Virus record (IMG/VR): IMGVR_UViG_3300024999_000030 | Location: 186,001-250,000 of that record | Length of the DNA: 64,000 nt | Direction: 5' to 3' (one strand) | In this document: positions 1 to 64,000 of the stretch, piece by piece | How positions within the stretch are numbered: position 1 is the first letter of the stretch | How the letters are laid out: each line of letters starts with the position of its first letter | Made by a program: the position numbers and the translations under genes | Notes under the pieces: model-generated | Told to the model about the DNA's origin: nothing | Databases searched by the model: none | Seen by the model: the letters and a program-made list of their open reading frames with translations, nothing else

Positions 1-1
1 A

Positions 2-556
2 TTTGGGAGAATCAAAAGTCACAGGAGGGTCCCACAGCTGGGATGTGAGAATGGTAAGGTTCAGTATCAAGTATACTGGCCTCGCCTAGCTGAGACCTCC
101 TGGTGGGATCCTGACGACCTTAAATCAGCTCACGAGTGGAAACACAAAAGGATGTTCATCTTGTGTGACCGAGTTTCGGACTGGCGAGGCAACTTGGGTA
201 CGATTGTTAGAATTAACAATCCTTCCCAAACCACAACTCAAGATAATTCAGATCAAATTCTTACCGTCTTATGGGACGATGGTACGAAAAATCTTATTGC
301 CCCCTGGCACATCCAACTCACAAGCCTTCCTTCTAAAGGAGATAACATGAACCCGAAAGATACCGATTCTTCCTCTTCAAATAGTACAACCCCCACCGCC
401 CATTTAGTTTATGGGAATGGCAAATCCTACTTCTTCTTAACCGAAGCTGCTGCGAGAGTCTTTGCTGAAAAACAAACCGCTGAAACTGGGGTTGATCATC
501 TTCTCTTTGAGAAAAAAGCCAAGTGTTCTCCCCACAGAAATGTAGCCTGGGAATAG
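2..556 (+). CDS. 5'-truncated SH3/KOW-like repeat protein with shared C-terminal module (internal start at 347)
   Basis: Frame is open from base 2 (FGRIKSH...YQVYW...LTVLWDDG). C-terminus (AEKQTAETGVDHLLFEKKAKCSPHRNVAWE) resembles those of 5687..7366 and 18731..19303. Confidence 0.7.
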   Translation, partial: FGRIKSHRRVPQLGCENGKVQYQVYWPRLAETSWWDPDDLKSAHEWKHKRMFILCDRVSDWRGNLGTIVRINNPSQTTTQDNSDQILTVLWDDGTKNLIAPWHIQLTSLPSKGDNMNPKDTDSSSSNSTTPTAHLVYGNGKSYFFLTEAAARVFAEKQTAETGVDHLLFEKKAKCSPHRNVAWE

Positions 557-1664
557 AAGACCATATGGACAGAGAAACGGTTACAGAAATTGGACTTTGG
601 ACTGTTCGCATCCTTCTTGTTATTGGAGGAATCGTGGGCGGGATCTTAGGTAGTCCAACAGTTATAGGTTTTTGTGTGGTTGGCCTAATGCTCACCATTT
701 TCTTCTTGTAGGCAACTATGAAACAAGTCATAGACACCACTAAAGTTTACGGTGCAATTGCCTTACTCTTGTTCTTTTCATTATGGTTATGGGAGCAATG
801 TTAGCTTCTGTAGCCTGTAGTAATTCTTCCACTCCCCCGGTTATTATCCCAGACACCTGGACGGTGTTCTATATTGGTGACGATGTACTTTGTAGAGGAA
901 CCCGCATCATTACCTATGAGGGCTGTGAGTATTTGATTACTGGGTTTCATGGTGGGTTTACTCTTTGCCATAAAGGAAACTGTAAAAAACCCCATTCACA
1001 TCTATGCTCCCGTTAAGAGGGAATCGGTAGGGCCATAATGCCAGCCTATTGCATTTGTATAGATAATGGCGTCAGTTGCAAACACCATGAGGGCTCTGGA
1101 TGTAAATTTCTTTCGGGAGATTGTGTTCCGATTGAAATGCAAGTCCCCAGTCAATCGTCTCGTGTTCTTTTGGTTGTTCCCATAGAAAACTGTCATGCAC
1201 CACAATTAGAACAACATGTGGTATTCTTTCATGGGAATGACTGGCATAAATCCATTTCCTAAAATCAGGGAGGATAACCACAATGCCCCTATGTAAAAAA
1301 TGCAGGGAATCTAAGGAACATTGCTTTCACACGACAGCCGACGAATGTACAAGGGTGATGAGACTCGCATACGGATATGGTAAGTGCGATAACCCTCAAG
1401 AACATCATGACTTCATTCCAGAGGAAACTTTGGAAGAAGAAGTTGTTAGACTGAAAAAAGAAGCGTGGGAGATAACAAAACAAAACACCGTTATTCATAA
1501 TCGTTTAACCGCGCTGGGGAAAACAGAAAGCACCTGAGAAAAGCTCTTTCGTTTTATGCTGAGGAGTCCAATTGGTTGGAACAGGAAACGGGTATCGGAA
1601 TGATACCCAGTGATGCTGTTTCTGACTCTGGTAAACATGCTCGTATTGCGCTGAGGGAGAAGCC

Positions 1665-1844
1665 ATGACCAAGTGGGAACACAAAGAAGTGACCTTTACG
1701 ACGGGTAACTTAGCAAACACACTGTCTAATTGGGGACGGCAGGGATGGGAATTGGTATCTGTTGTGAGATCAACAACCGCAGATCCCAATAATCGAGCCT
1801 ATCTCAAGAGGCCAGTCCAAGAAACCGATGAGACTAATTCTTAG
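1665..1844 (+). CDS. DUF4177-like small protein (59 aa, not in ORF track)
   Basis: Hand-translated MTKWEHKEV...LSNWGRQGWELVSV...AYLKRP matches the remembered DUF4177 pattern; GGAG upstream. Confidence 0.65.
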   Translation: MTKWEHKEVTFTTGNLANTLSNWGRQGWELVSVVRSTTADPNNRAYLKRPVQETDETNS

Positions 1845-3722
1845 TCTTCCCTTCGTCGTGTATCTCTACCGTCAGTATCTCTTTGCCAAAGCTTATTTAC
1901 TTTGGGAGATACTGAATGTCCAGGATCGTTGGTTGCTTGTGTGTCCCTTTGAACAGACAATCAACGATGAGTTCTGTGATATCATGGAGAGACTCGACTT
2001 CAAAGATGAGTACGACTGGACCTATGAGGAGTATTGTTCCGCTGCTAACAAGTTCTTAGATATTGGGCAGCAGAGCGATCCACCTACCTACAGGTACTTG
2101 TCAGCTGAGGATTATGAGGAGGAAAACGAAAATGCCATTTGACGAGAACACTAAGGTTCACACACACACTGGGTGGATGCCTCAGTGGCTGTACAATTTT
2201 GTGTATTACTCCAACAGTATAGATGAGAGTCTTTCAGAAAGAAAAACTCACAACTCTATAAATGTGGAGGGGTAGTATGCGACTAATCGAAGTGGCATAC
2301 TTCCCCATGGAAAATGATTTAAGTTATATGACGAGCTGCTTCATTGCTCCCGTCAATATTGCCAGTATCAGACCTCAATTGATTGATGGGGTTAGATTAT
2401 GGCGGATTCATATGAGCGATAAAGAACCCATCCTCGTTTCACCAACGGAGATGGAAAGAATTAAATTAATAACGAAGGAAACTTGAGGTTACGATGATTG
2501 ATTTAAAAGCAACCTTCGACAAATATGCTGACGAGTACATCAAGTTCGAGAATGTAGAACTAAAACTACATTCAAGGCCTGATGTTTGTGCCTTTCTTTT
2601 ACTGGATAAATTGGTTCCAGGAGAAGGACAGGACATTATTTCCGATGCCCAACGCGATGAGGTTTACCTGGACACGGATTGTGCGAAACTAGCTGAAGTC
2701 GCAACGGAAAGAGACATCTTAACTCTCATCCGATGCGGTGTCCAATACAACAGTAGTGTGGAAAGCCTGTGGATGTTTACTTAATCTTCAGGGAGGGCTA
2801 AAGTGAAAGAGCCACAGTGGGTAGAGCTTAGTAAACAAAAACCACCAGATGCAGCAGAGTGGGAACATAAGAGGTATTTGTGTTATCCTGGTTATGAAGT
2901 TTTAGATTATTGGGATGGCACCTTTTGGAGGTGGCACGCGGAAGACAATTCTAATGAGGAATGTAGAGTAACTCATTGGAAAGAGCTAACCCCACCCACG
3001 GACTTGAATAAACCTACCTCTAAGGAGGACTAAAGTGGACAAACAAATCGAAGAACTACTAACGGAATTAAACTCGGTTCGTGCTCTACTGGCTCAGTGG
3101 GTGAGCGCCTATGAAAAATATGGTATAATGGCCACCCCTCCAGGTAACCTGATGTATTCTCCTGACACTGTAGATAAATTTTTGTCCACTCTTGGTTATT
3201 CGAGGAGATATCTTGAGCGGGTAGCTTCTTCCACGAAAAAGATTACCTTTGAGGTATTTGATGGGGACAAGCCAGCCAAGTATCCAGACATCAAGGTTCA
3301 TCCATCCTGGAGTAATAACGTATTCTTCAGTTTCGTTGATGCCGAAGCATATGCTTTGAATTGGCTGGGTTGTTATTCTCCTGGAAAAGGAATCATTCAA
3401 CCGAATGTGCCCTATGATTATGATGGATGTGGGGACTGCGTCACAATTAAAACAATTCAAACAGAATAAATTGGAGACGAAACGATGCGAGTCCTAATCG
3501 TAGATAAATTCGGAGCGGTGGATTTAAAAGACAATCAAGACGCTGTGCCGAGAGTGGGAGATGCGGTGTATTTGAATTACACGCCTTTTCCTAAGGTTCA
3601 ATCGGTCACATGGTATCCAGAAAGAAAAATGATCCATAGCCTATATCCGACTATTACAGGATCGGATGTGGATGTTATTGTTTTCGTTGGATAAAACCTA
3701 ACCCCCCCTAAGGAGGTGTAAC

Positions 3723-4184
3723 ATGCTCGAAGTATCAAATGAGAACTCGGCATTCGGAATCATCAAGAAACTCATTAACTCTCCTTTTACTTTTCATCTC
3801 ACTGGCTCCCATTTCTTTGGGACCGCCAACGGAAACTCTGACATTGATTTCTTCGTGGAGCTTCCGTCTCATCTCGATTCCAACCAAGTTCAGTTGAATG
3901 ATTTTTGGTCCTTCTTGGAAGGTGATCTTGGAATGCATCGGGTGAATGGCGAAGGTTCTTATTCGGAAAGAGATCTGGAAGTTGCACATGTTTTTCAAAC
4001 AACTTTCGTGTCTCCTCCCATTCACATTCAAGTTGTTTTGGATGCGGAGATTAAGGTCATCGCTCAGGATATGATGAAGACACTTGGGGTTGTGCCTGAC
4101 AAACGTCGGGGAAGCTACCTTTGGGAAAAAGCTTACGATTATGCTCGAAAGCTTGACTCTCGACCCAAGTTGAAACAGAAGTAG
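3723..4184 (+). CDS. Minimal Pol-beta-superfamily nucleotidyltransferase
   Basis: hhhTGSxxxG...SDIDFFV motif (FHLTGSHFFGTANGNSDIDFFV); GGAGG SD. Confidence 0.75.
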   Translation: MLEVSNENSAFGIIKKLINSPFTFHLTGSHFFGTANGNSDIDFFVELPSHLDSNQVQLNDFWSFLEGDLGMHRVNGEGSYSERDLEVAHVFQTTFVSPPIHIQVVLDAEIKVIAQDMMKTLGVVPDKRRGSYLWEKAYDYARKLDSRPKLKQK

Positions 4185-4200
4185 GGCTGTAGAAAATTCG

Positions 4201-4240
4201 AGAGCCTCGCTTCGCTCGGTAACCTATAGTTTTCCGCCCG
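4201..4240 (+). repeat. Bipartite intergenic element, copy 1
   Basis: AGAGCCTCGCTTCGCTCGG-N15-CGCCCG, the same as 8473..8512 with identical spacing. Confidence 0.7.
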
Positions 4241-4251
4241 AGGAATAGACA

Positions 4252-4974
4252 ATGAAAGCAGGCGTCGTTTCTGATCTGCATTTTGAATTACAACAGGACG
4301 GAGGACTAACTCTACTTAAAGAACTACATAGGAACCTTGGTGGGATTGATATCTTAATCTTAGCTGGAGATGTATCTGAATCCAGGGATATCATTACTCA
4401 CCTTGAGTTCCTATGTGGTTTGTTTAAAGAGGTAGTATTCGTTCTAGGAAATCATGACTTGTTTCATGGGTCATTCTCTTCTGTTAGGAAAGACCTGAAG
4501 GATAGAGCACCCAAGAATCTGCATTTTCTAGACAACGAAGTTTATGAAGTTGGTGGCAGAAGACTTGTGGGGTCCACCATGTTCTATCCCCATCATTGGG
4601 ATAATCAATTCCATCATCGTGACATGGCTGACTTTGAGTGGATTAAGGGATTTGTAAACGATGTCTATGCAGAAAATGCTACGGCACAGTATTTTCTTAA
4701 GACTACTGTTCGTAGAGACGACATCGTTATCACCCATCACTTACCCACTCCACGCAGTATCCTTCCCGCATATTCGGGTCATCCTTTAAATCGATTCTTC
4801 CTCTGTGATATGTCGGATGTGATTGTTAATCAAGAACCGGCTATTTGGATTCATGGACACACTCATAGCAGTTTAAACTATAAACTGTTTGAGACCCAAA
4901 TAATCTGCAACCCCTTCGGGAACCCAGATGGTGTGAACAAGGATTTTGATCCAGGGTTTGTGATAGAAATATAG
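4252..4974 (+). CDS. Calcineurin-like metallophosphoesterase
   Basis: SDLH, LAGD, LGNHD, THH and HGHTH motifs in canonical order. Confidence 0.92.
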   Translation: MKAGVVSDLHFELQQDGGLTLLKELHRNLGGIDILILAGDVSESRDIITHLEFLCGLFKEVVFVLGNHDLFHGSFSSVRKDLKDRAPKNLHFLDNEVYEVGGRRLVGSTMFYPHHWDNQFHHRDMADFEWIKGFVNDVYAENATAQYFLKTTVRRDDIVITHHLPTPRSILPAYSGHPLNRFFLCDMSDVIVNQEPAIWIHGHTHSSLNYKLFETQIICNPFGNPDGVNKDFDPGFVIEI

Positions 4975-5406
4975 GAGTCGGCGATGCCTGGGTTTGGTAG
5001 TTTGCTTGCACAACTGAAAGAAGACATGGATATTTTCTTTAACTATCAGATTGATGGCCAATGTCAATCCTGTACTAAAATCGGGGCCGTCAACAACCAA
5101 CACATCTGTAAAAAGTGTAATGATACCGACGCAACAAGATCTACTCCAGTGAGGATGAATAATGGCTGACGATGCCGTATGGCTTATCTGGAGTATAGAA
5201 CACGATGCTTGGTGGAAGCCTTGCGAGAGAGGGTACACCAAAGATCGTGGCGAAGCTGGCAGATATACCTTTGCTGTTGCATGTAGTATCATGGAACAGG
5301 CTAATAGATATTCTGGTTCTGTTCCCAATGAGGCAATGGTAAAAGAGTAAAACTTTATAACATAGGGAGAAACAAAAAATGCGACTAGAACAATGGGCAA
5401 TCGTGT

Positions 5407-5670
5407 ATGCGAGTGATGACCCCTATACTTCCTCCTGAGCATAGAGGGCAAGCCTTTGACGGTAAGGTTTATGGTCACCCTAGGTTCAATGACGGTGATC
5501 GTATTACCACCTCAAATATTATTGAGGTGAAAAATGGTCGTTTCATTACTCAATCAGGTTCTGAGTATGAGTTAGGTGAAGTAGACCCAGCATACGAAGC
5601 CGCATTTCCTGGTGCGAAACAACGCGCTTTAGATTCACTATGTAAAGGTGTTACGAGTTCAAGTTCATAG
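5407..5670 (+). CDS. Conserved phage hypothetical protein
   Basis: GKVYGHPRFNDGDRITTS...TQSGSEYELG resembles a common small phage protein (from memory). Confidence 0.55.
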   Translation: MRVMTPILPPEHRGQAFDGKVYGHPRFNDGDRITTSNIIEVKNGRFITQSGSEYELGEVDPAYEAAFPGAKQRALDSLCKGVTSSSS

Positions 5671-5686
5671 AAAAACAGGAGTAAGA

Positions 5687-7366
5687 ATGGAACTAGAACT
5701 TAAACAGAAAAAAGAACGGGCACATGAAGCTTTGGCGCGATTATCTGGAATTGCCATCAGAGAAACAGTCCGAGGAATTGCTACTATCTCCATTAGGGAA
5801 AAGGTCCTAGAGGAAATTCGTGGCTATGAAGTTGATATTCTAAACTTAATCATAGCCGTGGATACATCAGTTGAATCGAAAACATCTAATGTTAAATTCA
5901 AAATGGGAGATAGAGTAGGCTGTAACTCTGGACCAAAGGGAGGAACCATTTGTAGTGAGGTCTTCTTTATTCGTGGTGAAGAAGCCTACATGGTTCGATG
6001 GCCAAAGGAATATGGAACACAAGGCTGTTTTGCCTTTCAGCTCTACCATTTGTTTAGTTTTAAGGTTGGAGATTGGGTACGGTTCATTGATCGTCCAGGA
6101 GTGTCTGGTACAATTACCAATATCAATACCAATTCATACTTTAGATACGAATTCATACCAAGTGATTCTACACTTAAATGTCCCAAATGGTATGGAGGAG
6201 ATAAAATTGAATTGGTTCCAGAATTCCAAAGCGGGGATATAATTCGGGTTATAGATAAACCCGAAAGAACGGGAACAGTTATTGGCGAGATTTGCCAAAG
6301 AAGCTTAATTCAAGTAAAGTGGGCAGAGGAAACTTCGGCAATTAGAAGAGAGTACATAGAACACACCACCAAATTTCACAAAGGAGACAGGGTCCGTCAT
6401 AATATGGATCCCCGTTTAGTGGGAGTAATTGAGGAAGTTGTTGGGCATTCCCATACAGCTTTTTATAAGATTCTTTGGGACGATAATCGAAGAGAAGCTT
6501 GCTGGGAAAACCAACTCGAAATTTCAATAAAACCTATCCCGATTTTAGTAAAGCCTAACCTGGGATTCAAAGTTGGAGATAAGGTTGCAGAGGTGGGTAG
6601 TTCCGCTGAAGGAGTAATTACCGATGTTGGCTACGGGTATGGCCCAACATACACGGTTGATTGGGACGTCAACTTAAAGAGTGAACATAAAGGTGCAAAA
6701 CACTATACTCATGAATTGCGTCTCTTATCCAAACTTGAAACCAAACCCACTTCAAACAAATTCAAAGTCGGAGATAAAGTATATCGTAACGATATTCCAT
6801 CGGACAGGGGAAAAATTATTACCGACTGTCTAAGCCCAAACAATTTATATCTTATTGAATGGGAAGATAAACGGGGTAACTGGAAAGAACATTGTTATGA
6901 TACAGAAATTAGTCTTCTACCTCCAAGCGAGTTTAAAGTAGGAGACAGAGTAGGTAGTATCGCAAGTAATGCTGAGGGAACAATTTCCTATGTCGACTAT
7001 AGCTCTAACTACGATTATGCCTATATAATCGATTGGGATAATTTAGAGCCCTTCGAAAAAAGTGCCGGGACACTTTATAGCTCTTTTGAGTTACGCCACC
7101 TGTCTAAACCTGACACCAAATCCAACACAAAAGGAGAAGATGAAATGAGGCACACAACATATCCTCCGTTTAACGGCAATGAAATCGATACAAGTAAACC
7201 CTTCTGGATTATTTTCTGTCCTCATTGTAACAATGTTACTTTGAAGCAGACAGAAGCGGATGCGAAGGCAGAAGCCGAGCGTCTCACTCAACTCACGGGG
7301 GAGGCTCACCTTCTCTTTGAGCAAAAGGGAATGTGTTCTCCTCAGAAACAGGTAACCTGGAGTTAA
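5687..7366 (+). CDS. Multi-repeat SH3/KOW-like protein (about 7 FKxGD(R/K/W)V units) plus C-terminal module
   Basis: Repeated FK(V/M)GD(R/K/W)V...G.I......Y.(V/I).W units; GGAG SD before ATG 5687; second SD+ATG at 7145. Confidence 0.75.
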   Translation: MELELKQKKERAHEALARLSGIAIRETVRGIATISIREKVLEEIRGYEVDILNLIIAVDTSVESKTSNVKFKMGDRVGCNSGPKGGTICSEVFFIRGEEAYMVRWPKEYGTQGCFAFQLYHLFSFKVGDWVRFIDRPGVSGTITNINTNSYFRYEFIPSDSTLKCPKWYGGDKIELVPEFQSGDIIRVIDKPERTGTVIGEICQRSLIQVKWAEETSAIRREYIEHTTKFHKGDRVRHNMDPRLVGVIEEVVGHSHTAFYKILWDDNRREACWENQLEISIKPIPILVKPNLGFKVGDKVAEVGSSAEGVITDVGYGYGPTYTVDWDVNLKSEHKGAKHYTHELRLLSKLETKPTSNKFKVGDKVYRNDIPSDRGKIITDCLSPNNLYLIEWEDKRGNWKEHCYDTEISLLPPSEFKVGDRVGSIASNAEGTISYVDYSSNYDYAYIIDWDNLEPFEKSAGTLYSSFELRHLSKPDTKSNTKGEDEMRHTTYPPFNGNEIDTSKPFWIIFCPHCNNVTLKQTEADAKAEAERLTQLTGEAHLLFEQKGMCSPQKQVTWS

Positions 7367-7950
7367 ATCTTTTCGGGAGAAAACATGGGACCTTTGCAAT
7401 GTAACATGTTGGAAGGAAGGGATGTTTCCACTCTTTCGGCTGCTATTAATGAATGGCTGAAAGCTCATCCGTATTGCTCCATTGAACATATTTTTCAATC
7501 TCAAAGTCAAACTTCTTTTCCTACAGACGGAAAGGTAGTGGTTTCCATCTGGTATCGAGATCAAAATAAAAAATGAAAGTTGAACAAGAGGAGATACACT
7601 CTCTCCCCATCGGTGTTGTTTTGCTTTTCATTTTACTTGCTATCCTCTGGTTCCTAAAACACTAAACCCACCACAAGGAGATGACATGAAGAAAGTTGAT
7701 GGAGTTGATCTTTCGGAGCTTGTTAAAGAAACCGCCACCGCAGTACTCAGCGAGAAACGCAAGGGTATTGCCGGGTTAGTGAAAGAGTTGATGCAAAAGT
7801 CAGAATCTCTCGCAAAGGAAATTGAGAAGGGAGAGATTGAACTCAACAAGAAGAAAGCGAATTTAACAGCTGTGAACGACAAGCTGAAGAAGCTTGGTGA
7901 GGGTGACTGGTCTGTTCTTCAAGACATCGCCCCGCCTCAGTAAAAACAAA

Positions 7951-8025
7951 AGACTTCTGGTTCCGATATGTTCACGAGTTATATACTCCACAGGAAAAAC
8001 GCCGAGTAGCCTGCGATAGAAGTCT
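7951..8025 (+). ncRNA. Candidate three-way-junction structured RNA
   Basis: AGACTTCT/AGAAGTCT closing stem with inner GAGT/ACTC and CAGG/CCTG stems; intergenic. Confidence 0.4.
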
Positions 8026-8169
8026 CGACATAAGTTTAACTCAAAACTCACGAAGTACCTCACAAGGAGATGAAAATGAGAATTTCTCACGTGCCACCCC
8101 AGTTTGTTCCTGGCCGCTTCAATGATGAGTTTGTATTTGTTTCTCCTGTTGTTAAGAGCGGGAGATAAG

Positions 8170-8463
8170 ATGGAAGCAGTGAAGAAACATCTTGATTTAT
8201 TGGGTCATTTGGTTGAGGACAAAGTTACTGGATTTAAAGGCATTGTAGCTTCCATCAATTTTGAACTCTACGGTTGCATTCAAGCGGTGGTAAATCCAGG
8301 GGTTGACAAAGATGGGAACATCAGAGATTCTCGATGGTTTGATGTGAATAGATTGAGGGTGTTGTCCAGTAGTCCAGTAATGAATGTTCCTAATTTCGGT
8401 CAACTCACGACTGCGAATGGCGATCAAGGGGCGGATGAAAAACCACTCTTTGATAAACCTTAA
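8170..8463 (+). CDS. Conserved phage hypothetical protein (SH3-like)
   Basis: LGxxVxDKVTGFKGIVxS...YGCxQ..V.P...FDxxRL pattern; GGAG SD before ATG 8170. Confidence 0.55.
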   Translation: MEAVKKHLDLLGHLVEDKVTGFKGIVASINFELYGCIQAVVNPGVDKDGNIRDSRWFDVNRLRVLSSSPVMNVPNFGQLTTANGDQGADEKPLFDKP

Positions 8464-8472
8464 ATAGATTTA

Positions 8473-8512
8473 AGAGCCTCGTTCCGCTCGGCACAAACTG
8501 TCTCATCGCCCG
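8473..8512 (+). repeat. Bipartite intergenic element, copy 2
   Basis: AGAGCCTCGTTCCGCTCGG-N15-CGCCCG. Confidence 0.7.
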
Positions 8513-9527
8513 GTTGGAAATAACTTAGGAGGATGCCAATGAAACGAATGCCAAGACCGTCTTGGGATCTTCCTGACAAGGTAAGGTTTCCTAAGCCGGG
8601 TGATGAGATAGTTCGATATATCCGTGGTCCGAAACACACTTACTCAGTTAAGGGAGTGGTGATTGGAGTATGGGTAAACGGAGCACTAGAGGTTAAGTGG
8701 GAAGACAAAAAAATACTTATGAAAGGAAGGGAGTAATGAAAAATAGTATGTGGCAATCGTTTAAGCAATGGTTGTCAAGACAAACTATTGTTGAGCTTCT
8801 TATTTATTTCTGCATCCTCGCCATTGTCTATTTGCTTTTTTTCGTGCCCATTTATCATGGGCAGGGATGGTTTGGAAAGAAAAGCAATGTAGACTGTACC
8901 GTCCAACGACTTTATGTGGATATGAGCGGTAGAAGTTCTCACTATATGGTGGGAACGGACAAGGGGGTATATGAAGTAGGAAACGGCTTTCTTATTGGAA
9001 TCTGGAACGCCGATGAGATTTATGCAGACATTAAAGAAGGTCGGTCTTATCATTTCACCACGCGGGGAAACAAGGCTCTTGGAATGTTCTACCAATATTA
9101 TCCTTTCATTGTAAAGGTGGAACCACTCACAAAGCCTGAAATTCCTTATGGTACTGTACCAGGCAAAGAGTGAAATGATTAACTCGGCTAAATGTGTATT
9201 TGAAATTACCCAAGAACTTTACTTCAATTGGTCTAAACATAAGAACTTAACTTCCGAACGAGACCAAGAAGATTATTCTCACCTCTATCAAATTCCTCCT
9301 CTTAGTTGCTTGGGAGCTTCGAACGGTTTTATGACCGCAACTAATGAACGGAATTGGAAGCGAATTTCCAAAAAGAAAGATAAAAAATCTGGTCTTTGGA
9401 ATCGTGAATATGAAAATCGGGAGGTGAGGTGGGAGGACTGGGAGAACACTAGTCTTATTGCTGAAGTAATTGACGATGGACAAACCATTCGCAGTATTAC
9501 TTTCCGTGTCTCATAAGGAGATGACAG

Positions 9528-9806
9528 ATGCAGTATCTTCACTTTACAATTAAAGGTAAGGTTCCTTTGGAAAATCCTCGGGACTTAGCTGATGCCGGGG
9601 AAATTATTTCTGGCGTAATGGATGACCTTAAACTTGGATCGATTGGTGATTTGAGTATCAATGCATCTCCAGCTAAAGGTTCGGCAACTGTTACTTTTAG
9701 TTTGGCAAACGGCCCAGCACCTAAAAAACCTAAGGGTGTAAAGCCTAGAGCCGTAAAGCCAAAGAAGGCCAAAGCGAAGAAAGTCGCAGTCGCTAATCCT
9801 TCGTAG
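9528..9806 (+). CDS. Small protein with Lys/Ala/Pro-rich histone-like tail
   Basis: C-terminal PAPKKPKGVKPRAVKPKKAKAKK; GGAG SD. Confidence 0.5.
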   Translation: MQYLHFTIKGKVPLENPRDLADAGEIISGVMDDLKLGSIGDLSINASPAKGSATVTFSLANGPAPKKPKGVKPRAVKPKKAKAKKVAVANPS

Positions 9807-10418
9807 TATTTTTTAATGTCCGATTTTCCGCTTCCAAAAGGAATCTTAAATGACTTAGATGGAATTTCTTTTGTTGGTAAGCTGGACAAAGGCACTATGG
9901 TTAGTGGGTTATCTTTTGTTGTTTCAACCATGACTCAGATAGATTCTATATTTACCGAGGAGTGGTCAACCTACTATAAAGTTGATATTCAATATGTGCC
10001 GATGGGAGTTAAGGTGGTTTTATGGAAAAAATGAAAGAATTTTTTTGGGTGATTCTATTTTGTTTAACATGGATTAGTGGGATAACCCTTAGCATTGTTT
10101 CAGTTAAGATTTTGGGTTTATCTTTCTCATTCTTTGTTGTTGTTTTAATCATAAGCATTGCTGAGAGTTGGGTTCTTTTGTTTTGTATTAGAAGAGCCAG
10201 CAAGTATTGAACGAAGAAACATTCAAGTCTAATTTTATCACGGTCTTTCTTGCAACTTGGGTGGCAAACAATTATCAAGAGGCCATTAATAATGGGGAGC
10301 ATGAAAAGCTCAATCATCCTCCCGTTGAAGATGCTGAGATGCTTGCGAACGAAGCGTGGCGAGAAATCTTGAGCAATTGTGTGTGCCACTTCAAATTAAC
10401 TTAGGAAGTATCCAGAGC

Positions 10419-10452
10419 CAGTAAGTCAATGTCGCAGGGCGTTGGCTTACTG
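10419..10452 (+). promoter_or_regulatory. 15-bp hairpin upstream of the first Cys-family cluster
   Basis: CAGTAAGTCAATGTC-gcag-GGCGTTGGCTTACTG pairs fully with G-U wobbles. Confidence 0.6.
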
Positions 10453-10482
10453 TAATGTGGGTATAACCGGAGGAGGTAAACG

Positions 10483-10773
10483 ATGAATGGATTCACGAAC
10501 CATTATATTTCTGCAATGCAAGACTTCATCGCTAACCCCTGTGTAAAACGATGGCGAGGGGTTGAGAGATTAAGTGATCTTAATTGTAAATGTTTACTTT
10601 TAGGGGTTTCTCAAATAGGCTCCTGTGTCGGCTGTCCATTTTATTCTTTTCATCCGAATGGCAGTGCCTGTCCTCGCTTAAATACAGCCTCCAGAAAAAA
10701 ATTAAATTTGTTTATTCCAAGGTTAGTTCTTGCTTGTTTAGAAGCTATTGCTTATTTACAGGCTAAGGAGTAA
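10483..10773 (+). CDS. Four-Cys (FIxNP) family paralogue 1
   Basis: DFIANP...CKC...CVGCPF...CPR...LACLEAIAYL. Confidence 0.8.
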   Translation: MNGFTNHYISAMQDFIANPCVKRWRGVERLSDLNCKCLLLGVSQIGSCVGCPFYSFHPNGSACPRLNTASRKKLNLFIPRLVLACLEAIAYLQAKE

Positions 10774-10775
10774 AT

Positions 10776-11156
10776 ATGGCAAATTTAAGAAGGGTTACCG
10801 ATCAAAATCGTCAGGAACAAATTAAAGCCTTTGAGGCCTTTATTGATAATCCAACTTTGGAAAATCGGAAACACCTGGCGAAAGTGATGCTTTTTGATAG
10901 TGGGCGAGATGGCAAACGAGGCTTTTGTTCGCTTTCTCGGCGAGAAGATGAAGTCTATCCTATTGTTGAGGCTTGTGAGGGGTGCCCGTTTTTTACAAGT
11001 GGTCTCAAAAGTTATTGTCCAAGAACAGAATGGATAATGGAAGAGGACTTTCCTTCGTTAACCTTAAATCGTCGTGAAGAAATACAACAAGGCCAGGTTG
11101 CTGTTTTTATTCTGGCGTGTGTCCAGGCGATTGCTCACCTTAGGATTAAAGAGTAA
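10776..11156 (+). CDS. Four-Cys family paralogue 2
   Basis: AFIDNP...FCS...CEGCPF...YCPR...LACVQAIAHL. Confidence 0.8.
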   Translation: MANLRRVTDQNRQEQIKAFEAFIDNPTLENRKHLAKVMLFDSGRDGKRGFCSLSRREDEVYPIVEACEGCPFFTSGLKSYCPRTEWIMEEDFPSLTLNRREEIQQGQVAVFILACVQAIAHLRIKE

Positions 11157-11459
11157 ATGAAAGATATTTTGCAAAACTCTCTAAATGCTTTGCAAAATTT
11201 TATTGATAATCCTAATCCAGAAACCTTTAAACAGGTTTACGAATCTTTTGCAGTCTTTAGAGTATGTCCTCTTGCCACAAAATATGAAAATATAGATATG
11301 TATCATTGTGAAAATTGTCCATTTCCCCGTGTGTTTAATCGTACTCGACTATTACAATGCCTTAGACAATATGGATATAGCTTTGATTCATCGAAATATT
11401 TAGGCCAAATGCTTGTTGCTTGTATTGAAGCAAAGGTTCTTCTGGAGGGCAGTAAATGA
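11157..11459 (+). CDS. Four-Cys family paralogue 3
   Basis: NFIDNP...CPL...CENCPF...QCL...VACIEAKVLL. Confidence 0.8.
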   Translation: MKDILQNSLNALQNFIDNPNPETFKQVYESFAVFRVCPLATKYENIDMYHCENCPFPRVFNRTRLLQCLRQYGYSFDSSKYLGQMLVACIEAKVLLEGSK

Positions 11460-11809
11460 CGAGAATAGAAATACTTAAATCACAAATCAAAGCTCTTCAA
11501 TCTTTTATTAACAACCCAATTAAAAATAATTGGAATAATATTTCATTAGCTTTTACTCAGGGATCAGCAGGAGGTCAAAAATGTACTCTAGCTGGCCCCG
11601 ATAATTCATATGGAACATGTCGTTCGTGTGTTTGGGCTAAAATAGATTATACCTACCCACGAAGTAAACGGTTTCGTAAGTTGTTACTTGGACACACCAA
11701 TAGAGTAAAATACTGTGGACCAGCATATCCAGAGACCGAACAACTTCCTTCGGTTATCCTAGCCTGTATTGAATCTGTGGCTAAACTGGAGGTTCTTTTG
11801 GAGGAATAA
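11456..11809 (+). CDS. Four-Cys family paralogue 4
   Basis: SFINNP...KCTL...CRSCVW...YCGP...LACIESVAKL. Confidence 0.8.
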   Translation: MTRIEILKSQIKALQSFINNPIKNNWNNISLAFTQGSAGGQKCTLAGPDNSYGTCRSCVWAKIDYTYPRSKRFRKLLLGHTNRVKYCGPAYPETEQLPSVILACIESVAKLEVLLEE

Positions 11810-11810
11810 G

Positions 11811-12221
11811 ATGAAAAGAGAGAACATGGTAAGTGCCCACAATCTCAAACAACAGATTAGGGCGCTGGAAAACTTTATTTTTAATCCAATTAAATCCAAC
11901 TGGGCAGTTGTACATCGAGTTTTTTCTTATGATAACTATCAAGCCCATAAAAAATCCAACATAAAAGAAAACAGAAGTTGTTGTTCAGTTGCCTTTCTTT
12001 TATCCAGAAAAACCCTAACTCAAGATCAAGATGATAATTTCGCGTGCTCTACTTGTCCATTTTTCAAATTTCAAAATATTTGTTGCCCAAGAGCCGGCAT
12101 CAATGAAGACAGATGGCTAGAAGCAAAGACTTGGGAAGCCGTTCAAGAAAATCTACCACAAATTATTAAGAATTGTATTGAGTCTCTTGGGCTTATTAAA
12201 ACAGCCGAGGAGGGTCAATGA
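11811..12221 (+). CDS. Four-Cys family paralogue 5
   Basis: NFIFNP...SCC...CSTCPF...CCPR...KNCIESLGLI; GGAGG SD before 11811. Confidence 0.8.
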   Translation: MKRENMVSAHNLKQQIRALENFIFNPIKSNWAVVHRVFSYDNYQAHKKSNIKENRSCCSVAFLLSRKTLTQDQDDNFACSTCPFFKFQNICCPRAGINEDRWLEAKTWEAVQENLPQIIKNCIESLGLIKTAEEGQ

Positions 12222-12595
12222 GAAAAAGAATTCTTTTAGAGGAAGTGAATCATATTAATAAGGTCATTATTCTTTTAGAAAATTTTATTAATGATCCGAC
12301 AATACCTAAACTTCGGATGATTAGTGATAGTCTTAGAAACTATCCATATAGAGAAAATAAAATTTTTTCTTGTTTTATTAATGCCATCGTATTTACCGGA
12401 AATGAATATGAAAACAAAAGATGTAAACATTGCCCATGTAAGAGTGAACCGCTTATCAGTATGATAAACTGCTATGGTCAGCCTGGACTTTGTTTAGAGG
12501 ATCCAAGTGACGATATATTTTTTTGTAAAGACATTCCCGTTACCATTAAAGCCTTGTTGGAAATTATCGGACTATTAAAAACCAAACTCCCATAA
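12218..12595 (+). CDS. Four-Cys family paralogue 6
   Basis: NFINDP...SCF...CKHCPC...NCY...LLEIIGLL. Confidence 0.75.
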   Translation: MRKRILLEEVNHINKVIILLENFINDPTIPKLRMISDSLRNYPYRENKIFSCFINAIVFTGNEYENKRCKHCPCKSEPLISMINCYGQPGLCLEDPSDDIFFCKDIPVTIKALLEIIGLLKTKLP

Positions 12596-12596
12596 T

Positions 12597-12947
12597 ATGA
12601 AAGGAGAAGATATGTTTGAGTTAACTCAAGAATATATGGAACAGCTTGTAATTGACATGGAAACTTTCATATCTTCTCCTACAATAGCAAATTGGAAAAT
12701 CTTAACCTCCCGTATGAGGATAGCAAGTAAATGTCCATTCTCCATAGCAATAGATAATTGCTGTCCGCCTGGGTGGCCACGATCAGCCTGTAGAGCTTGT
12801 GGATTTGATGCACCATCTTCAATAGACCCATGGCTCGATGTTGAGACGGGCTGCAACTATCCGAGAGATGATAATTCTAAAGCTGAGGTTATACATTTAT
12901 TTATTCAGTTTATTGCTATGTATAAAATTTTAATTAAAGGAGATTAG
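12597..12947 (+). CDS. Four-Cys family paralogue 7
   Basis: TFISSP...KCPF...CRAC...GCN...FIQFIAMY. Confidence 0.7.
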   Translation: MKGEDMFELTQEYMEQLVIDMETFISSPTIANWKILTSRMRIASKCPFSIAIDNCCPPGWPRSACRACGFDAPSSIDPWLDVETGCNYPRDDNSKAEVIHLFIQFIAMYKILIKGD

Positions 12948-14019
12948 AAAATGAGTACGAAGAAAGTCAAACAAGAAATAGAAACTTTAATACGCCTTTC
13001 AAGTTTCGGGCCTCGACCGGATACTCCCGAGGGTGAAGCGTGGGGAAGGGGCGCTCGCTGGGGTTACGAACAGGCCATGAGCAGATCCACCGATAAAAAA
13101 GCAGCCGCTAAGGATGCAGCAAAAACCATTGCTTCGATGGCCGAAGCTAGTATCAAGCAACTCTTTATGTCTAATTTTATTAGACATAACAAACGGGTGG
13201 AACTTCTCAAAGAGCTTTCTGATGCCGTTGCTACTATCGAAGAGGGTCTTGAATATATCAGGGAGGAATAAATGAAGCGAGATTTCTACGCCGATCTTCA
13301 TGATGACATTATCGATGACGAATACGATAATTCTGAAAACATTTCTACATCTCAAGCTTCTCCCATTCGTCACCCTGAAGTAACGTCCAAATCGGGAACA
13401 AGATATATTTTTTTCCATAACCGCCGGCGCAAACATCATCTTCCGAGTTGGATGATAAAGCTTCAACATTTGGATTGGTGGGGCAAACACGACGGAGAAT
13501 ATTCTTTAGGGCGAATCCAACGAAGGCTTGATGCCCTGTTAATCTGCCCTCCTGTTAAAATTATGTCCCATTACCGTGTATTGGAAATTAATTATTTACA
13601 TGATAGGGGACTGTGGTTGGATTTTTCTAGCGCATATAGTTATGCGTTAGGAGTTTATCCCGACAACTGTTTGCATGATTCTTTTCGTTTTTCATCGTTG
13701 TTTTACTCAGGGCTTTGGGGGCCAGATCTTGAGAGTATAAGAAAAATTAAGTTAAAAGAGTTTCAAGACGCAGTTAAAGAGGCTCTTCCTGAATATGAAG
13801 AATTTTGGCCTAGCAAAATTGAAAGCTTGAAAAGAGCAATTACCTCTGCTCAAAAACAAACCGAAATTTTGCGAATTAAGAGAGAGAAGCGAATCGCCCA
13901 TCTCAAAGAGACCCATGGTAAAACTCCAAGATACTTAGATCATCAGCGCGTTCTATATGGAGTGGATGAGTTTGCTGATCCATATGAAGAAGATTCATCC
14001 AAAGAAGAAAGGGAGGAAC

Positions 14020-14508
14020 ATGATCGAGAGAATCGTGGTTTTCTCACGACGACAGATTGAAGAGCTTGCTTACAAGCCCTTACTTGAATTGGAAGAAGTG
14101 CGGGTGTCCACTGGACCATATGCCATTATCAGCATTACCGGTTCAGATGATGACCTTGCTCAGCTACCCCTTAATGCGGACTTCGTTCTTCGCTTAACCT
14201 TCGATGATATTCTTGAAAATATGAACGGTAAAGAAATTGATATCATTGGTGGTGGAACACTTAAACTTAAATTCATTACGCGAGACGACGCTCTTTCGAT
14301 TACTCATTTTTTTGAAGAAATAAAAGATAAGGTTTCTTTACTCGTTGTTCATTGTGGGGCTGGTATTTCCAGAAGCGCAGGCGTCGCTATTGCCATTGCC
14401 GAACAAGTAGATATTTCAATGATGGGTCATCTTATTTCTCAACATGAGTTTTTTAATCGCGATGTCTATGCGTTAATCAAACAAACTTTCAACTCCCATA
14501 AGGAGTAA
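14020..14508 (+). CDS. Protein tyrosine/dual-specificity phosphatase-like protein
   Basis: HCGAGISRSA = HCxxGxxR P-loop; GGAGG SD before ATG 14020. Confidence 0.85.
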   Translation: MIERIVVFSRRQIEELAYKPLLELEEVRVSTGPYAIISITGSDDDLAQLPLNADFVLRLTFDDILENMNGKEIDIIGGGTLKLKFITRDDALSITHFFEEIKDKVSLLVVHCGAGISRSAGVAIAIAEQVDISMMGHLISQHEFFNRDVYALIKQTFNSHKE

Positions 14509-16993
14509 CGATGATTAATGTAATTATAACAATCGTGTTGGTATTGGTAATATTGGCCATTTGTGTTGGGTTCTATTATTTCGGGCGGTTCGAGGGTAAG
14601 ACTCTAGCTGAAATGGATTCCCTTAATAAGGCCCGAGAAGAAAATCTCAAAGCCATGAAGTCCTATCAAGACGCCCATAAATTTTATGAAGACACTACAA
14701 TCATGATTGAAAATTGGCGTAGAGAACTGAAGATTAGATGTGAAGACAATCTCAAGGCTGTTAAGCGAATTTCTAGTTTAAGTGAGACTAGATTAGATTA
14801 GATAACTTTGTAAATATAATGACATGAATAAAAAATGCAACGAATGTAAAGAAGAAAATAGTATTTTTAAAATATCCCTCGCATGTATAAAGTACCGTAA
14901 AAATGGATTAGGTAAACGCGGACACTGTTCTTTTTGTGAACATCTAAAGCGGTATCATAGCAAGAGAGACAAGGGAGAAAGAAATGAAAAAGAAACCGTT
15001 TCAATATCATGCCTCAATGGAAATGATGGGCGACGACACTTGCATGCGCACCACTAATATTGAGATGCGTATGAATCAAGATAAAAAGCGTGGTAGTAAT
15101 TCTAAAAAGAAAACCCAAACCAAGAAGCAAAATCCCAAGAGGAGTCGCTGATGCCTAAGAACGGACAAGGTACCCGAGTATTTTTATCATTTCGTAAATC
15201 TCCTCTCGGTATTATCGAAAGGGAAGAAGATAAGGATTTGAATCGCATGGATGTTTTTAATCCCGCTGCGTCAAAGAAACCAGAGACCGGTAAAGTGGTT
15301 CGTCTTAGTCGTGTGCAAGCAAGCATTCTTCGTAACCTTCATCGTATGAAAAATGGTATTTAAAAAGATATGTCATACGAAGGCTATGATCAATATCTGT
15401 GTGGGAATGGTCATTATTGGATACAAGATTGTAACAACGATAATGAAGAGTGTCCGGTATGTAAAGGAAAGTTTGTGTGGAGGAACGGTGTAAATGAAAC
15501 TAATTTTGACGGATGGGGTTATATCGACATGGAAAAGTTTCTTGTCACCCCAGCTGTTAATGTTACTTGTCCTACTTGTCACCATGAAAGCGAAAACACT
15601 CCTCCCATTTATCGCGTTCCTACTCAAGATGAAGCTAATGATGCTAAGACTTGTAGGGATGAAAACGGTAATATTATTTCTTGCAGTGAGGAGTTAAAAA
15701 GATTGGAGGCAGAAAATGATCAAGTACACTGATTCAAATGGTGAAACTTATGCTGTAGTCACCAATAGCAGAAAATTTGCCATTGCCCGCCTGAATGATG
15801 ACGGTAGTATTAAATATTTTTGTGCGGGTATGGATACTTTTCCAGACGGTGCAAGAATGTTTAAGCGAGGTGCGTTCTTTGTTAATTACTATCCATCACT
15901 TGACTTAGCTCAAAATGAACTGCAAACATATGTTGACTCTGAACAAGTGAAAGAGTGGGAAGTGGTTTCCGAACCGGAGATTAAAAATGATTAAAGTGGT
16001 TAAGACTTTCGGAGAGGTCCCAGTGGGATGGTGGGTTGAAAGTAACGATGGTCAAGTTAAACAGGCTGATGATTTTATGATCAGTCCCTACGGTTGGCCA
16101 TCGTCGCTTCCTGTAAAACATGGCATCTGTTCTAATGTTTCAGATGAACTCAAATATCTTATCAGAAAGGATGGAGCGTGATATGGAAAAAGTCGCGGAA
16201 GTTCTACAGTCTATTGCGGCACAGCTTGGAACAACGGTTGAAAATCTTTGGCCCTATATTGTAAGGCAACAGATCATTGAAGGCTGGAGTGGTATTATTA
16301 CTATTTCCATTCTTTATCTAATTTTCTTGGTTGTTTTCTTAGCGATCAGGAAAAAGGATGGAGGGGTTTGTGGAAATAATCCAAACGCATATGGGGTAGT
16401 AAAAATTGTCCTTGGTATTTTAACTGCAATTTTAACTCTCACTACTCTCTGTTGTATTCATGTTTTAATTTCTAAAATTATCAATCCAGAGTACGGAGCG
16501 TTAAAAGATTTAATGAACATGGTACACGGATATCGTTAAGGGTAAATACATGGAAACTAAACCCTTAACTCTCAGCAAAGGCTTTGCTAAAGTAAGTAAG
16601 GTCATTACGGTTGGAACGACTGGAAGAATTTTTCTAGTCAAAATGAACGAGCCATTGGGAGAAGCTAATTATGTGCTTATCCTTAACAAGTCTCGTGACC
16701 GTGAGGCTGTAAAAGATAAGATGCAAGCGGCTAGAAAAGCAAAAGGAATTGCCTGTAATAGAGGGATGAATAATCAAACTCGTAAGTCTTGGTGGGCTTG
16801 TTGGGGTTTTCCGAATAGGGAAAAAGCAAGTAAGGCTCTTCTTTTTGCTCAGAAGAATTTGTTTAAAGCTTCTGCTAAAGTTGGTAATGCTACTGTTTCC
16901 CTATTTGATGAAGTTCATCAGGACAGGGCGAAAAATTTCTTTATTGCTCATGCCAAATACCAGAAAAACTTTTCTGATAATTTGGATTAAACA

Positions 16994-17536
16994 ATGAAAA
17001 AGAAAATTTCAGAAATCAAAAATCAAATTACCAAAACTATGGGTAATATTATTAAAATAAATGGCAAGTGTCCCAACAGAGAATTATCGCGCCCAGATAC
17101 AATTGAAGAAATGGTATTTGAATTTCCACTCCTCGACGATATGGATGCTATGATTCCTAGTTCAGCCGTTCAAAATATTAAAACAATGATCACTAATTTA
17201 GATAAAGCCCAAGCCACTATAGAAATTAATAAAATTAAATTATCGGCTATGCAGGAAGTAATTAAAAATTTACCCAAAGATAATGAAATTTATTTCGATA
17301 CGGATTGGAATGATGATAACGATATTCAGCGTTGGGATTTTAATATTTCTACTTCTCATATGGAAACAGACGAAGAGTATTTAAAAAGATTAAAAGAACA
17401 TGAAGAGATGTTAAAGGATAGGGCAGCTAAAGCAGCTTTAAAAGCTAAGAGATTGGACACCGTCAGAGGACTTAAGGCTCGGGTTAAAGAAATGGAAGCT
17501 GTTATGGTGCAACACGGTTTGAATGTACCAGAATAA
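16994..17536 (+). CDS. Hypothetical coiled-coil protein, tandem paralogue A
   Basis: Shares N-terminal (I...G K.P.R.LS) and C-terminal patterns with 17548..18120. Confidence 0.55.
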   Translation: MKKKISEIKNQITKTMGNIIKINGKCPNRELSRPDTIEEMVFEFPLLDDMDAMIPSSAVQNIKTMITNLDKAQATIEINKIKLSAMQEVIKNLPKDNEIYFDTDWNDDNDIQRWDFNISTSHMETDEEYLKRLKEHEEMLKDRAAKAALKAKRLDTVRGLKARVKEMEAVMVQHGLNVPE

Positions 17537-17547
17537 AAGGTGAAAGA

Positions 17548-18120
17548 ATGAAGAAAATTAAACTCGATAAACAAATCATTGAAATTAAAGAGGCCGAAAA
17601 TAAAATTTTAGAACTTGGGGGTAAAGTTCCTAAGCGTGGCCTTTCTAAATGGAAAAAATTAGATCAATTTAAAATCAAATGTCCCTGCTTTAACGATGGT
17701 GTTACAGGGGTTACTGAGGTCATAAAAGATTTAAAGGATCTTGTTAATTCCATAGACGAAAGTATGTCTTCTATGGAAATAGCTAAGCTTAAAGCCAACG
17801 CTCTAATGGAGACGATAAAAAGTGCCGATGAAGATTCCAGGGTTTCTGTTAAAGTTTTCTGGGACGACGATAGTGATATCAATGGTTCTAGTAATCTCCA
17901 ATGGGATGAATTTCAAATTGAAATTGCTGAACCCAAAACCAATAAAGAATATTTAGAAGCTTTAAATAAATCAATACAAACCCGTACTGAGGCCATGGAA
18001 AAACAACTTAAGAAGAAAAAGAAAAAAGAAACTCTTTCTGATGTTAAAGCTAAACTTAAAATGGCTGAGGATTTTATTAAAGCCAACGGACTTAAGTTAT
18101 CACAAGATAGGAATAATTAA
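17548..18120 (+). CDS. Hypothetical coiled-coil protein, tandem paralogue B
   Basis: Similar to 16994..17536 (WDDDSD/WNDDND; EYLxxL; VKAxxKxxE). Confidence 0.55.
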   Translation: MKKIKLDKQIIEIKEAENKILELGGKVPKRGLSKWKKLDQFKIKCPCFNDGVTGVTEVIKDLKDLVNSIDESMSSMEIAKLKANALMETIKSADEDSRVSVKVFWDDDSDINGSSNLQWDEFQIEIAEPKTNKEYLEALNKSIQTRTEAMEKQLKKKKKKETLSDVKAKLKMAEDFIKANGLKLSQDRNN

Positions 18121-18546
18121 TTGCTGGGAAACTTTTTTGCTTTACTAATTCTCGGCCACATGGTAGGTGATTATTTACTACAAAACAAGTGGATGGCAAT
18201 GAATAAATCAGCCAGCCATTTTAAATGTGCGGTACATTGCCTACTGTATACCTTAGCGGTGGTTTGTTTTACATGGCCAGAAATTCATGGTTTATTATGG
18301 ACCTCTATTGTATTTGTTTCTCATTACCCAATTGATAGGTGGGGCCTTGCGGACAAATGGTTGGGAATGATAAATAGCCGTAGTCTAAAAGACTTCATTG
18401 TGTTTGGTAAGTATGATATTCCGATGGAATACGACTATGAAAATTATCACGCTCTTCGTGCTGGATTTACATCTATAGTGTATGTGGCCACCGACAACAC
18501 GATGCACATTGGTTTAATGGTTCTTGGCTGGTACTTAGTGAAGTAG
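18121..18546 (+). CDS. DUF3307-family membrane protein
   Basis: GHxxGDYLLQ...HCLLY...SHYxID...DNxxH His/Asp pattern in hydrophobic helices. Confidence 0.75.
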   Translation: MLGNFFALLILGHMVGDYLLQNKWMAMNKSASHFKCAVHCLLYTLAVVCFTWPEIHGLLWTSIVFVSHYPIDRWGLADKWLGMINSRSLKDFIVFGKYDIPMEYDYENYHALRAGFTSIVYVATDNTMHIGLMVLGWYLVK

Positions 18547-18730
18547 GAGCTGAAATGAAATTTAATAAAGGACACATCTTAGAGGCTGGAGATAGACTCC
18601 ATACGATGATTATTTTATCGGAGGAGTTGCTTAGAAATCATCCAGCACTTAAAAAAGCCAAATTAAACAAACGCTTTAAGAAAGTGATTAAAAAACTTAA
18701 TAACATGTATCAAAAAGTTTGGCAATTAAA

Positions 18731-19303
18731 ATGAAATCTCAGTCACTGAAACATAAATTCACTTACGAATGGATAGCGATATTTGGTTATGTTCCAGTTA
18801 AAAAAGACTTTGTCGCATACAATAGAAATGGTATAATTTTTCAAGGTCGTGTAATTTCTCCTCGCCCCACTTATTATGGAAACATTACCGTTGACCCTGG
18901 CGTTGGTTTAACTGAGCCCTTTCACATAGTCGGCGCGGCTGAGGTAATCTCAATTTTAACTTCAGATGGTAAGCGCTTTGCAAACGAAGAAAATAAATCT
19001 TCAGAAGGAATTTTTCCTGCTGGCTGGCAAATTCCTGTTGGTTGGCGAATTATGGGACCTAAGAAACAAGGAGGAGAAACGATGTGGTCTGATTATCCGA
19101 ATTTTAACCAAAACGGTGTTGACACAAGCGTGAATGATTTTTGGATTATTTTTTGTCCCGTCTGTAACAATGTAACTCTCGCCAAAGACGAGGCGGCGGT
19201 GAAGACCAAAGCAGAAGAGCTTACTGAGAAAAGCGGAAACCCTCATGTAATTTTTCACTCGAAGGGAGTTTGTACTCCAACCCGTAATGTGGTTTGGAGC
19301 TAA
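18731..19303 (+). CDS. Protein with shared C-terminal module (internal start at 19082)
   Basis: FWIIFCPVCNNVTL...CTPTRNVVWS nearly matches the end of 5687..7366. Confidence 0.7.
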   Translation: MKSQSLKHKFTYEWIAIFGYVPVKKDFVAYNRNGIIFQGRVISPRPTYYGNITVDPGVGLTEPFHIVGAAEVISILTSDGKRFANEENKSSEGIFPAGWQIPVGWRIMGPKKQGGETMWSDYPNFNQNGVDTSVNDFWIIFCPVCNNVTLAKDEAAVKTKAEELTEKSGNPHVIFHSKGVCTPTRNVVWS

Positions 19304-19310
19304 TATTATC

Positions 19311-19980
19311 TAGGGCCTCTTTCTGAATTGTAGGCTGAATTGACGAAAGCAGTGTGGACGAGATCAAACGGCTTAAATGAGCGTTTAGTCGCACTGAAAG
19401 GTTAAGGATGCCGAAGCCCTATTACATGGCGTGTCGGAAGAGGTGTCCCAGAAAGAAGGTGACTGTGTTTTATTGTCGCAGCCCTTGACTAATGTTTATA
19501 ATACAAAGTAATTGTATAAAAGAATATAATGAACGAGTAACCTGGGACGTAGGCTCATCCCCTCCTCAGGGCGTGTTAAATTTTTAAAACTGTTGCCTGA
19601 GACATCTTAACTAATGTTGGGTGTTGTAGAAGGGCGATAGTTAATTCTTGGATTAGAAATCATGCGGCCCCCTTATGATGAATTGAAACGTTTAATACCG
19701 CGCCAATCCCATAAGATGTGGTTCGAAAAACAACGCTGCAGCGTTGTAGTGACTCTAATCTAGAAAGGAGAATAACATTGGCCGCTTATATAAACATAAT
19801 GGTCAGATGTAGAAGCTCGGATTAAATAATCCCCATAACTAAAAAATGGAGTCGAGTGCCCGGGAAGTTGAACTGATATCCTTACAGGCTTTTAAAAATT
19901 AAGTCCACTATCCTGTGTTTAAAAATAAACCCAGGATCTGATGGTCAGATGTAAGATGTTATCAGTTTGCCCCGGGGCAA
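19311..19980 (+). ncRNA. Large structured non-coding region A
   Basis: No + strand ORF over 60 aa. Many stems by eye: TAGGGC/GCCCTA, CCTCTTTCTG/CAGAAAGAAGG, CTCAGG/CCTGAG, AACTGATA/TATCAGTT, CTTACA/TGTAAG, palindrome 19731..19746. Confidence 0.55.
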
Positions 19981-20035
19981 GGTTAATGCAGCCGGATGAT
20001 AATCCGCCAGTCCCAAGCCTGGAAATGCAGAGGGG
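19981..20035 (+). ncRNA. Twister ribozyme (P1-type order, weak or absent P1)
   Basis: U-AA, P2 UGC/GCA, A-GC, P3 CGGAU/AUCCG, P4 CCAG/CUGG, L4 UCCCAAGC, GA-GGG for T2 pseudoknot. Matches remembered twister consensus; predicted cut U19984/A19985. Confidence 0.85.
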
Positions 20036-20048
20036 AATAGGAAATGTT

Positions 20049-20360
20049 ATGAAAAAATATTCTATGCAAAATTTTAATGATGCTCTTGATAATTTAATTA
20101 ATAACCCGAGTAAAAAAACTTTCATTGCTTTTTTAAGAATTGCTGGTGAGGCTCCGGGAGATTGTCCACTATGTAGGTACTTAAGTAATGTCCGTAGACT
20201 AGATATACCTTGTTCATTTAAAGATTTGGATTGTCCTATGGGATTAAATTCAAATACCCATGAATTTGTATGTGCGCCATCATCTATAAATCTCATTCCT
20301 TTATCTAGAGTAGTAACCAAAGCAATCGAACTTAAAGCGTTCTTAGAAACAATAAAATAA
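20049..20360 (+). CDS. Four-Cys family paralogue 8
   Basis: NLINNP...DCPLC...CSF..DCP...VCAP...KAIELKAFL; the 5' extension in the ORF track overlaps the ribozyme. Confidence 0.75.
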   Translation: MKKYSMQNFNDALDNLINNPSKKTFIAFLRIAGEAPGDCPLCRYLSNVRRLDIPCSFKDLDCPMGLNSNTHEFVCAPSSINLIPLSRVVTKAIELKAFLETIK

Positions 20361-20363
20361 ATT

Positions 20364-20962
20364 ATGAAGACCACGCTTAATAATTCGAAAGAAAAACATA
20401 AGTGTGGGATGGAGTCAAACGAGCAAGTTAAGTGCTGTCCTGGATTTCACCGAGCAGGAAAATTTAACCCTAGTCGTTTGGCAAAAGAGATTAGCCGCTC
20501 AGCTAATGTAACGTTTAAACCCTTCCTTGGATGTCTAAATAGCCCAAGCGGGTTGGCTGAGGACTGGGCAATCTAAAGTTTCGGGCCGAGAAGGTGCCGG
20601 AATAAATATTTAAGACCACGAGCCGTGCTGGAATCATGAAAGTGATTTGAATCGTGGTATGAAGTTAGACGAGTATGGGCACGTTTATTGGGTAATCAAT
20701 ATCCTCGGCCCATACCCTCCTAAAAAGAGGACTGACTCGGGAGAGCCGAAGTACCAAAGTGCGTCTAGCGAAAGAACAGTCTCTTTGCGTTTTTCACATC
20801 CCCTGCCAGGATGTCTTTTACAGTCCTGTGCGAGCTATTGTGAAGAGGGAAGCACTGTTCCGAGTCTCGGGCCTGGATAGCTGCGGGACAAATATGGGGG
20901 AGCCAGTATCACACAATTAAACTGAAGAATAAGTTACGTTTAATTGTGACTACTGGTCCCCC
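20364..20962 (+). ncRNA. Large structured non-coding region B
   Basis: Nested GACTCG/CGAGTC, GAACAGT/ACTGTTC, TTCACA/TGTGAA; CTCAGC/GCTGAG; long terminal hairpin 20896..20962. The two ORFs here look non-protein-like. Confidence 0.5.
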
Positions 20963-20985
20963 TTTACTTTTTAAATGGAGGAAGT

Positions 20986-21369
20986 ATGCCGAAACTAATT
21001 TTAGTAAGGGGTTTACCTGGCAGTGGAAAATCTACCATTGCAATTCAAAATTACCCTCAGTTTGCACATTGGGAATCGGATATGTTCTTCATTAAAAAGA
21101 ATGGAGAATATATTTTCGACACTCGTTTAATCCATGTGGCTCATAAATGGTGTTTACATAAAGTTGAGACCGATCTTAAGAGTGGTAAAAATGTAATAGT
21201 AAGTAATACATTTATTGCTCGTTCAGATATAAAACCATATATAGAACTTGCTAATAAATTAAACATAGAAATTGAAGTAATTACTGCAAGAGGTGAGTAC
21301 GGAAGTATCCACGGTGTTTCAGAAGATATTATAACAAAAATGAAAATTAGATGGCAGGAGTACCCATGA
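20986..21369 (+). CDS. P-loop kinase (T4 Pnk kinase-like / AAA_33)
   Basis: LILVRGLPGSGKST Walker A; VIVSNTF; HGV near C-terminus. Confidence 0.85.
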   Translation: MPKLILVRGLPGSGKSTIAIQNYPQFAHWESDMFFIKKNGEYIFDTRLIHVAHKWCLHKVETDLKSGKNVIVSNTFIARSDIKPYIELANKLNIEIEVITARGEYGSIHGVSEDIITKMKIRWQEYP

Positions 21370-22727
21370 GAATTAGTGAAATAATCGCAGGCCTTCAAGT
21401 GGAAATGGAAAAGCGTGGGGATTTAAGAGCATGTGCTTTTGATGCTTATAGCGGAGAGACTTATGAAATTAATTCTATTCTTTTTGTAAAGGGTTGTTCT
21501 GAACTACCAGTTGACAACCTGGAATTTAACGACCACATTCTATTAGGGGAATATACATGAGTCGAGAATATAAATGTGTTCGAATTACTTATGGCAGCTT
21601 CAATGTAAGTGGTACACAGGCTTTATGTAAAATGTCAGAGGAAGTCCATGATCATGCCACGGCTGCTACAGGGCCTGTTGTTCCACAGGGTCATAGATTG
21701 CTTACTTCTCCCGTAGTTAAAGTACAAGTGACGCCAGAAGAAATTGCGATATTTACAATGTCTGGAAGTAAATATTGGATGAAAAACGAATCACATGAAA
21801 GTCCGTGTTCTTTTATTGATGTGGTAAGCATTAAAAAATGGCTTGTTGGTCGTGGCCCTGATCCAGATCCATGGCCGTTGAGTGACAATAAATAAGGAGA
21901 CAATATGAAACGACCAAAACTAGTAGTGATTATTAGTTTAATCGGAATTTTTGTTTATCTTTGGTTTTTATTTTTCCTCTCCCATCAGAACGACGTCTCA
22001 GCAGCATCTGAATCAAAAAGATTAGTGCCCCAAGAAGAAGGCAGTTTCGTTATGGATAAACGAGAAACAATTAATTATGCCATCGTAGTAGATAGTAAAA
22101 CAAAACGAGAATACTTATTTGTATGTCGAGCCTCTACCGGTTTATCTATTACTCCTCTATTGGAGACTAAACCCTAAGGCTATCACTGTGTAGTTCTTAG
22201 AGCTAGCAGGCTAGAAACGGCCTGCTATAATGTGAGAACTATAGGAGGTGCTCATGATAGAGCGATACGGTATCAATGAAAATGATTGGATGCTACAGAG
22301 ACAAGACGACGGGCATTTAGTTTCTTATAATGATTGGTTAAGGGTTCGCACACTTTTAAAGAATCTTGAAGTTGCAGCCAACGAGTACTACCATATGGCT
22401 GATATCTCCGTGTCCGTTAATAATGCAGACCCTGAATGTGTTTATGAAAATAATTTACTGGCTGCAAGAAATGAGGCCAGGGGTTTCATAAAGGAGACTA
22501 AAGATGCCGATGAGCAAAAAGGTATTTCGACTTAAAACTCTTGCAACTAAACTTCAAATGGAAGTCGATCCACTTATTGATAGTACTGAAAAACTTCTCA
22601 AGACTCTGAAGTTTATAGGTGTTGAATCTTTTGGTGACAGCACCCTTATTTATAATTATGCACAAACCAAAGAGGCCCTACGACAAATCAAAAATAAAAA
22701 ACAAGAACTTAAAGGCCTTATGTAAAG

Positions 22728-23060
22728 ATGCAACCATTTATTGCAGCACTTCAATCTTTTATCAATGAACCAAATTTAACCTCATGGTTAGATATGGTTG
22801 AAGTTTGGAGACATGAATCCTTACAAAGTAAAAACAAGGATTGCCCGATAAAATTTGAAATCGTCGGGATGAACACATTGATGTGTGGCGATTGTCCATT
22901 TTTAAATGCACATCCATGCCCATGGATAGTCAGTAATTTAGATTCCCCAAAAGGTAAAGAGCATTTTAAAGAAATACAAAGTATTCTTTTAGTCGATAGT
23001 ATTATTTTATTATCTAAATTACAAGCAATGGAAAATATAAATGTCAAAAAGAGAGACTGA
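22728..23060 (+). CDS. Four-Cys family paralogue 9
   Basis: SFINEP...DCPI...CGDCPF..PCPW...SIILLSKL. Confidence 0.8.
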   Translation: MQPFIAALQSFINEPNLTSWLDMVEVWRHESLQSKNKDCPIKFEIVGMNTLMCGDCPFLNAHPCPWIVSNLDSPKGKEHFKEIQSILLVDSIILLSKLQAMENINVKKRD

Positions 23061-23403
23061 TGCTAAAGTTATTCTTGTTAATTTTGTGAATCACCCAACA
23101 CCTGAAACTTGGGAAGAAGTACACAAATATTGGGAAATTCAAAATGCATGTCCATTTAATATAATGTATGAAGGCAGATGTGGTTGTTGTCCTTTTACAA
23201 GATTTGGAAAAAATCTTCATTTATCGATGCATGATTCAGCATTTGAACATCTTTGTCCATTTTATAAAAATACTCATTTAGATTTGAGTTCTAGGCTTGT
23301 TGCTAGTATTCAAGCCGTTGCTTATATAGAAACATATGAAAACTTAGAGATAGAGCAACTGGTTCCCCTGTGGACAAGGGAAATCAACAAGGGTGGAGGA
23401 TAA
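23041..23403 (+). CDS. Four-Cys family paralogue 10
   Basis: NFVNHP...ACPF...CGCCPF...LCPF...ASIQAVAYI. Confidence 0.8.
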   Translation: MSKRETDAKVILVNFVNHPTPETWEEVHKYWEIQNACPFNIMYEGRCGCCPFTRFGKNLHLSMHDSAFEHLCPFYKNTHLDLSSRLVASIQAVAYIETYENLEIEQLVPLWTREINKGGG

Positions 23404-23604
23404 AAATAAAATGAGAAAAAATAAATTTTTCAAAAACTTTATTGCGTCTCTCAAAGAAGCAATAACAATGAATATCAATCGTAAAGATCCCCCACCTAAA
23501 ACCACATATAGAACTTTAAATGATGGTAGTGTCCTTAGAACTATCACATATTATAGTTCCGATGGTCAAGTTGTGAGAACGGAAACTGACCACTTGCCAA
23601 AGTA

Positions 23605-23929
23605 ATGTTATATCAAAAAACAATTAATGCTTTAAGGTTATTTACAGAACAACCTAACCCCCATAATTGGAAAAATATTTCATTAGCATTAATTGATGAA
23701 TCTAATGAACTACTACAACAATGTTTATTGGGCTCTCCTGGACCAACCAAGGGATCTCCAGCCCATTGTTGTGATTGTCCATTTTGGCAAATATAAACAA
23801 ACTAATACATTTTGCCCTAGGTTTATATACAGAAGGCCTTCTATCGAAAGATTTGGAGAGGCAGTTTCCGTTGTTATGGCCATTCAAGCTATTGCTAGAT
23901 TAGAAATGTTAGCTGAAGAACATGAGTGA
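23605..23929 (+). pseudogene. Four-Cys family paralogue 11, split by +1 frameshift near 23780-23795
   Basis: Frame 1 LFTEQP...QCL...CCDCPFW stop; +1 frame continues KYKQTNTFCPR...MAIQAIARLE. Confidence 0.75.
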
Positions 23930-24221
23930 ATATATAAAAGATTATTCTTTTATTATTAACAGAATATTATTTAAAAAGGCATTGGAAGAATTTATATCTA
24001 ATGTTAACGAGGATTCATTCCAACTTTTGAAAAGATTTGCCTTGTCTGGTATATCATGTAGGGTATTGGCCCCCACTCGTTATCAAAATCCATATTGTTA
24101 TGGGTGTTGTTTCCAATCTGAGCGCGGGTGTATATTGAGCACAAATACCGCCGAAACAGTTCTTGGTAGTATACAGGCTTTAGCTTTTATTCTTTCGGAG
24201 GAGGAAGATGGCAGAACCTAG
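23922..24221 (+). CDS. Four-Cys family paralogue 12
   Basis: EFISNV...SCR...CYGCCF..GCIL...GSIQALAFI. Confidence 0.75.
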   Translation: MSEYIKDYSFIINRILFKKALEEFISNVNEDSFQLLKRFALSGISCRVLAPTRYQNPYCYGCCFQSERGCILSTNTAETVLGSIQALAFILSEEEDGRT

Positions 24222-24474
24222 TAATATAAAATACCTTAAGAGGTTTATTGCGTGCCCCTCTTCTGAAAATTGGGAAGAGGTAAAAATTCATGCGGTAAGA
24301 GATTGTTATTTTGGGTCTGAATGCCCATTAATAAATATCAACAATGGGTGTTGTCCACTTTTAACTAGTGTACCGTCCGAAAACTATCCCACTTCAGATG
24401 ACTTACCTAAGCTCACCGTCATTGCTATTCAATATTTGGCGCTACTGGAATCTAGGGGAACAAAAAACTACTAA
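24208..24474 (+). CDS. Four-Cys family paralogue 13
   Basis: RFIACP...DCY..ECPL...CCPL...IAIQYLALL. Confidence 0.75.
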   Translation: MAEPSNIKYLKRFIACPSSENWEEVKIHAVRDCYFGSECPLININNGCCPLLTSVPSENYPTSDDLPKLTVIAIQYLALLESRGTKNY

Positions 24475-24831
24475 CTAAGGAGATAGAATTGGATAAGCAT
24501 AGTAAACTTGGTATCGTTTCATTTATTATCTCTGTTTTTTCTATCGTAACTTTCTTTATGACCTTGGTTCTTGGAATAGTTATCACAAGCGGAAGAATGG
24601 AACCTCAATCTGGTATTGCCGTTTTTTCTGGATTGATTTATTGTTTTGATATGGTTGCATCTATTGTTGGTGTTGGTTTAGCTATCGGGGGTTTTTGTAC
24701 ACAGAGTAAACATCTTTTCTGCTGGTTAGGCGGGGTGATGAATGTATTGTTTCTTATTGGAGTAATGCTTCTTCTTGTTATTGGCACAATGGTTTCGTAG
24801 TTGTTACTCCGTCCCTGGAGAAAAAGCATTT

Positions 24832-24961
24832 CCATAGAGAGGATCTGGACACGGGACAACCCCGGCTCTCTATGGCGTGTTGACTTCCCCGACCCTCGAA
24901 AGGTCCGGCCTGATCCTCAGGCAGGAAGTACGGTGGGGCTGGGGCAGCTGGCCCCGGCCCC
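24832..24961 (+). ncRNA. GC-rich structured intergenic RNA ending in a terminator-like hairpin
   Basis: CCATAGAGAG/CTCTCTATGG; three-way junction ACTTCC/GGAAGT with GACC/GGTC and GCCTGA/TCAGGC; GGGGCTGGGGC/GCCCCGGCCCC followed by T-rich tract. Confidence 0.55.
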
Positions 24962-24991
24962 TTGATATTTTAAAAAACTTTGGAGGTTCAT

Positions 24992-25480
24992 ATGAAATAT
25001 TACAGAGTAAATAATCTTAAAGAAAATCACATGGGCCTTCAATATAAAACTGGTTTAGTGGAAGATTATCGACGATGTGGGATTGGTTTTCTAGGTGGTA
25101 TTCATTTTGCTAGTGTAGATATTCTTGCATTCATTAATTTTGGACCATGGATTAGGGAAGTAACTATTCCCTCCAACACTATTATTCATAAGGCCGGATA
25201 CAACGCTAAAGAGTTTAAGGCTCAACGAGTTATTCTTGGTGAACGAAGGAAAATTACACTATCAGTAATTAAAGAATTAGTTTCTGAGGGGGCAGATGTC
25301 AACGCCGTTAATGGGACTCCCCTTATCAATGCCACCTGTCTTAGAAATTTTGGGCTTGTGAAGACACTGTTGGACTGTGGTGCAAATCCCATGGTGTCTG
25401 ATGCTGAGGCTCTGAAAATAGCAAGTAAGATTAATCGCTATGATATTTTAAACCTTTTAACTGGGACCACGAATGAGTAA
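24992..25480 (+). CDS. Ankyrin-repeat-containing protein
   Basis: LVSEGADVNA.NGTPLINA...LVKTLLDCGANP; GGAGG SD. Confidence 0.75.
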   Translation: MKYYRVNNLKENHMGLQYKTGLVEDYRRCGIGFLGGIHFASVDILAFINFGPWIREVTIPSNTIIHKAGYNAKEFKAQRVILGERRKITLSVIKELVSEGADVNAVNGTPLINATCLRNFGLVKTLLDCGANPMVSDAEALKIASKINRYDILNLLTGTTNE

Positions 25481-25793
25481 ACCTAAAAAATCATCTAAAT
25501 TTAACGATGATGAAATTGTTGTTTTCGTTTATAATTTAATGAAAGAATTTATTAGTAATCCAAATATTAAATTATGGGAAGACATTCTTGAAGGCTTTCC
25601 ATGTCGATTTGATGATTGTGAAAATTGTCCCATGAGTCGAATCAATTGTTTTGATATTGATAGTGAGGGGTGGGAAAAAACAACAGGCATGTGTGTAACT
25701 TGCTCTATAGAAATTATAGCTATGTGTGAGTCTGAGATTTTTCCATTCAGACCTTCTACATGTAACTCAAAAGAAAAGTGGAGAATGGAATGA
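25473..25793 (+). CDS. Four-Cys family paralogue 14
   Basis: EFISNP...PCR..CENCPM..NCF...CSIEIIAMC. Confidence 0.8.
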   Translation: MSKPKKSSKFNDDEIVVFVYNLMKEFISNPNIKLWEDILEGFPCRFDDCENCPMSRINCFDIDSEGWEKTTGMCVTCSIEIIAMCESEIFPFRPSTCNSKEKWRME

Positions 25794-26386
25794 TTTTATC
25801 AATCGTGGCGACTAAAACAAATATATCATATAAAGAACAAGAAATAAGATTGCGAAAAAAATATAAAGAAATCGGGTCAGGCCGGGATGCAGAAATATAT
25901 AAAGTTTCAAGTAATCGAGTTATTAAGCTTCATAGAATGTTTACTGGGACCCATCACAATGATCCCTACTGGAATTTTCTTCGTATTATGCCAGAAAATA
26001 ATATTTATTTTCCTAGGATTTTTGATATAAAACTATACCGCTTTAAGTCCTTAGATCGGGTAGAGGAATATACAATAATAAAAATGGAACATCTAATCAA
26101 ACTGAATGACTTTTCCAATCGAGGACAGGTTCTAAGAGCTGCTATTCAAGATTTTGGTTTTCCAAAATGTGCTGAGGATAAATTTATTTCACGACTGGCA
26201 AATTGGGCGCTAGGTTGGAAAAGAAAACAAAAGAACATGCAACTAAATCCTCAAACTCAAATGGCAATGGATGTATTAGATACTTTGAAATCCTTGTCAT
26301 GCGGCGACCCAGATTTACACGAAGGTAATTTTATGGTTAGAAAAAAAGAACACAGCCAGTTAGTAATTATCGATCCAATGGCATAA
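25790..26386 (+). CDS. Protein kinase-like (Ser/Thr or APH fold) protein
   Basis: IGSGRDAEIY Gly loop, VIK Lys, DLHEGN catalytic loop, IIDP metal-binding motif. Confidence 0.8.
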   Translation: MILSIVATKTNISYKEQEIRLRKKYKEIGSGRDAEIYKVSSNRVIKLHRMFTGTHHNDPYWNFLRIMPENNIYFPRIFDIKLYRFKSLDRVEEYTIIKMEHLIKLNDFSNRGQVLRAAIQDFGFPKCAEDKFISRLANWALGWKRKQKNMQLNPQTQMAMDVLDTLKSLSCGDPDLHEGNFMVRKKEHSQLVIIDPMA

Positions 26387-26621
26387 ACTATGGAGTCTCT
26401 TAGGAGAAAACAATGAAAAAGAAAAAGCCCAATTGGTTTAGGATTGCTACTAAGATTAACTCCATTATTATAGAAGATATAGTATCTAGAATACAAACCG
26501 TAGATAATCTTGGACACATTACAGAAGAGGCTACGGCGATTCAAAATGAATTGATGAAGATTAGAAAGCGCTGTATCCAACTTAATCTTCTTCAAAACGC
26601 CCTTCCAGATAAAAGTGAAAC

Positions 26622-27029
26622 ATGAAGTTTGAAAATATTAAAACTTCAGTTGATATTTATATGATCGCTAAGGAAGCCTTGCGCAATCGTCTCTATATTG
26701 ACAATGAGAGCGCATTTTGGGTTTGGTTACACAACCCATGTGATATTAAAAAAATAACTACCTGCCGAGATGATGGTAAGTTAATTGGCGTGGCCGTTAT
26801 GATGAAGCACCCGGACATTCGTTTTGCTAATGGGGTTAACATTGGTGTGTATGTTAAATATACATACCGTTGTCGTGGTATAGGTTCAAAATTAATTAAA
26901 ATGTTGCCCAATGGTAAAAGCAACAAGCGATTATTTTGGGGAACAGGAATTAAAGATTCTGATAAGTTTTTCAAAAGTCTCCCTAAAAGTCGTAAAACAT
27001 TTAATCTTATACGTGCGGATGGTGAATGA
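26622..27029 (+). CDS. GNAT-family acetyltransferase
   Basis: VYVKYTYRCRGIGSKLI acetyl-CoA-binding motif A. Confidence 0.8.
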   Translation: MKFENIKTSVDIYMIAKEALRNRLYIDNESAFWVWLHNPCDIKKITTCRDDGKLIGVAVMMKHPDIRFANGVNIGVYVKYTYRCRGIGSKLIKMLPNGKSNKRLFWGTGIKDSDKFFKSLPKSRKTFNLIRADGE

Positions 27030-27430
27030 TGATTAATGATGATTCTCCTCTATATAGCGGTAAGAGTTTACTAATGAAAGAAATAGCGATGGAGCGTGGT
27101 ATTAGATATATAGATGTTCCAGTTTCCCCTGCTCCAGCCTCAAAAGACTTTCTTGGATTATTAATGGGAGATGTTCATGCCTTCCTTAAGATGTGAAAAA
27201 TGTCAATATCGAATTGAATTTGAGGGAGAAATAGTTATTCACTCCCGACGGGCTGATGGTTCTTGTTATCATTATTATATCTGTTCTGAGTGTTTTGATA
27301 TTAGAGCATATAAGGATATTAAGAACTGCCCTAAGTGCTTCGTTTGGCACGATGATAATGATCACTGCCCAAAGTGTGGAGTGGGGCCAGTAAATGTAAA
27401 TAGAATTATTCATGAATTTGGGAGAGTAAC

Positions 27431-27787
27431 ATGATTCCACATAGGGAGTGGATAAATTCTATGGAAAATTTTATCCGCGATCCTAGTTTTGAAAACATGT
27501 TGATGGTAAGAAAAATTAGAGACGATTACGGTTGCTCCAGCTACTCTCGTGATGGACAGCAGGGAAGGGGACCGCTTTGGCCTAGAGATGGTAGAAGCAT
27601 ATCCAGTTTATGTAAGGAGTGTCCATTCCAAACACATGTGGGCGCGGTTGGAGGATGGTGTTTATTACAAGAGTTAAGAGATAAAAAACATTTTATTACT
27701 TACTCTGGTTTATTAATTGAGCGATCAAAAAAAGCTGTAAATGATTTACGTGGAATGTGGTCAGATTCCCGAGGAAATCAATTCTGA
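27431..27787 (+). CDS. Four-Cys family paralogue 15
   Basis: NFIRDP...GCS...CKECPF...WCLL. Confidence 0.75.
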   Translation: MIPHREWINSMENFIRDPSFENMLMVRKIRDDYGCSSYSRDGQQGRGPLWPRDGRSISSLCKECPFQTHVGAVGGWCLLQELRDKKHFITYSGLLIERSKKAVNDLRGMWSDSRGNQF

Positions 27788-28054
27788 TTTTACTTGGGAA
27801 ATTAAACCTGATTCTCGATAGAGAAGGAGAAGGTTATGAAAGAGTATAATGGTAAGTTTGCCAATGAGGTTTGTAATATCAAGCGAAACGAAGCTGAAGA
27901 ACGCCAGAGGTTATCTGATCTCCGTAGTCCTCAGGATAGGCTTCAACGACTTGATACTAGATTTGGGGTAGGTCTGGGAGCTATTAAGGAACGCGCTCGT
28001 TTAAATGGCCTGTTGGAACAAAATAAAGTAAACGCGTAATTCAAACGAAAAGGA

Positions 28055-28235
28055 GGCCACTACTAAGTCTTGGTGGATTTAACAGGCACGCTTCGCCCGA
28101 AAGCTCGTTGAATAACCAGAGGTGAATCTGGGATGTTCCCGTAACGACTACTGATACAGGCTAAGAGTGAAAAGGGTTGTGTCCTGAGTAGTTTCTTAGC
28201 ACTGACCAAACCAATAGTAGACGGGCCACTATAAT
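28055..28235 (+). ncRNA. Candidate structured RNA C
   Basis: CCAC/GTGG, CCAGA/TCTGG, ACTACT/AGTAGT, GCTAAGA/TCTTAGC (crossing), CCCGT/ACGGG, GCCAC/GTGGC. Confidence 0.45.
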
Positions 28236-29127
28236 GTGTTGTGGCTATAATTTGTGGCTATCTAACATTAATCTACAATAGGAGAATAAAAATGGATTGG
28301 ATCGTAAATCTTATCACCGAATGGAAGTGGAATGGATTTATGTCACTTTTACTTTATTGGCTCCCGCTTTCGTTCTGTGTAGTCGGTTATACTTTACGTA
28401 CCGCCCGAAATTATATTAGAGATAAAAGAAGACTCGCGGAATATTTAAGCAGCAGGGGCAATAAGGTTGCTAAATCTAAAGAAATTATTTATCCAAGACA
28501 AGAATATTATCCTACCGACACCATAGGAACCCTTATTGGTAGATCGATTGTTTCCATTGTTCCTATCGGAAATCTTTGGGCTGCATTGTTTGACCTTGCC
28601 CCCGAAGTCTTTCGTAAGTTTTTTAAGTGGCTCGGCAAAGTATTTGATTTTCCGCTTGTGCCTGGACCGAAAGAAGATGCCTAAAGTAGACATTGACGCT
28701 CTAGAAAAACTTTACAATGAATCTACTCCGGGGCCATGGATAGTTAGGGATATGAAATTTGTTCATGCCCCATGCCCCTGTTGTGGAGATGTTGCTGAGT
28801 GCGTGCAGTATGGCCCAGGAAATGATAAGGAAAACTACAATACAGAAATTATCGTGGCGATGCACACAGCCCTACCGCACCTCATTACTGAACTAAGAGC
28901 CGCAAGAAGAAAGAATAGGAAAAAGTAAATGGAAAATAAATACAAACAAGTGTTGGAGACTTATAGATGCTTATTGAGTTGCAGAAAAAATCTTCCAGGA
29001 CTTAGCCTAGAAAGCGCATTTAATGAAGATGCCGTTAGGGATTTGGAAGAAGAATATGCTTGGCTGCAACAACAAAAACAATATGAAAGCCATACCGGGA
29101 TTAATTGTCCTCCTCCATAATTTAAAA

Positions 29128-29385
29128 GTGGACCTCGCCAGTGTGTAAGTAGGCACTCCCAGAATCATTTACAAGGGGGAGACACCGACGGCTGGAAGGT
29201 AGTATAATATTTATACTATCATCTGGTGAGATGCCCCATTGGAGGCCTAGCTTCGTCAAATCTCCATCGCGGTAAGGTGGAAATGATGGGCGGACTAGAA
29301 GCCCTCTGTCGCCACCGCTCTAGTGAAGATTGTTCCTAGAGCCGGCTCGTCGATGTAAGTCGGCGAGTCGTAATGTAGGAATAAA
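29128..29385 (+). ncRNA. Candidate structured RNA D
   Basis: CTCGCCAG/CTGGTGAG, CTCCC/GGGAG, TAGTATA/TATACTA, CCATC/GATGG, GCTCTAG/CTAGAGC, CTCGTCGA/TCGGCGAG. Confidence 0.5.
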
Positions 29386-29412
29386 TCTAACTTAACTTAT
29401 ATCGGAGATAAC

Positions 29413-29589
29413 ATGGCCAACAAACGGTGGGAAGAATACGGTCACGTGGTTGAAGAAGTTAGAAGTGAGTGGCATAAGGTGATTTATGTAGATGGTGTTC
29501 AGGTTAATGAGACTTTCAGTGAGGCTATTGGAAGAATTATGGCCGAGGAAAGTTTAAAGAAATTAATGAATCCAAATCCTAAACAGTAA
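29413..29589 (+). CDS. 58-aa hypothetical protein between two structured RNAs (not in ORF track)
   Basis: GGAG SD, ATG 29413, MANKRWEEYG...NPNPKQ stop. Confidence 0.55.
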   Translation: MANKRWEEYGHVVEEVRSEWHKVIYVDGVQVNETFSEAIGRIMAEESLKKLMNPNPKQ

Positions 29590-29592
29590 CAC

Positions 29593-29828
29593 CACATTAA
29601 CGCGGGAAGTAGGCTTAAGGGCAGCCATCTTTTAAAGAGTGAGGGCTGGCCATGTGCAGATAATATCGTCTTCGTTCGCAGGGTAGCATAAGAAGACCGA
29701 AGGATAGATTTTTAAAAATTCACAATCTATCTGGGGACGGCCATGGGCACCACTTGCAGCAAACAGAGGATTGTCAAGGACAATCTGTACTGTTCCTCTC
29801 TGGCGTAAAAGCACACCTCGTTAATGTG
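29593..29828 (+). ncRNA. 23S rRNA L11-binding (GTPase-associated centre, H43/H44) mimic with 162-nt insert
   Basis: GGAAGTAGGCTTAAGGGCAGCCATCTTTTAAAGAGT(G)...GCGTAAAAGCACAC versus remembered E. coli 23S ~1055-1104 GGAUGUUGGCUUAGAAGCAGCCAUCAUUUAAAGAAAGCGUAAUAGCUCAC; closed by perfect CACATTAACG/CGTTAATGTG. Confidence 0.8.
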
Positions 29829-30072
29829 TTTTAAATATTTGATAATGGGAGAGATAAAATGCCCACAAATAAAGTAGAAGTATTAATGGGGTCTTATGAA
29901 TCACCTAGGCCAGTAAAATGTTGTATTTGCCATTGCCCCATGTATTACATAGGGGATATTAGATATGAAGCAGAGATAAAAATGGAATTAACAAGTCATG
30001 AAATACCTTCAGTTGATCATGAAATTTTTTATGCTCATGCCAGATGTTTAATGCCATTGATCGGAGGTTGAA

Positions 30073-30440
30073 ATGAGAACAATTGCCATTGTGTTGTGTG
30101 ATAATGATTATCATTATACTTTTCCTTCTCTTTTGAAATCAGTATATGAAGCGATAAAGAGTTGGGATGGTTGTTTAAAAGACGAGCAATTAAACGAAGA
30201 TGACATTCGAGCCCTAATTAGATCTGGATTGGAATTTTTTTATCGAGGGTTCCAACAGGAGGTAGAGGTCATGGTCCGTGTGCTAGTGGATTTTTGCCAG
30301 TAGAGCACAGGGTTGAATATCTGCGCAAAGAAATAAAAATTCTTTTCGATGAAAAAGCTGAAAAACACATCCAATAACATGATCATGATGGTGGTTCATG
30401 GTATTTAGAAATAGCTACTGGAAAGGTTTATAGTTATTAA
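30073..30440 (+). pseudogene. Disrupted hypothetical gene (-1 frameshift near 30255 plus in-frame TAA at 30375)
   Basis: After ...FFYRGFQ the -1 frame reads GHGPCASGFLPVEHRVEYLRKEIKILFDEKAEKHIQ*HDHDGGSWYLEIATGKVYSY, which looks protein-like on both sides of the stop. Confidence 0.55.
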
Positions 30441-30602
30441 TTTTTAATTCAATATTGAAAACTACAAGAGACGATGCTTGGCGCCGAAGTGATCGTCAGG
30501 GTGTAAAAACCTAAGCCCTGCCATTCTGGTTCAAGTAGAGGTGACTGTATAGCCGTGGTGCATCTATTACAGTTTAAAGGGCTTGCACCAAAAGGAGAAT
30601 AC

Positions 30603-30947
30603 ATGGCCAATAAACAAGAGTCTTCGATTTACGGTAAAACTTTTGCTGGTGTTAAAATTACTCGCAAGACGCTGCGCGAACCTGAGACGGGTAAGTTTGG
30701 TATTTACGAAGTCCAGGTTGGCAAAGTGAAGTCAGCTACTCTCTTTGGTGCCAGGAAAGCTTTTCAGGCTGTGCTTGCTATTGCTAAGACTGAGTATCCT
30801 AAAGCCTATACGGCTATTGTGGCTCAGCTCAATACTAACAAGCCTGAACCTAAACCCAAGAAAGAGAAGGGAAAGTTGACCGTTAAGGAGACTACCACTC
30901 TTGGTCGTCTTCTTAAGAAGGCTGGCGTTAAGCTCGTTAGCCGGTAA
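30603..30947 (+). CDS. Basic small protein, probably highly expressed
   Basis: Lys-rich; strong AAGGAG SD; codon usage biased to GGT/GCT/AAG; preceded by a structured leader (about 30465-30590). Confidence 0.55.
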   Translation: MANKQESSIYGKTFAGVKITRKTLREPETGKFGIYEVQVGKVKSATLFGARKAFQAVLAIAKTEYPKAYTAIVAQLNTNKPEPKPKKEKGKLTVKETTTLGRLLKKAGVKLVSR

Positions 30948-30965
30948 AATTTTCAAAGCCCATTG

Positions 30966-30994
30966 GGCAATCGGAGGCTTTGTATCCGATTGCC
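30966..30994 (+). terminator. Hairpin after 30603..30947
   Basis: GGCAATCGGA/TCCGATTGCC 10-bp stem; no clear U tract. Confidence 0.45.
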
Positions 30995-31468
30995 TCCAAT
31001 TCAATTATCTAAACATTAAGGAGATTATATGACGCGAGTTACAAAAGCTTCAGTTGTAATTTCTTGGAACGGAAAAAATTATGCATCCGCTAAGCCCATT
31101 AGTATTTTTTCTAACTGGGGGCTTAATTGTTTTAAGAAGCTACCAGCACCAACTCAAGGTCTTTTAGTTAGGGCCCTTAATGATGGAGCTAGTAGTAAGT
31201 CAATTTGTTTGTCTTTAATTGCTGAATTTCCAAAAGATAAGGCCTTTCATTATAATGTTCACACCATCAACATGATTGCTGCGGGACTTAAGACTGTTGG
31301 AATCATGAATGATGTTCATCGTGCTCAGGGTCGAGTGGTGACGGCAAGAGTTGACAGTAATAATAGCAAGTCCTTCGATAGTCTTTTATCTGTAAAGTAG
31401 TATATAGACTCAGCATATCAGCGCTGAGTCGTTGATATGTTGAAGTGTATATACTAGGAGGATAAAAT

Positions 31469-31804
31469 ATGGAAAATTTTTCTTCATATATATATGAGCT
31501 TTATAGTGCTTCTAAGTCTTTTATTGAGGGTCCAAATGAAACAACTTGGAATGAACTTTCGTTAGCAACGGTCACGTGTCAGCTCTACAAATATAAAAAA
31601 GATAAAACTGAGGAATCCTATAAACATCATTGTGAGGATTGTCCTTTTTGGCCTATTTTACATTCACATAGTCATATTAATAATCCTGGGTGTCGTCACG
31701 ATTCCAGATCTAAATTACCAATAGCCGTTAGGTTAAGTAAAATTATAGAACTCATGGCTCTATTGGAAACTGAGTTTAGCTGGGTGGGTAAATATGGGAG
31801 ATGA
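31469..31804 (+). CDS. Four-Cys family paralogue 16
   Basis: SFIEGP...TCQL...CEDCPF...GCR...KIIELMALL. Confidence 0.8.
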   Translation: MENFSSYIYELYSASKSFIEGPNETTWNELSLATVTCQLYKYKKDKTEESYKHHCEDCPFWPILHSHSHINNPGCRHDSRSKLPIAVRLSKIIELMALLETEFSWVGKYGR

Positions 31805-32081
31805 AGGAAAAGTAGGACAAATGTATGACATGCGTACTATAAAACAACTTACAAATTTTATTAATCAACCTACTCAGGTAAATTGGGAAAAAATAAACTT
31901 TACTCATGATAGTTGCTATATATCTGACGAAGCTAATTGTTGTCATAATTGCCCATTTTTAAATTCATCAAATGGAGTTTGTTTAGCAATACATGGAAAT
32001 TTAGAAATAGGAAAAAAATTAGCATTGAGCATTGCGTTACGCGCAAAGCTGCAAGCTATTTGGGGTGAATATGAGCTATAG
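31794..32081 (+). CDS. Four-Cys family paralogue 17
   Basis: NFINQP...SCYI..CCHNCPF..VCL...LSIALRAKL. Confidence 0.8.
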   Translation: MGDEGKVGQMYDMRTIKQLTNFINQPTQVNWEKINFTHDSCYISDEANCCHNCPFLNSSNGVCLAIHGNLEIGKKLALSIALRAKLQAIWGEYEL

Positions 32082-32349
32082 CGGAAAATGGGGCAGAGAA
32101 TATGACATGCGCATAATGAAACAGCTTAAAATTTTTATTGATAAACCTACACAAAATAATTGGGAAAAAATACCCTTCACTTCCGATGGTTGCTATATAT
32201 CTATCGAAGCTGGATGTTGTCATGAATGCCCATTTGACAATGAAGAGAGTTGTAAAGCTGTAAAATCTGGATTAGACATTGGAAAAAGATTAGCATTAAG
32301 CATTGAATTACTTGCAAAATTACAAGTTGTTTGGGGTGAAGATGGGTAG
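32071..32349 (+). CDS. Four-Cys family paralogue 18 (recent duplicate of 17)
   Basis: IFIDKP...GCYI..CCHECPF..SCK...LSIELLAKL. Confidence 0.8.
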   Translation: MSYSGKWGREYDMRIMKQLKIFIDKPTQNNWEKIPFTSDGCYISIEAGCCHECPFDNEESCKAVKSGLDIGKRLALSIELLAKLQVVWGEDG

Positions 32350-32640
32350 ATTAGATGATATGATAAAAGCTTTACAAGATTTTATTCGTGATCCCAACAC
32401 ACAAAATTGGCTTAATATTAATAAAGTAAGGGTCGATGTTATTAGAGGCGGATGTTTTTTCTCTTATAGTGTCTCAACCAGCGATGAGTGTCGAGATTGT
32501 CCATATGGACGAAAAAATACAACAGACCCATTTTTTTGTACTTCAGCTCTTTGGAAAAAAAGGCGGAAGAAGGAAATACAGCTAGAAAATTACTTGGGGC
32601 AATAGAAATTTTGGCCAAACTAGAGGCCGTGAAAGGATAA
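32342..32640 (+). pseudogene. Four-Cys family paralogue 19, frameshifted at or near A7 run 32555..32561
   Basis: DFIRDP...GCF...CRDCPY...FCT; the -1 frame supplies the missing helix TARKLLGAIEILAKLE, stop at 32640. Confidence 0.8.
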
Positions 32641-33714
32641 CATGAAATATAAATCCAGTACCATCAATATTTTAATTTTTCTATCTTTTATTTCTCTTGG
32701 TGGAGCATGCTTCGTTTCACCCCCATTCAATCATCTTTTGCTCGCCGTGTCTTTAATTTGTTTATTTGTAGCCATAACCCTTCGTAATCATTATCCAGAA
32801 ATCAAAGAAGACAATGACGAAGATATGGTTGAATTCCAAGTAGATTTACCAGATGATCTTTATAATTTTTTGGATGAAGAGGCAAAGAAAAAAGGCATTA
32901 CAGCAGATGAATTCGCTAGTCAAATCGTTATTGATTATGTTAAATATCATTGTAACGAAGATGGTAGTTTAAAGGATGAAGCATGTCACAAGAAGTTTTA
33001 GAAAAATGGCTAAATCGACATAGAACATTAATGGCTGATATGGCTATTAAATTAACCGATGATGAGTATGGTATGGTTTTAGATGAATGTGAAAGACTAT
33101 GGACAATGCTTACTCAGGAAGAACAAAATGAGGCATTGAAAATAGTTAGTGATAGAATTAAAGAGAGTAGAAATTCTACCCCATTACCGATTGAAATGAA
33201 TGAAGGTGTCTCATGAATCGTCGCTATCGAAAAAAGAATTGTTTATATGAATATCAACGATTCTGTATAGTTTGGCAAGCTCCAGACGCAGAGTATGTTA
33301 AGTGGCGTACTAGATTTGTGCCTGCTAATCCAGCCAACATAGAAGCAGAACAAGATAGCGAAATTAAAGTATTTGGTGAGTTTCTAAATTTTCTAGAATC
33401 TTGTGATATGGGTCTGGGAGGTTGGGTAGGTAAAGCAGGAATACAAAAAACTCATCCTTATTCTAACCGTTTGATTTCTTGTACTCAAAAAGACTTAGAT
33501 CTTATTGTTGGATGGTTATGTTCCCATGAGGGGTGGGAAGGTCTATCTATTGGTTTATCGCTAGTGGACGATTGGTATCCCACTAACACTGATGAACCCT
33601 GGTCTCGAATGCGGCCAGATGGTACGGTTGATAGGTATGGGTGGTACAGAGGTGTTTTTAGAAAAAATAAAGAACGGCGAGTTATGAATGAGATTAAATT
33701 CACAGGAGGCGGTA

Positions 33715-34407
33715 ATGGCTGAAAGGAAAATTATAAGCAGTATTTTTAAATTAACTGATGCTATTGGTATCACTGAAACTCAAGGAGATAATGACACTGC
33801 CGTTGAATCTTCTGTGCCGGATTCTTTAGTTCCTGCTATAGAAGATGATAGCGACCACACTAACACGATTACAGCGACTTCGGTTTCAGGTGGAGACCCA
33901 AAAATTAAGAAACAAATCTTGGATGAGTTAGCCAAATCTGAGCCCTCTGCATATACAGCATTTGCCTCGATGATGTCTGAGTTGGCAGAGGATGTGCCTG
34001 AGGAATCCAGGAGAGCTAAGATTGTATTTAAAAGCCTTAAAGCACAAGGTATTAAATTAACCGATGTTCTTAGTGCTTTTGAAGACAAGCTTGCTTCGGT
34101 TGATGAATACGAATCGGCTTTCAAAGCAAATGTCAAGAGCAGAACTGAAACAGATGTATCTGCTCATGAAAAAGAAGCGGCTAAAACCGAAAAATTAATT
34201 TCAGATAAGGAAACAGAAATTGAACAATTAAGGGAGGAAATTAATACACTAAATGATGTCCGCGCCAAACATCTGGAAACAGCTAAGAGCGCTATTCAAA
34301 AAATTAACATCGCTACAAAACGGGTTGCCAGTGAACTTAGTTCTATTCGTGGTTCCATTCGTAAAGAAAAGGACATGGTGTCCGACTTAACCAAGGAGGG
34401 TAAATAA
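33715..34407 (+). CDS. Acidic helical/coiled-coil protein, first gene of ABC-associated operon
   Basis: AGGAGG SD; long heptad C-terminus; translationally coupled (TAATG) to the next gene. Confidence 0.6.
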   Translation: MAERKIISSIFKLTDAIGITETQGDNDTAVESSVPDSLVPAIEDDSDHTNTITATSVSGGDPKIKKQILDELAKSEPSAYTAFASMMSELAEDVPEESRRAKIVFKSLKAQGIKLTDVLSAFEDKLASVDEYESAFKANVKSRTETDVSAHEKEAAKTEKLISDKETEIEQLREEINTLNDVRAKHLETAKSAIQKINIATKRVASELSSIRGSIRKEKDMVSDLTKEGK

Positions 34408-35525
34408 TGGATACGACAAACGGTTTAGATAGTTTTATGCAAGACCCCAAGGGAGCTATTAAAAGCTTTTGGGATAAACCAGAGGGCGCGGCTGGCAAAG
34501 TGGCTATGGTTGGTTTGCTAGTTTTGTTTGGTCTCGGTATTTATAAAGCGCTCCCTTATATTGTTCTTGGCTTACAAAGCGCCCTCACTGCCACTTTACT
34601 TGGGGTTGGCCTTTTTGGTATTCTGTATGTGATTTTAAATAAACAATTCCAAACGGCAGTTTGGTATCTTTTCCAGATTGCCATGAAGAAGTTTACGGGC
34701 TTTATTATTGAATTGGACCCCATCAATATTCTCAAGAGTTATCTTGAAAGCCTTAAGCGTTCCTTGGGCGATATGGAACGAAGCATCAGCAAGCTCAATG
34801 GACAGATCCGGTCCCTTGATCAAATCATTCACAAGAATGAAGAGGATCGTAAAGAGAGCTTATCTATTGCCGGTAAAGCCCGAGAGACCGGTAAGAAGCA
34901 GGCCTTGGTTTTAAATGCTAGGAGGGCAGGGCGGCTTCAGAAATCCAATTTTACTTTACAAGTTCTACGAGATAAGTTATCAAAGCTTTTGACTGTTTTG
35001 GAAAAAATGTATGAAGTTTCTGAATTTCTTTATCAAGACACCGCCGATGAGGTTAAAGTTCAATCTCAACAATATGAAGCTACTAAAACCGCATGGTCTG
35101 CTTTTAAGTCTGCCCTAAGTGTAATTAAGGGTGATCCAGATAAACGAGCTATGTTTGATCAGACCATGGAATATATGGCTGATGATTTTGCCATGAAGAT
35201 TGGTGAGATTGAAGAATTCATGAAAATGAGTTCTGGGGTAATCGAAGGCGTAGATTTGCAAAATATGGTTTATGAAGAAGACGCTCTTAATGAACTCGAC
35301 ATGTGGTCTCAAAAAGCTGATAGCCTTCTTCTTTCTCCTGGTGAAAAACAGGAACTTATGCGACCCAGCTCTATGTATGATCCCGAAGTTCTAAAAGCTA
35401 GAAAAAATAATAGCACTGATTCTGTGTTGGAAGCTGCGTCAAAACAACCCGCTACCCCCGCTGTCTCTAGACATGAGAAAAAATCTTTGGAAGACTTTGA
35501 CTCGTTTTTTGATTCATCTAAATAA
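34407..35525 (+). CDS. Membrane-anchored long coiled-coil protein (PspA/IM30-like)
   Basis: Two N-terminal hydrophobic helices followed by long amphipathic helices. The PspA resemblance is inference. Confidence 0.5.
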   Translation: MDTTNGLDSFMQDPKGAIKSFWDKPEGAAGKVAMVGLLVLFGLGIYKALPYIVLGLQSALTATLLGVGLFGILYVILNKQFQTAVWYLFQIAMKKFTGFIIELDPINILKSYLESLKRSLGDMERSISKLNGQIRSLDQIIHKNEEDRKESLSIAGKARETGKKQALVLNARRAGRLQKSNFTLQVLRDKLSKLLTVLEKMYEVSEFLYQDTADEVKVQSQQYEATKTAWSAFKSALSVIKGDPDKRAMFDQTMEYMADDFAMKIGEIEEFMKMSSGVIEGVDLQNMVYEEDALNELDMWSQKADSLLLSPGEKQELMRPSSMYDPEVLKARKNNSTDSVLEAASKQPATPAVSRHEKKSLEDFDSFFDSSK

Positions 35526-35546
35526 CTAACGCAAGGAGGAAAAGAA

Positions 35547-37079
35547 ATGGAACGTAAAGTAAAAACTGGTCCAAAAATTATTGGTCTCGCTTTACTTGTT
35601 ATTGGCCTTATCTTCGGTGGAAAGTGGGTGTTGAACAACACTAATATTATTCCGAAGGGATCTAGTGGTACAAGCAAATCTTTCTTTAAACACGCTAAGG
35701 AACCTCTTAAGGTTTGTGTGGTTACCTGGGGAGGTTATGCTGGTGGTCAGTATTATAATCGTGGTTTCAAACCGAATGACGACTCTCAGTATCTGAAGAA
35801 GTATGATCTTCCTGTAGAGTTTGTTGTTATCGACGATTATAACGCATCCAGAGAGGCGTGGAAGGCCGATGCAGTCCAGGTGCTGTGGACTACTGCTGAC
35901 TCGTTTCCGACCGAAGCTGGGGCACTACAGCGCGCCGGATACAAACCTAAAATCATTTTTCAGTCTGACTGGTCCCGTGGTGGAGATGTCATTGTTAGTA
36001 CCCGAGTTATTAACTCCATTCAGGATCTCAAGGGTAAGCGAGTTAGTGTTGCTTTCGGCACCCCATCCCACACCTTCCTGCTGCGTTCGTTAGAGGCGGT
36101 AGGTATGACGGTTAAAGACCTCAAACTTATTGAGGTTCCGTCTGCTGTTGATTCTGCCACGGCCTTTAAGGCTGGACAGGTTGAGGCGGCGGTGGTGTGG
36201 TCCCCTGACGATGAAGACTGCATTAGTAAGGTTTCAGGAGCTAAGGCTCTCGCTTCCACTAAACAAGCTACCCATATCATCGCCGATGTTTTCTATGCTA
36301 AGGAAGAAATTATTGAGAAGCGTAGAGACGACATCAAGGCTTTGGTAGAAGGTTGGATGATTGGTGCGGCGGAAGTTAACTCTAGCCCCACTGCCCGCTC
36401 TCAGGCTGTTAAGATTCTGGCCGAGGGTTTGAATCAACCTGATGGTTTCATTGATCAGGCAATTAACAATGTTCGCTTAAACACCTACGGAGACAATGTG
36501 AACTTCTTTAATCTTCGTGGAAGTTTTACTGGTGTAACTGGCGAACAGCTTTATCTTGAGACCGGTAGATTGTATCAGGAAAATACCAACCTGGTTCCAG
36601 ATGGTATGCCTTCCTGGAGAGTTATTAGCGATGCCAGTATTCTTCGTGATATCAATCTCACTGGCGTTAATGATGGTGCTGAATCTGACTTTAAGTTCTC
36701 TCAGCCCACCAAGTCTCTTGAAACCGCTCCAGCTCTTAGCACTAAGCGTTTATCTGTGAGCTTCGCCACGGGCTCAGCCTCTCTCGATGCCAACGCTAAG
36801 ACGATTATTGACCTTGGGTTTGTTCCCACGGCTAAGTCGTTTGCTAGTGCCCGCATCAGAATCGAAGGTAACACAGATAGTACGGGTAGTGCCTCGACCA
36901 ACGAGCGTCTTTCCTATCTTCGCGCTAAAGCTGTTGCTGGATATCTTTCCGAGCAGTATGGATTTGACAGCAATCGTTTCGTCATCGTTGGTAATGGTCC
37001 CAATAAACCAATAGCTGACAATGACACCGAAGAGGGCCGTTCTGCTAATCGTCGCACCGATTTTGAGTTGGTGCGGTAA
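35547..37079 (+). CDS. ABC substrate-binding (SsuA/NMT1-THI5-like) - OmpA C-terminal fusion
   Basis: N-terminal TM anchor; DLKGKRV..AFGTPSH..L; C-terminal FATGSASL..IEGNTDSTG..NERLSYLRAKAV..NRRTDF OmpA motifs. Confidence 0.88.
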   Translation: MERKVKTGPKIIGLALLVIGLIFGGKWVLNNTNIIPKGSSGTSKSFFKHAKEPLKVCVVTWGGYAGGQYYNRGFKPNDDSQYLKKYDLPVEFVVIDDYNASREAWKADAVQVLWTTADSFPTEAGALQRAGYKPKIIFQSDWSRGGDVIVSTRVINSIQDLKGKRVSVAFGTPSHTFLLRSLEAVGMTVKDLKLIEVPSAVDSATAFKAGQVEAAVVWSPDDEDCISKVSGAKALASTKQATHIIADVFYAKEEIIEKRRDDIKALVEGWMIGAAEVNSSPTARSQAVKILAEGLNQPDGFIDQAINNVRLNTYGDNVNFFNLRGSFTGVTGEQLYLETGRLYQENTNLVPDGMPSWRVISDASILRDINLTGVNDGAESDFKFSQPTKSLETAPALSTKRLSVSFATGSASLDANAKTIIDLGFVPTAKSFASARIRIEGNTDSTGSASTNERLSYLRAKAVAGYLSEQYGFDSNRFVIVGNGPNKPIADNDTEEGRSANRRTDFELVR

Positions 37080-37129
37080 ACTAAATTTTATAATGGGGGC
37101 CCATATTGGGCCCCCTCTATGGAGGTCAT

Positions 37130-37759
37130 ATGAAAAAGTTTCTGATTACTATGGCGTTGTCGATTTTCTGTGTTACAAACTGGGCCACTTTTACTGGGCT
37201 CACACTTATTCCTACTAGTGATTACATTGGTAAGGATGTGTGGTCTATTGGTGGGCAGGCCTGCTATACTAAGTTCCACACCGATCAGTTTCTTATTACT
37301 GAGTTTGGTTTGGGAGATAGATGTGAAGTGGGGTTTGACTTCTACGCCAATCCACAACAAGTTGAGCATCGTGAATATTTTAACTTTAAATACATGGTGC
37401 TTAAAAGCGACAGCCATAAGTTTTTTGTCAGCGTTGGGTTTTACAACATGATGGTTACTGGAAATTCCGTTCCGTTTCTTGTGGCCACTAAGGACTTGGG
37501 TTTGATTAGAGTCCACGGTGGGGTTCAATATGAAGGACTAACGGACACTAAAAGTAATTGTATGATTGGCATTGATCGTATATTTACTAATGGTTGACAA
37601 GTGTCTGCCGATTATACACATGGTCAACAGAACTTTTCTTCAATCGGCGTTGGTCGTATTGGTAAGCGTTGGCAAACTTTTGCTGGTGCCATGTATCCTA
37701 ATGCTGGCGGGCGGCCCCTTGTTATGTTGAGGATAATTTTTACTGGCAAGGGGAAGTAA
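37130..37759 (+). pseudogene. Signal-peptide protein, beta-strand rich (possible outer-membrane barrel), with in-frame TGA at 37595
   Basis: The frame continues past TGA as NG*QVSADYTHGQQNFSSIGV...LRIIFTGKGK to TAA 37759. Confidence 0.55.
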
Positions 37760-37983
37760 ATGTTTGAAATTTTAATCAGGGGTTTTAAAACTAAAGCACA
37801 AGCAGAGGCATTTTATAGCTGGTATGAAGGACAAGGAGAACAAGACGCTTGTATATGGTTTGAGTGTAGAAAAGAAGAAGGCGACATAGATGTTGATTCT
37901 ATGTTGACTGATGTCAATGTTGGGAATAAGTGGGTAGGAGATTGTTTGACCTTTGAAGTAACCCCTAATTAAACGGAGATCGC

Positions 37984-38781
37984 ATGGATAGTTTGTTTAC
38001 TTTGCGTGGAACACTGTCCAATAGAAATAAACTCATCGTAGAAATTCTTGGAGCAATGTTACTACTTGTTATTTGGTGGACGGTAGTTAGTACTGGACTT
38101 GTTCGTTCCAGCATTCTTCCTTCCCCAGTAAGCGTTATTACTTCCGTGCCAGAGTTGCATTATCAAGACGCTCTTATTATGAATTGTTTGTATTCCCTAA
38201 AACTTAATATTATGGGATACATCGAAGCAATTCTCATTGCTATTCCCCTTGGGTTTTTTATTGGTCTCATTCCAGTATGTAGGGGAATGACAGAGAGATA
38301 TATTACCGCCTTGAGATACCTTCCACTCACTGCCGTCATTGGCTTATTTATTCTGTGGTTTGGTATCGGCGATGCGATGAAGATTCAATTTTTAACTCTG
38401 GGAATTGTTGTGTATTTATTACCAGTAGTAGTGCAAAGAATCGATGAAGTCCAGCAAGTTTATCTGGACACCATTAAAACTTTAGGAGCTACTAACTGGC
38501 AAACAATTTTTAGGGTTTATATTCCCAGCGTTGTTTCTAGGATATCGGATGATATCCGTGTGCTTGTTGCTATCTCTTGGACTTATATTATCATTGCTGA
38601 AGTAGTGAACAAACAGGACGGTGGCATCGGGGCTCTTATTTTTACAGTAGCGAGACAAAGTAGGGTAGATAAGGTGTTTGCCCTTTTGGCTGTTATTATT
38701 GTAATTGGATTCACTCAAGATAAGTTATTCATGTGGTTAGATAAAATTGCGTTTCCATTTAAATATAAAGGAGGTCGATAA
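37984..38781 (+). CDS. ABC transporter permease (SsuC/TauC-like)
   Basis: About 6 TM helices; EAA-like loop (TIKTLGATNWQTIFRVYIP); IVAE-like IIAE motif. Confidence 0.9.
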   Translation: MDSLFTLRGTLSNRNKLIVEILGAMLLLVIWWTVVSTGLVRSSILPSPVSVITSVPELHYQDALIMNCLYSLKLNIMGYIEAILIAIPLGFFIGLIPVCRGMTERYITALRYLPLTAVIGLFILWFGIGDAMKIQFLTLGIVVYLLPVVVQRIDEVQQVYLDTIKTLGATNWQTIFRVYIPSVVSRISDDIRVLVAISWTYIIIAEVVNKQDGGIGALIFTVARQSRVDKVFALLAVIIVIGFTQDKLFMWLDKIAFPFKYKGGR

Positions 38782-39647
38782 TGGCACGTAGCGTTGGAGA
38801 AGAAATCATCGAGGCCGCCATTAATAATACCTCCGATGGTGTTACTTTTGAGAACACCAAATACCCAGACATAATTGAGTTAAAAGATATCTGCCAGACT
38901 TATGATGGCGGAAAAAATTACACTATTAAGAACTGCAATTTACTTATTGAAAACAAACCGGATCAGGGACAGTTTGTGGTACTACTCGGTATGTCTGGAT
39001 GTGGTAAATCCACATTGTTAAAATATATTGCTGGCCTACAGCAGCCCACATCTGGACAAGTTTTAATTGGTGGAAAACTTCGTTCCGATAAAGATATTGT
39101 CAGTATGGTATTCCAACAATATTCTTCTTTCCCATGGCTCTCTGTGCTTAAAAATGTGATGTTACCCCTAGAGCTTAAGGGCGTATCATCTAAAGAGTGC
39201 AGAGATAAGGCTATGGAAATGTTAAAACTTGTTGGGCTTGTGGAACACAAAGACAAATATGCAATGTATGGACCGTTATCCGGCGGTCAGTTACAGCGCG
39301 TTGCTATTGCCCGTAGTCTTGTTTCCAACCCTAACATCATTTTAATGGACGAGCCCTTTGGTGCTCTTGATGGGGTAACTCGTTATCAAATGCAAGTTCT
39401 TTTATCAAAGATTTGGGAGGCTCTTAAGTCAACCATTATTTTTGTTACTCATGACATTAGAGAGGCTGTATTTTTGGGAGATGATATTTATATTATGGCT
39501 CCTCATGGTGGTAAAATTCTTAAGCATTTCTTTGTAAATTTACCACTACATCGAGATTTAGATATCATGCAGGATCCAATCTTTATTGAGACCGTTCGCC
39601 AGATTGATATAGAAATGAGATCTGCTGCAGAAAAATATTTGAAATAG
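38781..39647 (+). CDS. ABC transporter ATP-binding subunit (SsuB/TauB-like)
   Basis: GMSGCGKST, MVFQ, LSGGQLQR, LMDEPFGALD, VTHD. Confidence 0.95.
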   Translation: MARSVGEEIIEAAINNTSDGVTFENTKYPDIIELKDICQTYDGGKNYTIKNCNLLIENKPDQGQFVVLLGMSGCGKSTLLKYIAGLQQPTSGQVLIGGKLRSDKDIVSMVFQQYSSFPWLSVLKNVMLPLELKGVSSKECRDKAMEMLKLVGLVEHKDKYAMYGPLSGGQLQRVAIARSLVSNPNIILMDEPFGALDGVTRYQMQVLLSKIWEALKSTIIFVTHDIREAVFLGDDIYIMAPHGGKILKHFFVNLPLHRDLDIMQDPIFIETVRQIDIEMRSAAEKYLK

Positions 39648-39782
39648 AGTAACAATGGAATTAAATCATGTATAAGCCTTACATACCAGAGCGTGACAAA
39701 AACATCAAGCTTTATAATGATGGGCATTCCTGTCATTTGAAACCATTACCTCTCGACATGGAGGAGAAAGAGAAGGAACGAA

Positions 39783-40601
39783 ATGTTCTTCACCGACTAT
39801 GGACAAATATTAGAAAGCTCATTTCCCTGCGGAGAGAAAAATGTTAATGATTTTAAAGTCATGGGACATTCACTTTTGGCAGCGAGTAACATCAAATGGA
39901 AGTGGGAATCTGATTCAGAACTAATCACGCTCATGTTGATAAAAAAGCTCTATCCAAATATTTTAACTCTTACAATTTTTTACCTCCCATATGGAAGAGC
40001 TGACAGGAACGAAAAAGGTGGAAGTTCGTGCTCGCTAAGATATGTCGGAGATTTTATTCAATCACTTGGATTCGAGAAAATTACAGTTCTCGATCCCCAT
40101 TCCGATTTATCGATTGCATACCTTGGCGAATCTGCGTGCTCATATTATCCAAAATCTGAACTGCTTACAGGGCTTGGCGTTAACTACACGCCAAAAAATT
40201 CAGTAGTAATGTTTCCTGATTCTGGAGCACAAAAGCGTTATGGCAAAGCCTGGTATGGATATCTGCATGTCTTAGGTTCAAAGACCAGGGATTTTCGAGA
40301 CGGTAAGCTCACTGGTTATTCTATCGCGGATGGGGTTCCAGCAGAAGGCAAGCATGTTATTATAGTTGACGACATTTGTTCGTATGGTGGTACATTTATA
40401 CTTGCCTCAAACGCTATCAGAAAATTCAATCCGTTGTCAGTGGCACTTGTTGTAACTCACTGTGAAGACAGCATTTTCAATGGTGATGTTTTAAAGGCTG
40501 GTAGCCCAATCGATCTTGTCGTCACAACAAATTCCCTAATTACTAAAGAGGGATCTTCTAAACTTAAAATCGTAGATGTTATAAAAACAGGAGGGAACTA
40601 A
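39783..40601 (+). CDS. Ribose-phosphate pyrophosphokinase-like protein (putative Adps of NARP1)
   Basis: FPCGE, YLPYGRADR, DPHS, FPDSGAQKRY, IVDDICSYGGTF; adjacent to the NAMPT-like gene. Confidence 0.85.
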   Translation: MFFTDYGQILESSFPCGEKNVNDFKVMGHSLLAASNIKWKWESDSELITLMLIKKLYPNILTLTIFYLPYGRADRNEKGGSSCSLRYVGDFIQSLGFEKITVLDPHSDLSIAYLGESACSYYPKSELLTGLGVNYTPKNSVVMFPDSGAQKRYGKAWYGYLHVLGSKTRDFRDGKLTGYSIADGVPAEGKHVIIVDDICSYGGTFILASNAIRKFNPLSVALVVTHCEDSIFNGDVLKAGSPIDLVVTTNSLITKEGSSKLKIVDVIKTGGN

Positions 40602-42071
40602 TGCCCAGAATCCCAATGCTTATGGCCGACTTCTATAAAATAGGCCATAGAGAACAGTATCCAGATGGAACACAAACCGTGTATTCAACTTGGACGCCGA
40701 GAGCAAGTAGGGTCGAACCAATAAAACATGTAGTTGCCTTTGGGTTCCAAGCCTTTATTAAGAAGTATCTCATTCAGTTTTTCAATGAGAACTTTTTTGA
40801 AAGACCGAAGGCCGATGTGGTTTCTGAATACAAGAGGGTAATTTCTTCAACTCTTGGGATAGGGAACCCGCATACCCAACATATCGAAAGGCTTCATGAT
40901 CTCGGATATCTTCCAATTAAAATTATGGCTGTGCCAGAAGGCACCAGAGTCCCACTTCGAGTTCCGATGCTCACAATAGAAAACACAGGCTCGGAGTTTT
41001 TCTGGCTCACAAATTTTCTTGAAACACTTATGTCTTGTGAAATTTGGCTGGCAAGCACGAGCGCAACAACCGCAGCCGAGTACAGAAAAATCCTGGATCA
41101 CTATGCAAAGTTGACTGGTGATCCAGAGTTTGTTAAATTCCAAGGGCATGATTTCAGTTTTAGGGGCATGGCGTGCTTAGAGGCTGCTGAAATGAGTGGA
41201 GCGGGACATCTTCTCAGTTTTGTTGGAACAGATTCAATTCCAGCCATCACATATCTAGAGGAATATTATCACGGGAATGTAGAGAAAGAATTAATTGGAT
41301 GTTCAGTGAACGCTACTGAGCATTCTGTTATGTGTGCTGGGGGGGGCTAACAACGAATTTGAAACATATAAGCGACTGATGTTCGATGTTTATCCAACAG
41401 GGATACTTTCAATTGTCTCTGACACTTGGGACTTCTGGAATGTCTTATCTAATATTATTTTTCCACTAAAGGATGGAATAATCAAGCGTGATGGAAAGAT
41501 TGTCATTAGACCAGATAGTGGTGACCCAACTAAAATAATTTGTGGGGATCATGATGCTAACAACCTCCTCGCATATAAGGGGGCCATCGAAGTTCTTTGG
41601 GACATATTTGGAGGTACCGTTAACGATAAAGGATATAAATGTTTGGACCCACACATTGGTCTGATTTATGGTGATGCCATCACCCTTGATCGATGTAGGG
41701 AAATTTGCAGCGGGCTCGAAGCAAAGGGCTTCGCATCCACAAATGTCGTCTTTGGTATTGGGTCATATACATATCAATGTGTAACACGTGATACATTTGG
41801 CTTCGCTTTAAAATCAACCCATGTTACAATTAATGGAGAAGATGTAAACATCTTTAAGAATCCACTAACTGACTCCGGGTCCATAAAGAAGTCGGCAATT
41901 GGAAGGGTGGCTGTCCTACAGAAAGACGATGGGGAACTTTATTTGTCCGATGGACATGGCCGGGAAGAAGTTCCTGGAAATCTCTTATCTCCTATTTTTG
42001 TGAATGGTGTATTAGTTAAAGAACAAACACTTGCAGAAATTCGCGAAAGACTTACTTCTGTAAAAACTTAA
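40601..42071 (+). pseudogene. nadV: Nicotinamide phosphoribosyltransferase-like protein (putative Namat), split by +1 frameshift at G8 (41339..41346)
   Basis: DFYKxxH, HDFSFRG, ATEHSVM | SIVSDTWD, IRPDSGDP, LIYGDAIT, KKSAxG. Removing one G restores CAGGANNEFETY. Confidence 0.88.
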
Positions 42072-42083
42072 ATTAGAAATATA

Positions 42084-42515
42084 ATGCCAGATAAAATTAA
42101 AGTTACATATTCATCTGGAGTTATTAAAGAAGTAACGGCGACTACCGCAGCTAAGATTTACAGAAGGCAAGCCAGACAAGCTATTGAACGGGCTATGGCA
42201 CATGATATAGAATATTATGAATTGTTTAACATTTTAAAACATCCCGTAAATGACTATAGATGTCTTATTTCCGAATGTCTTACTGGAAAAAAGGGTTCAT
42301 ATTCTTTTTCTACTTGTGAAGAATGTTTTTTTGAAAGTAAATATGGTTGTGTTCTTAAGCTTATTACTAGTGAGCTAATGACGGAAGATACAGCTAGTTC
42401 CTATATTAAAAAATTACTGGACCTGAAGGGCATCGGCACATTAGAACTTTTTATTATTAAAGTTCATGCGGGGTTGCAAGCCACTGGACTTGGAAACAAA
42501 TCCCAAAAGAGGTGA
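42084..42515 (+). CDS. Degenerate four-Cys family paralogue 20
   Basis: RCL..CL...CEECFF..YGCVL; lacks a clear FIxNP. Confidence 0.5.
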   Translation: MPDKIKVTYSSGVIKEVTATTAAKIYRRQARQAIERAMAHDIEYYELFNILKHPVNDYRCLISECLTGKKGSYSFSTCEECFFESKYGCVLKLITSELMTEDTASSYIKKLLDLKGIGTLELFIIKVHAGLQATGLGNKSQKR

Positions 42516-42551
42516 TTTGTGAGACAACTCACGAGAGCGCCTTAATGTTGA

Positions 42552-42596
42552 TGGCATTATTTTAACCCGTCGGAATAATGCCAACTTAAATGACGG
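42552..42596 (+). ncRNA. Candidate H-type pseudoknot
   Basis: TGGCATTATT/AATAATGCCA stem; loop CCGTC complementary to downstream GACGG. Confidence 0.45.
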
Positions 42597-42868
42597 CCTT
42601 AATTATCCACAATTAGAAAGGAGTTCCTCAAATGGAACAGACCATGGTTAAGTATCGAGTTGTACTTCTCAAAGTTGTTGAGGGCAGTAAAGACAAGATG
42701 ATTCATAGTTTCACTCGCCCCTGTACTCAAAGTAAAGCTGAGAAGATTTTCAATCAGCTTTTGCTGGATTGGGGATTGAAGTACGATAAGGATACGGGCT
42801 TTGATCCCCCGCCTGCCAATGATGCGGTATATCCCGCTATTGTAGCAGTTGAGTAAGTAATAACAAAA

Positions 42869-43603
42869 TTTCTTTCTTCATTCAAACTATTCCCCACATA
42901 AAGAACCATCTCCCTTCCCTCCTAATTATAGGTGAATGAAGGAGTAATGTTCTAGGAAATTGAATTTGATAGAAGAAAGAAAACTCCAATTAGGCCGATG
43001 GCGATTGTTTGAACGCTCAACTCTCGTTTGCGTGAAGACCCACTCAGATCGATTGGCCAGGCGTTTACATGGAAGAGTAGACATGGCTAGAGATATCTCT
43101 CTTGTTTATTCTTTCTTTTATGAGTGTGTTACTCTATTGGGGCGGTTTCGATACCAATCCACAGTATGCGTCCATGATAAGTTATGGAATAGAGATGGCA
43201 TACTCTAGAAGGCGGACGGTCGTGTCCGCCTTCGCCAAACACCTGTATTACTGAGAGGGTGTATGGTTCCTAAAGTTGGAACCATTTACTACATCGTCGG
43301 TTCTTTTGCAGAGAAAAAGGTCAATGGCATGACGCCGCAAAGATTGTTGTGCTTCGGCACACCTTTGAGTCTGGGCAGGCTTATTATATAAGCCCAGCCG
43401 GTTCTGCAATTCCCAACTCGCGCTTATGAATCACAAATCAACGTTGCTACGTGAGTGCAGTCAGGCAGCTGACCAGTAATACTTATTGAATTGACTACCG
43501 GTAGTGGTCATTCAATCGGGGTCATCATGGTGATGACCCCACAATCCGGCTAAAACTAATCTTCTGGTGGAGCCGGGGAAGAGCATGTGCTCAGGAAGAT
43601 TAG
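42869..43603 (+). ncRNA. Large structured non-coding region E (about 735 nt)
   Basis: GAAGGCGGAC/GTCCGCCTTC, ATGGTTCC/GGAACCAT, GTGC-UUCG-GCAC, TTGCAGA/TCTGCAA, GGGGTCATCA/TGATGACCCC, CTAATCTTC/GAAGATTAG. Confidence 0.65.
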
Positions 43604-43620
43604 GGAATAGGAGATAACTA

Positions 43621-44145
43621 ATGTCATATATGGATAGTATTTTTGAAGCAAGTAGTTATAAAAATATTGTTTCTAAAACAGCATTAGTAATTGATAAGAT
43701 TTCCGAAAAACATAATAAACTTTCTATTGTTCATACGGGATTAAGTGGTGGTTTAATTGGCCATCCCGTTGCAATGGCTCTAAAACTTAATAGCATGCAC
43801 ATTAGAAAGAATGATCAGAGTCATGGAGATCCAATAGAGGCTGGATATAGTTCACCCGATAAGCAAATTAAGTTTCCATATGCTATCGTTGATGATTTTA
43901 TGGATAGTGGTGATACCATTAAGAAAATAATTAAGAAAATGAAAAACTTTTTTCCCAAATGTTTTCCGGTTGGAATTGTATTATATGATGAAATCTCTTT
44001 TGATGTGTGGGACCATAAAGTGATTAACTCCGTAGTAAAGGGAGATTTTTCTGTCTATACCTTTTGGCATAAAGCTAAAGGATATAGAGTACACACCTTC
44101 GATGGCAAAGAATGGCATGAATCTAAAACTCTTAAAAAGTTTTGA
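43621..44145 (+). CDS. Type I phosphoribosyltransferase
   Basis: YAIVDDFMDSGDT PRPP-binding loop; TGLSG motif. Confidence 0.82.
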   Translation: MSYMDSIFEASSYKNIVSKTALVIDKISEKHNKLSIVHTGLSGGLIGHPVAMALKLNSMHIRKNDQSHGDPIEAGYSSPDKQIKFPYAIVDDFMDSGDTIKKIIKKMKNFFPKCFPVGIVLYDEISFDVWDHKVINSVVKGDFSVYTFWHKAKGYRVHTFDGKEWHESKTLKKF

Positions 44146-44152
44146 GGCATAA

Positions 44153-44665
44153 ATGTTTCCAATGTATAATATCAATGAATTTATTAATTTGATAGATAAG
44201 TTTTTATCAAACCCGACTATTAATTCCGCTCATTCTTTCTTAACTAATCCCTATATGTTTGGTGGTTTTGGAGCTGCTCCTGGAAGAGTAAGTGCCAAGG
44301 CTATATATTATGATTGTCAATTTCATCATCATGTTCTTGGGGGGCAGGAGAGAAGTCAACAGTATTGTGATCGATGTCCATTTGCTCATAAAGGCAATTT
44401 AGTAACCAAGAATCAAGCCTTCTATTCAAACTGTTCTCTTGTACATTCATTTGTATTATTTGAAGTACCTCCACATTATTCTGATGTTACATGTCTCGAC
44501 ACAAATGAACAATATGGATTATCTAAGTGTTCTCTTGTTAATTTAATTCCAAAGTTAATTATGGGGTTAATAACCATGAAAGCTATTTGTGAAATTAAAA
44601 AAGAAAAACTCCGACAAGTTAATGAAAAAAGGAGAATGTCCCGTGGTAAATCCCAAAACCCGTAG
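44153..44665 (+). CDS. Four-Cys family paralogue 21
   Basis: KFLSNP...DCQF...CDRCPF...NCSL...GLITMKAIC. Confidence 0.75.
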   Translation: MFPMYNINEFINLIDKFLSNPTINSAHSFLTNPYMFGGFGAAPGRVSAKAIYYDCQFHHHVLGGQERSQQYCDRCPFAHKGNLVTKNQAFYSNCSLVHSFVLFEVPPHYSDVTCLDTNEQYGLSKCSLVNLIPKLIMGLITMKAICEIKKEKLRQVNEKRRMSRGKSQNP

Positions 44666-46119
44666 GGAATACCTCAATACTAAAACTAAACTTTATGCCA
44701 TCTTATTGAGATTTGATGAAAGTGATCTTAGTCCCAATGAACTCAATCTCATGCAGGCGTTAATAAAAGATACGGACATTCAGGCTATTCTGGAAAGATC
44801 GGCTTTTCAGGATAAATAAACGCGAGGAGCACCCTGCGTGGAAATGGGTGTCAACTAGTTGAAAGACTAGTCAAGGAGTTTCACATGTCTAATCTCGAAC
44901 AGCGTGCAGCGAATCTTATTAGCAAAACCTGTCACACTAACCCCCTTGTACCTGGTAAATTTGCAGGACCCTGGACTGGAATGCCTCTTGATAAAGCTAT
45001 GGCTAAGCTCAATAAAATTGACGAAGAATTGAAGGCCGAGCGAGACGAAATTACTAAAGCCATTAATAATGAGGATGCAAAAGCAAGAGCGAATTATCCC
45101 AAGCGCACAGCTTCCGATTGGGCTTATATTCGGCGCCTGAAGAAGCTTGGTGTAATTGGTTAATGAATAAGGCTCAAGGAGAAACTATGAAGAAAATTTT
45201 AGTTTGTTTTCTATTTACGGTTTTGGTAATTGGTTTTATGGGTTGTAGCATTAGCCCAACCAAAAGTCGACAAGCAGTCGTATCAAAATATGGTCCTGAG
45301 GTTCAGAGTTTACCAGAGTTTAGCTATATATTTATAGCTAGGAAAACTAACGGAGAAGTTTGGTATGTATCCTGTTTGAACTCTAATGATAATAATATCT
45401 CTGAAGAGACCCTATTATTTGGTCCAATTAAAAATCAGCAATAAACATGTTTAAGTTATTTAATCTTTTAAAATTATGCTTTAAAGATTTATTTTCTAAT
45501 AGACCGATGACTGAGACCGATATGAAATCAGCCTTAGCAATGTGCGGTATTCGTTTTTACTCTTGTCCGTATTGCGGTAAGGAACTCACCGAGTATGAAC
45601 TTAAACATGGGCTTCGTGAAGACCAAGATGATACCGGACCTATGTAGGAGGTGCAATTGGACGATTACGATGAAGCTGAATCAAATAATTCAAGTATAGA
45701 AAATGGAGTGTGGTACGCATTTAAATGTCCAGTATGTCTCGTTGAACAGTCGGCGTGGTGGCTTAGGGGATATATCGAAATGAAACAACATGAGCCACTT
45801 GAAACTATACGCCTCTGTCCTAAATGTAACGCAGAATTGAAATTTACCGTAGACAGACATACCAAAGGCATTTGTACCGTTGAAAGGAACAGGAGATGAG
45901 GCTTCAACAAGTAGAATCATATCCTAAAGCTAACGATGAATACTGGACAGAAATAAGTCTAGGAAATGCGATTGCCATTTCATTTACAGTTAATGAAAAT
46001 GGGGAGTGTAACAAAGCTCTTATATCTGATATGCGGGATGGCATTCAATTTGAAATAGATTTTTTAGCTAAAACAAGTTGGTATGACAGAGCTGTTATGA
46101 AAGCGAAAGAGGTAAAATT

Positions 46120-46482
46120 ATGTCTGCACAAAATAATTTCATCTTAACAGTAAAGTCTTTAATCAGCGCTGGTAAAAAAATTGAAGCCATTAAGGAAGTG
46201 AGAGAGGTTTTACTTCTTGGTTTAAGGGATGCTAAGGATTTAATTGATGCCTGTGAGGCTGAGAAGAGTATGGAACCGCTCACTAGAGTCGCTAGAAACA
46301 TTGCCTCGCAAACTGTCAAAGGTTCTCCAAGTATTGTATTAGTTGTTTTTGACGGAGAGGATTCTAGTGTATCTTGTCGGCTCTCTATTGGCACCTTTTC
46401 CTGTAAGGATGTGACTGAAGTTCAAATCAAGCGGGCCATTGCTATGATAGGGGCTGCTCAAAATTGCGATGTCCAAGAATAA
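46120..46482 (+). CDS. Protein with ribosomal bL12 (L7/L12) C-terminal-domain-like motif
   Basis: GKKIEAIKEVREVLLLGLRDAKDLID resembles the remembered L12 motif [24 protein letters not shown]; no L12 N-terminal domain. Confidence 0.65.
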   Translation: MSAQNNFILTVKSLISAGKKIEAIKEVREVLLLGLRDAKDLIDACEAEKSMEPLTRVARNIASQTVKGSPSIVLVVFDGEDSSVSCRLSIGTFSCKDVTEVQIKRAIAMIGAAQNCDVQE

Positions 46483-46714
46483 TTTAGATTCAAGTCTTCA
46501 GAAATTTTTAAGTGAAATTCCATCTGCACCAACAATACCAAATCCACCAGAAGTTCTTTTTACGGCTGAAGAACAAGATAAGGACTTAGAGGCTTGGCTT
46601 AAAACGCTTCCAGTTTCAAACGCCCCAAACGATGAAGCGGCGACATGGCTGAGTACCTTTGAGGCTAGTCTGGGTGAAAGATGGAAGCGAATGAAAAGAG
46701 ACAGGAGTAATTAA

Positions 46715-47054
46715 ATGAGGCCCGTGGACATGATGTTGGAAGAATTTTCTATTTTTGTAGCTCATCCAACTAAGCGAACAGCGACAAGTGCTATTAATTC
46801 CTTAGTTGGACTTAATAACACAAGGACTAAATGTGATGCAGTATTTTTCAACTGTATGGAGTGTCCCCTTTTTTTTAAAGGAACCATATACAGAAACTCG
46901 ATATGGAGGCACATACCCAACACTAAAAAGCATTTATTGTTTGGCCGTTAAAATGAATATGAAATTACACTTACATAATTTTGAAACAGAAATCATGTCG
47001 GAATTTGTAAAAAAGGGTCTTGAGTTTGTAGCTGCCCTTCAGATGAAGGTGTGA
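46715..47054 (+). pseudogene. Four-Cys family paralogue 22, frameshifted at T8 (46869..46876)
   Basis: IFVAHP...KCD..CMECPL; the +1 frame continues LKEPY...YCL...KGLEFVAALQ. Confidence 0.75.
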
Positions 47055-47987
47055 TAAATGCAACAAGACTTAAACAAAAAAGATTTCGTAAGTCCGCTTA
47101 GCACCCTACAAACTAAGTACGGATGGACTTTTGGTAAAGCTAAATCCATTACCGACATTAAGGGTAAAGACATTAAGGGTCAATTTTGTCAAACAATTAA
47201 ACATAAGTTTTGGGGTGAAAGCCTACCAATGAAATTGTTGATTCATGCGGCGGTTTCCGCAATACAATTTTGCGTAGCTTATGCTATTTTTGTTTGGTTG
47301 ATTGGTGCGGATGCCCCTACGATAATTACTATTTGGATTGTTATGAGTTTTCTTGATACAACTTCTGCAATTAAAGACGCCTGGGGTAATGCATTTTTTC
47401 AAACAATGTTGATTTATGCTCCAGATGGAGTGGTTCTATCTGGAGAAGATGTAAAAACCAGCATCAAAGGTGGAGATGCCCCGAAAGGAGATCTATGATT
47501 CGCACGATAGAAGAGTTTTTTGTTGAGTCCGAGGCAATTGGTAAACAACTTTTAGCTGGAGAGGAGGGACATAAGATTGATGTCTCTCCAGAAATATTAG
47601 CAAAGATAGTCAGTAATTTTAATGATTCATTAAAAACCCTAGACCACTTAAAGACGTGGGTTGCGGATCTTGAGAATGCTGAGCCCGAAGATGACGAAGA
47701 AGCGGAACTTATGTCTCGTCTTTTAGCTGGGCAGGTGTTGGGTATTCGCGCTCATTTTAGATTATTTGAATATCTAGATAAATATGAACCTGGATTTAAA
47801 AATGGATACACAGCACCACTTAAAGAAGTTATGACTACAATGTATGAAACTATCAAAGCTAAATTTCCATCAGCCCTTAATTTGGCAGACGAAATTGAGA
47901 ATGGTAATGAAAGCGCTGGCTGTGCTCATGACTGCAAGGGATGTCATGGAGGGTGTGGTGGCGACTAAAGATGTTATTCTTATTAGA

Positions 47988-48503
47988 ATGGAAGGATTTA
48001 GAAACGCAATTGATGCGTTTTTAACTGATCCCGGCGAGATTCCATTACTGAAAATTAGAAAGGAATATTTAAAAAGAAATCAATGTCCCTTGCAAGTGGG
48101 GCTTGGAGCGGGTACAAAGAGTTGGAACAATGTAAGTAATCCAATTATGAGTCCGCTGACTGACACCAACCCCATGGTAAAAGATTTTCATGACAGGATG
48201 CAGGAGACTTTGAAGGGTGGCTCTTCTTATTATAATTGTAATTTCTGTTCCATTTGCCCCGTGTCGATTCTCAATAAACAGCGATGTGGCATAGACGAAT
48301 ACTATGCTAAGGCTAGAGCTAGAATGGCTTTTCAGCAAGGCCTGAAGAAAAACCATGAAAAATTAGATAGCAGAACTAAAGAAGTTTTAGATGATCACCG
48401 TTCTGGTTGCTCTGATCTTATGAGCGTTTGTCTCGCTGGTTTTATCGAACTTTCGGCAGTATTAACTTCTATTCTTCATGGAGAGGAATGCACCAATGCC
48501 TAA
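47988..48503 (+). CDS. Four-Cys family paralogue 23
   Basis: AFLTDP...QCPL...CNFCSICPV...RCG...GFIELSAVL; start uncertain. Confidence 0.7.
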   Translation: MEGFRNAIDAFLTDPGEIPLLKIRKEYLKRNQCPLQVGLGAGTKSWNNVSNPIMSPLTDTNPMVKDFHDRMQETLKGGSSYYNCNFCSICPVSILNKQRCGIDEYYAKARARMAFQQGLKKNHEKLDSRTKEVLDDHRSGCSDLMSVCLAGFIELSAVLTSILHGEECTNA

Positions 48504-48693
48504 TTGCACCTGTGGACATTCTCATAAAAAACATACGGAACACATTTGTTCAGACCTTAGACGCGGATGTACAGAATGTGACTGTGTGGCCTTCTTCCCC
48601 GTAGATAAGGACAAGCCTTGTTCCTGCGGTCACAATTTGAGTGACCACGATGCTTTTGGTTGTGTGAATTGCGAATGTGACATCAAGGTTTAA
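48496..48693 (+). CDS. Small Cys/His-rich metal-binding protein with two CxCGH units
   Basis: CTCGHSHKKH...CTECDC and CSCGHNLSDH...CVNCEC. Confidence 0.6.
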   Translation: MPNCTCGHSHKKHTEHICSDLRRGCTECDCVAFFPVDKDKPCSCGHNLSDHDAFGCVNCECDIKV

Positions 48694-49297
48694 TATGTCA
48701 GCATTTAGATCGGGAGACTTAGTTACCGTCTCCCCCTTTGACGACGACTTCTTCTTTCCGTTTGTCGGGACAATAGTCCAAGTGACAAGGGATACAGATA
48801 GGGAACTATATTTAGTTACCTGCTGCGAAGGAGAAGTATATACTGTTGTCGAGGAGCAACTGACATTTGCAGAGCCTAGGGAGAAATGATGGACCTCAAG
48901 TGCCTTATTTGTGGTGCTGCTATTTCTTGTATAATTCCAGAAGAGTGGCCGTACCAAAATATTTTTCCCGTAAATTGCACATCTTGTCACAAACAACAGC
49001 TCATTACTATTAAGGACTAATGGAATGGGGAGAAGTGTTAGACATTCTTAATCTAGCTTTTACTGATAAAGGTGTGGCTCTTCGAGATATTAGGAACGCA
49101 TCGTCTCTTTCCCCTCCCGCTGAAACGGTATATAGAGAAGAGGGGGAAAATAATACTGTTGCCCCATCTAATGTTGGCGTGACTAACATAGCTGACTGGA
49201 AAAAGAGGAAAAACAAATGAAATGGTTAAAAATTGTAATCATTGACTTCTGGTTTAATGGTTTTGAATATTGGCGAGAAAAATTTTTGAGACGGTAA

Positions 49298-49690
49298 ATG
49301 TTATCAAGGGCCGTTGCTTTACGCCAAATTGAATTGTTTATAAAAACTCAAGATATTAATATAATTATCCAATTGACTGAAAACATCATGAGTGACTCAG
49401 GAAATCATTTTAAATTTTCTTTATTAAAAGAGTGTCCATTTGTTAATAGTAATATAACCTGTAGAAGCTTTTTAAAAAATTGTCCATTGTACATGTCATG
49501 GAGAAAAAGATTTCCATATTCTTATTGCAGTTGTGCCTTCTCTGAAATATCAATGTTAGTACATGGCGGTGGGCCGACTGCAATAAAATTTATTATGAGC
49601 GAATTACTTTTAGCTTTAATAATAATGGTTGGAACTGTTAAAGCGGACATGACCGCCATAGAGGAAAAATGGCCAAATCGGTTACCCTAG
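49298..49690 (+). CDS. Four-Cys family paralogue 24
   Basis: LFIKTQ...ECPF...TCR..NCPL...YCSC...ALIIMVGTV. Confidence 0.65.
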   Translation: MLSRAVALRQIELFIKTQDINIIIQLTENIMSDSGNHFKFSLLKECPFVNSNITCRSFLKNCPLYMSWRKRFPYSYCSCAFSEISMLVHGGGPTAIKFIMSELLLALIIMVGTVKADMTAIEEKWPNRLP

Positions 49691-50112
49691 TCCTTACTGA
49701 GAGATTTGTAGAATCCCTCAATAATTTTATTGCTAGTCCGTCTGGATCTACCTATTCTATTCTAGCTGACACCTGGAAGGTTAATAGGGTCTCGTGGATA
49801 AAAAACAAGAACGAATATAAATTGGGACTAGGGGCGCGAACGGCAAACAAAACTCTACCAATTCTTATGTGTCAAGCTAGAGCGATTCCAGCGCAAGGTT
49901 CATGTTTTGGTTGTGACTTCTATTCTCATAGTGGGTGTCTTATATATAGTGTTAGGCATAAAAGCACCATTAGTAAGCGCCTCTTAGCTGCGATGGAAAT
50001 ACAAGCAGCATTAAATACTGTGGAGTATTCCACTTCAGATGATGCTTTTGTTGCTAAGTGTGCAGGTGAAGAAAGAATGAAAAAACTTATTGAAGAACAA
50101 GACGATGAATGA
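49669..50112 (+). CDS. Four-Cys family paralogue 25
   Basis: NFIASP...MCQ...CFGCDF..GCLI...AAMEIQAAL. Confidence 0.75.
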   Translation: MAKSVTLVLTERFVESLNNFIASPSGSTYSILADTWKVNRVSWIKNKNEYKLGLGARTANKTLPILMCQARAIPAQGSCFGCDFYSHSGCLIYSVRHKSTISKRLLAAMEIQAALNTVEYSTSDDAFVAKCAGEERMKKLIEEQDDE

Positions 50113-50704
50113 TACTTGGGTGTTTGCTGATTCGCATTTTGATCATGAGGGTATTATTAAACATGCAAAGCGTCCTTTTTCTTCTGTGTCTGATATGAAT
50201 AAAACCCTCATTGATAACTGTAAGGTAATTTCTCCAAGAGACACCCTTATCATCGTTGGAGACTTTGCATGGAAGAACCATGGACATTGGATCCAAGCCG
50301 TTAAGGGTAAAAAGATATTAGTCTGTGGTAACCATGACAAAATGAACGCTCTGTGTTTATCACAATTCACTGAGGTTCATGATATTTTAGAACGAAATAT
50401 TCACGGTCAGTTCACAGTTTTTTGTCACTACGCTATGCGCGCTTGGGATCGTAAACATCATGGGGCTTGGCATCTTTATGGTCATAGTCACGGTGCATTA
50501 CCCGAGTATGCTGATGATATGAGCTTTGATGTCGGAATGGATGTTTGGCAACTGCGGCCCGTTCATTGGGATATCATAGTTAAAAAGATGGCATGGAAAA
50601 AATTACCTAATGTAAAATTTGCCGTCAATACTGACAGTCGGGACACACAGGAGGTAATACGAAAAAACAAAGAATTGAATCTTTTATTGTATCCCACAAG
50701 TTAA
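50090..50704 (+). CDS. Phage-type metallophosphoesterase
   Basis: ADSHFDH, VGDF, GNHD, CHY, HLYGHSHG, FDVGMD. Confidence 0.9.
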   Translation: MKNKTMNDTWVFADSHFDHEGIIKHAKRPFSSVSDMNKTLIDNCKVISPRDTLIIVGDFAWKNHGHWIQAVKGKKILVCGNHDKMNALCLSQFTEVHDILERNIHGQFTVFCHYAMRAWDRKHHGAWHLYGHSHGALPEYADDMSFDVGMDVWQLRPVHWDIIVKKMAWKKLPNVKFAVNTDSRDTQEVIRKNKELNLLLYPTS

Positions 50705-50713
50705 GGAGTTAAG

Positions 50714-51265
50714 ATGAAAACATTCATCTTTGATATGGATGGCGTTCTGGTTGACCTTGAGGGAGCACTAGTCTCCCTAGCTGACCGCCTTGGTTTATCG
50801 TTGCCCCCTGGGCCAGCTAAGGGACTGCACATCTGGCGCGACCTCAAGTATCGGCGCGTTATGCAGTACATTTCTATGAGCAGCGATTTTTGGATTAATT
50901 TAGAGCCACTACCATCTGGACTACAAGCATTTAAAACCCTTAAGTCCGAAGGAAACACTACCCTTATATGTACTTGCCCATTTGACGCCAGTTGTATTTC
51001 TCAAAAAATTACATGGTGTGAACATTACTTAGATATCGGCTTAGATGATATAACAGTAATGAGGCGGAAGGAATTAATGGCCGCCCCACGAAGAATTTTG
51101 ATTGACGATAAAATAGATAATTGTAATGCCTTCGATGCTGCGGGCGGAACATCTATTTTAGTTAATCAGCCGTGGAGTCCGTATGAATCTTTTTCAAATA
51201 AACCAGCTAGTGGCGTTATTGTGGCTGATCCAAATCATATTCTGGAGGTGTTAAGGCAACTATGA
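50714..51265 (+). CDS. HAD-family 5'(3')-deoxyribonucleotidase (NT5C-like)
   Basis: FDMDGVLVD motif I; KITWC; LIDDK motif IV. Confidence 0.88.
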   Translation: MKTFIFDMDGVLVDLEGALVSLADRLGLSLPPGPAKGLHIWRDLKYRRVMQYISMSSDFWINLEPLPSGLQAFKTLKSEGNTTLICTCPFDASCISQKITWCEHYLDIGLDDITVMRRKELMAAPRRILIDDKIDNCNAFDAAGGTSILVNQPWSPYESFSNKPASGVIVADPNHILEVLRQL

Positions 51266-51927
51266 AAACCTCAAAGCGATTTCTAAAAGAAGCGCTTGAT
51301 GGGGCTGGATTACCAAGTGTCATACCCAACACAAATGACTATGTGCAGAGGGGTGATGCTTTAGTTATTATTGATATGCAGCGTATGTATTTTGATTTGG
51401 GAGAAGCTCGATGGAGAAACGATAAAAATACATCTGCATTTTCACTCAATAATATCGGATGGTTATCCAGAGATATGATTAAAAGACAAATTAAAGTTAT
51501 TCAGTCATTTAGGAAAGCTCAAAAGCCAATCATTGTTGTAGAGTTTACAACGGATAGTGGACCATGGGATGCAACTTTACCGCCAATTCTCAGGGCATTA
51601 GATGGCTATAATAAATTTGTCACAATAAAAAAGAGACAGATAGATGGTTCCACTCATGTAAAACGGGCCATTAATAAATTTTTGCCAAAGCCAACTAAGG
51701 TATTAGTTATGGGTATTTATTTATCCTGTTGTGTTAAAGAAACTGTTGCTGGTTTAATTAAAAAGAATATAGACGCTTCCGCTATAATTTCCTGCTCATA
51801 TCACACTGATTTACTAGCTGATTTAAATCACAATCCAACTTCTCATAACTATAGAAAAGCATTCTTAAGAGGTGATGTCTTGAATAGGTCCTTCACTTAT
51901 GATATAGAAATGAGGTTAGTTCCATGA
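51262..51927 (+). CDS. Isochorismatase/nicotinamidase-family cysteine hydrolase
   Basis: ALVIIDMQ (Asp), IKKRQIDG (Lys), GIYLSCCV (Cys) catalytic triad pattern. Confidence 0.75.
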   Translation: MKTSKRFLKEALDGAGLPSVIPNTNDYVQRGDALVIIDMQRMYFDLGEARWRNDKNTSAFSLNNIGWLSRDMIKRQIKVIQSFRKAQKPIIVVEFTTDSGPWDATLPPILRALDGYNKFVTIKKRQIDGSTHVKRAINKFLPKPTKVLVMGIYLSCCVKETVAGLIKKNIDASAIISCSYHTDLLADLNHNPTSHNYRKAFLRGDVLNRSFTYDIEMRLVP

Positions 51928-52893
51928 CAGATAGAAATTCATCTACAAAGAATTCTAAGAAAACCGCCACGAAGAAATCGGTTAAAAGTAAAAAAGTTCC
52001 CCGTAATAATTTTCCAGCTTTAAAAACGGCATTAGATCAGATACATATTGAAGTAGACAGGTCTTTGTTTCTTAATGAAAGAGAGGATATTGCAAGTAAA
52101 GAGGAGGCTATATCAGTAAGACGAGAAATTTCTATTAGGTTATTAAAGTCTATCGAGTGGATTAGTCGTGTTGAACAACTACTTAGTGGCATCACTACCC
52201 TTAGTTAATTCAAACACAAGGAGATTAAAATGAAGATCGGAAAAAATATTTACGAAGTGAAGGCTTTTAGGTATGCTGAACAGTTTTCTTCCAAGGGCGG
52301 AACGGCTGCTCTTATTCGCGTGAAGGGATATCATGATGAGGAAACGCCTACTGACGCCAGTCTTTCTAAACTAGAAAACGCTATTAACCGCAGCAAGCGC
52401 CAGAATGGCAGACTTCCCCGGTGGGTTGCTATTACTGAACTTTGGTTGAACAATGATCTTGTTAGCACCGGAATTTCTGCTTGTGTTGTTACGGACAAAA
52501 CCAACAAGCACGAGGGTGCAACTCGTTCATTGGTTCGAGCTATGAAGGAAGCTAAGTTGGATTGTCATATTGAAGAGATTCTTTCTGAGCGTCGTAAGAA
52601 TCGTCAATACGCTCGCCGGATGGCAGCCATTGATTCTGCCCGACGCCTTCTGGAGAAGTATGGCCAGACGGCATAAGTAATGGCTAAAATTCAAAAAGTA
52701 AAAATAGTTAAAACCCAGATTAAACCTGAGGTTAAAAGTATTACTTGTCCTTTATGTAAGGCTATTTTTCTGTGTGCTTCACAATATTCTTGCGTTGATC
52801 TTTACGGTAAATGCGCCAGTTGCGTAGCAGATGACGGCAGTCTTACCAAACTAACTGAACCAGCATCTAACAAAACTATGAGGAGAAAATAAC

Positions 52894-53490
52894 ATGGCTG
52901 GACTTATTCCTATCGTGGTTGAACAAACTGGGCGGGGCGAACGAGCATATGATATTTATTCGCGCCTACTGAAAGATCGCATTGTATTTCTCGATGGAGA
53001 AATTCACGATGAAGACGCGAATCTTATTATTGCTCAGCTTTTATTTCTAGAGGCAGAAGATCCATCGAAAGACATTTGGCTCTATATCAATAGCCCTGGT
53101 GGCTCGGTGACGGCTGGATTAGCTATCGTTGATACGATGCAATACATTCGTCCCGATATCAATACTATTTGTATTGGGCAAGCGGCTTCCATGGGAGCCG
53201 TCATCCTCGCCTGCGGAACTAAGGGTAAGCGCTACGCCCTTCCTCGTTCCAGAGTATTGATTCATCAGCCTAGTGGTGGAGCAGGCGGACAGTCTATCGA
53301 TATTAAAATTGCAGCAAACGAAATTGAAAGAATGGCTCAGCAACTTTATACCATTCTTAGTGAGCAGACTGGTCAGAAGCTCGCTAAAGTTGAAAAGGAT
53401 TGCGATCGTGACTTCATCATGGTCCCCGAAGTAGCTAAGAAGTATGGGGTTATTGATGGAGTGCTTAATAAGCGACCGCTCACGAAGTAA
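52894..53490 (+). CDS. clpP: ATP-dependent Clp protease proteolytic subunit
   Basis: [34 protein letters not shown] (Ser), LIHQP (His), DRD (Asp). Confidence 0.97.
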
Positions 53491-54150
53491 ATGAAACGAA
53501 TTAAAGCTTACATTGCTTTGGCCTTGCGAGCCACCTGGGGAGTATTGGTGGCTCGCTGGCCAGAACGTGTTGCTGTCCCCACAGTACGTATTCTATTTGT
53601 CTTATGCGGTATTGTGGTTCTGTTGGGGGCCTCTGCAATTGGAAATAGACCAACCCTAGAAAGTGAAGCAGAACTCCGTAGTACCACAGCAATAATTCCC
53701 ATTGGAGAAGATGGGGTGGTTAGAGTTTTATCTGTTGACACTAAACTTAGTTCTCACTATATGTCCTACATATATAAATTAACAAAAAAACACTCTGCTG
53801 ATTATAACTTAGATCCCCTTCTTGTAATGTCTATCATGTCCACGGAGAGCACTTTTCGTGTTAGCGCTACGTCCGAAAAGGAATGTGCTGGACTAATGCA
53901 AATTAATTGGGCTTCGTGGGGAACTAAACTTCAACGACTTGGAATTGCTAGAGATGCCGCTGATATATATAATCCAGATGTTAACATTGAAGCGGGATGT
54001 TATGTATATAGCACATTACTGGAAGAAAACCATGGCTCTCATGACGCGGCCCTTAACAGATATTTAGGAACAAGTAATGAAACATATAGGCGAAATGTGT
54101 ATGCTATATATGGTAGATTAAAACTAGTAGCATCACAGAGAGGAGACTAA
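53491..54150 (+). CDS. Soluble lytic transglycosylase (SLT) with N-terminal TM segment
   Basis: IMSTESTF (catalytic Glu), AGLMQI, NIEAGCYVY, ALNRYLG. Confidence 0.88.
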   Translation: MKRIKAYIALALRATWGVLVARWPERVAVPTVRILFVLCGIVVLLGASAIGNRPTLESEAELRSTTAIIPIGEDGVVRVLSVDTKLSSHYMSYIYKLTKKHSADYNLDPLLVMSIMSTESTFRVSATSEKECAGLMQINWASWGTKLQRLGIARDAADIYNPDVNIEAGCYVYSTLLEENHGSHDAALNRYLGTSNETYRRNVYAIYGRLKLVASQRGD

Positions 54151-54330
54151 TGTTTGTCTTTGTGGCGATGCACAATGGAAGAGTAGAGAGCGCCAGTATT
54201 GCCGCTACGATGGAGGCATTATATGAGTCATTCAAACTGCACACTAGCATGGAGTGGGAAGCATATCAACAGTTTCCAGACAGTTTGGATCCAGATTTAT
54301 ATGGTTCTACTATTGTAGCGGCGGAGGAGT

Positions 54331-55638
54331 GTGATGATTCCCTGGTCCACGAGCACGAACTTGGCAACAGCTAAAAATCCAAACCGTCCGGTGAACGGGG
54401 TACTATCGGAAGATTTATTTGCTTGTAATCCTAATCCAAGTTTTAGTCTTTCGTCAAGTGTTATTCAGGAAGCTAAAAGAAAAAAACAAGACTACTCCCA
54501 TATATTAGAAAGAAATTTAAGTGGTAAAATATTTCCGTTTAAAGATATAGCAACTAGATATTGCCCCGAGCTTTTTGACGCCTTATCTATGTTAGTTGTT
54601 TTTGCTAGACATCCTGGTAAGCTCTGGGTGGCCGGTGGATCACTACTTGCTAATAAACTTGGAAAACCTATTAAGGATGTAGATTTTTTCTTTTCCGATA
54701 GAAATACAAGATTAGAGGTATTAGATTATTTATTGTGGAAAGGATATGTTATCGATTTTGTAAGTTCAAATGCCACCACAATGAGTAAAAATGGACAGCC
54801 TCCGATTCAACTTATCAATAATCACTATTATAATGACATGTTAGATTGTTTGATGGGGTTTGATATTTGTGCTAGCCAATTTGGCTTAAGAGTTATGAAC
54901 GGATCTCTTAACGAAATCCGTCCTAATAATACTTTATTTGATATGGATACAAAAAGATTTATGTTAAATGATATGGCAGTTGGAGATCCAAGAGTTACAA
55001 TTAGAAGATTAATTAAATATGCAAAACAATATAATCTTACTCCCGTATATGATCAAACCACATATCGTGTGTTTGGTGCAGCAGCAGAAGCGGGAGCTAG
55101 AGACTATGATAGTCTTAACAACAAAGAATATAAAAAAGAAGATTACACTTTTCCTAGAGATTTATCTTCTCTTTGGACAGCACCAACGGTAGACATTGTT
55201 AAAGGCAATTTACGTGATGTATTGGGCGATATGACCGATTGTTATGGAAGTTCTTATGATTTATGGTTGGGCTTTAAAAAAAGCATTGATAGGCGCCTTG
55301 GGGGCGAATGGAGTCTAGAGCATTGTGCAAAGATTGCTATAGATTTAACTAATCAATGTAATACTTTTCCATTTATTCGATCACATATGGACTATGGAAA
55401 CTGGCCTAGCTTTCAAGACTTTGCTAATATGGCGCCTGCTATTGACCATTATCTTAAAAAAGGATTCTTAAGCAATTGGCAAGATTTTGGAAATGCTTTA
55501 TATGTTTCCGATGAACAAGATCTAGGAATTTCTTTGAATGTTGTCATGCAACTGTCTGTGTTTTTAGAAACAAAATTGCCGGGGATGCGAGATAATCCGT
55601 GGCCTGGAAAAACAGAAGGAGATAACGGTGATTACTAA
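54331..55638 (+). CDS. CCA-adding/poly(A)-polymerase-like nucleotidyltransferase head domain protein
   Basis: WVAGGS...KDVDFFF, FDICASQFG, RRLIKY. Confidence 0.7.
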   Translation: MMIPWSTSTNLATAKNPNRPVNGVLSEDLFACNPNPSFSLSSSVIQEAKRKKQDYSHILERNLSGKIFPFKDIATRYCPELFDALSMLVVFARHPGKLWVAGGSLLANKLGKPIKDVDFFFSDRNTRLEVLDYLLWKGYVIDFVSSNATTMSKNGQPPIQLINNHYYNDMLDCLMGFDICASQFGLRVMNGSLNEIRPNNTLFDMDTKRFMLNDMAVGDPRVTIRRLIKYAKQYNLTPVYDQTTYRVFGAAAEAGARDYDSLNNKEYKKEDYTFPRDLSSLWTAPTVDIVKGNLRDVLGDMTDCYGSSYDLWLGFKKSIDRRLGGEWSLEHCAKIAIDLTNQCNTFPFIRSHMDYGNWPSFQDFANMAPAIDHYLKKGFLSNWQDFGNALYVSDEQDLGISLNVVMQLSVFLETKLPGMRDNPWPGKTEGDNGDY

Positions 55639-57013
55639 AGATTTAGATGTTTTAAAATCTTCCCTGGAAGAAGAATTAAAAAAGCTAAATATAGAAAAAA
55701 TGCCAATAATTAGAATGGGAGCCACTGTAAGGCTTAATCAACGCATTACTAATGCTGGCATTAACACTGTTTTAATTGGTATGGAATTCCCTGAGTTTTA
55801 TACTCAAATTACCATTGATGAGATGGAGCGCAGTGGTAATGCATGCAACGCTAAGATTGTATCTTGGCCAATGGAGTTTTCTACAAAACAAGAAACTCTT
55901 GATCTTAGTGAAATTGTTGGATTTAAACTTACCTTTTCTTCTCCGATATATTGTCTTAAAGATATTAGACTACAAAGCCTTACTCATTCTGTATCTATTT
56001 CTCTAATAGCTGATACTATTCAAAGGCAAATAGAAATGCTACAAGCAGTTGAACAATTACAACATATTATTAAGAGTATTATCCCAACAAAGGGTAAATG
56101 ACATGACGGCCAAGAAAATTAATAAGGTTAGTCTGTTTGTTAAAAAGGGCCTTCGTAATTTAAGCAAGGTTGTTATTGACGACAATGTTCTTAGATGGGA
56201 TTCGGAATTTACTCGTATCTTCTCTGATAAAACATTAACGGATAACTGGTCTAAAGTAATAAAAACCTTTGGAGAAAACTTTAAAGGTCAATTGTTTAAT
56301 CCATCTAATTATTATTTAGCGACCACTGAGGAGATTGAGGTTGCTGGATCATTTTTATTTTCTGGTCTGGAATATATTATCATTGCTTTTAATTTAAATA
56401 AAGATGAAATTTCTAAAATAAACACATCTTGTTATTCTCGTAGATGGAGGGCTGGTCAAAATTTACCTCTTCAATGGACGATGGAAATTCATTTTTCAGA
56501 GAATGGAATAGAGGCCAATGCAGAGGAAATTAGACCGTACCTCGTTGCACAAATCATTTATCACCAAAGGAAAAATAAAGTTTGTTTAGAAAAAGTTAAC
56601 ATGTCTTGTAATATGAACTTCTCTATTCCAGATTTTCTAGGTTGCAAAATTGAATTAATGGTAAATGGCAAACCATATGTTTCCCCTAAGAGTGGAATTG
56701 ATGGTAATTTTGATGGCTCACTTATTTCCACTGTGGGAGATCCATTAATTGAGAATTATAAAAATACTATTATTGCTTCTCGTTTTTGTAATGGAGTTGC
56801 TGTTAATAAGATTTTCCGAGGCTTCTCTTCTAGTATGGGTAATACCCAAATGTCTCTAGTAAAGGGAACTCTTCTTGGTTTGTCTGGTATTAAAAGTAAG
56901 TCTGCCGATGTTACGATGAATGGTAATCAGGCTCAAGTCGGAATTCCTGGGAGTTATAGCGCCCGGGGTGATGTATTTATAATTTCATTTGAAGATTAGG
57001 TACAGGAGGTAAC

Positions 57014-58318
57014 ATGGCGAATACTAATAAGGCTAGAACTAGATATATTATCGTCCTTCCCAGAAACTCTGGCTCTACGCAATATGTCGCAATGAACGCT
57101 ATCGTAGGCACTATTTTCTCTAGTGGTAGTAACGATGGAGTTTATGATTCTCTTCAACTTATGTTCCCTGGTGTTTATGATATTTTCCCAGATAAGCGTA
57201 TGTTGGTAGCTGAGGCCGTCATTGAATCATTGTCTTACGCTGCTAATGTTTCCATTAAAAATATTGATTGCCAAGCAACACCAGATGAACGCCCCAGAGT
57301 ATTGCTTCTAACTGTTGCAAGTAGTGAAAAGAGTAAAGATATTTCTCACTTAATTGTTTTGGAGAAGTATCTGCCTGAGAATGATATTCTTGACTTACCC
57401 TCGGCTGATGGCTCTGGTCACCCAGCATCAAGTGCGACGAACATGGCTGGTGGTAAGGTCGCTGGGCCTGGACAGCAAGAACAAAAATCCGCTGGGTATA
57501 TTTATATGCCAAAGCATAATGTTCCCTTGATTCTCGGAGAACATGAAGCTAATGTACTACAGGATGTCCTTGATGCTATTGTTAACCGTAAGAAGATTTT
57601 TGAAGATTATGGTCTCGATGAGGTTATGGACACCAATAGTATGTGTTTTCTATTTCATGGTGCTCCTGGGACAGGCAAAACACAAGCCGCCAAATATGTT
57701 GCTAAGAAACTCAACACGCCTCTTCTTATCGTTGACCACAGTCAAATTGTAGATAAATATGTGGGAGAGACTGAAAAGCGTATTGCTGAAGTGTTTAAAC
57801 GCGCCGAAACCGAAAAGTGCATCATCTTCTTTGATGAAGCTGACTCTTTGCTTGGAGCGAGGAATGGAGCGGAGCACTCTTGGGAAATCAGCAAAGTTAA
57901 TGCGTTGCTTCAGTCTATGGAAAATTTTAATGGCGTAGCAATTTTTGCAACGAACTATGCTTCTCAGCTTGATCAGGCTGTTAATAGACGACTTCTTATG
58001 AAGATTACTTTTGATCTTCCTGATCAGGAGAGCCGTGCTAAAATTTGGGAGGCTTTGCTGCCCACCAAGGCCCCTAAAGATGCGCTCGATTTTAAGGAAT
58101 TAAGCAAACATCTTATGACTGGCGGCGAAATTAAGAATGCAGTTATCTCTGCAACAGTTGAAGTTGCTAAGACTGATGCAAAGATTAACATGGACTCTCT
58201 TAATCGAATGGCGGCTAAAGTTATTGAGGAGCGCCTCTTTGATCCATATAAGGAATCGGATAAGGAGAAATCCAAGAAGAATATGGGGTTCGGACCCCCG
58301 ATGATGGAATTGAAATAA
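57014..58318 (+). CDS. AAA+ ATPase with unknown N-terminal domain
   Basis: HGAPGTGKT, IFFDEAD, ATN, DQAVNRRL, TGGEIKNAV. Confidence 0.92.
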   Translation: MANTNKARTRYIIVLPRNSGSTQYVAMNAIVGTIFSSGSNDGVYDSLQLMFPGVYDIFPDKRMLVAEAVIESLSYAANVSIKNIDCQATPDERPRVLLLTVASSEKSKDISHLIVLEKYLPENDILDLPSADGSGHPASSATNMAGGKVAGPGQQEQKSAGYIYMPKHNVPLILGEHEANVLQDVLDAIVNRKKIFEDYGLDEVMDTNSMCFLFHGAPGTGKTQAAKYVAKKLNTPLLIVDHSQIVDKYVGETEKRIAEVFKRAETEKCIIFFDEADSLLGARNGAEHSWEISKVNALLQSMENFNGVAIFATNYASQLDQAVNRRLLMKITFDLPDQESRAKIWEALLPTKAPKDALDFKELSKHLMTGGEIKNAVISATVEVAKTDAKINMDSLNRMAAKVIEERLFDPYKESDKEKSKKNMGFGPPMMELK

Positions 58319-59818
58319 TGGTTAAAAGGGGACAGGCTGTTCCTGGAGCCAGGGTAGTAGTCAAAGACATGTTAAGAAAAAGTATTTTTACATGGGAACC
58401 ACCCCAACCTAATAAATTTCCAGTTCTTAAAGGAGCTGCAGATGCCTTTGGGGGTGGGTGGGAAGTTTCCGCTGGAGATGTTCTTGAAATTTTAGATCCA
58501 GTTTCTAAAATTACATCTGGTGAATGGAGCGTTAGTAGTCGCAATGGATGTTGGTATAAAGATTCTATTCAAGTGGTTCCCGTTAGAATTATATCTCATC
58601 TTAACGAGACCCTTCCTGTTTTTCATGATGGATTTGCATATTGGCAGGACATATATAGAGGAACCGACTTAATATTTTCACCACCTAACTGTTCGGTTGA
58701 AACCAACTGTCCGATTGAAACTAATGGAAAGGATAGAAATGATTGAAAAAAACTGGTCCTTAGATAAGACCACTACGGTTAAAAAAGTTATCGCTGAAAT
58801 TTCCACAACTATCTTCAACGAAGTTAATACTTTTATTGCGGATGATAACGGGCTTAATACTAAAAAGAAAATCATTGATTTTATTACTAACGCCCTAAAG
58901 GAAGAGGACTTTGTTACCGTAGAATATGTGAGGGCTGGTTGTACCGTAGCCTATAACATTTCTAAAACCTATGGTAATAGAATTACTTTTAGTAGTGCTT
59001 TTGATTTTCCCGTATCTCAAACGCTAGAGAATGCTGGGTCCTATTCTCTGAAGTTTGATTTGGATGAACAATCTATTTGCGTTGATACTTCCAAGGCCAA
59101 TGGGGTCATTCAACTGTACGGGGCCATCAATGGTATGATTGAAAGTATGTCTTCTTTTAACTCTGGAACATCAGCCCCAGCCAAGGTTAGTGAACTCTAT
59201 AAAATTATGGAGGGCGGCGGGTTTGCTCTTGAAGGAGATAAAACCTGGGCAAAGAAATGGAAGACTGAATACGGACCCATCACCCTTCATCTCGATTATA
59301 AAAATGATTTAAGTTCTCTCACAGAACAAGATGTATCTGCTGCACAGTTAATCACCACTATTCTTGAAACATTGGGGAATAACAATGGGTAAGAAAAATG
59401 AAATCAAACCCCTAGACGAAGAGAAAACTACAGTTAATGGAGTTGAAATTATTTTTCAAAAGTTTCAAGACATTTCTAATATATATTTTTGTAGTGAATG
59501 TTCCACTTTCATTCGTCCCGATGTTGAAGCTGGCGAATTCTTTTGGTACTCCCCAATGACCGGCGGAGTATTATGCGGAAGCGGAGACTGCAAAGAAAAA
59601 CACATGGAAAAGATTATAGAAAAAGCTAAAGAGGCTGAAGAAATTGATCTTACTAAAGAAGATGATGAAGCTTCGGAGGATGATGATAAGTAAATAAATT
59701 ATATCTCACTTATCTTTTTGTAGTTAATCCATTAAAAATTCACAAATCGGTTTACATAATCGTTTCAACCAACCCTAACAAATGTAACTGTCCGGTAACA
59801 CTCAAAGGAGAAAAACCA

Positions 59819-60919
59819 ATGAAGATGAATATTGAAGACGCCAAGGCCGCTATTAAATCTCTCGACATCACTATCCCTGTATTCTTGTGGGGGCCTCCTG
59901 GTGTTGGTAAGTCGTCCCTCGTTCACCAGCTCGCACAAGAGGTGGGTATGGGCTTTAAGGATGTTCGTCTCACCACTATTGATCCAACTGATCTTCGTGG
60001 TTTGCCTTACATTCATGAAGGGCGAGCTTATTGGGCTAACCCCGTAATTCTTCCTCAGCGCGCTGACAAGGAGCACGGTATTAAAGGAGATGAGGAGTGC
60101 GGTTATTTGCTTCTGGATGAATTGAACTCTGCTCATACCACGATTCAGGCTGGCGCTTATCAGCTTGTTCTTGATCGTAAAGTTGGTGAGTATGTTCTTC
60201 CTGACGGCTGGCGTATTATTGCTGCTGGTAACCGAGAGGAAGATCGTGGTGTTACTTTCCAAATGCCCCGTCCTCTTCAAAATCGTTTCGTGCACATTGA
60301 GATTGAAGTTGATAAGAAGGTGTGGACTAACTGGGCTATGAAGGCCGGAGTGTCTCCTACTGTTATTGCTTTCATTGAGTCTCAGCCTGGTATGCTCAAC
60401 CCTTCCGATAAGGACAAAACGAAGAAGTCTTTCCCCACCCCGCGAACTTGGGAGTACACTAGCAAAATCATCAACACCGTAAAGAATGAAGACCTTCTTA
60501 TTCCGTTGCTTCAGGGCACCATTGGTGATGCTGCTTCTCATCAGTTTGTGAGCTTCTTGAAGTTGCGCCATAAGCTTCCTAACCTCGATAAGATTTTTGC
60601 CGGTAAACAGGAGCCTCTGCCCAGTGAAACTTCCTTGCAGTATGCTTTCTATGCTGCCCTGTGTGGTAAGGTTGATGACCTGGTGAAAGAACGCGGTATT
60701 GCTAAGCTCACGAAGGATGATAAGTTCATCGGTGGGCTTGTTTATTGTATCACTAAGCTGGAACGTGAGTTCGTTGAACTTATCGTTCGCCATCTGTCCG
60801 AGAGACAGGGCCAGTTGTTTGTGGCTCTCATCAAGGCGGCTCCCGACCTGGCCAAAGAACTCACCAAGATGTACGGTGAAATCATGACCGTGTCCATGAA
60901 ATTCGGTGGTGGAAAATAA
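59819..60919 (+). CDS. MoxR-like / AAA_5 ATPase
   Basis: WGPPGVGKS, TDLRGLP, LLLDELN, AAGNR, LQNRF, PTPRTWE. Confidence 0.92.
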   Translation: MKMNIEDAKAAIKSLDITIPVFLWGPPGVGKSSLVHQLAQEVGMGFKDVRLTTIDPTDLRGLPYIHEGRAYWANPVILPQRADKEHGIKGDEECGYLLLDELNSAHTTIQAGAYQLVLDRKVGEYVLPDGWRIIAAGNREEDRGVTFQMPRPLQNRFVHIEIEVDKKVWTNWAMKAGVSPTVIAFIESQPGMLNPSDKDKTKKSFPTPRTWEYTSKIINTVKNEDLLIPLLQGTIGDAASHQFVSFLKLRHKLPNLDKIFAGKQEPLPSETSLQYAFYAALCGKVDDLVKERGIAKLTKDDKFIGGLVYCITKLEREFVELIVRHLSERQGQLFVALIKAAPDLAKELTKMYGEIMTVSMKFGGGK

Positions 60920-60945
60920 TCTAATTAGGTGTTATATTTATCATG

Positions 60946-60975
60946 TGGGGTGGGCGAGAGTGGCTCGCCTATCCC
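60946..60975 (+). promoter_or_regulatory. GC-rich hairpin between the AAA and VWA genes
   Basis: GGGTGGGCGAG/CTCGCCTATCC. Confidence 0.45.
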
Positions 60976-61011
60976 AGTTATGTTTCAACTAAGTAGATAA
61001 GGAGGATTTAA

Positions 61012-62232
61012 ATGGCAGATTTTCTAGCTGGCAAGAGCGATTCAGAAATTGCGAAGATTAAGATTGCAGCTGCAAAACGTGAGGCGCATTCTAAATGTCC
61101 GTTCTTCGCCTTTCTTTTGTTTGCTCCCAACTATAAGGAAGCTCCAGATGAAATGTGGACTTCTGCTGGTGGGTCTCCAACGATGGCGACTGACGGAGAA
61201 AACATTTTCTATTCCGTTCAGTTCATTAAGGACATTCCGATTGATCAGTTAATCGGAGTTTTAGTCCACGAGGTTATGCATTGCGCTTTACTTCACATTG
61301 TTCGTAAGGGTGTGCGTGACCCACTCAAATGGAACATTGCTATTGACTATGCAACCAACGCTATTCTTCATAAGAACAATCTCAAGCTTCCCGCTGGCAC
61401 TTTGTTTGATGCAAAGTATAACGATAGAAGCGCTGAAGAGATTTATGTTGATGTCTCTAAGAACCCACCTGACATGAAAAAGGTTAAGATGTTTGATATG
61501 CATATGTTTGGCGAGGGGGATGGTGGCAACAATAAGAAAAATAATGGCGGAGGTCAGAACTCCAGTGAAAAATTTAAAGAGCAAATGTGGAAATCACATC
61601 TTGCTAACGCTGCTGTTCAGGCCCGCCAGCAGGGTAAGTTGCCCGCTGGGATGGAGCGTATTATTGAGGATGTTCTGGAAGATAAGGTTCCGTGGCAGCA
61701 AATGCTTTCCAGATATCTGAGCCCGTTTGCACTGAAGACTGATTTCACCTGGACTAAGCCCAATAAGAAGATGCTTCAGTTTGGTATTATTCTCCCTGGG
61801 TTCCAGTCTGAAAGCCTTGAAGTTGCTGTTGGTGTAGATACTTCCGGTTCCATTGGACCCAACGAGATTCAAACTTTCCTTAGTGAAGTTCAAGGCATCA
61901 TGAGTGTGTCTAAGAACTATACGATTCACATCGTTGGTTGTGATGCTCAAGTTGATGAGAAGGATTATCATATCATCACTGAGTGTAACTCCACTCTTCC
62001 CACAAAGCTCGGTGGTGGTGGTGGCACGGACTTTCGGCCCGTGTTTGATTTCTATGAGAAGAAGAATGTGCGCCCGGCCTGTTTAGTTTACTTTACTGAC
62101 GGCTATGGGACCTTCCCGAAGGAGCCTCCCGACTACGATGTTATCTGGTGCGTGGTTCCTGGTGGGGTTGGCCCCGACCAGGTTCCTTGGGGTGTTTACG
62201 TCCGGACTGAATTCGACAAGGACGAAGAGTAA
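61012..62232 (+). CDS. HExxH metallopeptidase + VWA domain protein (DUF2201-like)
   Basis: TMATDG, HEVMH, WNIAxDYxxN, VDTSGS (MIDAS), GGGGTDFRP, YFTDG. Confidence 0.9.
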   Translation: MADFLAGKSDSEIAKIKIAAAKREAHSKCPFFAFLLFAPNYKEAPDEMWTSAGGSPTMATDGENIFYSVQFIKDIPIDQLIGVLVHEVMHCALLHIVRKGVRDPLKWNIAIDYATNAILHKNNLKLPAGTLFDAKYNDRSAEEIYVDVSKNPPDMKKVKMFDMHMFGEGDGGNNKKNNGGGQNSSEKFKEQMWKSHLANAAVQARQQGKLPAGMERIIEDVLEDKVPWQQMLSRYLSPFALKTDFTWTKPNKKMLQFGIILPGFQSESLEVAVGVDTSGSIGPNEIQTFLSEVQGIMSVSKNYTIHIVGCDAQVDEKDYHIITECNSTLPTKLGGGGGTDFRPVFDFYEKKNVRPACLVYFTDGYGTFPKEPPDYDVIWCVVPGGVGPDQVPWGVYVRTEFDKDEE

Positions 62233-62239
62233 GGAGATG

Positions 62240-62267
62240 AAAGAGGCCCCAGAAATGGGGCCTCTTT
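62240..62267. terminator. Intrinsic terminator-like hairpin
   Basis: Perfect 11-bp AAAGAGGCCCC/GGGGCCTCTTT just after the VWA gene stop. Confidence 0.75.
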
Positions 62268-62519
62268 ACTGTTCCAAGAAATGAATATTAAAAATAATTG
62301 GGCAACTAGATGTGGATATATACTTGAAATACCCTGGTATAAACATATATATTATTCTTTGAAAATACCCGCTACGATTGATTATGGATTTGTTTCTAAG
62401 TCTACCTGGCCCGGAAACCATAATATTGGATTTTATACAGTATATTATGATGGCTGGCATTGGACTTTTCATATTTTGAATTTTTATATTTCAGCGAGTG
62501 GATACGACTGAATTGTCTG

Positions 62520-62660
62520 TTAGCCGGTCCATTAACCAGAAGATGGCTATGGGGATCGCGTAGACAAAGAGGAGTCCGTTAAAGACAGGGGCGCCCCCGA
62601 GGTCCTCGGACCAACCGAGCGGGTTCCGAAGCGCCAGGTCCACAAGAACGATATCCCCAG
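62520..62660 (+). ncRNA. GC-rich rod-shaped candidate RNA
   Basis: TGGGGAT/ATCCCCA closing stem, internal bubble, then GGCGC/GCGCC, CCCG/CGGG, CTCGG/CCGAG. Confidence 0.5.
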
Positions 62661-63075
62661 TAATGTTTAAATTTTAGAAAGGAAAAATAAAACATGTCTG
62701 ACCGGTTTATTTATAGTTCCACAGGAGCGGTTCGATACCGCGTTTCGGACCAAGGGGGTAGTATCTTTATATACAACGCTCAAGGTCAATTGGCGTACAG
62801 ATATGATAGAGCCACTGACACCACTTATGATGAGACAGGTAAGATAGCTATGCGTGGTTCTATTTTACCAGACCTAACATGAGAGCGATGTGGTGGGGGT
62901 ATCTTCATGAAAATGGAACCATCCAAGTGAAAAGATGGTTTGGTGATAATGCGGATTATACTAAAGATTGCCAAAACAATTCCTTTGTTAAGATAGTCAT
63001 ATCTCCATTTGTGGCAGAGAGCCGAGAGAAGGCTATACAGATTGTCATTGAAAAATTAGGATTGGAGAAAAAATA

Positions 63076-64000
63076 ATGCCTAAAACAGTAACCTGTTTTG
63101 CCTGCAAAGAATGTTTAGAAAACTATACAACTTTTAGAAAGGCAGCTAACTGTGAGAAAAAACACGCCACACAAAAAATAGCCGAACAATCTATAGAACA
63201 AGCATATAAAAATAAGCTGGCTATATCGGATGAGGTTAGACTTAATTCTTCTAGCCTTTGTGAAATAGAAATTAATTTAATTAAATGGATGGAAAAACAC
63301 CATAATCTTCGTTTATCTTTTAAACAAGGAATTGAATCCCTAACTATGGGATGGATAAGTAATTCTCATAATTTCCCCATCAATGGAAAAACTAATTGGT
63401 GCGGTGGGGAGGGGGGACCTAATGGCTACATTGGTTGGAACGGAGAAATCCGGGGTACTTTAAAATCTTTAAGTGGGAAACAATTCGAAAAATATGGTAT
63501 ATATGATATTCTTAGTGATCGTTTTGGTAACAACGAGGAAGCAACACTTAGGGGAATTAATTTAGGTTCCGGGGGCGGGTACAACGAATCTTTTACTTAT
63601 AATTGTAAAATATTTGTTGATGATTTTCCCATTTTAAAAGAAAAGGCTTCTTTAGTTATTACCCAATGGAAACTTAGAAAAAATTATAACAATGAGGTCA
63701 AAAGATTAGATGAAAGCTATCAATGTGGGGTGAAGGATTTATGTAAAATTAATCCTGATCATATGATAGCTGCAAATAGATTGGACAAAGTTGTTTATGA
63801 ACAAAAATTACTAGCCGACGAAAGAGAAAAATTGATAAATAAACTCGCTAATATTAAAGAAAATATTAAGAAACAAGTTCTTGCCGAAAATGAAAATATT
63901 TTACAACCTGACCCCAATAAATTTAAATTTCAATCAAAATTATTTGATGAACTAACTTATGACCTTAATTGTAATTATAATGTGGACTCGGCGTTGTCCG
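63076..64000 (+). CDS. 3'-truncated hypothetical protein (not in ORF track)
   Basis: ATG 63076 overlaps the previous TAA; hand translation MPKTVTCFACKEC... is open to the window end. Confidence 0.7.
   Translation, partial: MPKTVTCFACKECLENYTTFRKAANCEKKHATQKIAEQSIEQAYKNKLAISDEVRLNSSSLCEIEINLIKWMEKHHNLRLSFKQGIESLTMGWISNSHNFPINGKTNWCGGEGGPNGYIGWNGEIRGTLKSLSGKQFEKYGIYDILSDRFGNNEEATLRGINLGSGGGYNESFTYNCKIFVDDFPILKEKASLVITQWKLRKNYNNEVKRLDESYQCGVKDLCKINPDHMIAANRLDKVVYEQKLLADEREKLINKLANIKENIKKQVLAENENILQPDPNKFKFQSKLFDELTYDLNCNYNVDSALS

Follow-up and report, generated by a model that had tools for sequence, protein, structure and literature searches.

The 64,000-nucleotide stretch of DNA analysed here (hereafter the window, positions 186,001 to 250,000 of the IMG/VR virus record IMGVR_UViG_3300024999_000030) carries, at 29593-29828 on the + strand, a free-standing copy of nucleotides 1055-1105 of 23S rRNA, that is, of helices H43 and H44 of the GTPase-associated centre (GAC). 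The element is a member of a large and apparently undescribed RNA family of large tailed phages, whose RNAs, as judged from sequence comparison, are probably decoys for some ribosomal protein or factor. In the ribosome, the GAC is the docking site for uL11, EF-G, EF-Tu, IF2 and RF3, and it contacts RelA-bound tRNA. Among the translation components that phages are known to encode are tRNAs, tmRNAs, ribosomal proteins and translation factors; to our knowledge, an rRNA functional centre has not previously been described in them as a free-standing replica.

A copy of the L11-binding domain in the window

That the window holds an isolated copy of the GAC had been noticed by a sequence-only reading of the stretch, and the observation is confirmed. 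As described there, two segments that align to 23S rRNA reproduce H43/H44 inside a perfect closing stem of 10 bp (Table 1). The first corresponds to the upper part of H42, to H43 and its A1067 loop, to the junction and to the 5' side of H44, while the second provides the H44 hairpin, in which A1095 is a loop nucleotide, and the 3' sides of H44 and H42. Identity to the genuine 23S copy L088 amounts to 40 of 51 nucleotides, and the compensatory changes named in that reading, A1058-U1080 and U1090-A1101, are real, as are the loop adenines that it found to be kept (A1067 at 29617 and A1095 at 29807). The H43 loop is unusual in another respect: next to the retained A1067 it has A, G and G at positions 1068, 1069 and 1070, which among the listed elements of the family is otherwise shared only by L051 and L323.

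A 29-nt core pattern of the domain occurs once in the window, whereas 100 shuffles gave 0 matches, also when three mismatches were tolerated. When the whole element is folded, its MFE structure contains the closing stem, H43 and the H44 hairpin (z = -2.66), and the model CM R1, made from a 35-member alignment from which the window was left out, matches the element with 82.2 bits (E=1e-20), its sole significant match in the 64 kb. A second, weak match of the same model at 54990-55085 (13.2 bits, E=0.07), restricted to the region of the insert and H44, is AT-rich and probably noise. The element sits in a 270-nt gap with small ORFs at 29413-29589 and 29859-30071 on either side. An Rfam search of the window matched neither LSU nor SSU rRNA and gave no family at the gathering score, nor any at E<=10 for 29400-30000; ARAGORN, in turn, gave no tRNA or tmRNA gene in the window and nothing tRNA-like at the element. 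Thus, with no rRNA gene in the window and at least 182 distinct elements of the same design (see below), the claim that this is a mimic of the L11-binding domain and not a scrap of rRNA has held.

Table 1. Features of the window: parts of the element, with their basis, and an apparent uptake system with the gene that follows it
Feature	Position	Strand	Basis
Closing stem, 5' arm (H42-like helix)	29593..29602	+	Perfect complement of 29819-29828; throughout the family the corresponding stem covaries, in every pair type
Mimic 5' segment, 23S 1055-1090	29605..29640	+	Alignment to the 23S copy L088; CM R1 (82.2 bits); family conservation and covariation
Variable domain, 158 nt, between U1090 and G1091	29641..29798	+	Closed by GAGG 29641-29644 and CCUC 29795-29798
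Linker UCUG, 4 nt, from insert stem to G1091	29799..29802	+	Linker counts in the family; CM alignment
Mimic 3' segment, 23S 1091-1105	29803..29817	+	CM alignment; 23S alignment
Closing stem, 3' arm	29819..29828	+	Complement of 29593-29602, 10 bp, perfect
Substrate-binding domain fused to an OmpA-like domain	35547-37079	+	
Permease of the apparent ABC uptake system	37984-38781		
ATPase of the apparent ABC uptake system	38781-39647		
Phosphoribosyltransferase-domain protein, after the ABC genes	39783-40601		

The window itself is phage-like, with all long ORFs on the + strand. In the region 35547-40601 the huge phage encodes an apparent ABC uptake system and, after it, a phosphoribosyltransferase-domain protein; the first ORF of the region has its best relatives in uncultured phages of 540-735 kb and in Lak phages. 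An AAA ATPase and a DUF2201 VWA-like/metallopeptidase-like protein are encoded close together at 57014-58318 and 61012-62232 (+).

The family and its genomic setting

A scan of IMG/VR with the H43 core only returned 106 loci. Two are real 23S genes and one is an insert-less copy (L076); all others bear an insert, the sequence running from ...AAAGAGU through an unrelated stretch to UUU(G/A) and GCGUAAnAGCACAC. A second scan, anchored on the 3' junction alone, which is absent from true 23S rRNA, gave at least 110 elements in IMG/VR and on MAG contigs. Together, the two scans yield at least 182 distinct elements from viral contigs, MAG contigs and large phages that have been cultured, a family size that is a lower bound because exact patterns were used. 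Either scan fixes one half of the element, and the opposite half then gives an unbiased view. Of the first 80 contigs listed from the H43-core scan, 35 have a length of at least 100 kb. When 596 Gb of genomes were scanned with the 3'-junction pattern, the matches were mostly due to chance, the 5' half being present in 43 of 114, mainly on MAG contigs; isolate bacterial chromosomes appear to be without the element in that scan.

With the conserved core as a short blastn query, the element was also found in finished genomes of cultured phages, almost always in unannotated gaps. The cultured carriers include Cronobacter phage GAP32, Pectobacterium phage CBB, Serratia phage BF, Erwinia pEa_SNUABM phages and Yersinia phage fHe-Yen9-04; the Xanthomonas phages XacN1, XbC2 and XaC1; the Pseudomonas phages pf16, Milchi, Astolliot and UNO-G1W1; and Aeromonas phage 4_4572, Ralstonia phage RSP15, Acinetobacter phage ME3, Vibrio phage 2.275.O and Paenibacillus phage Pd_22F. 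Relatives come only from such short core queries, as a blastn search with 1.4 kb around the window element gave no match in cultured phages. Copies identical to the window element are L024, L070 and L322 (contig Ga0209212_1000024, 332,731 bp). Some GenBank 'phage' records of 2-7 kb, among them OR845016, OR850018, OR847528 and KM209255, align with 23S rRNA without a break and seem to be pieces of host rRNA deposited as phage sequence.

A tRNA gene lies within 300 nt of 106 of the 182 listed elements (58%), in all 106 cases on the same strand, and in pf16 the element fills the gap from tRNA-Asn to tRNA-Pro. Since so many members adjoin a tRNA gene and always share its strand, the element looks like a stable non-coding RNA gene that would be expressed together with the translation-related RNAs of the phage. 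In the window and in GAP32-type phages it lies among small early-type genes, and in the window it is not beside tRNAs. No recurrent protein-coding neighbour emerged, the largest neighbour cluster accounting for 8 of the 182 listed loci; the window neighbours of the element are ORFans in Pfam and PHROGs, and no ribosomal protein gene was found near the element, the neighbours being tRNAs or ORFans. A search of the flanks of the window element gave no convincing promoter or terminator, and a T-rich tail after the closing stem, considered as a terminator, was present in 35 of 181 members versus 16 in the upstream control and is therefore not a family feature.

The only insert-less free-standing copy among the listed elements (L076:1590-1660) lies between two tRNA genes on a 190-kb viral contig; it reads ...AAAGAAC GCGUAAUAGCGCAC..., and C1090-G1101 replaces U-A.

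As to known RNAs, the expectation that the element would not belong to a described Rfam family was borne out, with no Rfam match for the element in the window or in related loci: in 13 related loci, whose inserts span 104-364 nt, nothing but tRNAs and an unrelated HEARO RNA reached the gathering score, and neither in the window nor in those 13 loci did the GOLLD, ROOL and HEARO models match the element. A HEARO RNA (133 bits) was located at L046:11348-11572, separate from the GAC mimic within the same viral locus. The mRNA leaders by which ribosomal proteins regulate their own synthesis (the L10 leader, the L1 site on the L11-operon mRNA) are likewise imitations of an rRNA site that bind a ribosomal protein outside the ribosome; however, they are cis-acting cellular 5' UTRs with partial resemblance to rRNA, whereas the phage mimic is a near-complete, stand-alone replica, and the Rfam models of such leaders had no match in the window. 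Closer in position are the T4 species 1 and 2 RNAs (rnaC and rnaD), small stable RNAs inside the phage tRNA cluster and on its strand, as is the tRNA-adjoining part of the family. Only their genomic position is analogous, as T4 70908-71171 contains no GAC-like motif. The RNA-seq-defined ncRNA001 of PA5oct, a related jumbo phage with four reported ncRNAs, is not a mimic either, so that rnaC/rnaD and ncRNA001 were rejected as known or expressed homologues.

A keyword search of the literature retrieved no description of such an RNA; the 2023 survey of structured RNAs in IMG/VR states that no rRNA predictions overlap its candidates (PMC10690425), and the unnamed candidates of that survey may include it. 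The mimic is absent from Rfam 15 and unannotated in GenBank records.

Conserved fold and variable domain

Selection on the fold, which the sequence-only reading had argued from the changes in the window, is supported by the family as a whole. RNAalifold, applied to 35 diverse members, returns the closing stem, H43, the closing stem of the insert and the H44 hairpin, with compensatory changes at 17 of 21 pairs. In particular, pair 1058-1080 is found in all four Watson-Crick types among the 182 listed elements (UA 71, GC 57, AU 36, CG 11), and the same set gives AU 164 and CG 14 at 1057-1081, UA 109, CG 47 and AU 14 at 1082-1086, CG 175 and AU 5 at 1064-1074, and GC 150 and AU 29 at 1055-1104. 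The H43 pairs 1057-1081, 1058-1080, 1059-1079, 1062-1076, 1063-1075 and 1064-1074 are each paired in at least 96% of the 182 listed elements, and double changes occur in H43 at 1058-1080, 1057-1081, 1064-1074 and 1062-1076. The closing helix, 8-12 bp long, shows every pair type at each of about eight positions, and the H42-like stem of the family has no conserved sequence. In H44, pairs 1087-1102, 1090-1101, 1091-1100, 1092-1099 and G1093-A1098 are present in 178-182 of the 182 listed elements; they hardly vary, so that their support is conservation and not covariation.

Conservation is strongest at nucleotides of the tertiary fold. U1060-A1088 is kept in 179 of the 182 listed elements, among which G1091-C1100, C1092-G1099 and G1093-A1098 are near-invariant, while G1071 and C1072 are kept in 108 and 110, respectively, of the 110 members listed from the 3'-anchored set. 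We take U1060-A1088, G1071, C1072, 1082-1086, G1091-C1100 and C1092-G1099 to be the positions that build the tertiary fold in crystal structures of L11-RNA complexes. The loops are less constrained: A1067 is replaced by G in 26 of the 110 members listed from the 3'-anchored set (24%), and A1095 is kept in 68 of 74, with 1096-1097 variable. In bacterial 23S rRNA, A1067 hardly ever varies; it touches the tRNA elbow, and sensitivity to thiostrepton depends on it. The mimic thus has the secondary structure and the conserved tertiary-fold nucleotides of the 23S L11-binding domain (nucleotides 1051-1108, H42-H44). Unlike that domain, it lies outside an rRNA gene, has a covarying closing helix of its own and A1101 in place of U, carries a variable domain and a UUUR linker at 1090/1091, and is under relaxed constraint at A1067 and 1095-1097.

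A1101, the insert and the UUUR linker are derived characters that are common to the family and absent from the true 23S copies compared, which speaks for a single origin and later spread from phage to phage, rather than for repeated capture of host rRNA. The same data bear on whether the element could be a captured, functionless rRNA fragment or an assembly chimera. High similarity to 23S rRNA would fit such an origin, and some short 'phage' records in databases are host rRNA contamination; however, rRNA flanks are missing and the flanks differ in every member, the same sequence as in the window is carried by contigs independent of each other (112 kb and 333 kb), the element is present in finished genomes of cultured phages, and the covariation and the derived characters extend across the family. 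The comparative data reject this origin, whose probability is practically nil; like the intron model discussed below, it is essentially excluded.

The 162-nt structured insert of the sequence-only reading has been kept in part. The three hairpins named there stand (29668-29673/29692-29697, 29703-29715/29719-29731 and 29769-29775/29779-29785), but the insert is better read as a domain of 158 nt followed by a linker of 4 nt than as a single unit. Taken alone, the window insert has no unusual stability (MFE z = -1.32). Apart from identical copies it has no relatives among the listed elements. In the window copy, AGAGGA at 29765-29770 can also pair with UCCUCU at 29794-29799, in competition with the family-type GAGG/CCUC stem, which makes alternative junction folds possible there.

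Across the family, an insert is present in about 99% of members and always at the U1090/G1091 site. Its first and last nucleotides pair in register right after U1090 in 172 of the 182 listed elements; pairing is canonical at stem positions 1, 2 and 3 in 181, 179 and 169 of 182, respectively, with GC, AU, UA and CG types, and the stem extends over 3-5 bp. The linker before G1091 is UUUG in 145 of the 182 listed elements and UUUA in 31, UCUG occurring once, in the window. Between these constant parts the insert is hypervariable, with lengths of 23-365 nt (median 136) and 103 sequence clusters among the 182 listed elements, the window insert being a singleton. No meaningful rRNA-derived pieces were found when all inserts were compared by blastn-short with a full rRNA operon (that of L088). 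On the 3' strand, C1100 and A1101 adjoin without a break, and since nothing separates them the two halves of H44 would be able to stay coaxial, with the native fold preserved. The insert thus looks like a built-in part of the fold that forms, as third arm, a three-way junction; it is a constant feature of the family and does not look like an intron.

Indeed, a proposal that the insert is excised to activate the mimic does not survive its presence at one site in nearly all members, with a conserved stem and a UUUR linker. Under such a model the gene would be interrupted, and removal of the insert, as an intron that splices itself or is cut out in another way, or through a switch, would activate the mimic; the U before the insert and the G at its end in the window, as well as the one insert-less copy, would agree with this. 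The U is indeed kept in 181 of the 182 listed elements, but U1090 is the native base in most bacterial 23S rRNAs, and in 31 of the 182 (17%) an A, not a G, precedes G1091. Inserts can be as short as 23 nt, their 103 clusters have no common core, and the window region matches no group I, group II or ribozyme model even at E<=10. The conserved stem and linker look like a structural junction, and nothing points to a role as a switch. Group I introns in rRNA genes also interrupt conserved rRNA-like sequence after a U, but the phage insert has no catalytic core, no Rfam match and no homing endonuclease and is as small as 23 nt; the reading as a group I intron or ribozyme was therefore rejected on size range, 3'-junction nucleotide and missing core. 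As a whole, the intron or switch explanation is extremely improbable.

Some insert classes contain recognizable modules. In the largest cluster, 39 of 44 inserts end in a stem, ACC, a 3-bp stem with a tetraloop, UAAG and a stem; this ACC/UAAG module usually follows an AGU(A/G) motif, its flanking stems covary, and its internal loop resembles what we take to be a motif of the tetraloop-receptor type. Its carriers include pf16 (L108), Aeromonas phage 4_4572 (L109), L004, L031 and L053, and it is absent from the window insert. A hairpin with the core of the sarcin-ricin loop, AGUAC-GNRA-GGA, is present in four inserts of 309-359 nt (L022, L051, L276 and L323), where its flanking stems covary. The motif has four matches, three of them clear, versus 0.5 expected from shuffles, and the window insert is without it. 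In these elements a single RNA therefore carries copies of the two halves of the site at which factors bind the ribosome.

Such modules raise the question of whether the insert is the working part, a lineage-specific cargo RNA for which the GAC module serves as a protein-recruiting, nuclease-resistant scaffold. The near-constant presence of an insert, the number of insert clusters and the conserved, covarying modules in some insert classes (ACC/UAAG, sarcin-ricin-like hairpins) are in line with cargo. However, bare hairpins of 23-40 nt also occur as inserts and would amount to an 'empty scaffold', the GAC part is much more conserved than any insert, and for the window insert, which is without relatives, no complementarity or protein-binding role was found. 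We regard a scaffold with cargo as quite unlikely.

Candidate partners and biological meaning

The partner of the RNA is best approached through the pattern of conservation. Since the fold nucleotides are near-invariant while A1067 and 1095-1097 are relaxed, the comparison argues somewhat for a partner that reads the fold, such as uL11, rather than the loop bases, as EF-G and thiostrepton do. The loop bases contact EF-G, the tRNA elbow and thiostrepton, and thiopeptides bind H43/H44 (PMC5829649). Moreover, the H42-like stem is without conserved sequence, so the module corresponds to a minimal L11 site and not to a uL10 site. The C-terminal domain of uL11 binds exactly this rRNA fragment, and loss of uL11 causes a relaxed (relC) phenotype and altered efficiency of RF1 and RF2.

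A stable phage RNA that acts in trans as a mimic and captures a fold-recognising protein, with uL11 as the best candidate, is the reading that we tentatively prefer. The RNA would be transcribed with its neighbouring genes, which in most phages are tRNA arrays, and processed to a stable species; it would then capture in trans a protein that reads the folded GAC domain. By keeping uL11 off ribosomes, it would phenocopy relC/rplK mutants, with a blunted RelA-dependent stringent response and altered behaviour of release factors and GTPase factors during infection. Either a relaxed phenotype or an altered RF1/RF2 efficiency could favour the phage. With roughly one uL11 for each ribosome, its titration would need a very abundant RNA, and exchange of ribosome-bound uL11 may be slow, which would also count against titration. 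Simple capture of uL11, in addition, leaves the near-universal insert unexplained, and the conservation would fit any fold-specific binder.

The loop positions also weigh on two other possible partners. The RNA might be a decoy for an agent that attacks the GAC, such as a toxin of the host or of a competitor, a defence effector or a thiopeptide, and would spare the ribosomes that the phage needs: the free mimic would absorb the attack, as phage tRNAs replace or evade cleaved host tRNAs. Placement in tRNA arrays on the same strand fits this logic of 'spare translation parts', and the H44 loop is mostly native-like. The GAC is, moreover, a proven target, given that the T6SS toxin Tre23 ADP-ribosylates 23S rRNA around 1095-1098 in H44 (PMC8661411) and that thiopeptides bind H43/H44. 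The replacement of A1067 in about a quarter of members and the variability of 1095-1097 make the proposal weak for base-reading agents, and a catalytic toxin is poorly answered by a stoichiometric decoy. It also counts against such a decoy that we know of no anti-phage system that targets the GAC, and we consider it unlikely.

The RNA could instead trap translational GTPases (EF-G, IF2, RF3, LepA, BipA) or RelA-tRNA, or be a platform for them, by offering a ribosome-free copy of their docking site. The sarcin-ricin-loop-like hairpin added in the four long inserts described above speaks for such a trap. The isolated GAC fragment also binds L11 and thiostrepton. There is an in-vitro precedent: Munishkin and Wool 1997 reportedly found EF-G binding by 'ribosome-in-pieces' oligoribonucleotides of the thiostrepton and sarcin-ricin domains. 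Such synthetic RNAs are laboratory constructs, whereas the phage family consists of natural genes with an added variable domain. The sarcin-ricin-like hairpins occur in just 3-4 of the 182 listed inserts and not in the window, and the bases that contact factors or the tRNA elbow are the least conserved (A1067 and 1096-1097). Affinities of translation factors for isolated rRNA fragments are weak, which counts further against this role. A GTPase trap is thus a distinctly improbable explanation.

Capture of uL11 has a wider form, which is possible though doubtful: phages across many host phyla may encode a uL11 sponge that silences RelA-dependent (p)ppGpp signalling and retunes the use of release factors and GTPase factors. 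If true, the sponge would be the first viral decoy of an rRNA domain, and in some lineages the RNA with the sarcin-ricin replica would be a ribosome-free copy of the whole factor-binding site.

The family is widespread, strongly conserved and present in cultured, tractable phages, namely pf16 on Pseudomonas putida as well as GAP32, CBB, XacN1, Serratia phage BF and Aeromonas phage 4_4572, and it is invisible to current annotation. Because it shows a compact rRNA fold serving, in nature, as a module that accepts grafts at a programmable site, the element is also of interest for RNA engineering. Since the GAC is the docking site of factors and a target of thiopeptides and at least one toxin, a viral decoy of it, if true, would open a direct experimental route to the control of the stringent response and of translation by phages, to whether defences attack the GAC, and to the exchangeability of uL11 in vivo.

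What the first reader, a model, noticed from the sequence alone, without database searches (positions are those of the whole stretch)
39783..42071. NARP1-like NAD+ reconstitution pair with a G8 frameshift in the second gene
Seen: translationally coupled PRPS-like and NAMPT-like genes, no NMNAT in the window, and one extra G in a G8 run splitting the NAMPT-like gene. Known: phage NARP1 (Adps + Namat) rebuilds NAD+ from ADP-ribose and nicotinamide to counter NAD-depleting defences such as Thoeris, DSR and SIR2 systems. Inference: if real, the poly-G tract is a phase-variable on/off switch for an anti-defence pathway.
Basis: partly seen in the sequence, partly recalled or inferred. Interest (0 to 1): 0.65.

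Follow-up and report, generated by a model that had tools for sequence, protein, structure and literature searches.

The report
Broken NARP1 operon in jumbo phage
An uncultured 333-kb groundwater phage carries the known two-gene NARP1 pathway that rebuilds NAD+ to beat bacterial immunity. Its second gene is cut in two by one extra G in a run of Gs in every public assembly, so it looks like a recently switched-off gene, not a demonstrated on/off switch.

Summary
Window 39783-40601 encodes a 272-aa Adps-like protein (a PRPS relative). Its stop overlaps the start of a Namat-like gene (TAATG). That gene is split at a G8 run (41339-41346) into a 249-aa N-half and a 245-aa C-half in the +1 frame. 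Dropping one G gives a 489-aa protein that is 64% identical to the crystallised SPbetaL1 Namat, with the catalytic core and the ADPR-PP "selectivity clamp" almost intact. It branches inside the Namat clade. The whole 332.7-kb genome has no NMNAT, Nudix, Macro or RyR domain. So the pair is NARP1, which is already known in about 4% of phages.

G8 is not an assembly slip. It is present in Logan contigs of four runs (7-208x, two studies), in two JGI assemblies, and in at least 24 contigs that encode the identical truncated product. No intact allele exists among about 15 billion public proteins. No homologue has a poly-G run at this site. One variant contig carries G8 plus a further 26-nt out-of-frame deletion.

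Otherwise the gene shows no decay: 1 deviation at 161 near-invariant positions. The best reading is a recent frameshift null allele at a mutable tract. Phase variation is neither shown nor excluded, because only contigs could be examined, not raw reads.

The parts
39783..40601 (+). Adps-like gene (ADP-ribose diphosphokinase, a PRPS relative), 272 aa, intact
   Evidence: phrog_619 at E 2.7e-55. Scores 80 bits, below the 113-bit cut-off of the canonical Prs model TIGR01251. 34% identical to SPbetaL1 and FADO Adps. ICP1-numbered residues F18, R87, H121, D161, K185, D212, D213 and F221 are conserved. PP loop DDICSYGGTF resembles SPbetaL1 DDLSSFGGTF.
40585..40603 (+). Coupling junction: GGAGG Shine-Dalgarno sequence, then TAATG where the Adps stop and the Namat start share one base
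   Evidence: Sequence read directly. Same one-base overlap in SPbetaL1 and KKP_3916.
40601..41350 (+). Namat N-terminal half, 249 aa, ending ...TEHSVMCAGGG then stop
   Evidence: phrog_448 positions 15-260 of 500, E 3e-103. NAMPT_N plus the start of the NAPRTase domain. The exact product is encoded on at least 24 public contigs.
41321..41323 (+). Codon of the catalytic histidine (TEHS motif; SPbetaL1 H245), 16 nt upstream of the tract
   Evidence: Alignment to SPbetaL1 Namat. Role of the histidine taken from PMC12774641.
41339..41346 (+). G8 homopolymer. One G more than the in-frame G7 (GCT GGG GGG GCT = A-G-G-A)
   Evidence: G8 is identical in IMG/VR contig 3300025015_000017, JGI Ga0209212_1000024, JGI Ga0209000_1006033, and Logan contigs of runs X1, X2, X4 and X5.
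41348..41350 (+). Premature TAA stop in the upstream frame, directly after the tract
41346..42071 (+). Namat C-terminal half in the +1 frame (open from 41334). No Shine-Dalgarno sequence or plausible start of its own
   Evidence: phrog_448 positions 260-495 of 500, E 5e-90. 305 bits to SPbetaL1 Namat chains 9w5x/9w5w against about 95 bits to true NAMPTs.
41760..41792 (+). Namat selectivity-clamp helix motif GSYTYQCVTRD (consensus GSX-Phi-X-Phi-X-Phi-TRD). Position 7 is Cys instead of the usual Tyr/Phe
   Evidence: Motif defined in PMC12774641. Alignments. NARP2-type Nampts have GGGLLQxxxRD instead.
41457..41482 (+). 26-nt segment deleted, out of frame, in a variant contig of the same phage that also has G8
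   Evidence: JGI 3300025011 Ga0209000_1006033 (L110) equals window 40993-46236 with 0 mismatches and one 26-nt gap.
41292..41330 (+). Predicted RNA hairpin 8 nt upstream of the tract. Its significance is uncertain
   Evidence: MFE -19.2 kcal/mol, z -2.85, 2 of 200 shuffles as stable. It lies in conserved coding sequence, so it may be incidental.

Best explanation
This is a genuine NARP1 operon (Adps then Namat) in an uncultured 333-kb groundwater phage. The Namat gene carries a recent +1 G slipped-strand insertion, G7 to G8, in the codons of the conserved Ala-Gly-Gly-Ala just after the catalytic His.

Translation therefore stops at residue 249. The truncated protein lacks R306, D308, the 360-362 loop and the whole selectivity-clamp helix, so it cannot make NAD+ from ADPR-PP and nicotinamide. 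The pathway is off in the sampled, essentially clonal population.

What is shown: the identity of the genes, the lesion, and its presence in every assembly. What is inferred: loss of activity, recency, and that the allele is a neutral or tolerated null rather than a regulated state. A G8 tract can slip back, so rare revertants are expected on general grounds, but none is on record.
For: Identity:
- The read-through protein is 64% identical to SPbetaL1 Namat over 481 aa and 31-33% identical to NARP2-type Nampts.
- The C-half scores 305 bits to SPbetaL1 Namat against 95 bits to true NAMPTs in the PDB.
- It sits in the Namat clade with SPbetaL1, FADO and KKP3916. The Nampt clade splits off with 100 SH-aLRT support.
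- All NAM/NAD-contact residues are kept except Y396C.
- Adps catalytic residues are kept.
- No PF01467 or PF00293 domain in the genome.

Lesion is real:
- 0 differences and 0 gaps across 39500-42500 in contigs of four runs at 7-208x.
- The identical truncated product is on at least 24 contigs in 37 index blocks.

Lineage-specific, not a conserved device:
- 66 IMG/VR homologues have G-runs of 4 or fewer here.
- The closest intact relatives (75-81% identity) use GGC GGA, GGT GGT or GGT GGA.
- GGGGGG Gly-Gly codon pairs number 8 of 483, against 7.9 expected from 12.8% GGG usage.

No ON allele: the best intact hit among 5.8 billion cluster representatives is 81% identical.

Decay has begun in a subpopulation: G8 plus a 26-nt out-of-frame deletion.

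Precedent: natural ICP1 isolates lack these genes or carry a Y29* nonsense allele of the Namat homologue (10.1101/2024.06.17.599363).
Against: - Apart from the extra G, the gene is as conserved as intact homologues: 1 deviation at 161 columns that are at least 95% invariant, where the family median is 1. That fits a very recent break, but equally fits continued selection through reversion or recoding.
- Adps is intact.
- Long G runs are mildly over-represented in the genome: 3 runs of G8 or longer against about 0.8 expected (my estimate from the counts, Poisson P about 0.05).
- A second tract differs (G7 vs G8) between assemblies, so these tracts do slip on population time scales.
- Minority read variants could not be examined. 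Only contigs were available.
Confidence: 0.62

Rival explanations
1. Contingency locus. The poly-G tract is a selected, reversible ON/OFF switch for the anti-defence pathway. The sampled population is mostly OFF, and a G7 ON minority is selected on hosts with NAD+-depleting defences.
For: - G8 lies inside the ORF and one step from in-frame.
- The gene is otherwise undecayed.
- Another poly-G tract in the same phage is G7 in one assembly and G8 in 18 contigs.
- A G9 tract sits in frame in a Kelch/Ig tail-like gene.
- Long G runs are weakly enriched.
[quoted passage not shown] 2021 Cell Rep 35:109214, as cited in PMC10877375).
Against: - No G7 allele in any of at least 24 contigs or in the protein collections.
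- The tract is absent from every homologue, including the closest.
- GGG-GGG pairs occur at chance frequency.
- A variant carries a second disabling 26-nt deletion.
- No known cost of NARP1 that would make an OFF state useful.
Confidence: 0.18
2. Recoding. Full-length Namat is made from the G8 template, either by transcriptional slippage (one G fewer in the mRNA) or by +1/-2 ribosomal frameshifting on GGG GGG GGC UAA.
For: - tRNA-Gly can re-pair perfectly in the +1 frame within the G run.
- The 0-frame stop UAA-C follows immediately, and the G-rich run resembles a Shine-Dalgarno sequence, superficially like the prfB site (sequence; prfB comparison is my own knowledge).
- A stable hairpin ends 8 nt upstream (z -2.85). 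Stem-loop-stimulated transcriptional slippage is known for IS elements (my own knowledge).
- The gene is otherwise undecayed.
Against: - The site is not conserved in any homologue. Programmed sites normally are.
- The codon before the stop is GGC, and its +1 codon GCU re-pairs poorly.
- rG:dC hybrids slip less readily than A/U runs.
- The hairpin lies in conserved coding sequence and is only moderately unusual.
- No RNA data exist.
- The 26-nt deletion variant argues that the downstream half is dispensable.
Confidence: 0.07
3. Sequencing or assembly artefact. The true sequence is G7 and the gene is intact.
For: Homopolymers are classic error sites. All assemblies come from two related groundwater studies, and any of the runs may be the source of the record.
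Against: - The same G8 appears in separate run-level assemblies at 7x, 11x, 13x and 208x, and in assemblies by JGI, ENA, NCBI depositors and Logan.
- This is the only homopolymer-linked gene break among 133 runs of 7 nt or more, so there is no platform-wide homopolymer error signature.
Confidence: 0.04
4. Functional split enzyme. The two halves are translated separately and assemble into an active Namat.
For: Both halves are open reading frames. Shorter NAMPT-fragment families exist in PHROGs (phrog_16547 and phrog_15800).
Against: - The C-half has no Shine-Dalgarno sequence. Its only starts are a GTG upstream of the tract or an ATG 30 nt downstream, which would remove a conserved helix.
- The break lies in the middle of the catalytic domain, just after the catalytic His.
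- No homologue is split here by a frameshift.
Confidence: 0.02

Closest known systems
NARP1 of Bacillus phage SPbetaL1 (Adps + Namat; Osterman et al., bioRxiv 10.1101/2024.02.11.579819; Namat structures 9w5w/9w5x, PMC12774641)
   Same: - Same gene order, with a 272-aa Adps whose stop overlaps the Namat start by one base.
- Namat is 64% identical.
- The catalytic core, the SCL stacking Arg (R40; here R37) and the SCH motif are conserved.
- No Nmnat in the genome.
   Different: - Namat is frameshifted at a lineage-specific G8 tract.
- SCH position 7 is Cys instead of Tyr.
- Adps is only 34% identical.
- The host phage is a 333-kb uncultured groundwater phage, probably of a diderm host, not a Bacillus phage.
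- An ABC importer lies directly upstream.
Natural null alleles of NARP1 in Vibrio phage ICP1 (NrsA/NrsB; ICP1_2001_A ORF229 Y29*; 10.1101/2024.06.17.599363)
   Same: A wild phage lineage carries the operon with the Namat homologue inactivated by a single small mutation. Other isolates lack the genes. This shows that NARP1 is dispensable when the host lacks the matching defence.
   Different: There the lesion is a nonsense substitution, and its loss of function was shown by sensitivity to the Nezha defence. Here it is a homopolymer +1 insertion, and no phenotype is available.
Hypermutable polyG tracts of Campylobacter phages (Sorensen et al. 2021, Cell Rep 35:109214, cited in PMC10877375)
   Same: A poly-G tract inside a phage ORF, where a change of one G toggles the reading frame.
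   Different: In those phages the tracts are in receptor-binding protein genes, and mixed tract lengths were observed. Here the tract is in an anti-defence enzyme gene, only one length is observed, and the tract is not shared by any relative.
NARP2 (Nampt + bifunctional Nmnat/Nudix, KVP40-like phages)
   Same: It uses a homologous NAPRTase-family enzyme and counters NAD+ depletion.
   Different: - NARP2 Nampts carry GGGLLQxxxRD instead of the Namat clamp motif.
- They form a separate clade (100 SH-aLRT).
- They lack an adjacent Adps and need an Nmnat. This genome has neither Nmnat nor Nudix.

Membership tests
NARP1 (Adps + Namat) | [quoted passage not shown] | tested here: met
   GSYTYQCVTRD at 41760-41792. 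Same length and register as SPbetaL1 GSFTYQYNTRD, with 10 of 11 positions fitting. Position 7 is Cys, as in three intact IMG/VR homologues (L072, L074, L075). NARP2 Nampts have GGGLLQ..RD.
NARP1 (Adps + Namat) | SCL loop with a stacking Arg, Lys or Tyr (SPbetaL1 R40) | tested here: met
   TPRASRVEPI aligns with SPbetaL1 TPRTSRVEDI. R37 aligns with R40.
NARP1 (Adps + Namat) | Conserved Nampt-like catalytic core (D13, Y15, F189, R192, D215, H245, R306, D308, G360-D361) | tested here: met
   All are identical in the read-through protein. They are divided between the two ORFs by the frameshift.
NARP1 (Adps + Namat) | Namat branches in the Adps-associated clade, separate from Nampt | tested here: met
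   Quick IQ-TREE of 58 sequences. The Nampt group without Adps splits off at 100 SH-aLRT. Ours groups with SPbetaL1, FADO and KKP3916 at 91. PDB scores are 305 vs 95 bits. The careful tree search did not finish.
NARP1 (Adps + Namat) | Adps: a PRPS-like protein outside canonical Prs, with the catalytic Lys185, the acceptor residues and the remodelled PP loop (PMC13586617) | tested here: met
   F18, R87, H121, D161, K185, D212, D213 and F221 are conserved, and the PP loop resembles SPbetaL1/FADO. It scores below every NCBIfam Prs cut-off (80 vs 113 bits) and only 55 bits to PDB PRPS. F92 and D216 (ICP1 numbering) are not conserved, but they are not conserved in SPbetaL1 either. No Adps/Prs tree was built.
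NARP1 (Adps + Namat) | The two genes are adjacent in one operon, and the genome has no Nmnat | tested here: met
   One-base stop/start overlap. PF01467 and PF00293 are absent from the 332.7-kb genome while the controls were positive. 46 of 48 IMG/VR homologues also have an Adps-like gene next door.
NARP1 (Adps + Namat) | Both ORFs intact | tested here: not met
   Namat is interrupted by the +1 G at 41339-41346, with a stop at 41348.
NARP1 (Adps + Namat) | Enzymology: ADPR + ATP gives ADPR-PP; ADPR-PP + nicotinamide gives NAD+; rescue from Thoeris, DSR or SIR2 defences | not testable with these tools
   Needs expression and LC-MS or plaque assays.
Phase-variable contingency locus | Homopolymer of 7-8 nt or more inside the ORF, with ON and OFF one repeat unit apart | tested here: met
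   G8 gives OFF. G7 would restore the family consensus TEHSVMCAGGA.
Phase-variable contingency locus | Tract-length polymorphism at the locus, with both states present | tested here: not met
   Only G8 is found in four run-level contig sets, in three JGI/IMG assemblies, and in at least 24 contigs with the identical truncated product. No intact allele is on record. This is consensus-level evidence only; minority reads were not visible.
Phase-variable contingency locus | Tract conserved in relatives or enriched beyond composition | tested here: not met
   No homologue has a G-run longer than 4 here. GGGGGG pairs number 8 against 7.9 expected. Genome-wide runs of G8 or longer number 3 against about 0.8 expected, which is only marginal.
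Phase-variable contingency locus | Evidence that poly-G tracts of this genome actually slip | tested here: met
   The tract at genome 265966-265973 is G8 in 18 contigs and G7 in Ga0209212_1000024, together with a compensating 1-nt insertion 16 nt away.
Programmed frameshift or transcriptional slippage site | Shift site and stimulators conserved among homologues | tested here: not met
   The site is unique to this phage. There is an upstream hairpin (z -2.85) and an adjacent stop, but their relevance is untested.

The most novel reading that the evidence does not exclude
The G tract is a true contingency locus. A jumbo phage toggles an NAD+-reconstitution anti-defence pathway ON and OFF by poly-G slippage, possibly alongside a G9 tract in a Kelch/Ig tail-like gene and a polymorphic G7/G8 tract elsewhere in the genome. 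This would be the first phase-variable counter-defence gene described in a virus.
Probability: 0.15. Interest if true: 0.7.

Novelty: new member of a known kind. Interest (0 to 1): 0.3.

Why it matters
NARP1 is a recently described and widespread phage counter-defence. This adds a member from an uncultured groundwater jumbo phage and documents a natural, population-wide null allele. That fits the idea that such pathways are gained and lost with host defence pressure.

If raw reads showed mixed tract lengths, it would extend poly-G phase variation in phages from receptor-binding genes to anti-defence metabolism. As it stands, the evidence favours an ordinary recent inactivation.

Tried and rejected
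- Megablast of the locus against 50,697 phage records: no match. There is no close cultured relative.
- Rfam on the window and on five interrupted homologues: no intron or other RNA family at the site.
- Promoter and terminator scan of 35000-44000: counts are no higher than in shuffles, so it was uninformative.
- Pattern scan of GTDB genomes for the tract flanks: no match, so no host clue.
- Translate with code GGGG=G: the word was read twice and shifted by two bases, so it was useless. The unique in-frame word CATT=H was used instead for the read-through search. It alters 5 residues next to the break. The exact G7 protein was built only inside Python, for alignments and the tree.
- Two other "homopolymer frame changes" flagged by my scan (A7 at window 58746-58752, A7 at genome 253426) are ordinary overlapping or adjacent gene junctions.
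- The second IMG/VR contig (111,968 bp) is 100% identical to the genome, so it is not independent evidence.
- Searches for extended-NARP1 accessories (Macro phosphatase, RyR domain): none in the genome.
- The careful maximum-likelihood search did not finish in the time allowed. The quick tree was used.
- No structure prediction or complex prediction was run. At 64% identity to a crystal structure they would add nothing.
Full report
**What is there.** The window is bases 186001-250000 of a 332,730-bp IMG/VR virus record. CheckV rates it 100% complete and its GC content is 38%. The record comes from groundwater metagenomes.

At 39783-40601 lies a 272-aa ORF that matches phage "ribose-phosphate pyrophosphokinase" (phrog_619, E 2.7e-55). 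It is followed by two ORFs, 40601-41350 (249 aa) and 41334-42071 (245 aa). These match contiguous halves of phrog_448, "nicotinamide phosphoribosyl transferase": profile positions 15-260 and 260-495 of 500.

The first gene's TAA stop shares its last base with the ATG of the second gene, and GGAGG lies upstream. The break is a run of eight G at 41339-41346. The upstream frame reads GCT GGG GGG GGC TAA. The downstream frame is +1.

**Is it NARP1?** For alignments only, I read the gene through in Python by dropping one G. This gives a 489-aa protein whose junction, TEHSVMCAGGANNEF, matches the family consensus TEHSVMCAGG(A/E/K/S) with exact spacing.

- It is 64% identical to the crystallised SPbetaL1 Namat over 481 residues, and 60% identical to FADO Namat. 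It is only 31-33% identical to Nampts of phages that lack Adps.
- Against the PDB, the C-half scores 305 bits to SPbetaL1 Namat (9w5x/9w5w) and about 95 bits to true NAMPTs.
- The Namat structure paper (PMC12774641) defines the features that set Namat apart from Nampt. These are a clamp helix motif GSX-Phi-X-Phi-X-Phi-TRD and a clamp loop with a stacking Arg, Lys or Tyr.
- The window encodes GSYTYQCVTRD (41760-41792) and TPRASRVEPI, with R37 equivalent to R40.
- All nicotinamide and NAD contact residues are identical to SPbetaL1 except F392Y and Y396C. Cys at clamp position 7 also occurs in three intact homologues.
- In a quick maximum-likelihood tree of 58 sequences, the Nampt group without Adps separates with 100 SH-aLRT. 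This protein groups with SPbetaL1, FADO and KKP_3916.

The upstream protein scores below every canonical Prs model of NCBIfam (80 vs 113 bits). It keeps the residues shown to matter in ICP1 Adps: F18, R87, H121, D161, K185, D212, D213 and F221. Its PP loop resembles that of SPbetaL1 (PMC13586617).

The whole genome has no CTP_transf_like (Nmnat), Nudix, Macro or RyR domain, and only this one NAPRTase-family gene. The pair is therefore NARP1, not NARP2 or classical salvage. This is as far as sequence can show; the enzymology is untested. NARP1 is known in about 4.3% of sequenced phages (10.1101/2024.02.11.579819), so the pathway itself is not new.

**Is the extra G real?**

- Logan contigs of four runs, from four samples in two studies at depths of about 7, 11, 13 and 208x, cover 39500-42500 with no difference and no gap. 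Any of them may be the source of the record, so they show reproducibility across read sets, not independent populations.
- G8 is also present in IMG/VR contig 3300025015_000017, JGI Ga0209212_1000024 and JGI Ga0209000_1006033.
- The exact 249-aa truncated product, which requires G8, is recorded on at least 24 contigs in 37 index blocks from NCBI, JGI, ENA and Logan.
- Of 133 homopolymer runs of 7 nt or more in the genome, this is the only one that splits a gene. There is thus no platform-type homopolymer error pattern.

I take G8 to be the true consensus. Only contigs were available, so minority tract lengths could not be seen.

**Switch, recoding or dead gene?** Four results argue against an evolved device.

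1. The tract is lineage-specific. None of 66 IMG/VR homologues has more than four G here. The closest intact relatives found among 5.8 billion proteins (75-81% identity) encode the same Gly-Gly with GGC GGA, GGT GGT or GGT GGA.
2. GGG is the rarest Gly codon (12.8%), but GGG-GGG pairs occur 8 times in 483 Gly-Gly pairs. That is exactly the chance expectation.
3. No intact allele of this phage's gene exists in the 90% clusters of either half, or among the search hits.
4. A 5.2-kb variant contig from a sister sample is identical to the window except for a further 26-nt, out-of-frame deletion in the C-half (41457-41482). It still has G8. This is a second lesion, as expected for a gene no longer under selection.

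Natural null alleles of this pathway are documented in ICP1 isolates.

Three results keep the switch idea alive.

1. Apart from the extra G, the gene shows no decay. It deviates at 1 of 161 columns that are at least 95% invariant among 111 homologues, which equals the family median.
2. Runs of G8 or longer are mildly over-represented: 3 observed against about 0.8 expected from the run-length decay, P about 0.05 by my own calculation.
3. The other G8 tract (genome 265966-265973) is G7 in one assembly, accompanied by a compensating 1-nt insertion 16 nt away. Poly-G tracts of this phage therefore do slip on population time scales.

For recoding, the run allows perfect +1 re-pairing of tRNA-Gly. 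A UAA-C stop follows directly, and a hairpin (z -2.85) ends 8 nt upstream. However, the site is not conserved, the codon before the stop re-pairs poorly in +1, and no RNA data exist.

**Conclusion.** The most likely reading (about 0.6) is a recent slipped-strand G7-to-G8 insertion that has switched NARP1 off in an essentially clonal phage population. A 112-kb contig from another assembly is 100% identical. The allele is tolerated because the current host presumably lacks an NAD+-depleting defence. The tract is mutable by nature, so revertants probably arise, but a selected phase-variable switch is not shown. Raw-read tract-length counts and G7/G8 expression tests would decide.

**Method note.** The read-through used for the large word search was made by reference, with the code word CATT=H. 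This changes five residues beside the break. The exact G7 reading was used only inside scripts. This is a phage metabolic enzyme, not a toxin or effector. Read laying was given 3,001 letters.

Noticed in passing
window 35547-39647 (+): A complete phage-encoded ABC importer lies directly upstream of the NARP1 pair. It consists of a 510-aa substrate-binding protein (NMT1/SsuA-like) fused to a C-terminal OmpA-like peptidoglycan-binding domain (35547-37079), a permease (37984-38781), and an ATPase of the TauB/NitT type (38781-39647, coupled by overlap). None of about 90 other NARP1 loci examined has it nearby. By analogy with NARP3 (PnuC + NadR) it might import a precursor, but the substrate is unknown. 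The OmpA-like domain suggests a diderm host.
   Followed up: partly
genome 92090-92098 (outside the window; locus L094): The longest G run of the genome (G9) lies in frame (TGG GGG GGG GCA = W-G-G-A) in a 628-aa protein with Kelch repeats, an Ig-like domain and weak similarity to a tail protein. This is the kind of gene in which Campylobacter phages carry phase-variable polyG tracts. No length variant is on record: 17 contigs encode the same protein.
   Followed up: partly
genome 265966-265973 (outside the window; loci L095, L112): The second G8 tract is G7 in JGI contig Ga0209212_1000024. That contig also has an extra C 16 nt downstream. The two indels compensate each other in a small-ORF region (58-aa vs 69-aa product on the + strand; a 45-aa ORF on the - strand). 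18 other contigs have G8.
   Followed up: partly
L026:3154-3971; L077:3697-3953; Bas60 (L088): Other Namat genes are interrupted or expanded at exactly this point, just after the TEHSVMC..GG motif. L026 has an insert of about 800 nt full of stops, possibly an intron or mobile element, though Rfam recognises none. L077 has an in-frame insertion of about 85 aa. Bas60 has a shorter insertion. The site appears to be a tolerated loop or insertion hot spot.
   Followed up: partly
L037:3600-3610 (IMGVR_UViG_3300045988_061744): Another metagenomic phage has a frameshifted Namat. It carries a 1-nt deletion (CCC to CC) at about residue 115, relative to sister contigs that are 94-96% identical. Broken NARP1 genes therefore recur in assemblies.
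   Followed up: partly
window 43621-44145 (+): A 174-aa ORF with weak phosphoribosyltransferase-domain similarity (Pribosyltran E 2e-5, PRTase-CE) lies 1.5 kb downstream of Namat. It has a 30%-identical paralogue at genome 178199-178471. Its function is unknown.
   Followed up: no
genome 252400-254600 (locus L097): A tandem array of paralogous genes whose products end in a similar ...L(K/R)x(I/L)L(D/E)NPP... motif. Function is unknown.
   Followed up: no
whole record: The same phage genome appears in public assemblies as contigs of 332,725, 332,730, 332,731 and 332,809 bp. This is consistent with a complete, circularly assembled or terminally redundant genome of about 332.7 kb.
   Followed up: no

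What the first reader, a model, noticed from the sequence alone, without database searches (positions are those of the whole stretch)
42869..43603. About 735-nt ornate non-coding RNA candidate
Seen: the clearest large RNA in the window, with at least eight strong stems, a UUCG tetraloop, multibranch domains, and a last stem ending next to the PRTase SD. Known: the size is in the GOLLD/ROOL/OLE range; I cannot assign it. With regions A-D, the GAC mimic and the twister, roughly 3 kb of this window looks like structured RNA.
Basis: partly seen in the sequence, partly recalled or inferred. Interest (0 to 1): 0.65.

Follow-up and report, generated by a model that had tools for sequence, protein, structure and literature searches.

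The report
New large structured RNA in huge phage
A roughly 740-base stretch between two genes of a 333-kb groundwater phage does not code for protein; a related phage keeps its many base-paired stems through matching double mutations, so it is a real, large folded RNA that fits no described family and has an unknown job.

Summary
Window 42857-43620 lies between a conserved 74-aa gene and a phosphoribosyltransferase-like (PRTase) gene in a 332,730-bp groundwater phage. It folds far better than shuffled sequence. It has one diverged homologue at the same position in a related phage contig (L004).

- **Conservation:** the core, 42993-43603, is 72% identical in nucleotides. The PRTase gene is 62% identical and ordinary spacers are 46-56%.
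- **Structure:** the joint fold has 191 pairs, 31 with compensatory double changes and none broken. It scores -219.7 kcal/mol, against -112 ± 8 for column shuffles.
- **Strand:** the + strand is favoured (-219.7 against -182.1 for the - strand; 41 G-U cells).
- **Coding:** no reading frame stays open in both phages for more than 26 codons. ORF 42960-43208 is not conserved.
- **Known families:** no Rfam 15 family matches either copy, including GOLLD, ROOL, OLE, introns and RNase P RNA.
- **Limits:** I found only two distinct members and no RNA-seq data. Transcript ends and function are untested.

My best reading is an operon-embedded ornate RNA that works as an RNA or RNA-protein particle. The main rival is a giant leader controlling PRTase translation.

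The parts
42632..42856 (+). Conserved 74-aa gene directly upstream (stop TAA at 42854-42856). Unknown fold and function. A possible protein partner, which is inference only.
   Evidence: 77% aa identity to L004 and 58-61% to a third relative on short contigs L008/L009. Substitutions by codon position are 12/8/31, as expected for coding sequence. No Pfam, PHROG or NCBIfam hit. AlphaFold model has pLDDT 88 but no PDB fold match.
42857..42992 (+). 5' region I: pyrimidine-rich and less conserved. Local closing helix 42869-42879 / 42972-42982. Conserved strings are AUUCCCCAC (42889-42897) and CUAGGAAAUUGA (42952-42963).
   Evidence: 59% identity. Joint-fold z is only -2.3, and the compensatory count is no better than shuffles, 89 of 200. 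The closing helix has 2 compensatory changes in its 6 shared pairs. Duplex energy is -13.6 kcal/mol in the window and -17.4 in L004.
42993..43058 (+). Three-way junction. It carries the longest invariant string, UUGCGUGAAGACCCACUCAG (43028-43047).
   Evidence: Closing helix 42993-42999 / 43052-43058 has a compensatory change. The 20-mer is identical in both homologues.
43071..43115 (+). Long hairpin of 18 pairs.
   Evidence: 2 compensatory and 2 one-sided changes, none broken.
43122..43205 (+). Y-shaped domain: a 15-pair stem bearing two arms.
   Evidence: 4 compensatory and 5 one-sided changes across its helices.
43208..43232 (+). G+C-rich hairpin of 10 pairs. No U-tract follows, so it is not an intrinsic terminator.
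   Evidence: 3 compensatory changes. No + strand terminator-like site in 42000-44300.
43246..43481 (+). Large multibranch domain closed by 43246-43253 / 43474-43481. It contains the UNCG hairpin at 43349-43360.
   Evidence: 64 pairs with 12 compensatory changes and none broken. Joint-fold z is -10.3, and 0 of 200 shuffles reach the compensatory count.
43492..43540 (+). Two hairpins, 43492-43510 and 43518-43540. Each is preceded by the string CAAUC.
   Evidence: 1 and 3 compensatory changes respectively.
43545..43603 (+). 3' terminal module. Helix S1 (43545-43551 / 43571-43577), helix S2 (43556-43565 / 43594-43603) and hairpin 43581-43592. S1 and S2 cross, so a pseudoknot is inferred.
   Evidence: S1 and S2 each carry one compensatory change and are perfect in both homologues. 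Region IV joint-fold z is -6.4.
43609..43623 (+). Shine-Dalgarno AGGAG (43609-43613) and ATG (43621-43623) of the PRTase-like gene. They begin 5 nt after the last supported helix.
   Evidence: Read from the sequence. L004 has GGAGGAG in the same place.
43621..44145 (+). Divergent type I phosphoribosyltransferase-like gene (174 aa) with an intact PRPP-loop motif, VDDFMDSGDT.
   Evidence: Pfam PF00156 E 1.9e-5, just below the family cut-off. Weak HGPRT, APRT and OPRT-like matches. 58% aa identity to L004.

Best explanation
Window 42857-43620 (+ strand) encodes a genuine, evolutionarily constrained, non-coding structured RNA. It has a ~610-nt core (42993-43603) of at least 20 helices: a three-way junction, a long hairpin, a Y-shaped domain, a 236-nt multibranch domain and a 3' pseudoknot-like module. 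A looser ~130-nt pyrimidine-rich 5' part precedes the core.

No terminator-like site and no sigma-70-like promoter was found on the + strand between the 74-aa gene and the PRTase-like gene. I therefore infer that it is transcribed with them, as an operon-embedded RNA.

My preferred mechanism is inference, not shown. The RNA acts as an RNA in its own right: a large scaffold or RNA-protein particle made during infection. This would resemble OLE RNA, which sits in an operon next to its protein partner's gene, and the phage-borne GOLLD and ROOL RNAs. One of the two tightly linked conserved proteins (the 74-aa protein or the PRTase-fold protein) would be the likeliest partner. The 3' module would also form the structured 5' edge of the PRTase message.

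Shown: non-coding status, conservation, stem covariation, strand, and absence from Rfam. Inferred: co-transcription, the pseudoknot, any protein partner, and any function.
For: - **Excess structure:** z -6.1 and z -8.2, the most extreme of ten gaps in the window.
- **Homologue:** a syntenic copy in L004, with 74-aa gene, RNA and PRTase in the same order.
- **Conservation:** core nucleotide identity is 72%, against 62% for the PRTase gene, 54% for the 143-aa gene and 46-56% for ordinary spacers.
- **Joint fold:** 191 pairs, 31 compensatory, 28 one-sided, 0 broken. Energy is -219.7 kcal/mol against -112.3 ± 7.7 in 60 column shuffles. Compensatory pairs number 31 against 17.1 ± 3.6, maximum 27.
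- **By region:** regions II, III and IV have z -10.6, -10.3 and -6.4. Shuffles reaching the observed compensatory count number 0, 0 and 1 of 200.
- **Non-circular test:** taking the fold of the window sequence alone, L004 shows 28 compensatory, 27 one-sided and 46 broken pairs. Letter permutation gives 15.7, 15.6 and 69.7, and no permutation of 1000 reaches either the observed compensatory or broken count.
- **Strand:** -219.7 kcal/mol on + against -182.1 on -, with 41 G-U cells and no A-C cell in the + strand model.
- **Not coding:** L004 has stops in all frames opposite ORF 42960-43208, indels are not multiples of three, and substitutions fall 23/27/21 by codon position. The longest frame open in both is 26 codons. 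TAG=Q or table 4 do not open the region.
- **Transcription signals:** no terminator-like or sigma-70-like promoter site on the + strand between the two genes.
Against: - Only two distinct sequences exist, so many pairs are invariant and every covariation count rests on one pairwise comparison.
- There is no expression evidence. All eight public runs that hold the locus are DNA, and the three laid on it carry the identical phage.
- No promoter or terminator of its own was found, and the last helix abuts the PRTase SD in both phages. That fits a leader at least as well as a stand-alone RNA.
- Nothing ties either neighbouring protein to RNA binding. The 74-aa model matches no known fold, and the PRTase looks like an ordinary divergent enzyme.
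- Region I is poorly supported.
Confidence: 0.5

Rival explanations
1. Giant cis-acting leader of the PRTase-like gene. The folded core brings the pyrimidine-rich 5' part (CUCC-type anti-SD strings around 42906-42925) next to the purine-rich 3' end. The SD is then either sequestered by long-range pairing or left free when the local helices form (42869-79 / 42972-82 and S2). A ligand or protein bound by the core would choose between the two states.
For: - The RNA ends 5 nt (window) or 2-3 nt (L004) before the SD, with no terminator in between.
- The unconstrained joint fold closes the molecule by pairing 42874-42893 with 43594-43612, which includes AGGA of the SD.
- Region I pairs with the SD segment at -18.2 kcal/mol (window) and -25.2 (L004). 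This competes with S2 at -12.8 and -15.6.
Against: - The long-range helices have only 1 compensatory change in 13 pairs, and CU-rich tracts pair with AG-rich tracts non-specifically.
- The competing local helices are perfect in both phages and carry compensatory changes.
- From my own knowledge, a constrained core of over 600 nt and over 20 helices is several times larger than any known bacterial cis-regulator.
- No known aptamer class is present.
Confidence: 0.25
2. A ribozyme or degenerate mobile intron: a group I or ORF-less group II intron, or some other catalytic RNA lodged between the two genes.
For: The size is in the range of ORF-less group II introns. Phage genomes often carry introns. 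The architecture has multiple domains with a pseudoknot-like module.
Against: - No match to any intron or ribozyme model of Rfam at E up to 10, in either homologue.
- Both flanking genes are complete, each with its own stop, SD and start, in both phages. There are no exons to join.
- No domain-V-like hairpin is visible by eye.
- No reverse transcriptase or homing endonuclease ORF, and no copy elsewhere in the genome.
Confidence: 0.07
3. A DNA-level element, such as a replication origin, packaging site or recombination hotspot with cruciforms, rather than an RNA.
For: Both strands fold better than shuffles, z -6.1 and -6.8. This is expected for any set of inverted repeats.
Against: - The comparative fold is 37.6 kcal/mol better on the + strand.
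- It uses 41 G-U cells that would be A-C mismatches on the other strand, and 28 one-sided changes keep pairing only through G-U.
- There are no direct-repeat or iteron-like copies, and no copy elsewhere in the genome.
Confidence: 0.03
4. Hidden protein-coding sequence: small ORFs, or a gene read in another genetic code.
For: - ORF 42960-43208 (82 aa, TTG start) exists.
- A gene caller placed an 81-aa gene in the L004 copy.
- The genome carries a tRNA with a CUA anticodon.
Against: - The two ORFs lie at different places and in different frames.
- No frame is open in both sequences for more than 26 codons.
- Indels are not multiples of three, and substitutions show no third-position excess.
- TAG=Q or TGA=W do not open the region.
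- No Pfam or PHROG hit.
Confidence: 0.02

Closest known systems
GOLLD and ROOL RNAs (large ornate RNAs of phages and prophages)
   Same: Size class of 600-800 nt. Many conserved helices and multibranch domains. Carried by a phage genome. Function unknown. The properties of GOLLD and ROOL are from my own knowledge and from the abstract listed, which reports RNA-only multimeric complexes seen by cryo-EM.
   Different: No match to either covariance model, even at E up to 10. Not next to tRNA genes: there are none in the window, and the nearest tRNA is about 48 kb away in the genome. Known from two phages only. Multimer formation is untested.
OLE RNA (about 610 nt, embedded in an operon next to the gene of its protein partner OapA; from my own knowledge)
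   Same: Similar core length. It lies inside a run of same-strand genes with no visible terminator or promoter of its own, and it is tightly linked to small conserved neighbouring genes.
   Different: No match to the OLE model. The host is a phage, not an extremophilic Firmicute. The neighbours are a 74-aa protein of unknown fold and a PRTase-like protein, not a membrane protein. No evidence of protein binding.
PyrR-type regulation (a PRTase-fold protein that binds a structured leader RNA; from my own knowledge)
   Same: A small type I PRTase-fold protein is encoded directly after a structured RNA.
   Different: No PyrR-binding motif was found by Rfam. The PRTase matches HGPRT, APRT and OPRT-like models only weakly and does not match PyrR specifically. 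The RNA is about ten times larger than a PyrR site.

Membership tests
GOLLD RNA | Match to the family's covariance model (sequence plus structure) | tested here: not met
   No hit in the whole window at gathering score. No hit at E up to 10 on 42500-43900 or on the L004 copy.
GOLLD / ROOL RNA | Usual placement beside tRNA genes in a phage or prophage (from my own knowledge) | tested here: not met
   The phage setting is met. There is no tRNA in the 64-kb window. The nearest genomic tRNAs are at 179.8-180.5 kb, against the RNA at 228.9 kb.
ROOL RNA | Match to the family's covariance model | tested here: not met
   no hit.
GOLLD / ROOL / OLE | Assembly into defined homo-multimers (cryo-EM work listed) | not testable with these tools
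   Needs size-exclusion chromatography, mass photometry or cryo-EM of the transcript.
OLE RNA | Match to the covariance model, and adjacency to oapA | tested here: not met
   No Rfam hit. The neighbours have no family assignment other than PRTase. OapA itself was not searched for by name.
Group I intron | Conserved catalytic core (model match), and interruption of a host gene whose exons join to one frame | tested here: not met
   No model match. The 74-aa gene has its own stop and the PRTase gene its own SD and ATG, in both phages.
Group II intron | Domain V/VI model match, and 5' GUGYG and 3' AY ends | tested here: not met
   No model match. The region starts GUAAU. No domain-V-like bulged hairpin appears among the helices. 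No reverse transcriptase ORF.
RNase P RNA / tmRNA / 6S / SRP RNA | Match to the covariance models; for tmRNA, a tag reading frame | tested here: not met
   No Rfam hit. ARAGORN finds no tmRNA. Short resemblances to RNase P strings (GCUGACCAG, CCGGCU) were noted by eye from memory, but they pair differently here.
Known riboswitch or protein-binding leader classes | A recognised aptamer, plus an expression platform (terminator or SD-sequestering helix) | tested here: inconclusive
   No aptamer model matches and there is no terminator. A long-range pairing that would cover the SD is possible but weakly supported.

The most novel reading that the evidence does not exclude
This is the founding member of a new class of ornate RNA of over 600 nt, specific to a lineage of huge groundwater phages. 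It would be made during infection and work as a self-assembling RNA or RNA-protein machine, or as a new ribozyme, with the adjacent 74-aa or PRTase-fold protein as partner. It would not be a mere leader.
Probability: 0.3. Interest if true: 0.8.

Novelty: new variant of a known kind. Interest (0 to 1): 0.62.

Why it matters
From my own knowledge, only about a dozen bacterial or phage RNA classes above roughly 400 nt are known. Each one that has been solved (ribosome, RNase P, group I and II introns, and lately GOLLD, ROOL and OLE) revealed new RNA architecture or biochemistry.

A further covariation-supported RNA of this size, carried by an uncultivated 333-kb phage, adds a candidate for structural work. 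It also hints that huge phages bring large functional RNAs as well as proteins and tRNAs into the cell. The sequence is short enough to transcribe in vitro, so its fold and oligomeric state can be tested directly even without the host.

Its weight is limited by the narrow distribution (two phages) and by the lack of any functional clue.

Tried and rejected
**Rfam.** The whole window at gathering score gave nothing. The locus at E up to 10 gave only sub-threshold hits to eukaryotic families, which I took as chance; the best, MIR171_2 at 29 bits against a 65-bit threshold, lies on the hairpin at 43070-43115. The L004 copy gave nothing relevant.

**Paralogues in the 332.7-kb genome.** None by blastn or nhmmer, and none by a covariance model of 43296-43418. 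That model recovers itself at E 2e-36.

**GenBank phages.** blastn in distant mode found no match.

**Exact-motif scans with four conserved strings.**
- Viral contigs gave only the same phage, plus one chance hit inside a gene, L007.
- JGI metagenome contigs gave the same phage plus four chance hits inside ORFs of unrelated G+C-rich contigs.
- Species-representative genomes gave nothing for one string. The other string gave two hits without further similarity; the one I read, L051, lies inside a repeat-protein gene.

**Protein-guided search.**
- The PRTase has 2 clusters.
- The 74-aa protein has 3 clusters. The third sits only on 659-705-bp contigs that stop 122 nt into the spacer.
- The N-terminal PRTase fragment found nothing.

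**Terminase relatives.** 31 loci were found. Five records had no significant BLAST match, best E 0.1. Five records of distant relatives, two of them the same, had no model match. All these records are fragments, so this says little.

**Expression.** No RNA run holds the locus. The three DNA runs laid on the stretch carry the identical sequence with no variants.

**Other genetic codes.** TAG=Q and table 4 were tried only to exclude a hidden ORF. They do not open the region, and no other code is proposed.

**Fold of the 74-aa protein.** The model is confident, but no PDB match reached E 0.001.

**The count of structure pairs.** My typed structure was one character short. I replaced it with scripted counts rather than retype a long string.

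**Not used.** Complex prediction and the big representative-protein search were not used, because no claim here rests on them.

Full report
**Setting.** The window is bases 186001-250000 of a 332,730-bp virus record. Independent assemblies of several groundwater metagenomes hold the same sequence. Genes run almost entirely on the + strand. The finding lies between a 74-aa ORF (42632-42856) and a 174-aa ORF (43621-44145). The second ORF is a divergent type I phosphoribosyltransferase (PRTase): Pfam PF00156 at E 1.9e-5, weak HGPRT/APRT/OPRT-like matches, and an intact VDDFMDSGDT loop. Upstream lie a PRPP-synthetase-like gene and a split NAMPT-like gene.

- The 764-nt spacer 42857-43620 folds at -265.2 kcal/mol against -208.8 ± 9.2 for dinucleotide shuffles, z -6.1.
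- In my own scan of ten non-coding gaps and four coding controls it is the most extreme, at z -8.2. The other gaps range from +0.7 to -3.0.
- G+C rises to 0.485 at 43201-43600, in a genome of 0.38.

**A homologue.**
- Motif and protein searches found one diverged relative, contig Ga0071344_1000166 of JGI sample 3300005259 (L004). It has the same order: 145-aa gene, 74-aa gene, an 849-nt spacer, then the PRTase gene.
- The spacers align over about 600 nt at 70% identity.
- The core 42993-43603 is 72% identical. The PRTase gene is 62%, the 143-aa gene 54%, and two ordinary spacers 46-56%. The stretch is therefore under purifying selection.

**Is it an RNA structure?**
- RNAalifold on the pair gives 191 pairs. 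Of these, 31 changed on both sides and still pair, 28 changed on one side and still pair, and none is broken.
- The joint energy is -219.7 kcal/mol, against -112.3 ± 7.7 for 60 shuffles that keep the pattern of conserved, variable and gapped columns. Compensatory pairs number 31, against 17.1 ± 3.6 with a maximum of 27.
- Split into four parts, regions II (42993-43245), III (43246-43481) and IV (43482-43608) have z -10.6, -10.3 and -6.4. Their compensatory counts are 11, 12 and 5, and 0, 0 and 1 of 200 shuffles reach them. Region I (42857-42992) is not significant.
- A consensus fold selects for covariation, so I also ran a non-circular test. I took the fold of the window sequence alone and asked how L004's changes fare in it. 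The result was 28 compensatory, 27 one-sided and 46 broken pairs. Permuting letters among the variable columns gives 15.7, 15.6 and 69.7, and none of 1000 permutations reaches either the observed compensatory or broken count.
- The UUCG loop becomes UACG, still in the UNCG family, with a compensating G-C to A-U change in its stem.

**Which strand?** The + strand. The comparative fold is 37.6 kcal/mol better on + than on -. The + strand model contains 41 G-U cells and no A-C cell. This also argues against a DNA-level cruciform element.

**Is it coding?** No.
- Opposite ORF 42960-43208, L004 has stops in all three frames. Indels have lengths 4, 3, 1, 1, 1, 14 and 2. Substitutions fall 23/27/21 by codon position, against 12/8/31 in the 74-aa gene.
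- The 81-aa gene called in L004 lies elsewhere (window 43222-43472), and the window has stops in every frame there.
- Over the whole spacer, no frame on either strand stays open in both sequences in one register for more than 26 codons.
- The genome carries a tRNA with a CUA anticodon, so I checked TAG=Q and also table 4. Neither opens the region. The window's genes read normally in table 11, and I propose no other code.

**Architecture**.
- Region I has a local closing helix, 42869-42879 / 42972-42982. It is 11 perfect pairs in the window, and the 6 pairs shared with L004 carry 2 compensatory changes.
- A three-way junction (42993-43058) bears the longest invariant string, UUGCGUGAAGACCCACUCAG (43028-43047).
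- Next come an 18-pair hairpin (43071-43115), a Y-shaped domain (43122-43205) and a G+C-rich hairpin (43208-43232).
- A 236-nt multibranch domain (43246-43481) follows, then two hairpins (43492-43510 and 43518-43540).
- The 3' module has two helices that cross: S1 (43545-51 / 43571-77) and S2 (43556-65 / 43594-603). Each has one compensatory change, so I infer a pseudoknot.
- The unconstrained consensus instead closes the whole molecule by pairing 42874-42893 with 43594-43612, which covers part of the SD. That pairing has only one compensatory change in 13 pairs and competes with the better-supported local helices. However, CU-rich region I can pair with the AG-rich 3' end in both phages, at -18.2 and -25.2 kcal/mol, against -12.8 and -15.6 for S2. 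A conformational switch cannot be excluded.

**What it is not.**
- No family of Rfam 15 matches at gathering score anywhere in the window.
- None matches meaningfully at E up to 10 on the locus or on the L004 copy. GOLLD, ROOL, OLE, HEARO, raiA, group I and II introns, RNase P RNA, tmRNA, 6S RNA and the known riboswitches are therefore all excluded as families.
- An intron is further excluded because both flanking genes are complete in both phages.
- There is no tRNA in the window and no second copy in the genome.

**How widespread is it?** Very narrow, as far as I could see. Four conserved strings scanned through IMG/VR contigs, JGI metagenome contigs and species-representative genomes gave only the same phage and chance hits inside genes. 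GenBank phages gave nothing. Records of terminase relatives gave nothing either, but they are fragments. A third relative of the 74-aa gene exists only on 659-705-bp contigs that end 122 nt into the spacer.

**Expression.** This could not be tested. All eight runs that hold the locus are DNA, and the three laid on it carry the identical sequence.

**How it most likely works.**
- **Shown:** a constrained, non-coding, + strand fold.
- **Inferred, transcription:** no terminator-like or sigma-70-like promoter site lies on the + strand between the 74-aa gene and the PRTase gene, so the RNA is probably part of one transcript with them. Phage promoters may escape that scan.
- **Inferred, function:** a core of over 600 nt and over 20 helices that is better conserved than the gene behind it is, to my knowledge, far beyond any known bacterial leader. 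It is in the class of OLE, GOLLD and ROOL. I therefore prefer an operon-embedded RNA that acts as an RNA or an RNA-protein particle, about 0.4-0.5. The two tightly linked proteins are candidate partners.
- **Main rival:** a giant translational leader for the PRTase gene, about 0.25. It is favoured by the conserved abutment to the SD and by the possible long-range anti-SD pairing.
- **Less likely:** a ribozyme or intron relic, a DNA element, or hidden coding sequence.
- I put the claim that this is a real structured RNA at about 0.9. The stated confidence of 0.5 covers the whole statement, including the mechanism.

**Novelty and score.** This is a new RNA family of the loosely defined kind "large ornate phage-borne RNA of unknown function". 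It is not a member of any described family. I rate it a new variant of a known kind, with interest 0.62. The points in its favour are strong comparative support, a rare size class and direct testability in vitro. The points against are two members only, no expression data and no functional clue.

Noticed in passing
window 39783-42071: A PRPP-synthetase-like gene (39783-40601) is followed by a NAMPT-like gene split into two overlapping ORFs in different frames (40601-41350 and 41334-42071). The split is identical in an independent ENA assembly. The pair resembles the phage NAD+ reconstitution pair (my own knowledge). The whole block is absent from the relative L004, where the ABC-transporter genes run straight into the 145-aa gene.
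   Followed up: partly
G000:C1:14708-14783 (outside the window): One of the phage's 29 tRNA genes has a CUA anticodon (ARAGORN labels it 'Pyl'), so it is a possible amber suppressor. Genes in the window read normally in table 11, and TAG=Q does not open the RNA region.
   Followed up: partly
window 46120-46482: A 120-aa ORF with a weak ribosomal protein L7/L12 (PF00542) assignment, conserved in L004.
   Followed up: no
L004:5152-5210; L008:584-705: L004 has about 59 extra bases right after the 74-aa gene. They carry the string CCUGACCACGGGA...GUGG, which is shared with the third relative (L008/L009) but absent from the window. It may be a small hairpin or pseudoknot element of its own.
   Followed up: no
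window 36000-36760: A coding stretch inside the 510-aa phosphonate-binding/OmpA-like gene, with G+C 0.47, folds with z -5.1. That is unusually low for coding sequence here.
   Followed up: no
The 'GAC mimic' was not examined.
   Followed up: partly
window 28929-29858: A 930-nt gap without a + strand ORF of 70 aa or more folds with z -3.0, the second most structured gap in the window.
   Followed up: no

What the first reader, a model, noticed from the sequence alone, without database searches (positions are those of the whole stretch)
46120..46482. bL12-CTD-like protein: possible protein partner to the GAC RNA mimic
Seen: the L12 helix-turn-helix motif near the N-terminus, fused to an unknown C-terminal domain and lacking the L10-binding N-terminal domain. 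Known: phage bL12-like genes exist, and the L12 CTD and the L11-rRNA domain are the two stalk elements that recruit translational GTPases. Inference: the phage mimics both halves of the factor-binding site, forming an off-ribosome decoy or remodeller for EF-G, EF-Tu, IF2 or RelA.
Basis: inference. Interest (0 to 1): 0.7.

Follow-up and report, generated by a model that had tools for sequence, protein, structure and literature searches.

The report
Phage protein with short L12-like module
A small gene in a 333-kb groundwater phage really does carry the two-helix piece of ribosomal protein L12 that normally greets translation factors, but it belongs to a large, uncharacterised family of such short modules, and nothing ties it to the ribosomal-RNA look-alike 16 kb away.

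Summary
Window 46120-46482 (+) is a real gene of 120 aa under purifying selection. Residues 18-46 match Pfam Ribosomal_L12 (30.5 bits, cut-off 25.9), but only profile positions 10-38 of 67, which are helices 4 and 5. There is no L10-binding N-terminal domain. The C-terminal half has relatives only in this phage's own lineage.

The match is not to a whole L12 C-terminal domain. Residues 3-48 form a three-helix unit of about 45 aa. The same unit occurs, mostly in tandem copies, in at least 1,252 clusters of non-ribosomal proteins and also as free-standing 48-63 aa proteins.

The "GAC RNA mimic" is also real (29604-29651, aligning to bacterial 23S model positions 1095-1146). It is widespread: 68 viral contigs and about ten cultured large phages. 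Of 50 RNA-bearing records, 43 have no L12-like gene. The rate of 7/50 does not differ significantly from tRNA-bearing control phages (2/40, p=0.29). This protein family is found only in one collinear lineage.

The partnership is therefore unsupported. Docking of a host translational GTPase remains an untested inference. This is a new member of a known kind and of modest interest.

The parts
46120..46482 (+). Complete gene of 120 aa (ATG start, TAA stop). It overlaps the upstream ORF (45896-46147) by 28 nt and the downstream ORF (46469-46714) by 14 nt.
   Evidence: The orthologue of the same length sits in the same gene order in the collinear relative. pN 0.26 against pS 0.88.
46107..46113 (+). 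Shine-Dalgarno-like AAGAGGT, 6 nt upstream of the ATG
   Evidence: Read directly from the sequence. No function was tested.
46126..46263 (+). Residues 3-48: a three-helix unit (H3-16, H20-31, H35-48), the short L12-like module
   Evidence: AF2 pLDDT is 92-94 with a 93-sequence alignment. It superposes at rmsd 1.0-2.7 A over 43-49 residues on AFDB models auto-named 'bL12 C-terminal domain-containing', including proteins of 48 and 63 aa. phmmer hits map to query residues about 10-50.
46171..46257 (+). Residues 18-46: the stretch matching helices 4 and 5 of the bL12 C-terminal domain (GKKIEAIKEVREVLLLGLRDAKDLIDAC)
   Evidence: Pfam PF00542 at 30.5 bits, profile positions 10-38 of 67. hhalign probability 97%. 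PDB bL12 alignments. In the module family K20, I21, A23, I24, K25, G34, A38 and K39 are at least 90% conserved, and R28 and L35 are invariant.
46273..46311 (+). Residues 52-64: a fourth helix that follows the module. It is conserved only within the lineage.
   Evidence: AF2 models and the alignment with P0002.
46312..46479 (+). Residues 65-120: the lineage-specific C-terminal half, predicted as strand-strand-strand-helix. Cysteines C86, C95 and C116 (plus C45 in the module) are invariant between the two known orthologues.
   Evidence: AF2 gives the same topology in both runs, but pLDDT is only 55-72. Nothing was found in Pfam, PHROGs, the ESM Atlas, PDB or AFDB. hhalign against the L12 CTD gives 1% probability. 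The cysteines are seen.

Best explanation
This is a small soluble phage protein. It displays one copy of the short L12-like three-helix module (residues 3-48), followed by a fourth helix and a lineage-specific, cysteine-containing, strand-rich C-terminal half.

Shown:
- The gene is real and constrained.
- The module is homologous to helices 4-5 of the bL12 C-terminal domain and keeps the residues that are invariant there.
- It lacks the domain that anchors bL12 to uL10, so it cannot be a stalk subunit.
- It belongs to a very large family of autonomous short modules found in non-ribosomal proteins.

Inferred: helices 4-5 are the surface through which bL12 contacts EF-Tu, EF-G, IF2 and RF3. The module therefore most likely docks a host translational GTPase, or another protein that recognises that surface, away from the ribosome. 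The C-terminal half would supply the phage-specific activity or a second partner. The outcome would be titration or redirection of a translation factor during infection. The GAC-like RNA need not be involved.
For: Profile and profile-profile matches are restricted to helices 4-5. The ungapped alignment to E. coli bL12 puts K20, I21, I24, K25, R28, G34, L35, R36, D37, A38 and K39 on K65, V66, I69, K70, R73, G79, L80, K81, E82, A83 and K84. The register comes; the E. coli numbering is from my own knowledge. The same positions are 90-100% conserved over 93 module sequences. Helices 4-5 as the factor-contact site is established knowledge: Kothe et al. 2004 and Helgstrand et al. 2007, as cited in PMC3299993, and PMC3505967. 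The module is autonomous: of the 152 proteins held from the searches (mostly the 150 best hits), 143 carry only short modules, with 410 copies in total, and it exists as a free-standing 48-63 aa protein. Both halves are under purifying selection. The phage invests in translation, with 29 tRNA genes. Mizuno et al. proposed that viral bL12-domain proteins offer interfaces for translation factors (PMC6375957).
Against: There is no binding evidence of any kind. The EF-Tu complex prediction returned 'no answer'. No solved structure, bL12 CTD included, matches the model, so the helices sit in a different scaffold. Some 'factor-contact' hydrophobic residues (I21, I24, L35) may be buried in the three-helix bundle. 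T76 and G77 of the canonical TGLGL turn are L31 and L32 here. The short-module family is functionally uncharacterised, and its members have heterogeneous partner domains (membrane anchor, LRV repeats, beta-propeller) and uninformative gene neighbourhoods. The neighbouring phage genes have no recognised translation function (no family hit above a curated cut-off), so context gives no help.
Confidence: 0.35

Rival explanations
1. The module is a generic helical adaptor or scaffold that has drifted away from any translation role. In this reading it is a compact three-helix unit reused in many proteins for oligomerisation or for binding an unrelated partner, and the phage protein works through its C-terminal half.
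For: At least 1,252 clusters carry the module, in very different architectures and usually in tandem arrays separated by Pro/Ala/Ser-rich linkers. The predicted fold is an all-helical bundle rather than the alpha/beta L12 CTD. Bacterial neighbourhoods show no translation link.
Against: The residues conserved across the module family are the same ones that are invariant in genuine bL12. That is hard to explain without retention of the same interaction or very recent repeated origin from rplL. Identity to real bL12 over the hairpin is high.
Confidence: 0.3
2. One reading: the protein and the GAC-like RNA, possibly with host uL11, assemble into an off-ribosome copy of the stalk base that decoys or activates EF-G, EF-Tu, IF2 or RelA.
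For: Both elements exist in the same genome and in its collinear relatives. The RNA aligns to 23S model positions 1094-1147. Complete bL12 genes are somewhat more frequent in RNA-bearing phages, at 5/50 against 0/40 controls (two-sided p=0.063, or p=0.12 after collapsing one duplicate lineage). One L12-module phage (G057) has an rRNA-identical core about 8 kb from its L12-like gene.
Against: The elements are 16.5 kb apart with dozens of genes between them. 43 of 50 RNA-bearing records, and all of about ten cultured RNA-bearing phages, show no L12-like gene. Overall enrichment is not significant (p=0.29). G003 and G004 carry the RNA, share only 10 and 7 of the 1,156 ORFs of the window's genome, and have no L12-like gene. 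No phage uL11 is found in the own genome or in the 50 RNA-bearing records. bL12 does not bind rRNA itself (established knowledge), and the uL11-contacting part of the CTD is not detectable here (PMC3505967).
Confidence: 0.07
3. It replaces host bL12 on the ribosome, as proposed for some phage-encoded ribosomal proteins.
For: Phage bL12-domain proteins have been reported in ribosome fractions (PMC6375957).
Against: There is no dimerisation/uL10-binding N-terminal domain and no complete CTD. In the cited study the tagged phage bL12-domain protein could not be used to affinity-purify ribosomes.
Confidence: 0.03

Closest known systems
Bacterial ribosomal protein bL12 (L7/L12), C-terminal domain (Pfam PF00542)
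   Same: It shares the helix 4 - turn - helix 5 sequence, including the invariant K, I, K, R, G-L, A-K positions.
   Different: It has no N-terminal uL10-binding domain and no hinge. Strand 1, strand 2, helix 6 and strand 3 are not detectable. The predicted scaffold is an all-helical bundle plus an unrelated C-terminal half, with no structural match to solved CTDs.
Phage-encoded bL12-domain proteins (Mizuno et al. 2019, PMC6375957)
   Same: It is a phage gene with a PF00542 match embedded next to unrelated sequence. Such genes are acquired sporadically, and homologous contexts often lack the domain. Other examples were seen here (L009).
   Different: From the coverage figures in their table (about 65-67 residues, my calculation), the published cases look like whole CTDs, and they are mostly in podoviruses under 80 kb. 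This one carries only the 29-45 residue hairpin module and sits in a 333-kb phage.
Short L12-like repeat modules in non-ribosomal proteins (partial PF00542 hits, often with DUF6793/PF20593; auto-named 'bL12 C-terminal domain-containing protein')
   Same: This is the best sequence and structure match: the same 45-aa three-helix unit at 33-55% identity and rmsd 1.0-2.7 A.
   Different: Those proteins usually hold 2-7 tandem copies, often behind a membrane anchor. This one has a single copy, no anchor and a unique C-terminal half. I found no literature on the function of this family.
EF-Ts N-terminal domain (recalled from the literature as sharing a motif with L7/L12 helices 4-5 for contacting EF-Tu helix D)
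   Same: It is a helical hairpin with a TG-x-G-hydrophobic turn, followed by a third helix. That would be a precedent for this motif binding EF-Tu outside the ribosome.
   Different: This is a lead from memory only. No Pfam or fold-search hit to EF-Ts was obtained here.

Membership tests
Ribosomal protein bL12 | N-terminal dimerisation / uL10-binding domain (PF16320) and flexible hinge | tested here: not met
   No PF16320 hit appears at E<=10, and only 17 residues precede the motif.
Ribosomal protein bL12 | Complete C-terminal alpha/beta domain (67 profile positions: strand 1, helices 4-5, strand 2, helix 6, strand 3) | tested here: not met
   Only profile positions 10-38 match. hhalign covers columns 12-39 only. 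The C-terminal half scores 1% probability against the CTD. No solved CTD appears among the fold matches.
Ribosomal protein bL12 | Conserved helix 4-5 residues used for translation-factor contact | tested here: met
   K20, I21, I24, K25, R28, G34, L35, A38 and K39 align with the invariant bL12 positions. T76 and G77 are replaced by L31 and L32.
Ribosomal protein bL12 | Binds translational GTPases / is part of the 50S stalk | not testable with these tools
   The complex prediction with E. coli EF-Tu gave no answer.
Short L12-like three-helix module proteins (partial PF00542 / DUF6793 type) | Autonomous unit of about 45 aa matching only PF00542 columns about 10-40, preceded by a helix in place of strand 1 | tested here: met
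   (143 of 152 proteins carry only short modules). One search gives helices at 3-16, 20-31 and 35-48. One search gives rmsd 1.0-2.7 A to such proteins.
Short L12-like three-helix module proteins (partial PF00542 / DUF6793 type) | Tandem repetition and/or N-terminal membrane anchor (common but not universal) | tested here: not met
   There is a single module and no PF20593 hit.
Phage-encoded bL12-domain proteins (Mizuno 2019) | Encoded in a phage genome, with a PF00542 match above the curated threshold | tested here: met
   The record is a 332,730-bp virus record rated 100% complete by CheckV. The match is 30.5 bits against a cut-off of 25.9.
Proposed stalk-base mimic (GAC-like RNA plus L12-like protein) | The two elements co-occur across independent phage lineages more often than expected | tested here: not met
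   7/50 RNA-bearing records against 2/40 controls have PF00542 (p=0.29). 4/50 L12-module records have the RNA core, against 0/40 controls (3/49 after excluding the own lineage; p=0.25). The protein family itself occurs in one lineage only. The samples are small, and a weak excess of complete bL12 genes (p=0.06) is not excluded.
Proposed stalk-base mimic (GAC-like RNA plus L12-like protein) | Genomic linkage (adjacent or co-transcribed) | tested here: not met
   They lie 16.5 kb apart in the window and 14.3 kb apart in the relative, with many ORFs between. No transcript data exist.
Proposed stalk-base mimic (GAC-like RNA plus L12-like protein) | Presence of the L12 surface that contacts uL11 (cleft between helices 4 and 6, K95) | tested here: inconclusive
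   No helix 6 or strand 2 equivalent is detectable by profile comparison (the feature is defined in PMC3505967). A diverged equivalent cannot be excluded given the low-confidence model.

The most novel reading that the evidence does not exclude
The short helix 4-5 module is a portable docking tag for translational GTPases, used by more than a thousand uncharacterised protein families. In this phage it is tethered to a private effector domain. In the most ambitious version it works together with the widespread phage GAC-like RNA and host uL11 as an off-ribosome stalk base that captures or triggers EF-G, EF-Tu or RelA.
Probability: 0.08. Interest if true: 0.75.

Novelty: new member of a known kind. 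Interest (0 to 1): 0.3.

Why it matters
If the module does bind translation factors off the ribosome, this phage protein would be a compact, tractable entry point to two things. One is a very large protein family with no assigned function. The other is a new way for phages to tamper with elongation or initiation factors. As the evidence stands, it is one more sporadic phage acquisition of an L12-derived piece. The more interesting object in this genome is the GAC-like RNA, which is widespread in large phages and appears to be independent of this gene.

Tried and rejected
- **C-terminal half as the rest of an L12 CTD split by an insertion.** By eye, residues 99-115 resemble helix 6. hhalign gives 1% probability and prefers a meaningless match to helix 5, so I rejected this.
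- **A degenerate second module copy in the C-terminal half.** The alignment with P0003 suggested it. The spacing does not fit and AF2 predicts strands there, so I rejected it.
- **Fold searches.** Foldseek against PDB on both models, VIA-align wide, and the ESM Atlas on residues 50-120 gave nothing above noise.
- **EF-Tu complex prediction.** No answer.
- **Phage-collection searches** with the locus DNA and with the protein: no match.
- **Neighbour annotation.** Only weak hits to a phosphoribosyltransferase and zinc ribbons.
- **Bacterial gene neighbourhoods** of two module proteins: uninformative.
- **Synteny.** The similar 12-18 kb spacing between the RNA and L12-like genes in G017 and G027 is not synteny. 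Those regions share almost no genes with this phage.
- **Transcript evidence.** Only groundwater DNA runs hold the sequence.
- **Promoter and terminator scan.** At chance level.
- **Literature on the short module or DUF6793.** Nothing relevant.

Full report
**What is there.**
The window is bases 186001-250000 of a 332,730-bp IMG/VR virus record that CheckV rates 100% complete. The same sequence is held in groundwater metagenome runs. The flagged interval is exactly one ORF, 46120-46482 (+), of 120 aa with an ATG start and TAA stop, and AAGAGGT lies 6 nt upstream. It overlaps the upstream ORF by 28 nt and the downstream ORF by 14 nt, inside a long run of small same-strand genes. None of these neighbours has an informative family match.

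**Is the gene real?**
A collinear relative, a 62-kb JGI contig, matches 97 of the 1,156 ORFs listed for the window's genome at 31-96% identity (most at 35-96%). It carries an orthologue of the same length in the same gene order, 57% identical. Between the two, pN is 0.26 and pS is 0.88 (saturated), and both halves are constrained. A second viral contig (G002) encodes an identical protein.

**Is the motif L12-like?**
Yes.
- Pfam Ribosomal_L12 (PF00542) scores 30.5 bits against a cut-off of 25.9 (E 4.5e-7). It covers residues 18-46, equal to profile positions 10-38 of 67.
- hhalign of the three-sequence family against twelve complete CTD copies gives 97% probability for residues 19-46 against columns 12-39.
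- All clearly better PDB sequence hits are bL12 chains, over the same stretch.
- The ungapped register puts K20, I21, I24, K25, R28, G34, L35, R36, D37, A38 and K39 on E. coli K65, V66, I69, K70, R73, G79, L80, K81, E82, A83 and K84. The numbering is from my own knowledge.
- These lie in helices 4 and 5, the region through which bL12 contacts EF-Tu, EF-G, IF2 and RF3 (Kothe 2004 and Helgstrand 2007, as cited in PMC3299993; PMC3505967).
- No L12 N-terminal domain is present.

**What kind of L12-like element is it?**
It is not a whole C-terminal domain.
- A full HMMER scan of 1.84 billion cluster representatives found 1,252 proteins at E<=0.001. Apart from the one orthologue, essentially all match through query residues about 10-50 (a few stretches run to residue 72-89), typically in 2-7 stretches per protein.
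- Of the 152 proteins held from the searches (mostly the 150 best hits), 143 contain only short modules (410 copies, CTD columns about 10-40). Nine contain complete CTDs.
- Their other domains are heterogeneous: an N-terminal membrane anchor with DUF6793, LRV repeats, or a beta-propeller.
- AlphaFold2 with a 93-sequence alignment gives helices at 3-16, 20-31, 35-48 and 52-64 with pLDDT about 87-94. A strand-strand-strand-helix C-terminal half follows at pLDDT 55-72 (one search gives the same topology).
- Against AlphaFold DB clusters, residues 1-48 superpose at rmsd 1.0-2.7 A on models auto-named 'bL12 C-terminal domain-containing protein'. These include free-standing proteins of 48 and 63 aa.
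- No solved structure, bL12 CTD included, matches.

The N-terminal part is thus an autonomous three-helix unit derived from helices 4-5, with a helix where strand 1 would be.

**The C-terminal half.**
Residues 65-120 have no relatives outside the lineage and no family, Atlas or fold match. I tested whether this half is the remainder of a CTD split by an insertion. hhalign says no, at 1% probability. Cysteines 45, 86, 95 and 116 are invariant in the two orthologues. I did not follow this up.

**The alleged RNA partner.**
The 270-nt intergenic region 29590-29858 contains GGCTTAAGGGCAGCCATCTTTTAAAGAG.
- Rfam's bacterial LSU model aligns locally to 29604-29651 at model positions 1095-1146, the helix 42-44 GTPase-associated centre (E 0.21). 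It aligns to a homologous element in another phage at positions 1094-1147 (E 5.6e-4).
- The core pattern occurs in 68 viral contigs. A reversed control pattern four times looser gives only 13.
- The flanks co-vary as a helix-43-like stem.
- The element also occurs, unannotated, in cultured large phages of Aeromonas, Pseudomonas, Ralstonia, Vibrio, Cronobacter (GAP32), Acinetobacter (ME3) and Paenibacillus.

The RNA is real and interesting in its own right.

**Is the protein its partner?**
The evidence says no.
- The two lie 16.5 kb apart, and 14.3 kb apart in the relative, which has the core variant GGCTTAGAGGCAGCCACC.
- Their joint presence in three genomes is explained by collinearity of one lineage.
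- G003 (292 kb) and G004 (153 kb) carry the RNA. They share only 10 and 7 of the 1,156 ORFs of the window's genome, and they have neither this protein nor any PF00542 hit.
- Among 50 RNA-bearing viral records, 7 have a PF00542 hit. Among 40 tRNA-bearing viral contigs of at least 34 kb used as controls, 2 do, and none has the RNA. Fisher gives p=0.29.
- Among 50 viral records chosen for an L12-like module, 4 have an RNA-like core, one of them the own lineage.
- tblastn with a phage full-length bL12 found no hit in any of the cultured RNA-bearing phages.
- No phage uL11 was found in the own genome or in the 50 RNA-bearing records.

One hint remains. Complete bL12 genes, several of them full-length with the N-terminal domain, occur in 5 of 50 RNA-bearing records against 0 of 40 controls. 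This gives p=0.063, or p=0.12 after collapsing one duplicated lineage. That concerns genuine bL12 genes, not this protein, and it needs a proper census.

On mechanism, bL12 does not bind rRNA. Its contact with uL11 uses the cleft between helices 4 and 6 with K95 (PMC3505967), and those elements are not detectable here.

**Most likely function.**
The module preserves the residues that genuine bL12 uses for factor contact, and it cannot be anchored to the ribosome. I therefore think the protein most likely docks a host translational GTPase, or another reader of that surface, off the ribosome, with the private C-terminal half providing the phage-specific consequence. This is inference, at confidence about 0.35. 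The single complex prediction with E. coli EF-Tu returned 'no answer' and counts neither way. The main rival is that the module is a generic helical adaptor with no remaining translation role (0.3). The stalk-base mimic with the RNA is unlikely (0.07), and ribosome incorporation is very unlikely (0.03).

**Comparison with what is known.**
Phage proteins carrying bL12 domains in variable contexts were described by Mizuno et al. (PMC6375957), who suggested they offer interfaces for translation factors. This gene is a further example. It differs in carrying only the short module and in sitting in a 333-kb phage. I found no literature on the short-module family itself.

**Verdict.**
This is a new member of a known kind, with interest 0.3.

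Noticed in passing
window 29590-29858 (core 29604-29651, + strand): This is a structured intergenic RNA whose 5' part aligns to the helix 42-44 GTPase-associated centre of the bacterial 23S model. The core occurs in 68 viral contigs, against 13 for a looser reversed control, and the stem flanks co-vary. It also occurs, unannotated, in cultured large phages such as Cronobacter GAP32, Acinetobacter ME3, Pseudomonas pf16 and Ralstonia RSP15. No Rfam family matches it, and the one targeted literature search turned up nothing. It looks like a widespread, undescribed phage RNA class and deserves its own study.
   Followed up: partly
window 19980-20038 (+): A twister-P1 ribozyme-like element scores 49.2 bits at E 6e-8 over the full model length. 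It is below Rfam's gathering score of 67.2.
   Followed up: no
G000:C1:11061-33549 and 179810-180473 (outside the window): ARAGORN tRNA genes in the phage genome. One at 14708-14783 has a CTA anticodon (it reads TAG), which hints at amber suppression or stop-codon recoding.
   Followed up: no
L158:4418-4789 (G017), L160:2906-3283 (G026), L161:3963-4331 minus strand (G013): Three other RNA-bearing phage contigs encode full-length bL12 homologues of 122-125 aa, complete with the N-terminal dimerisation domain. Complete CTDs are found in 5/50 RNA-bearing records against 0/40 control records (p=0.063).
   Followed up: partly
L156:4905-5171 and L156:7664-7909 (G027, 335 kb, terminal repeats): Two paralogous 81-88 aa proteins lie 2.7 kb apart and 12-15 kb from that phage's GAC-like RNA. 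Each consists of an L12-like hairpin followed by a short strand-rich tail. They resemble the window protein only in the hairpin.
   Followed up: partly
window 35547-39647 (+): This is a phage-borne ABC-transporter-like cluster. The orthologues in the relative carry a phosphonate-binding/NMT1 domain plus OmpA (510 aa), a BPD_transp_1 permease and an ABC_tran ATPase. They are 87-91% identical to the window ORFs at 35547-37079, 37984-38781 and 38781-39647.
   Followed up: no
window 46252-46254, 46375-46377, 46402-46404, 46465-46467: Four cysteines (C45, C86, C95, C116) are invariant between the two 57%-identical orthologues. They may form a metal site or disulfides linking the module to the C-terminal half.
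   Followed up: no
L012:1420-1707 (G001, 198 kb, RNA-bearing): A 95-aa ORF in a high-GC phage has a weak whole-domain PF00542 match (positions 3-65, 15.5 bits, E 0.004, below the cut-off).
   Followed up: no
phage collection records OR845016, OR850018, OR847528, OR849073 and similar: Very short 'phage' records (2-12 kb, unannotated) from Staphylococcus, Listeria and Salmonella match 23S-like and rplL sequences. They look like bacterial fragments filed as phage.
   Followed up: no
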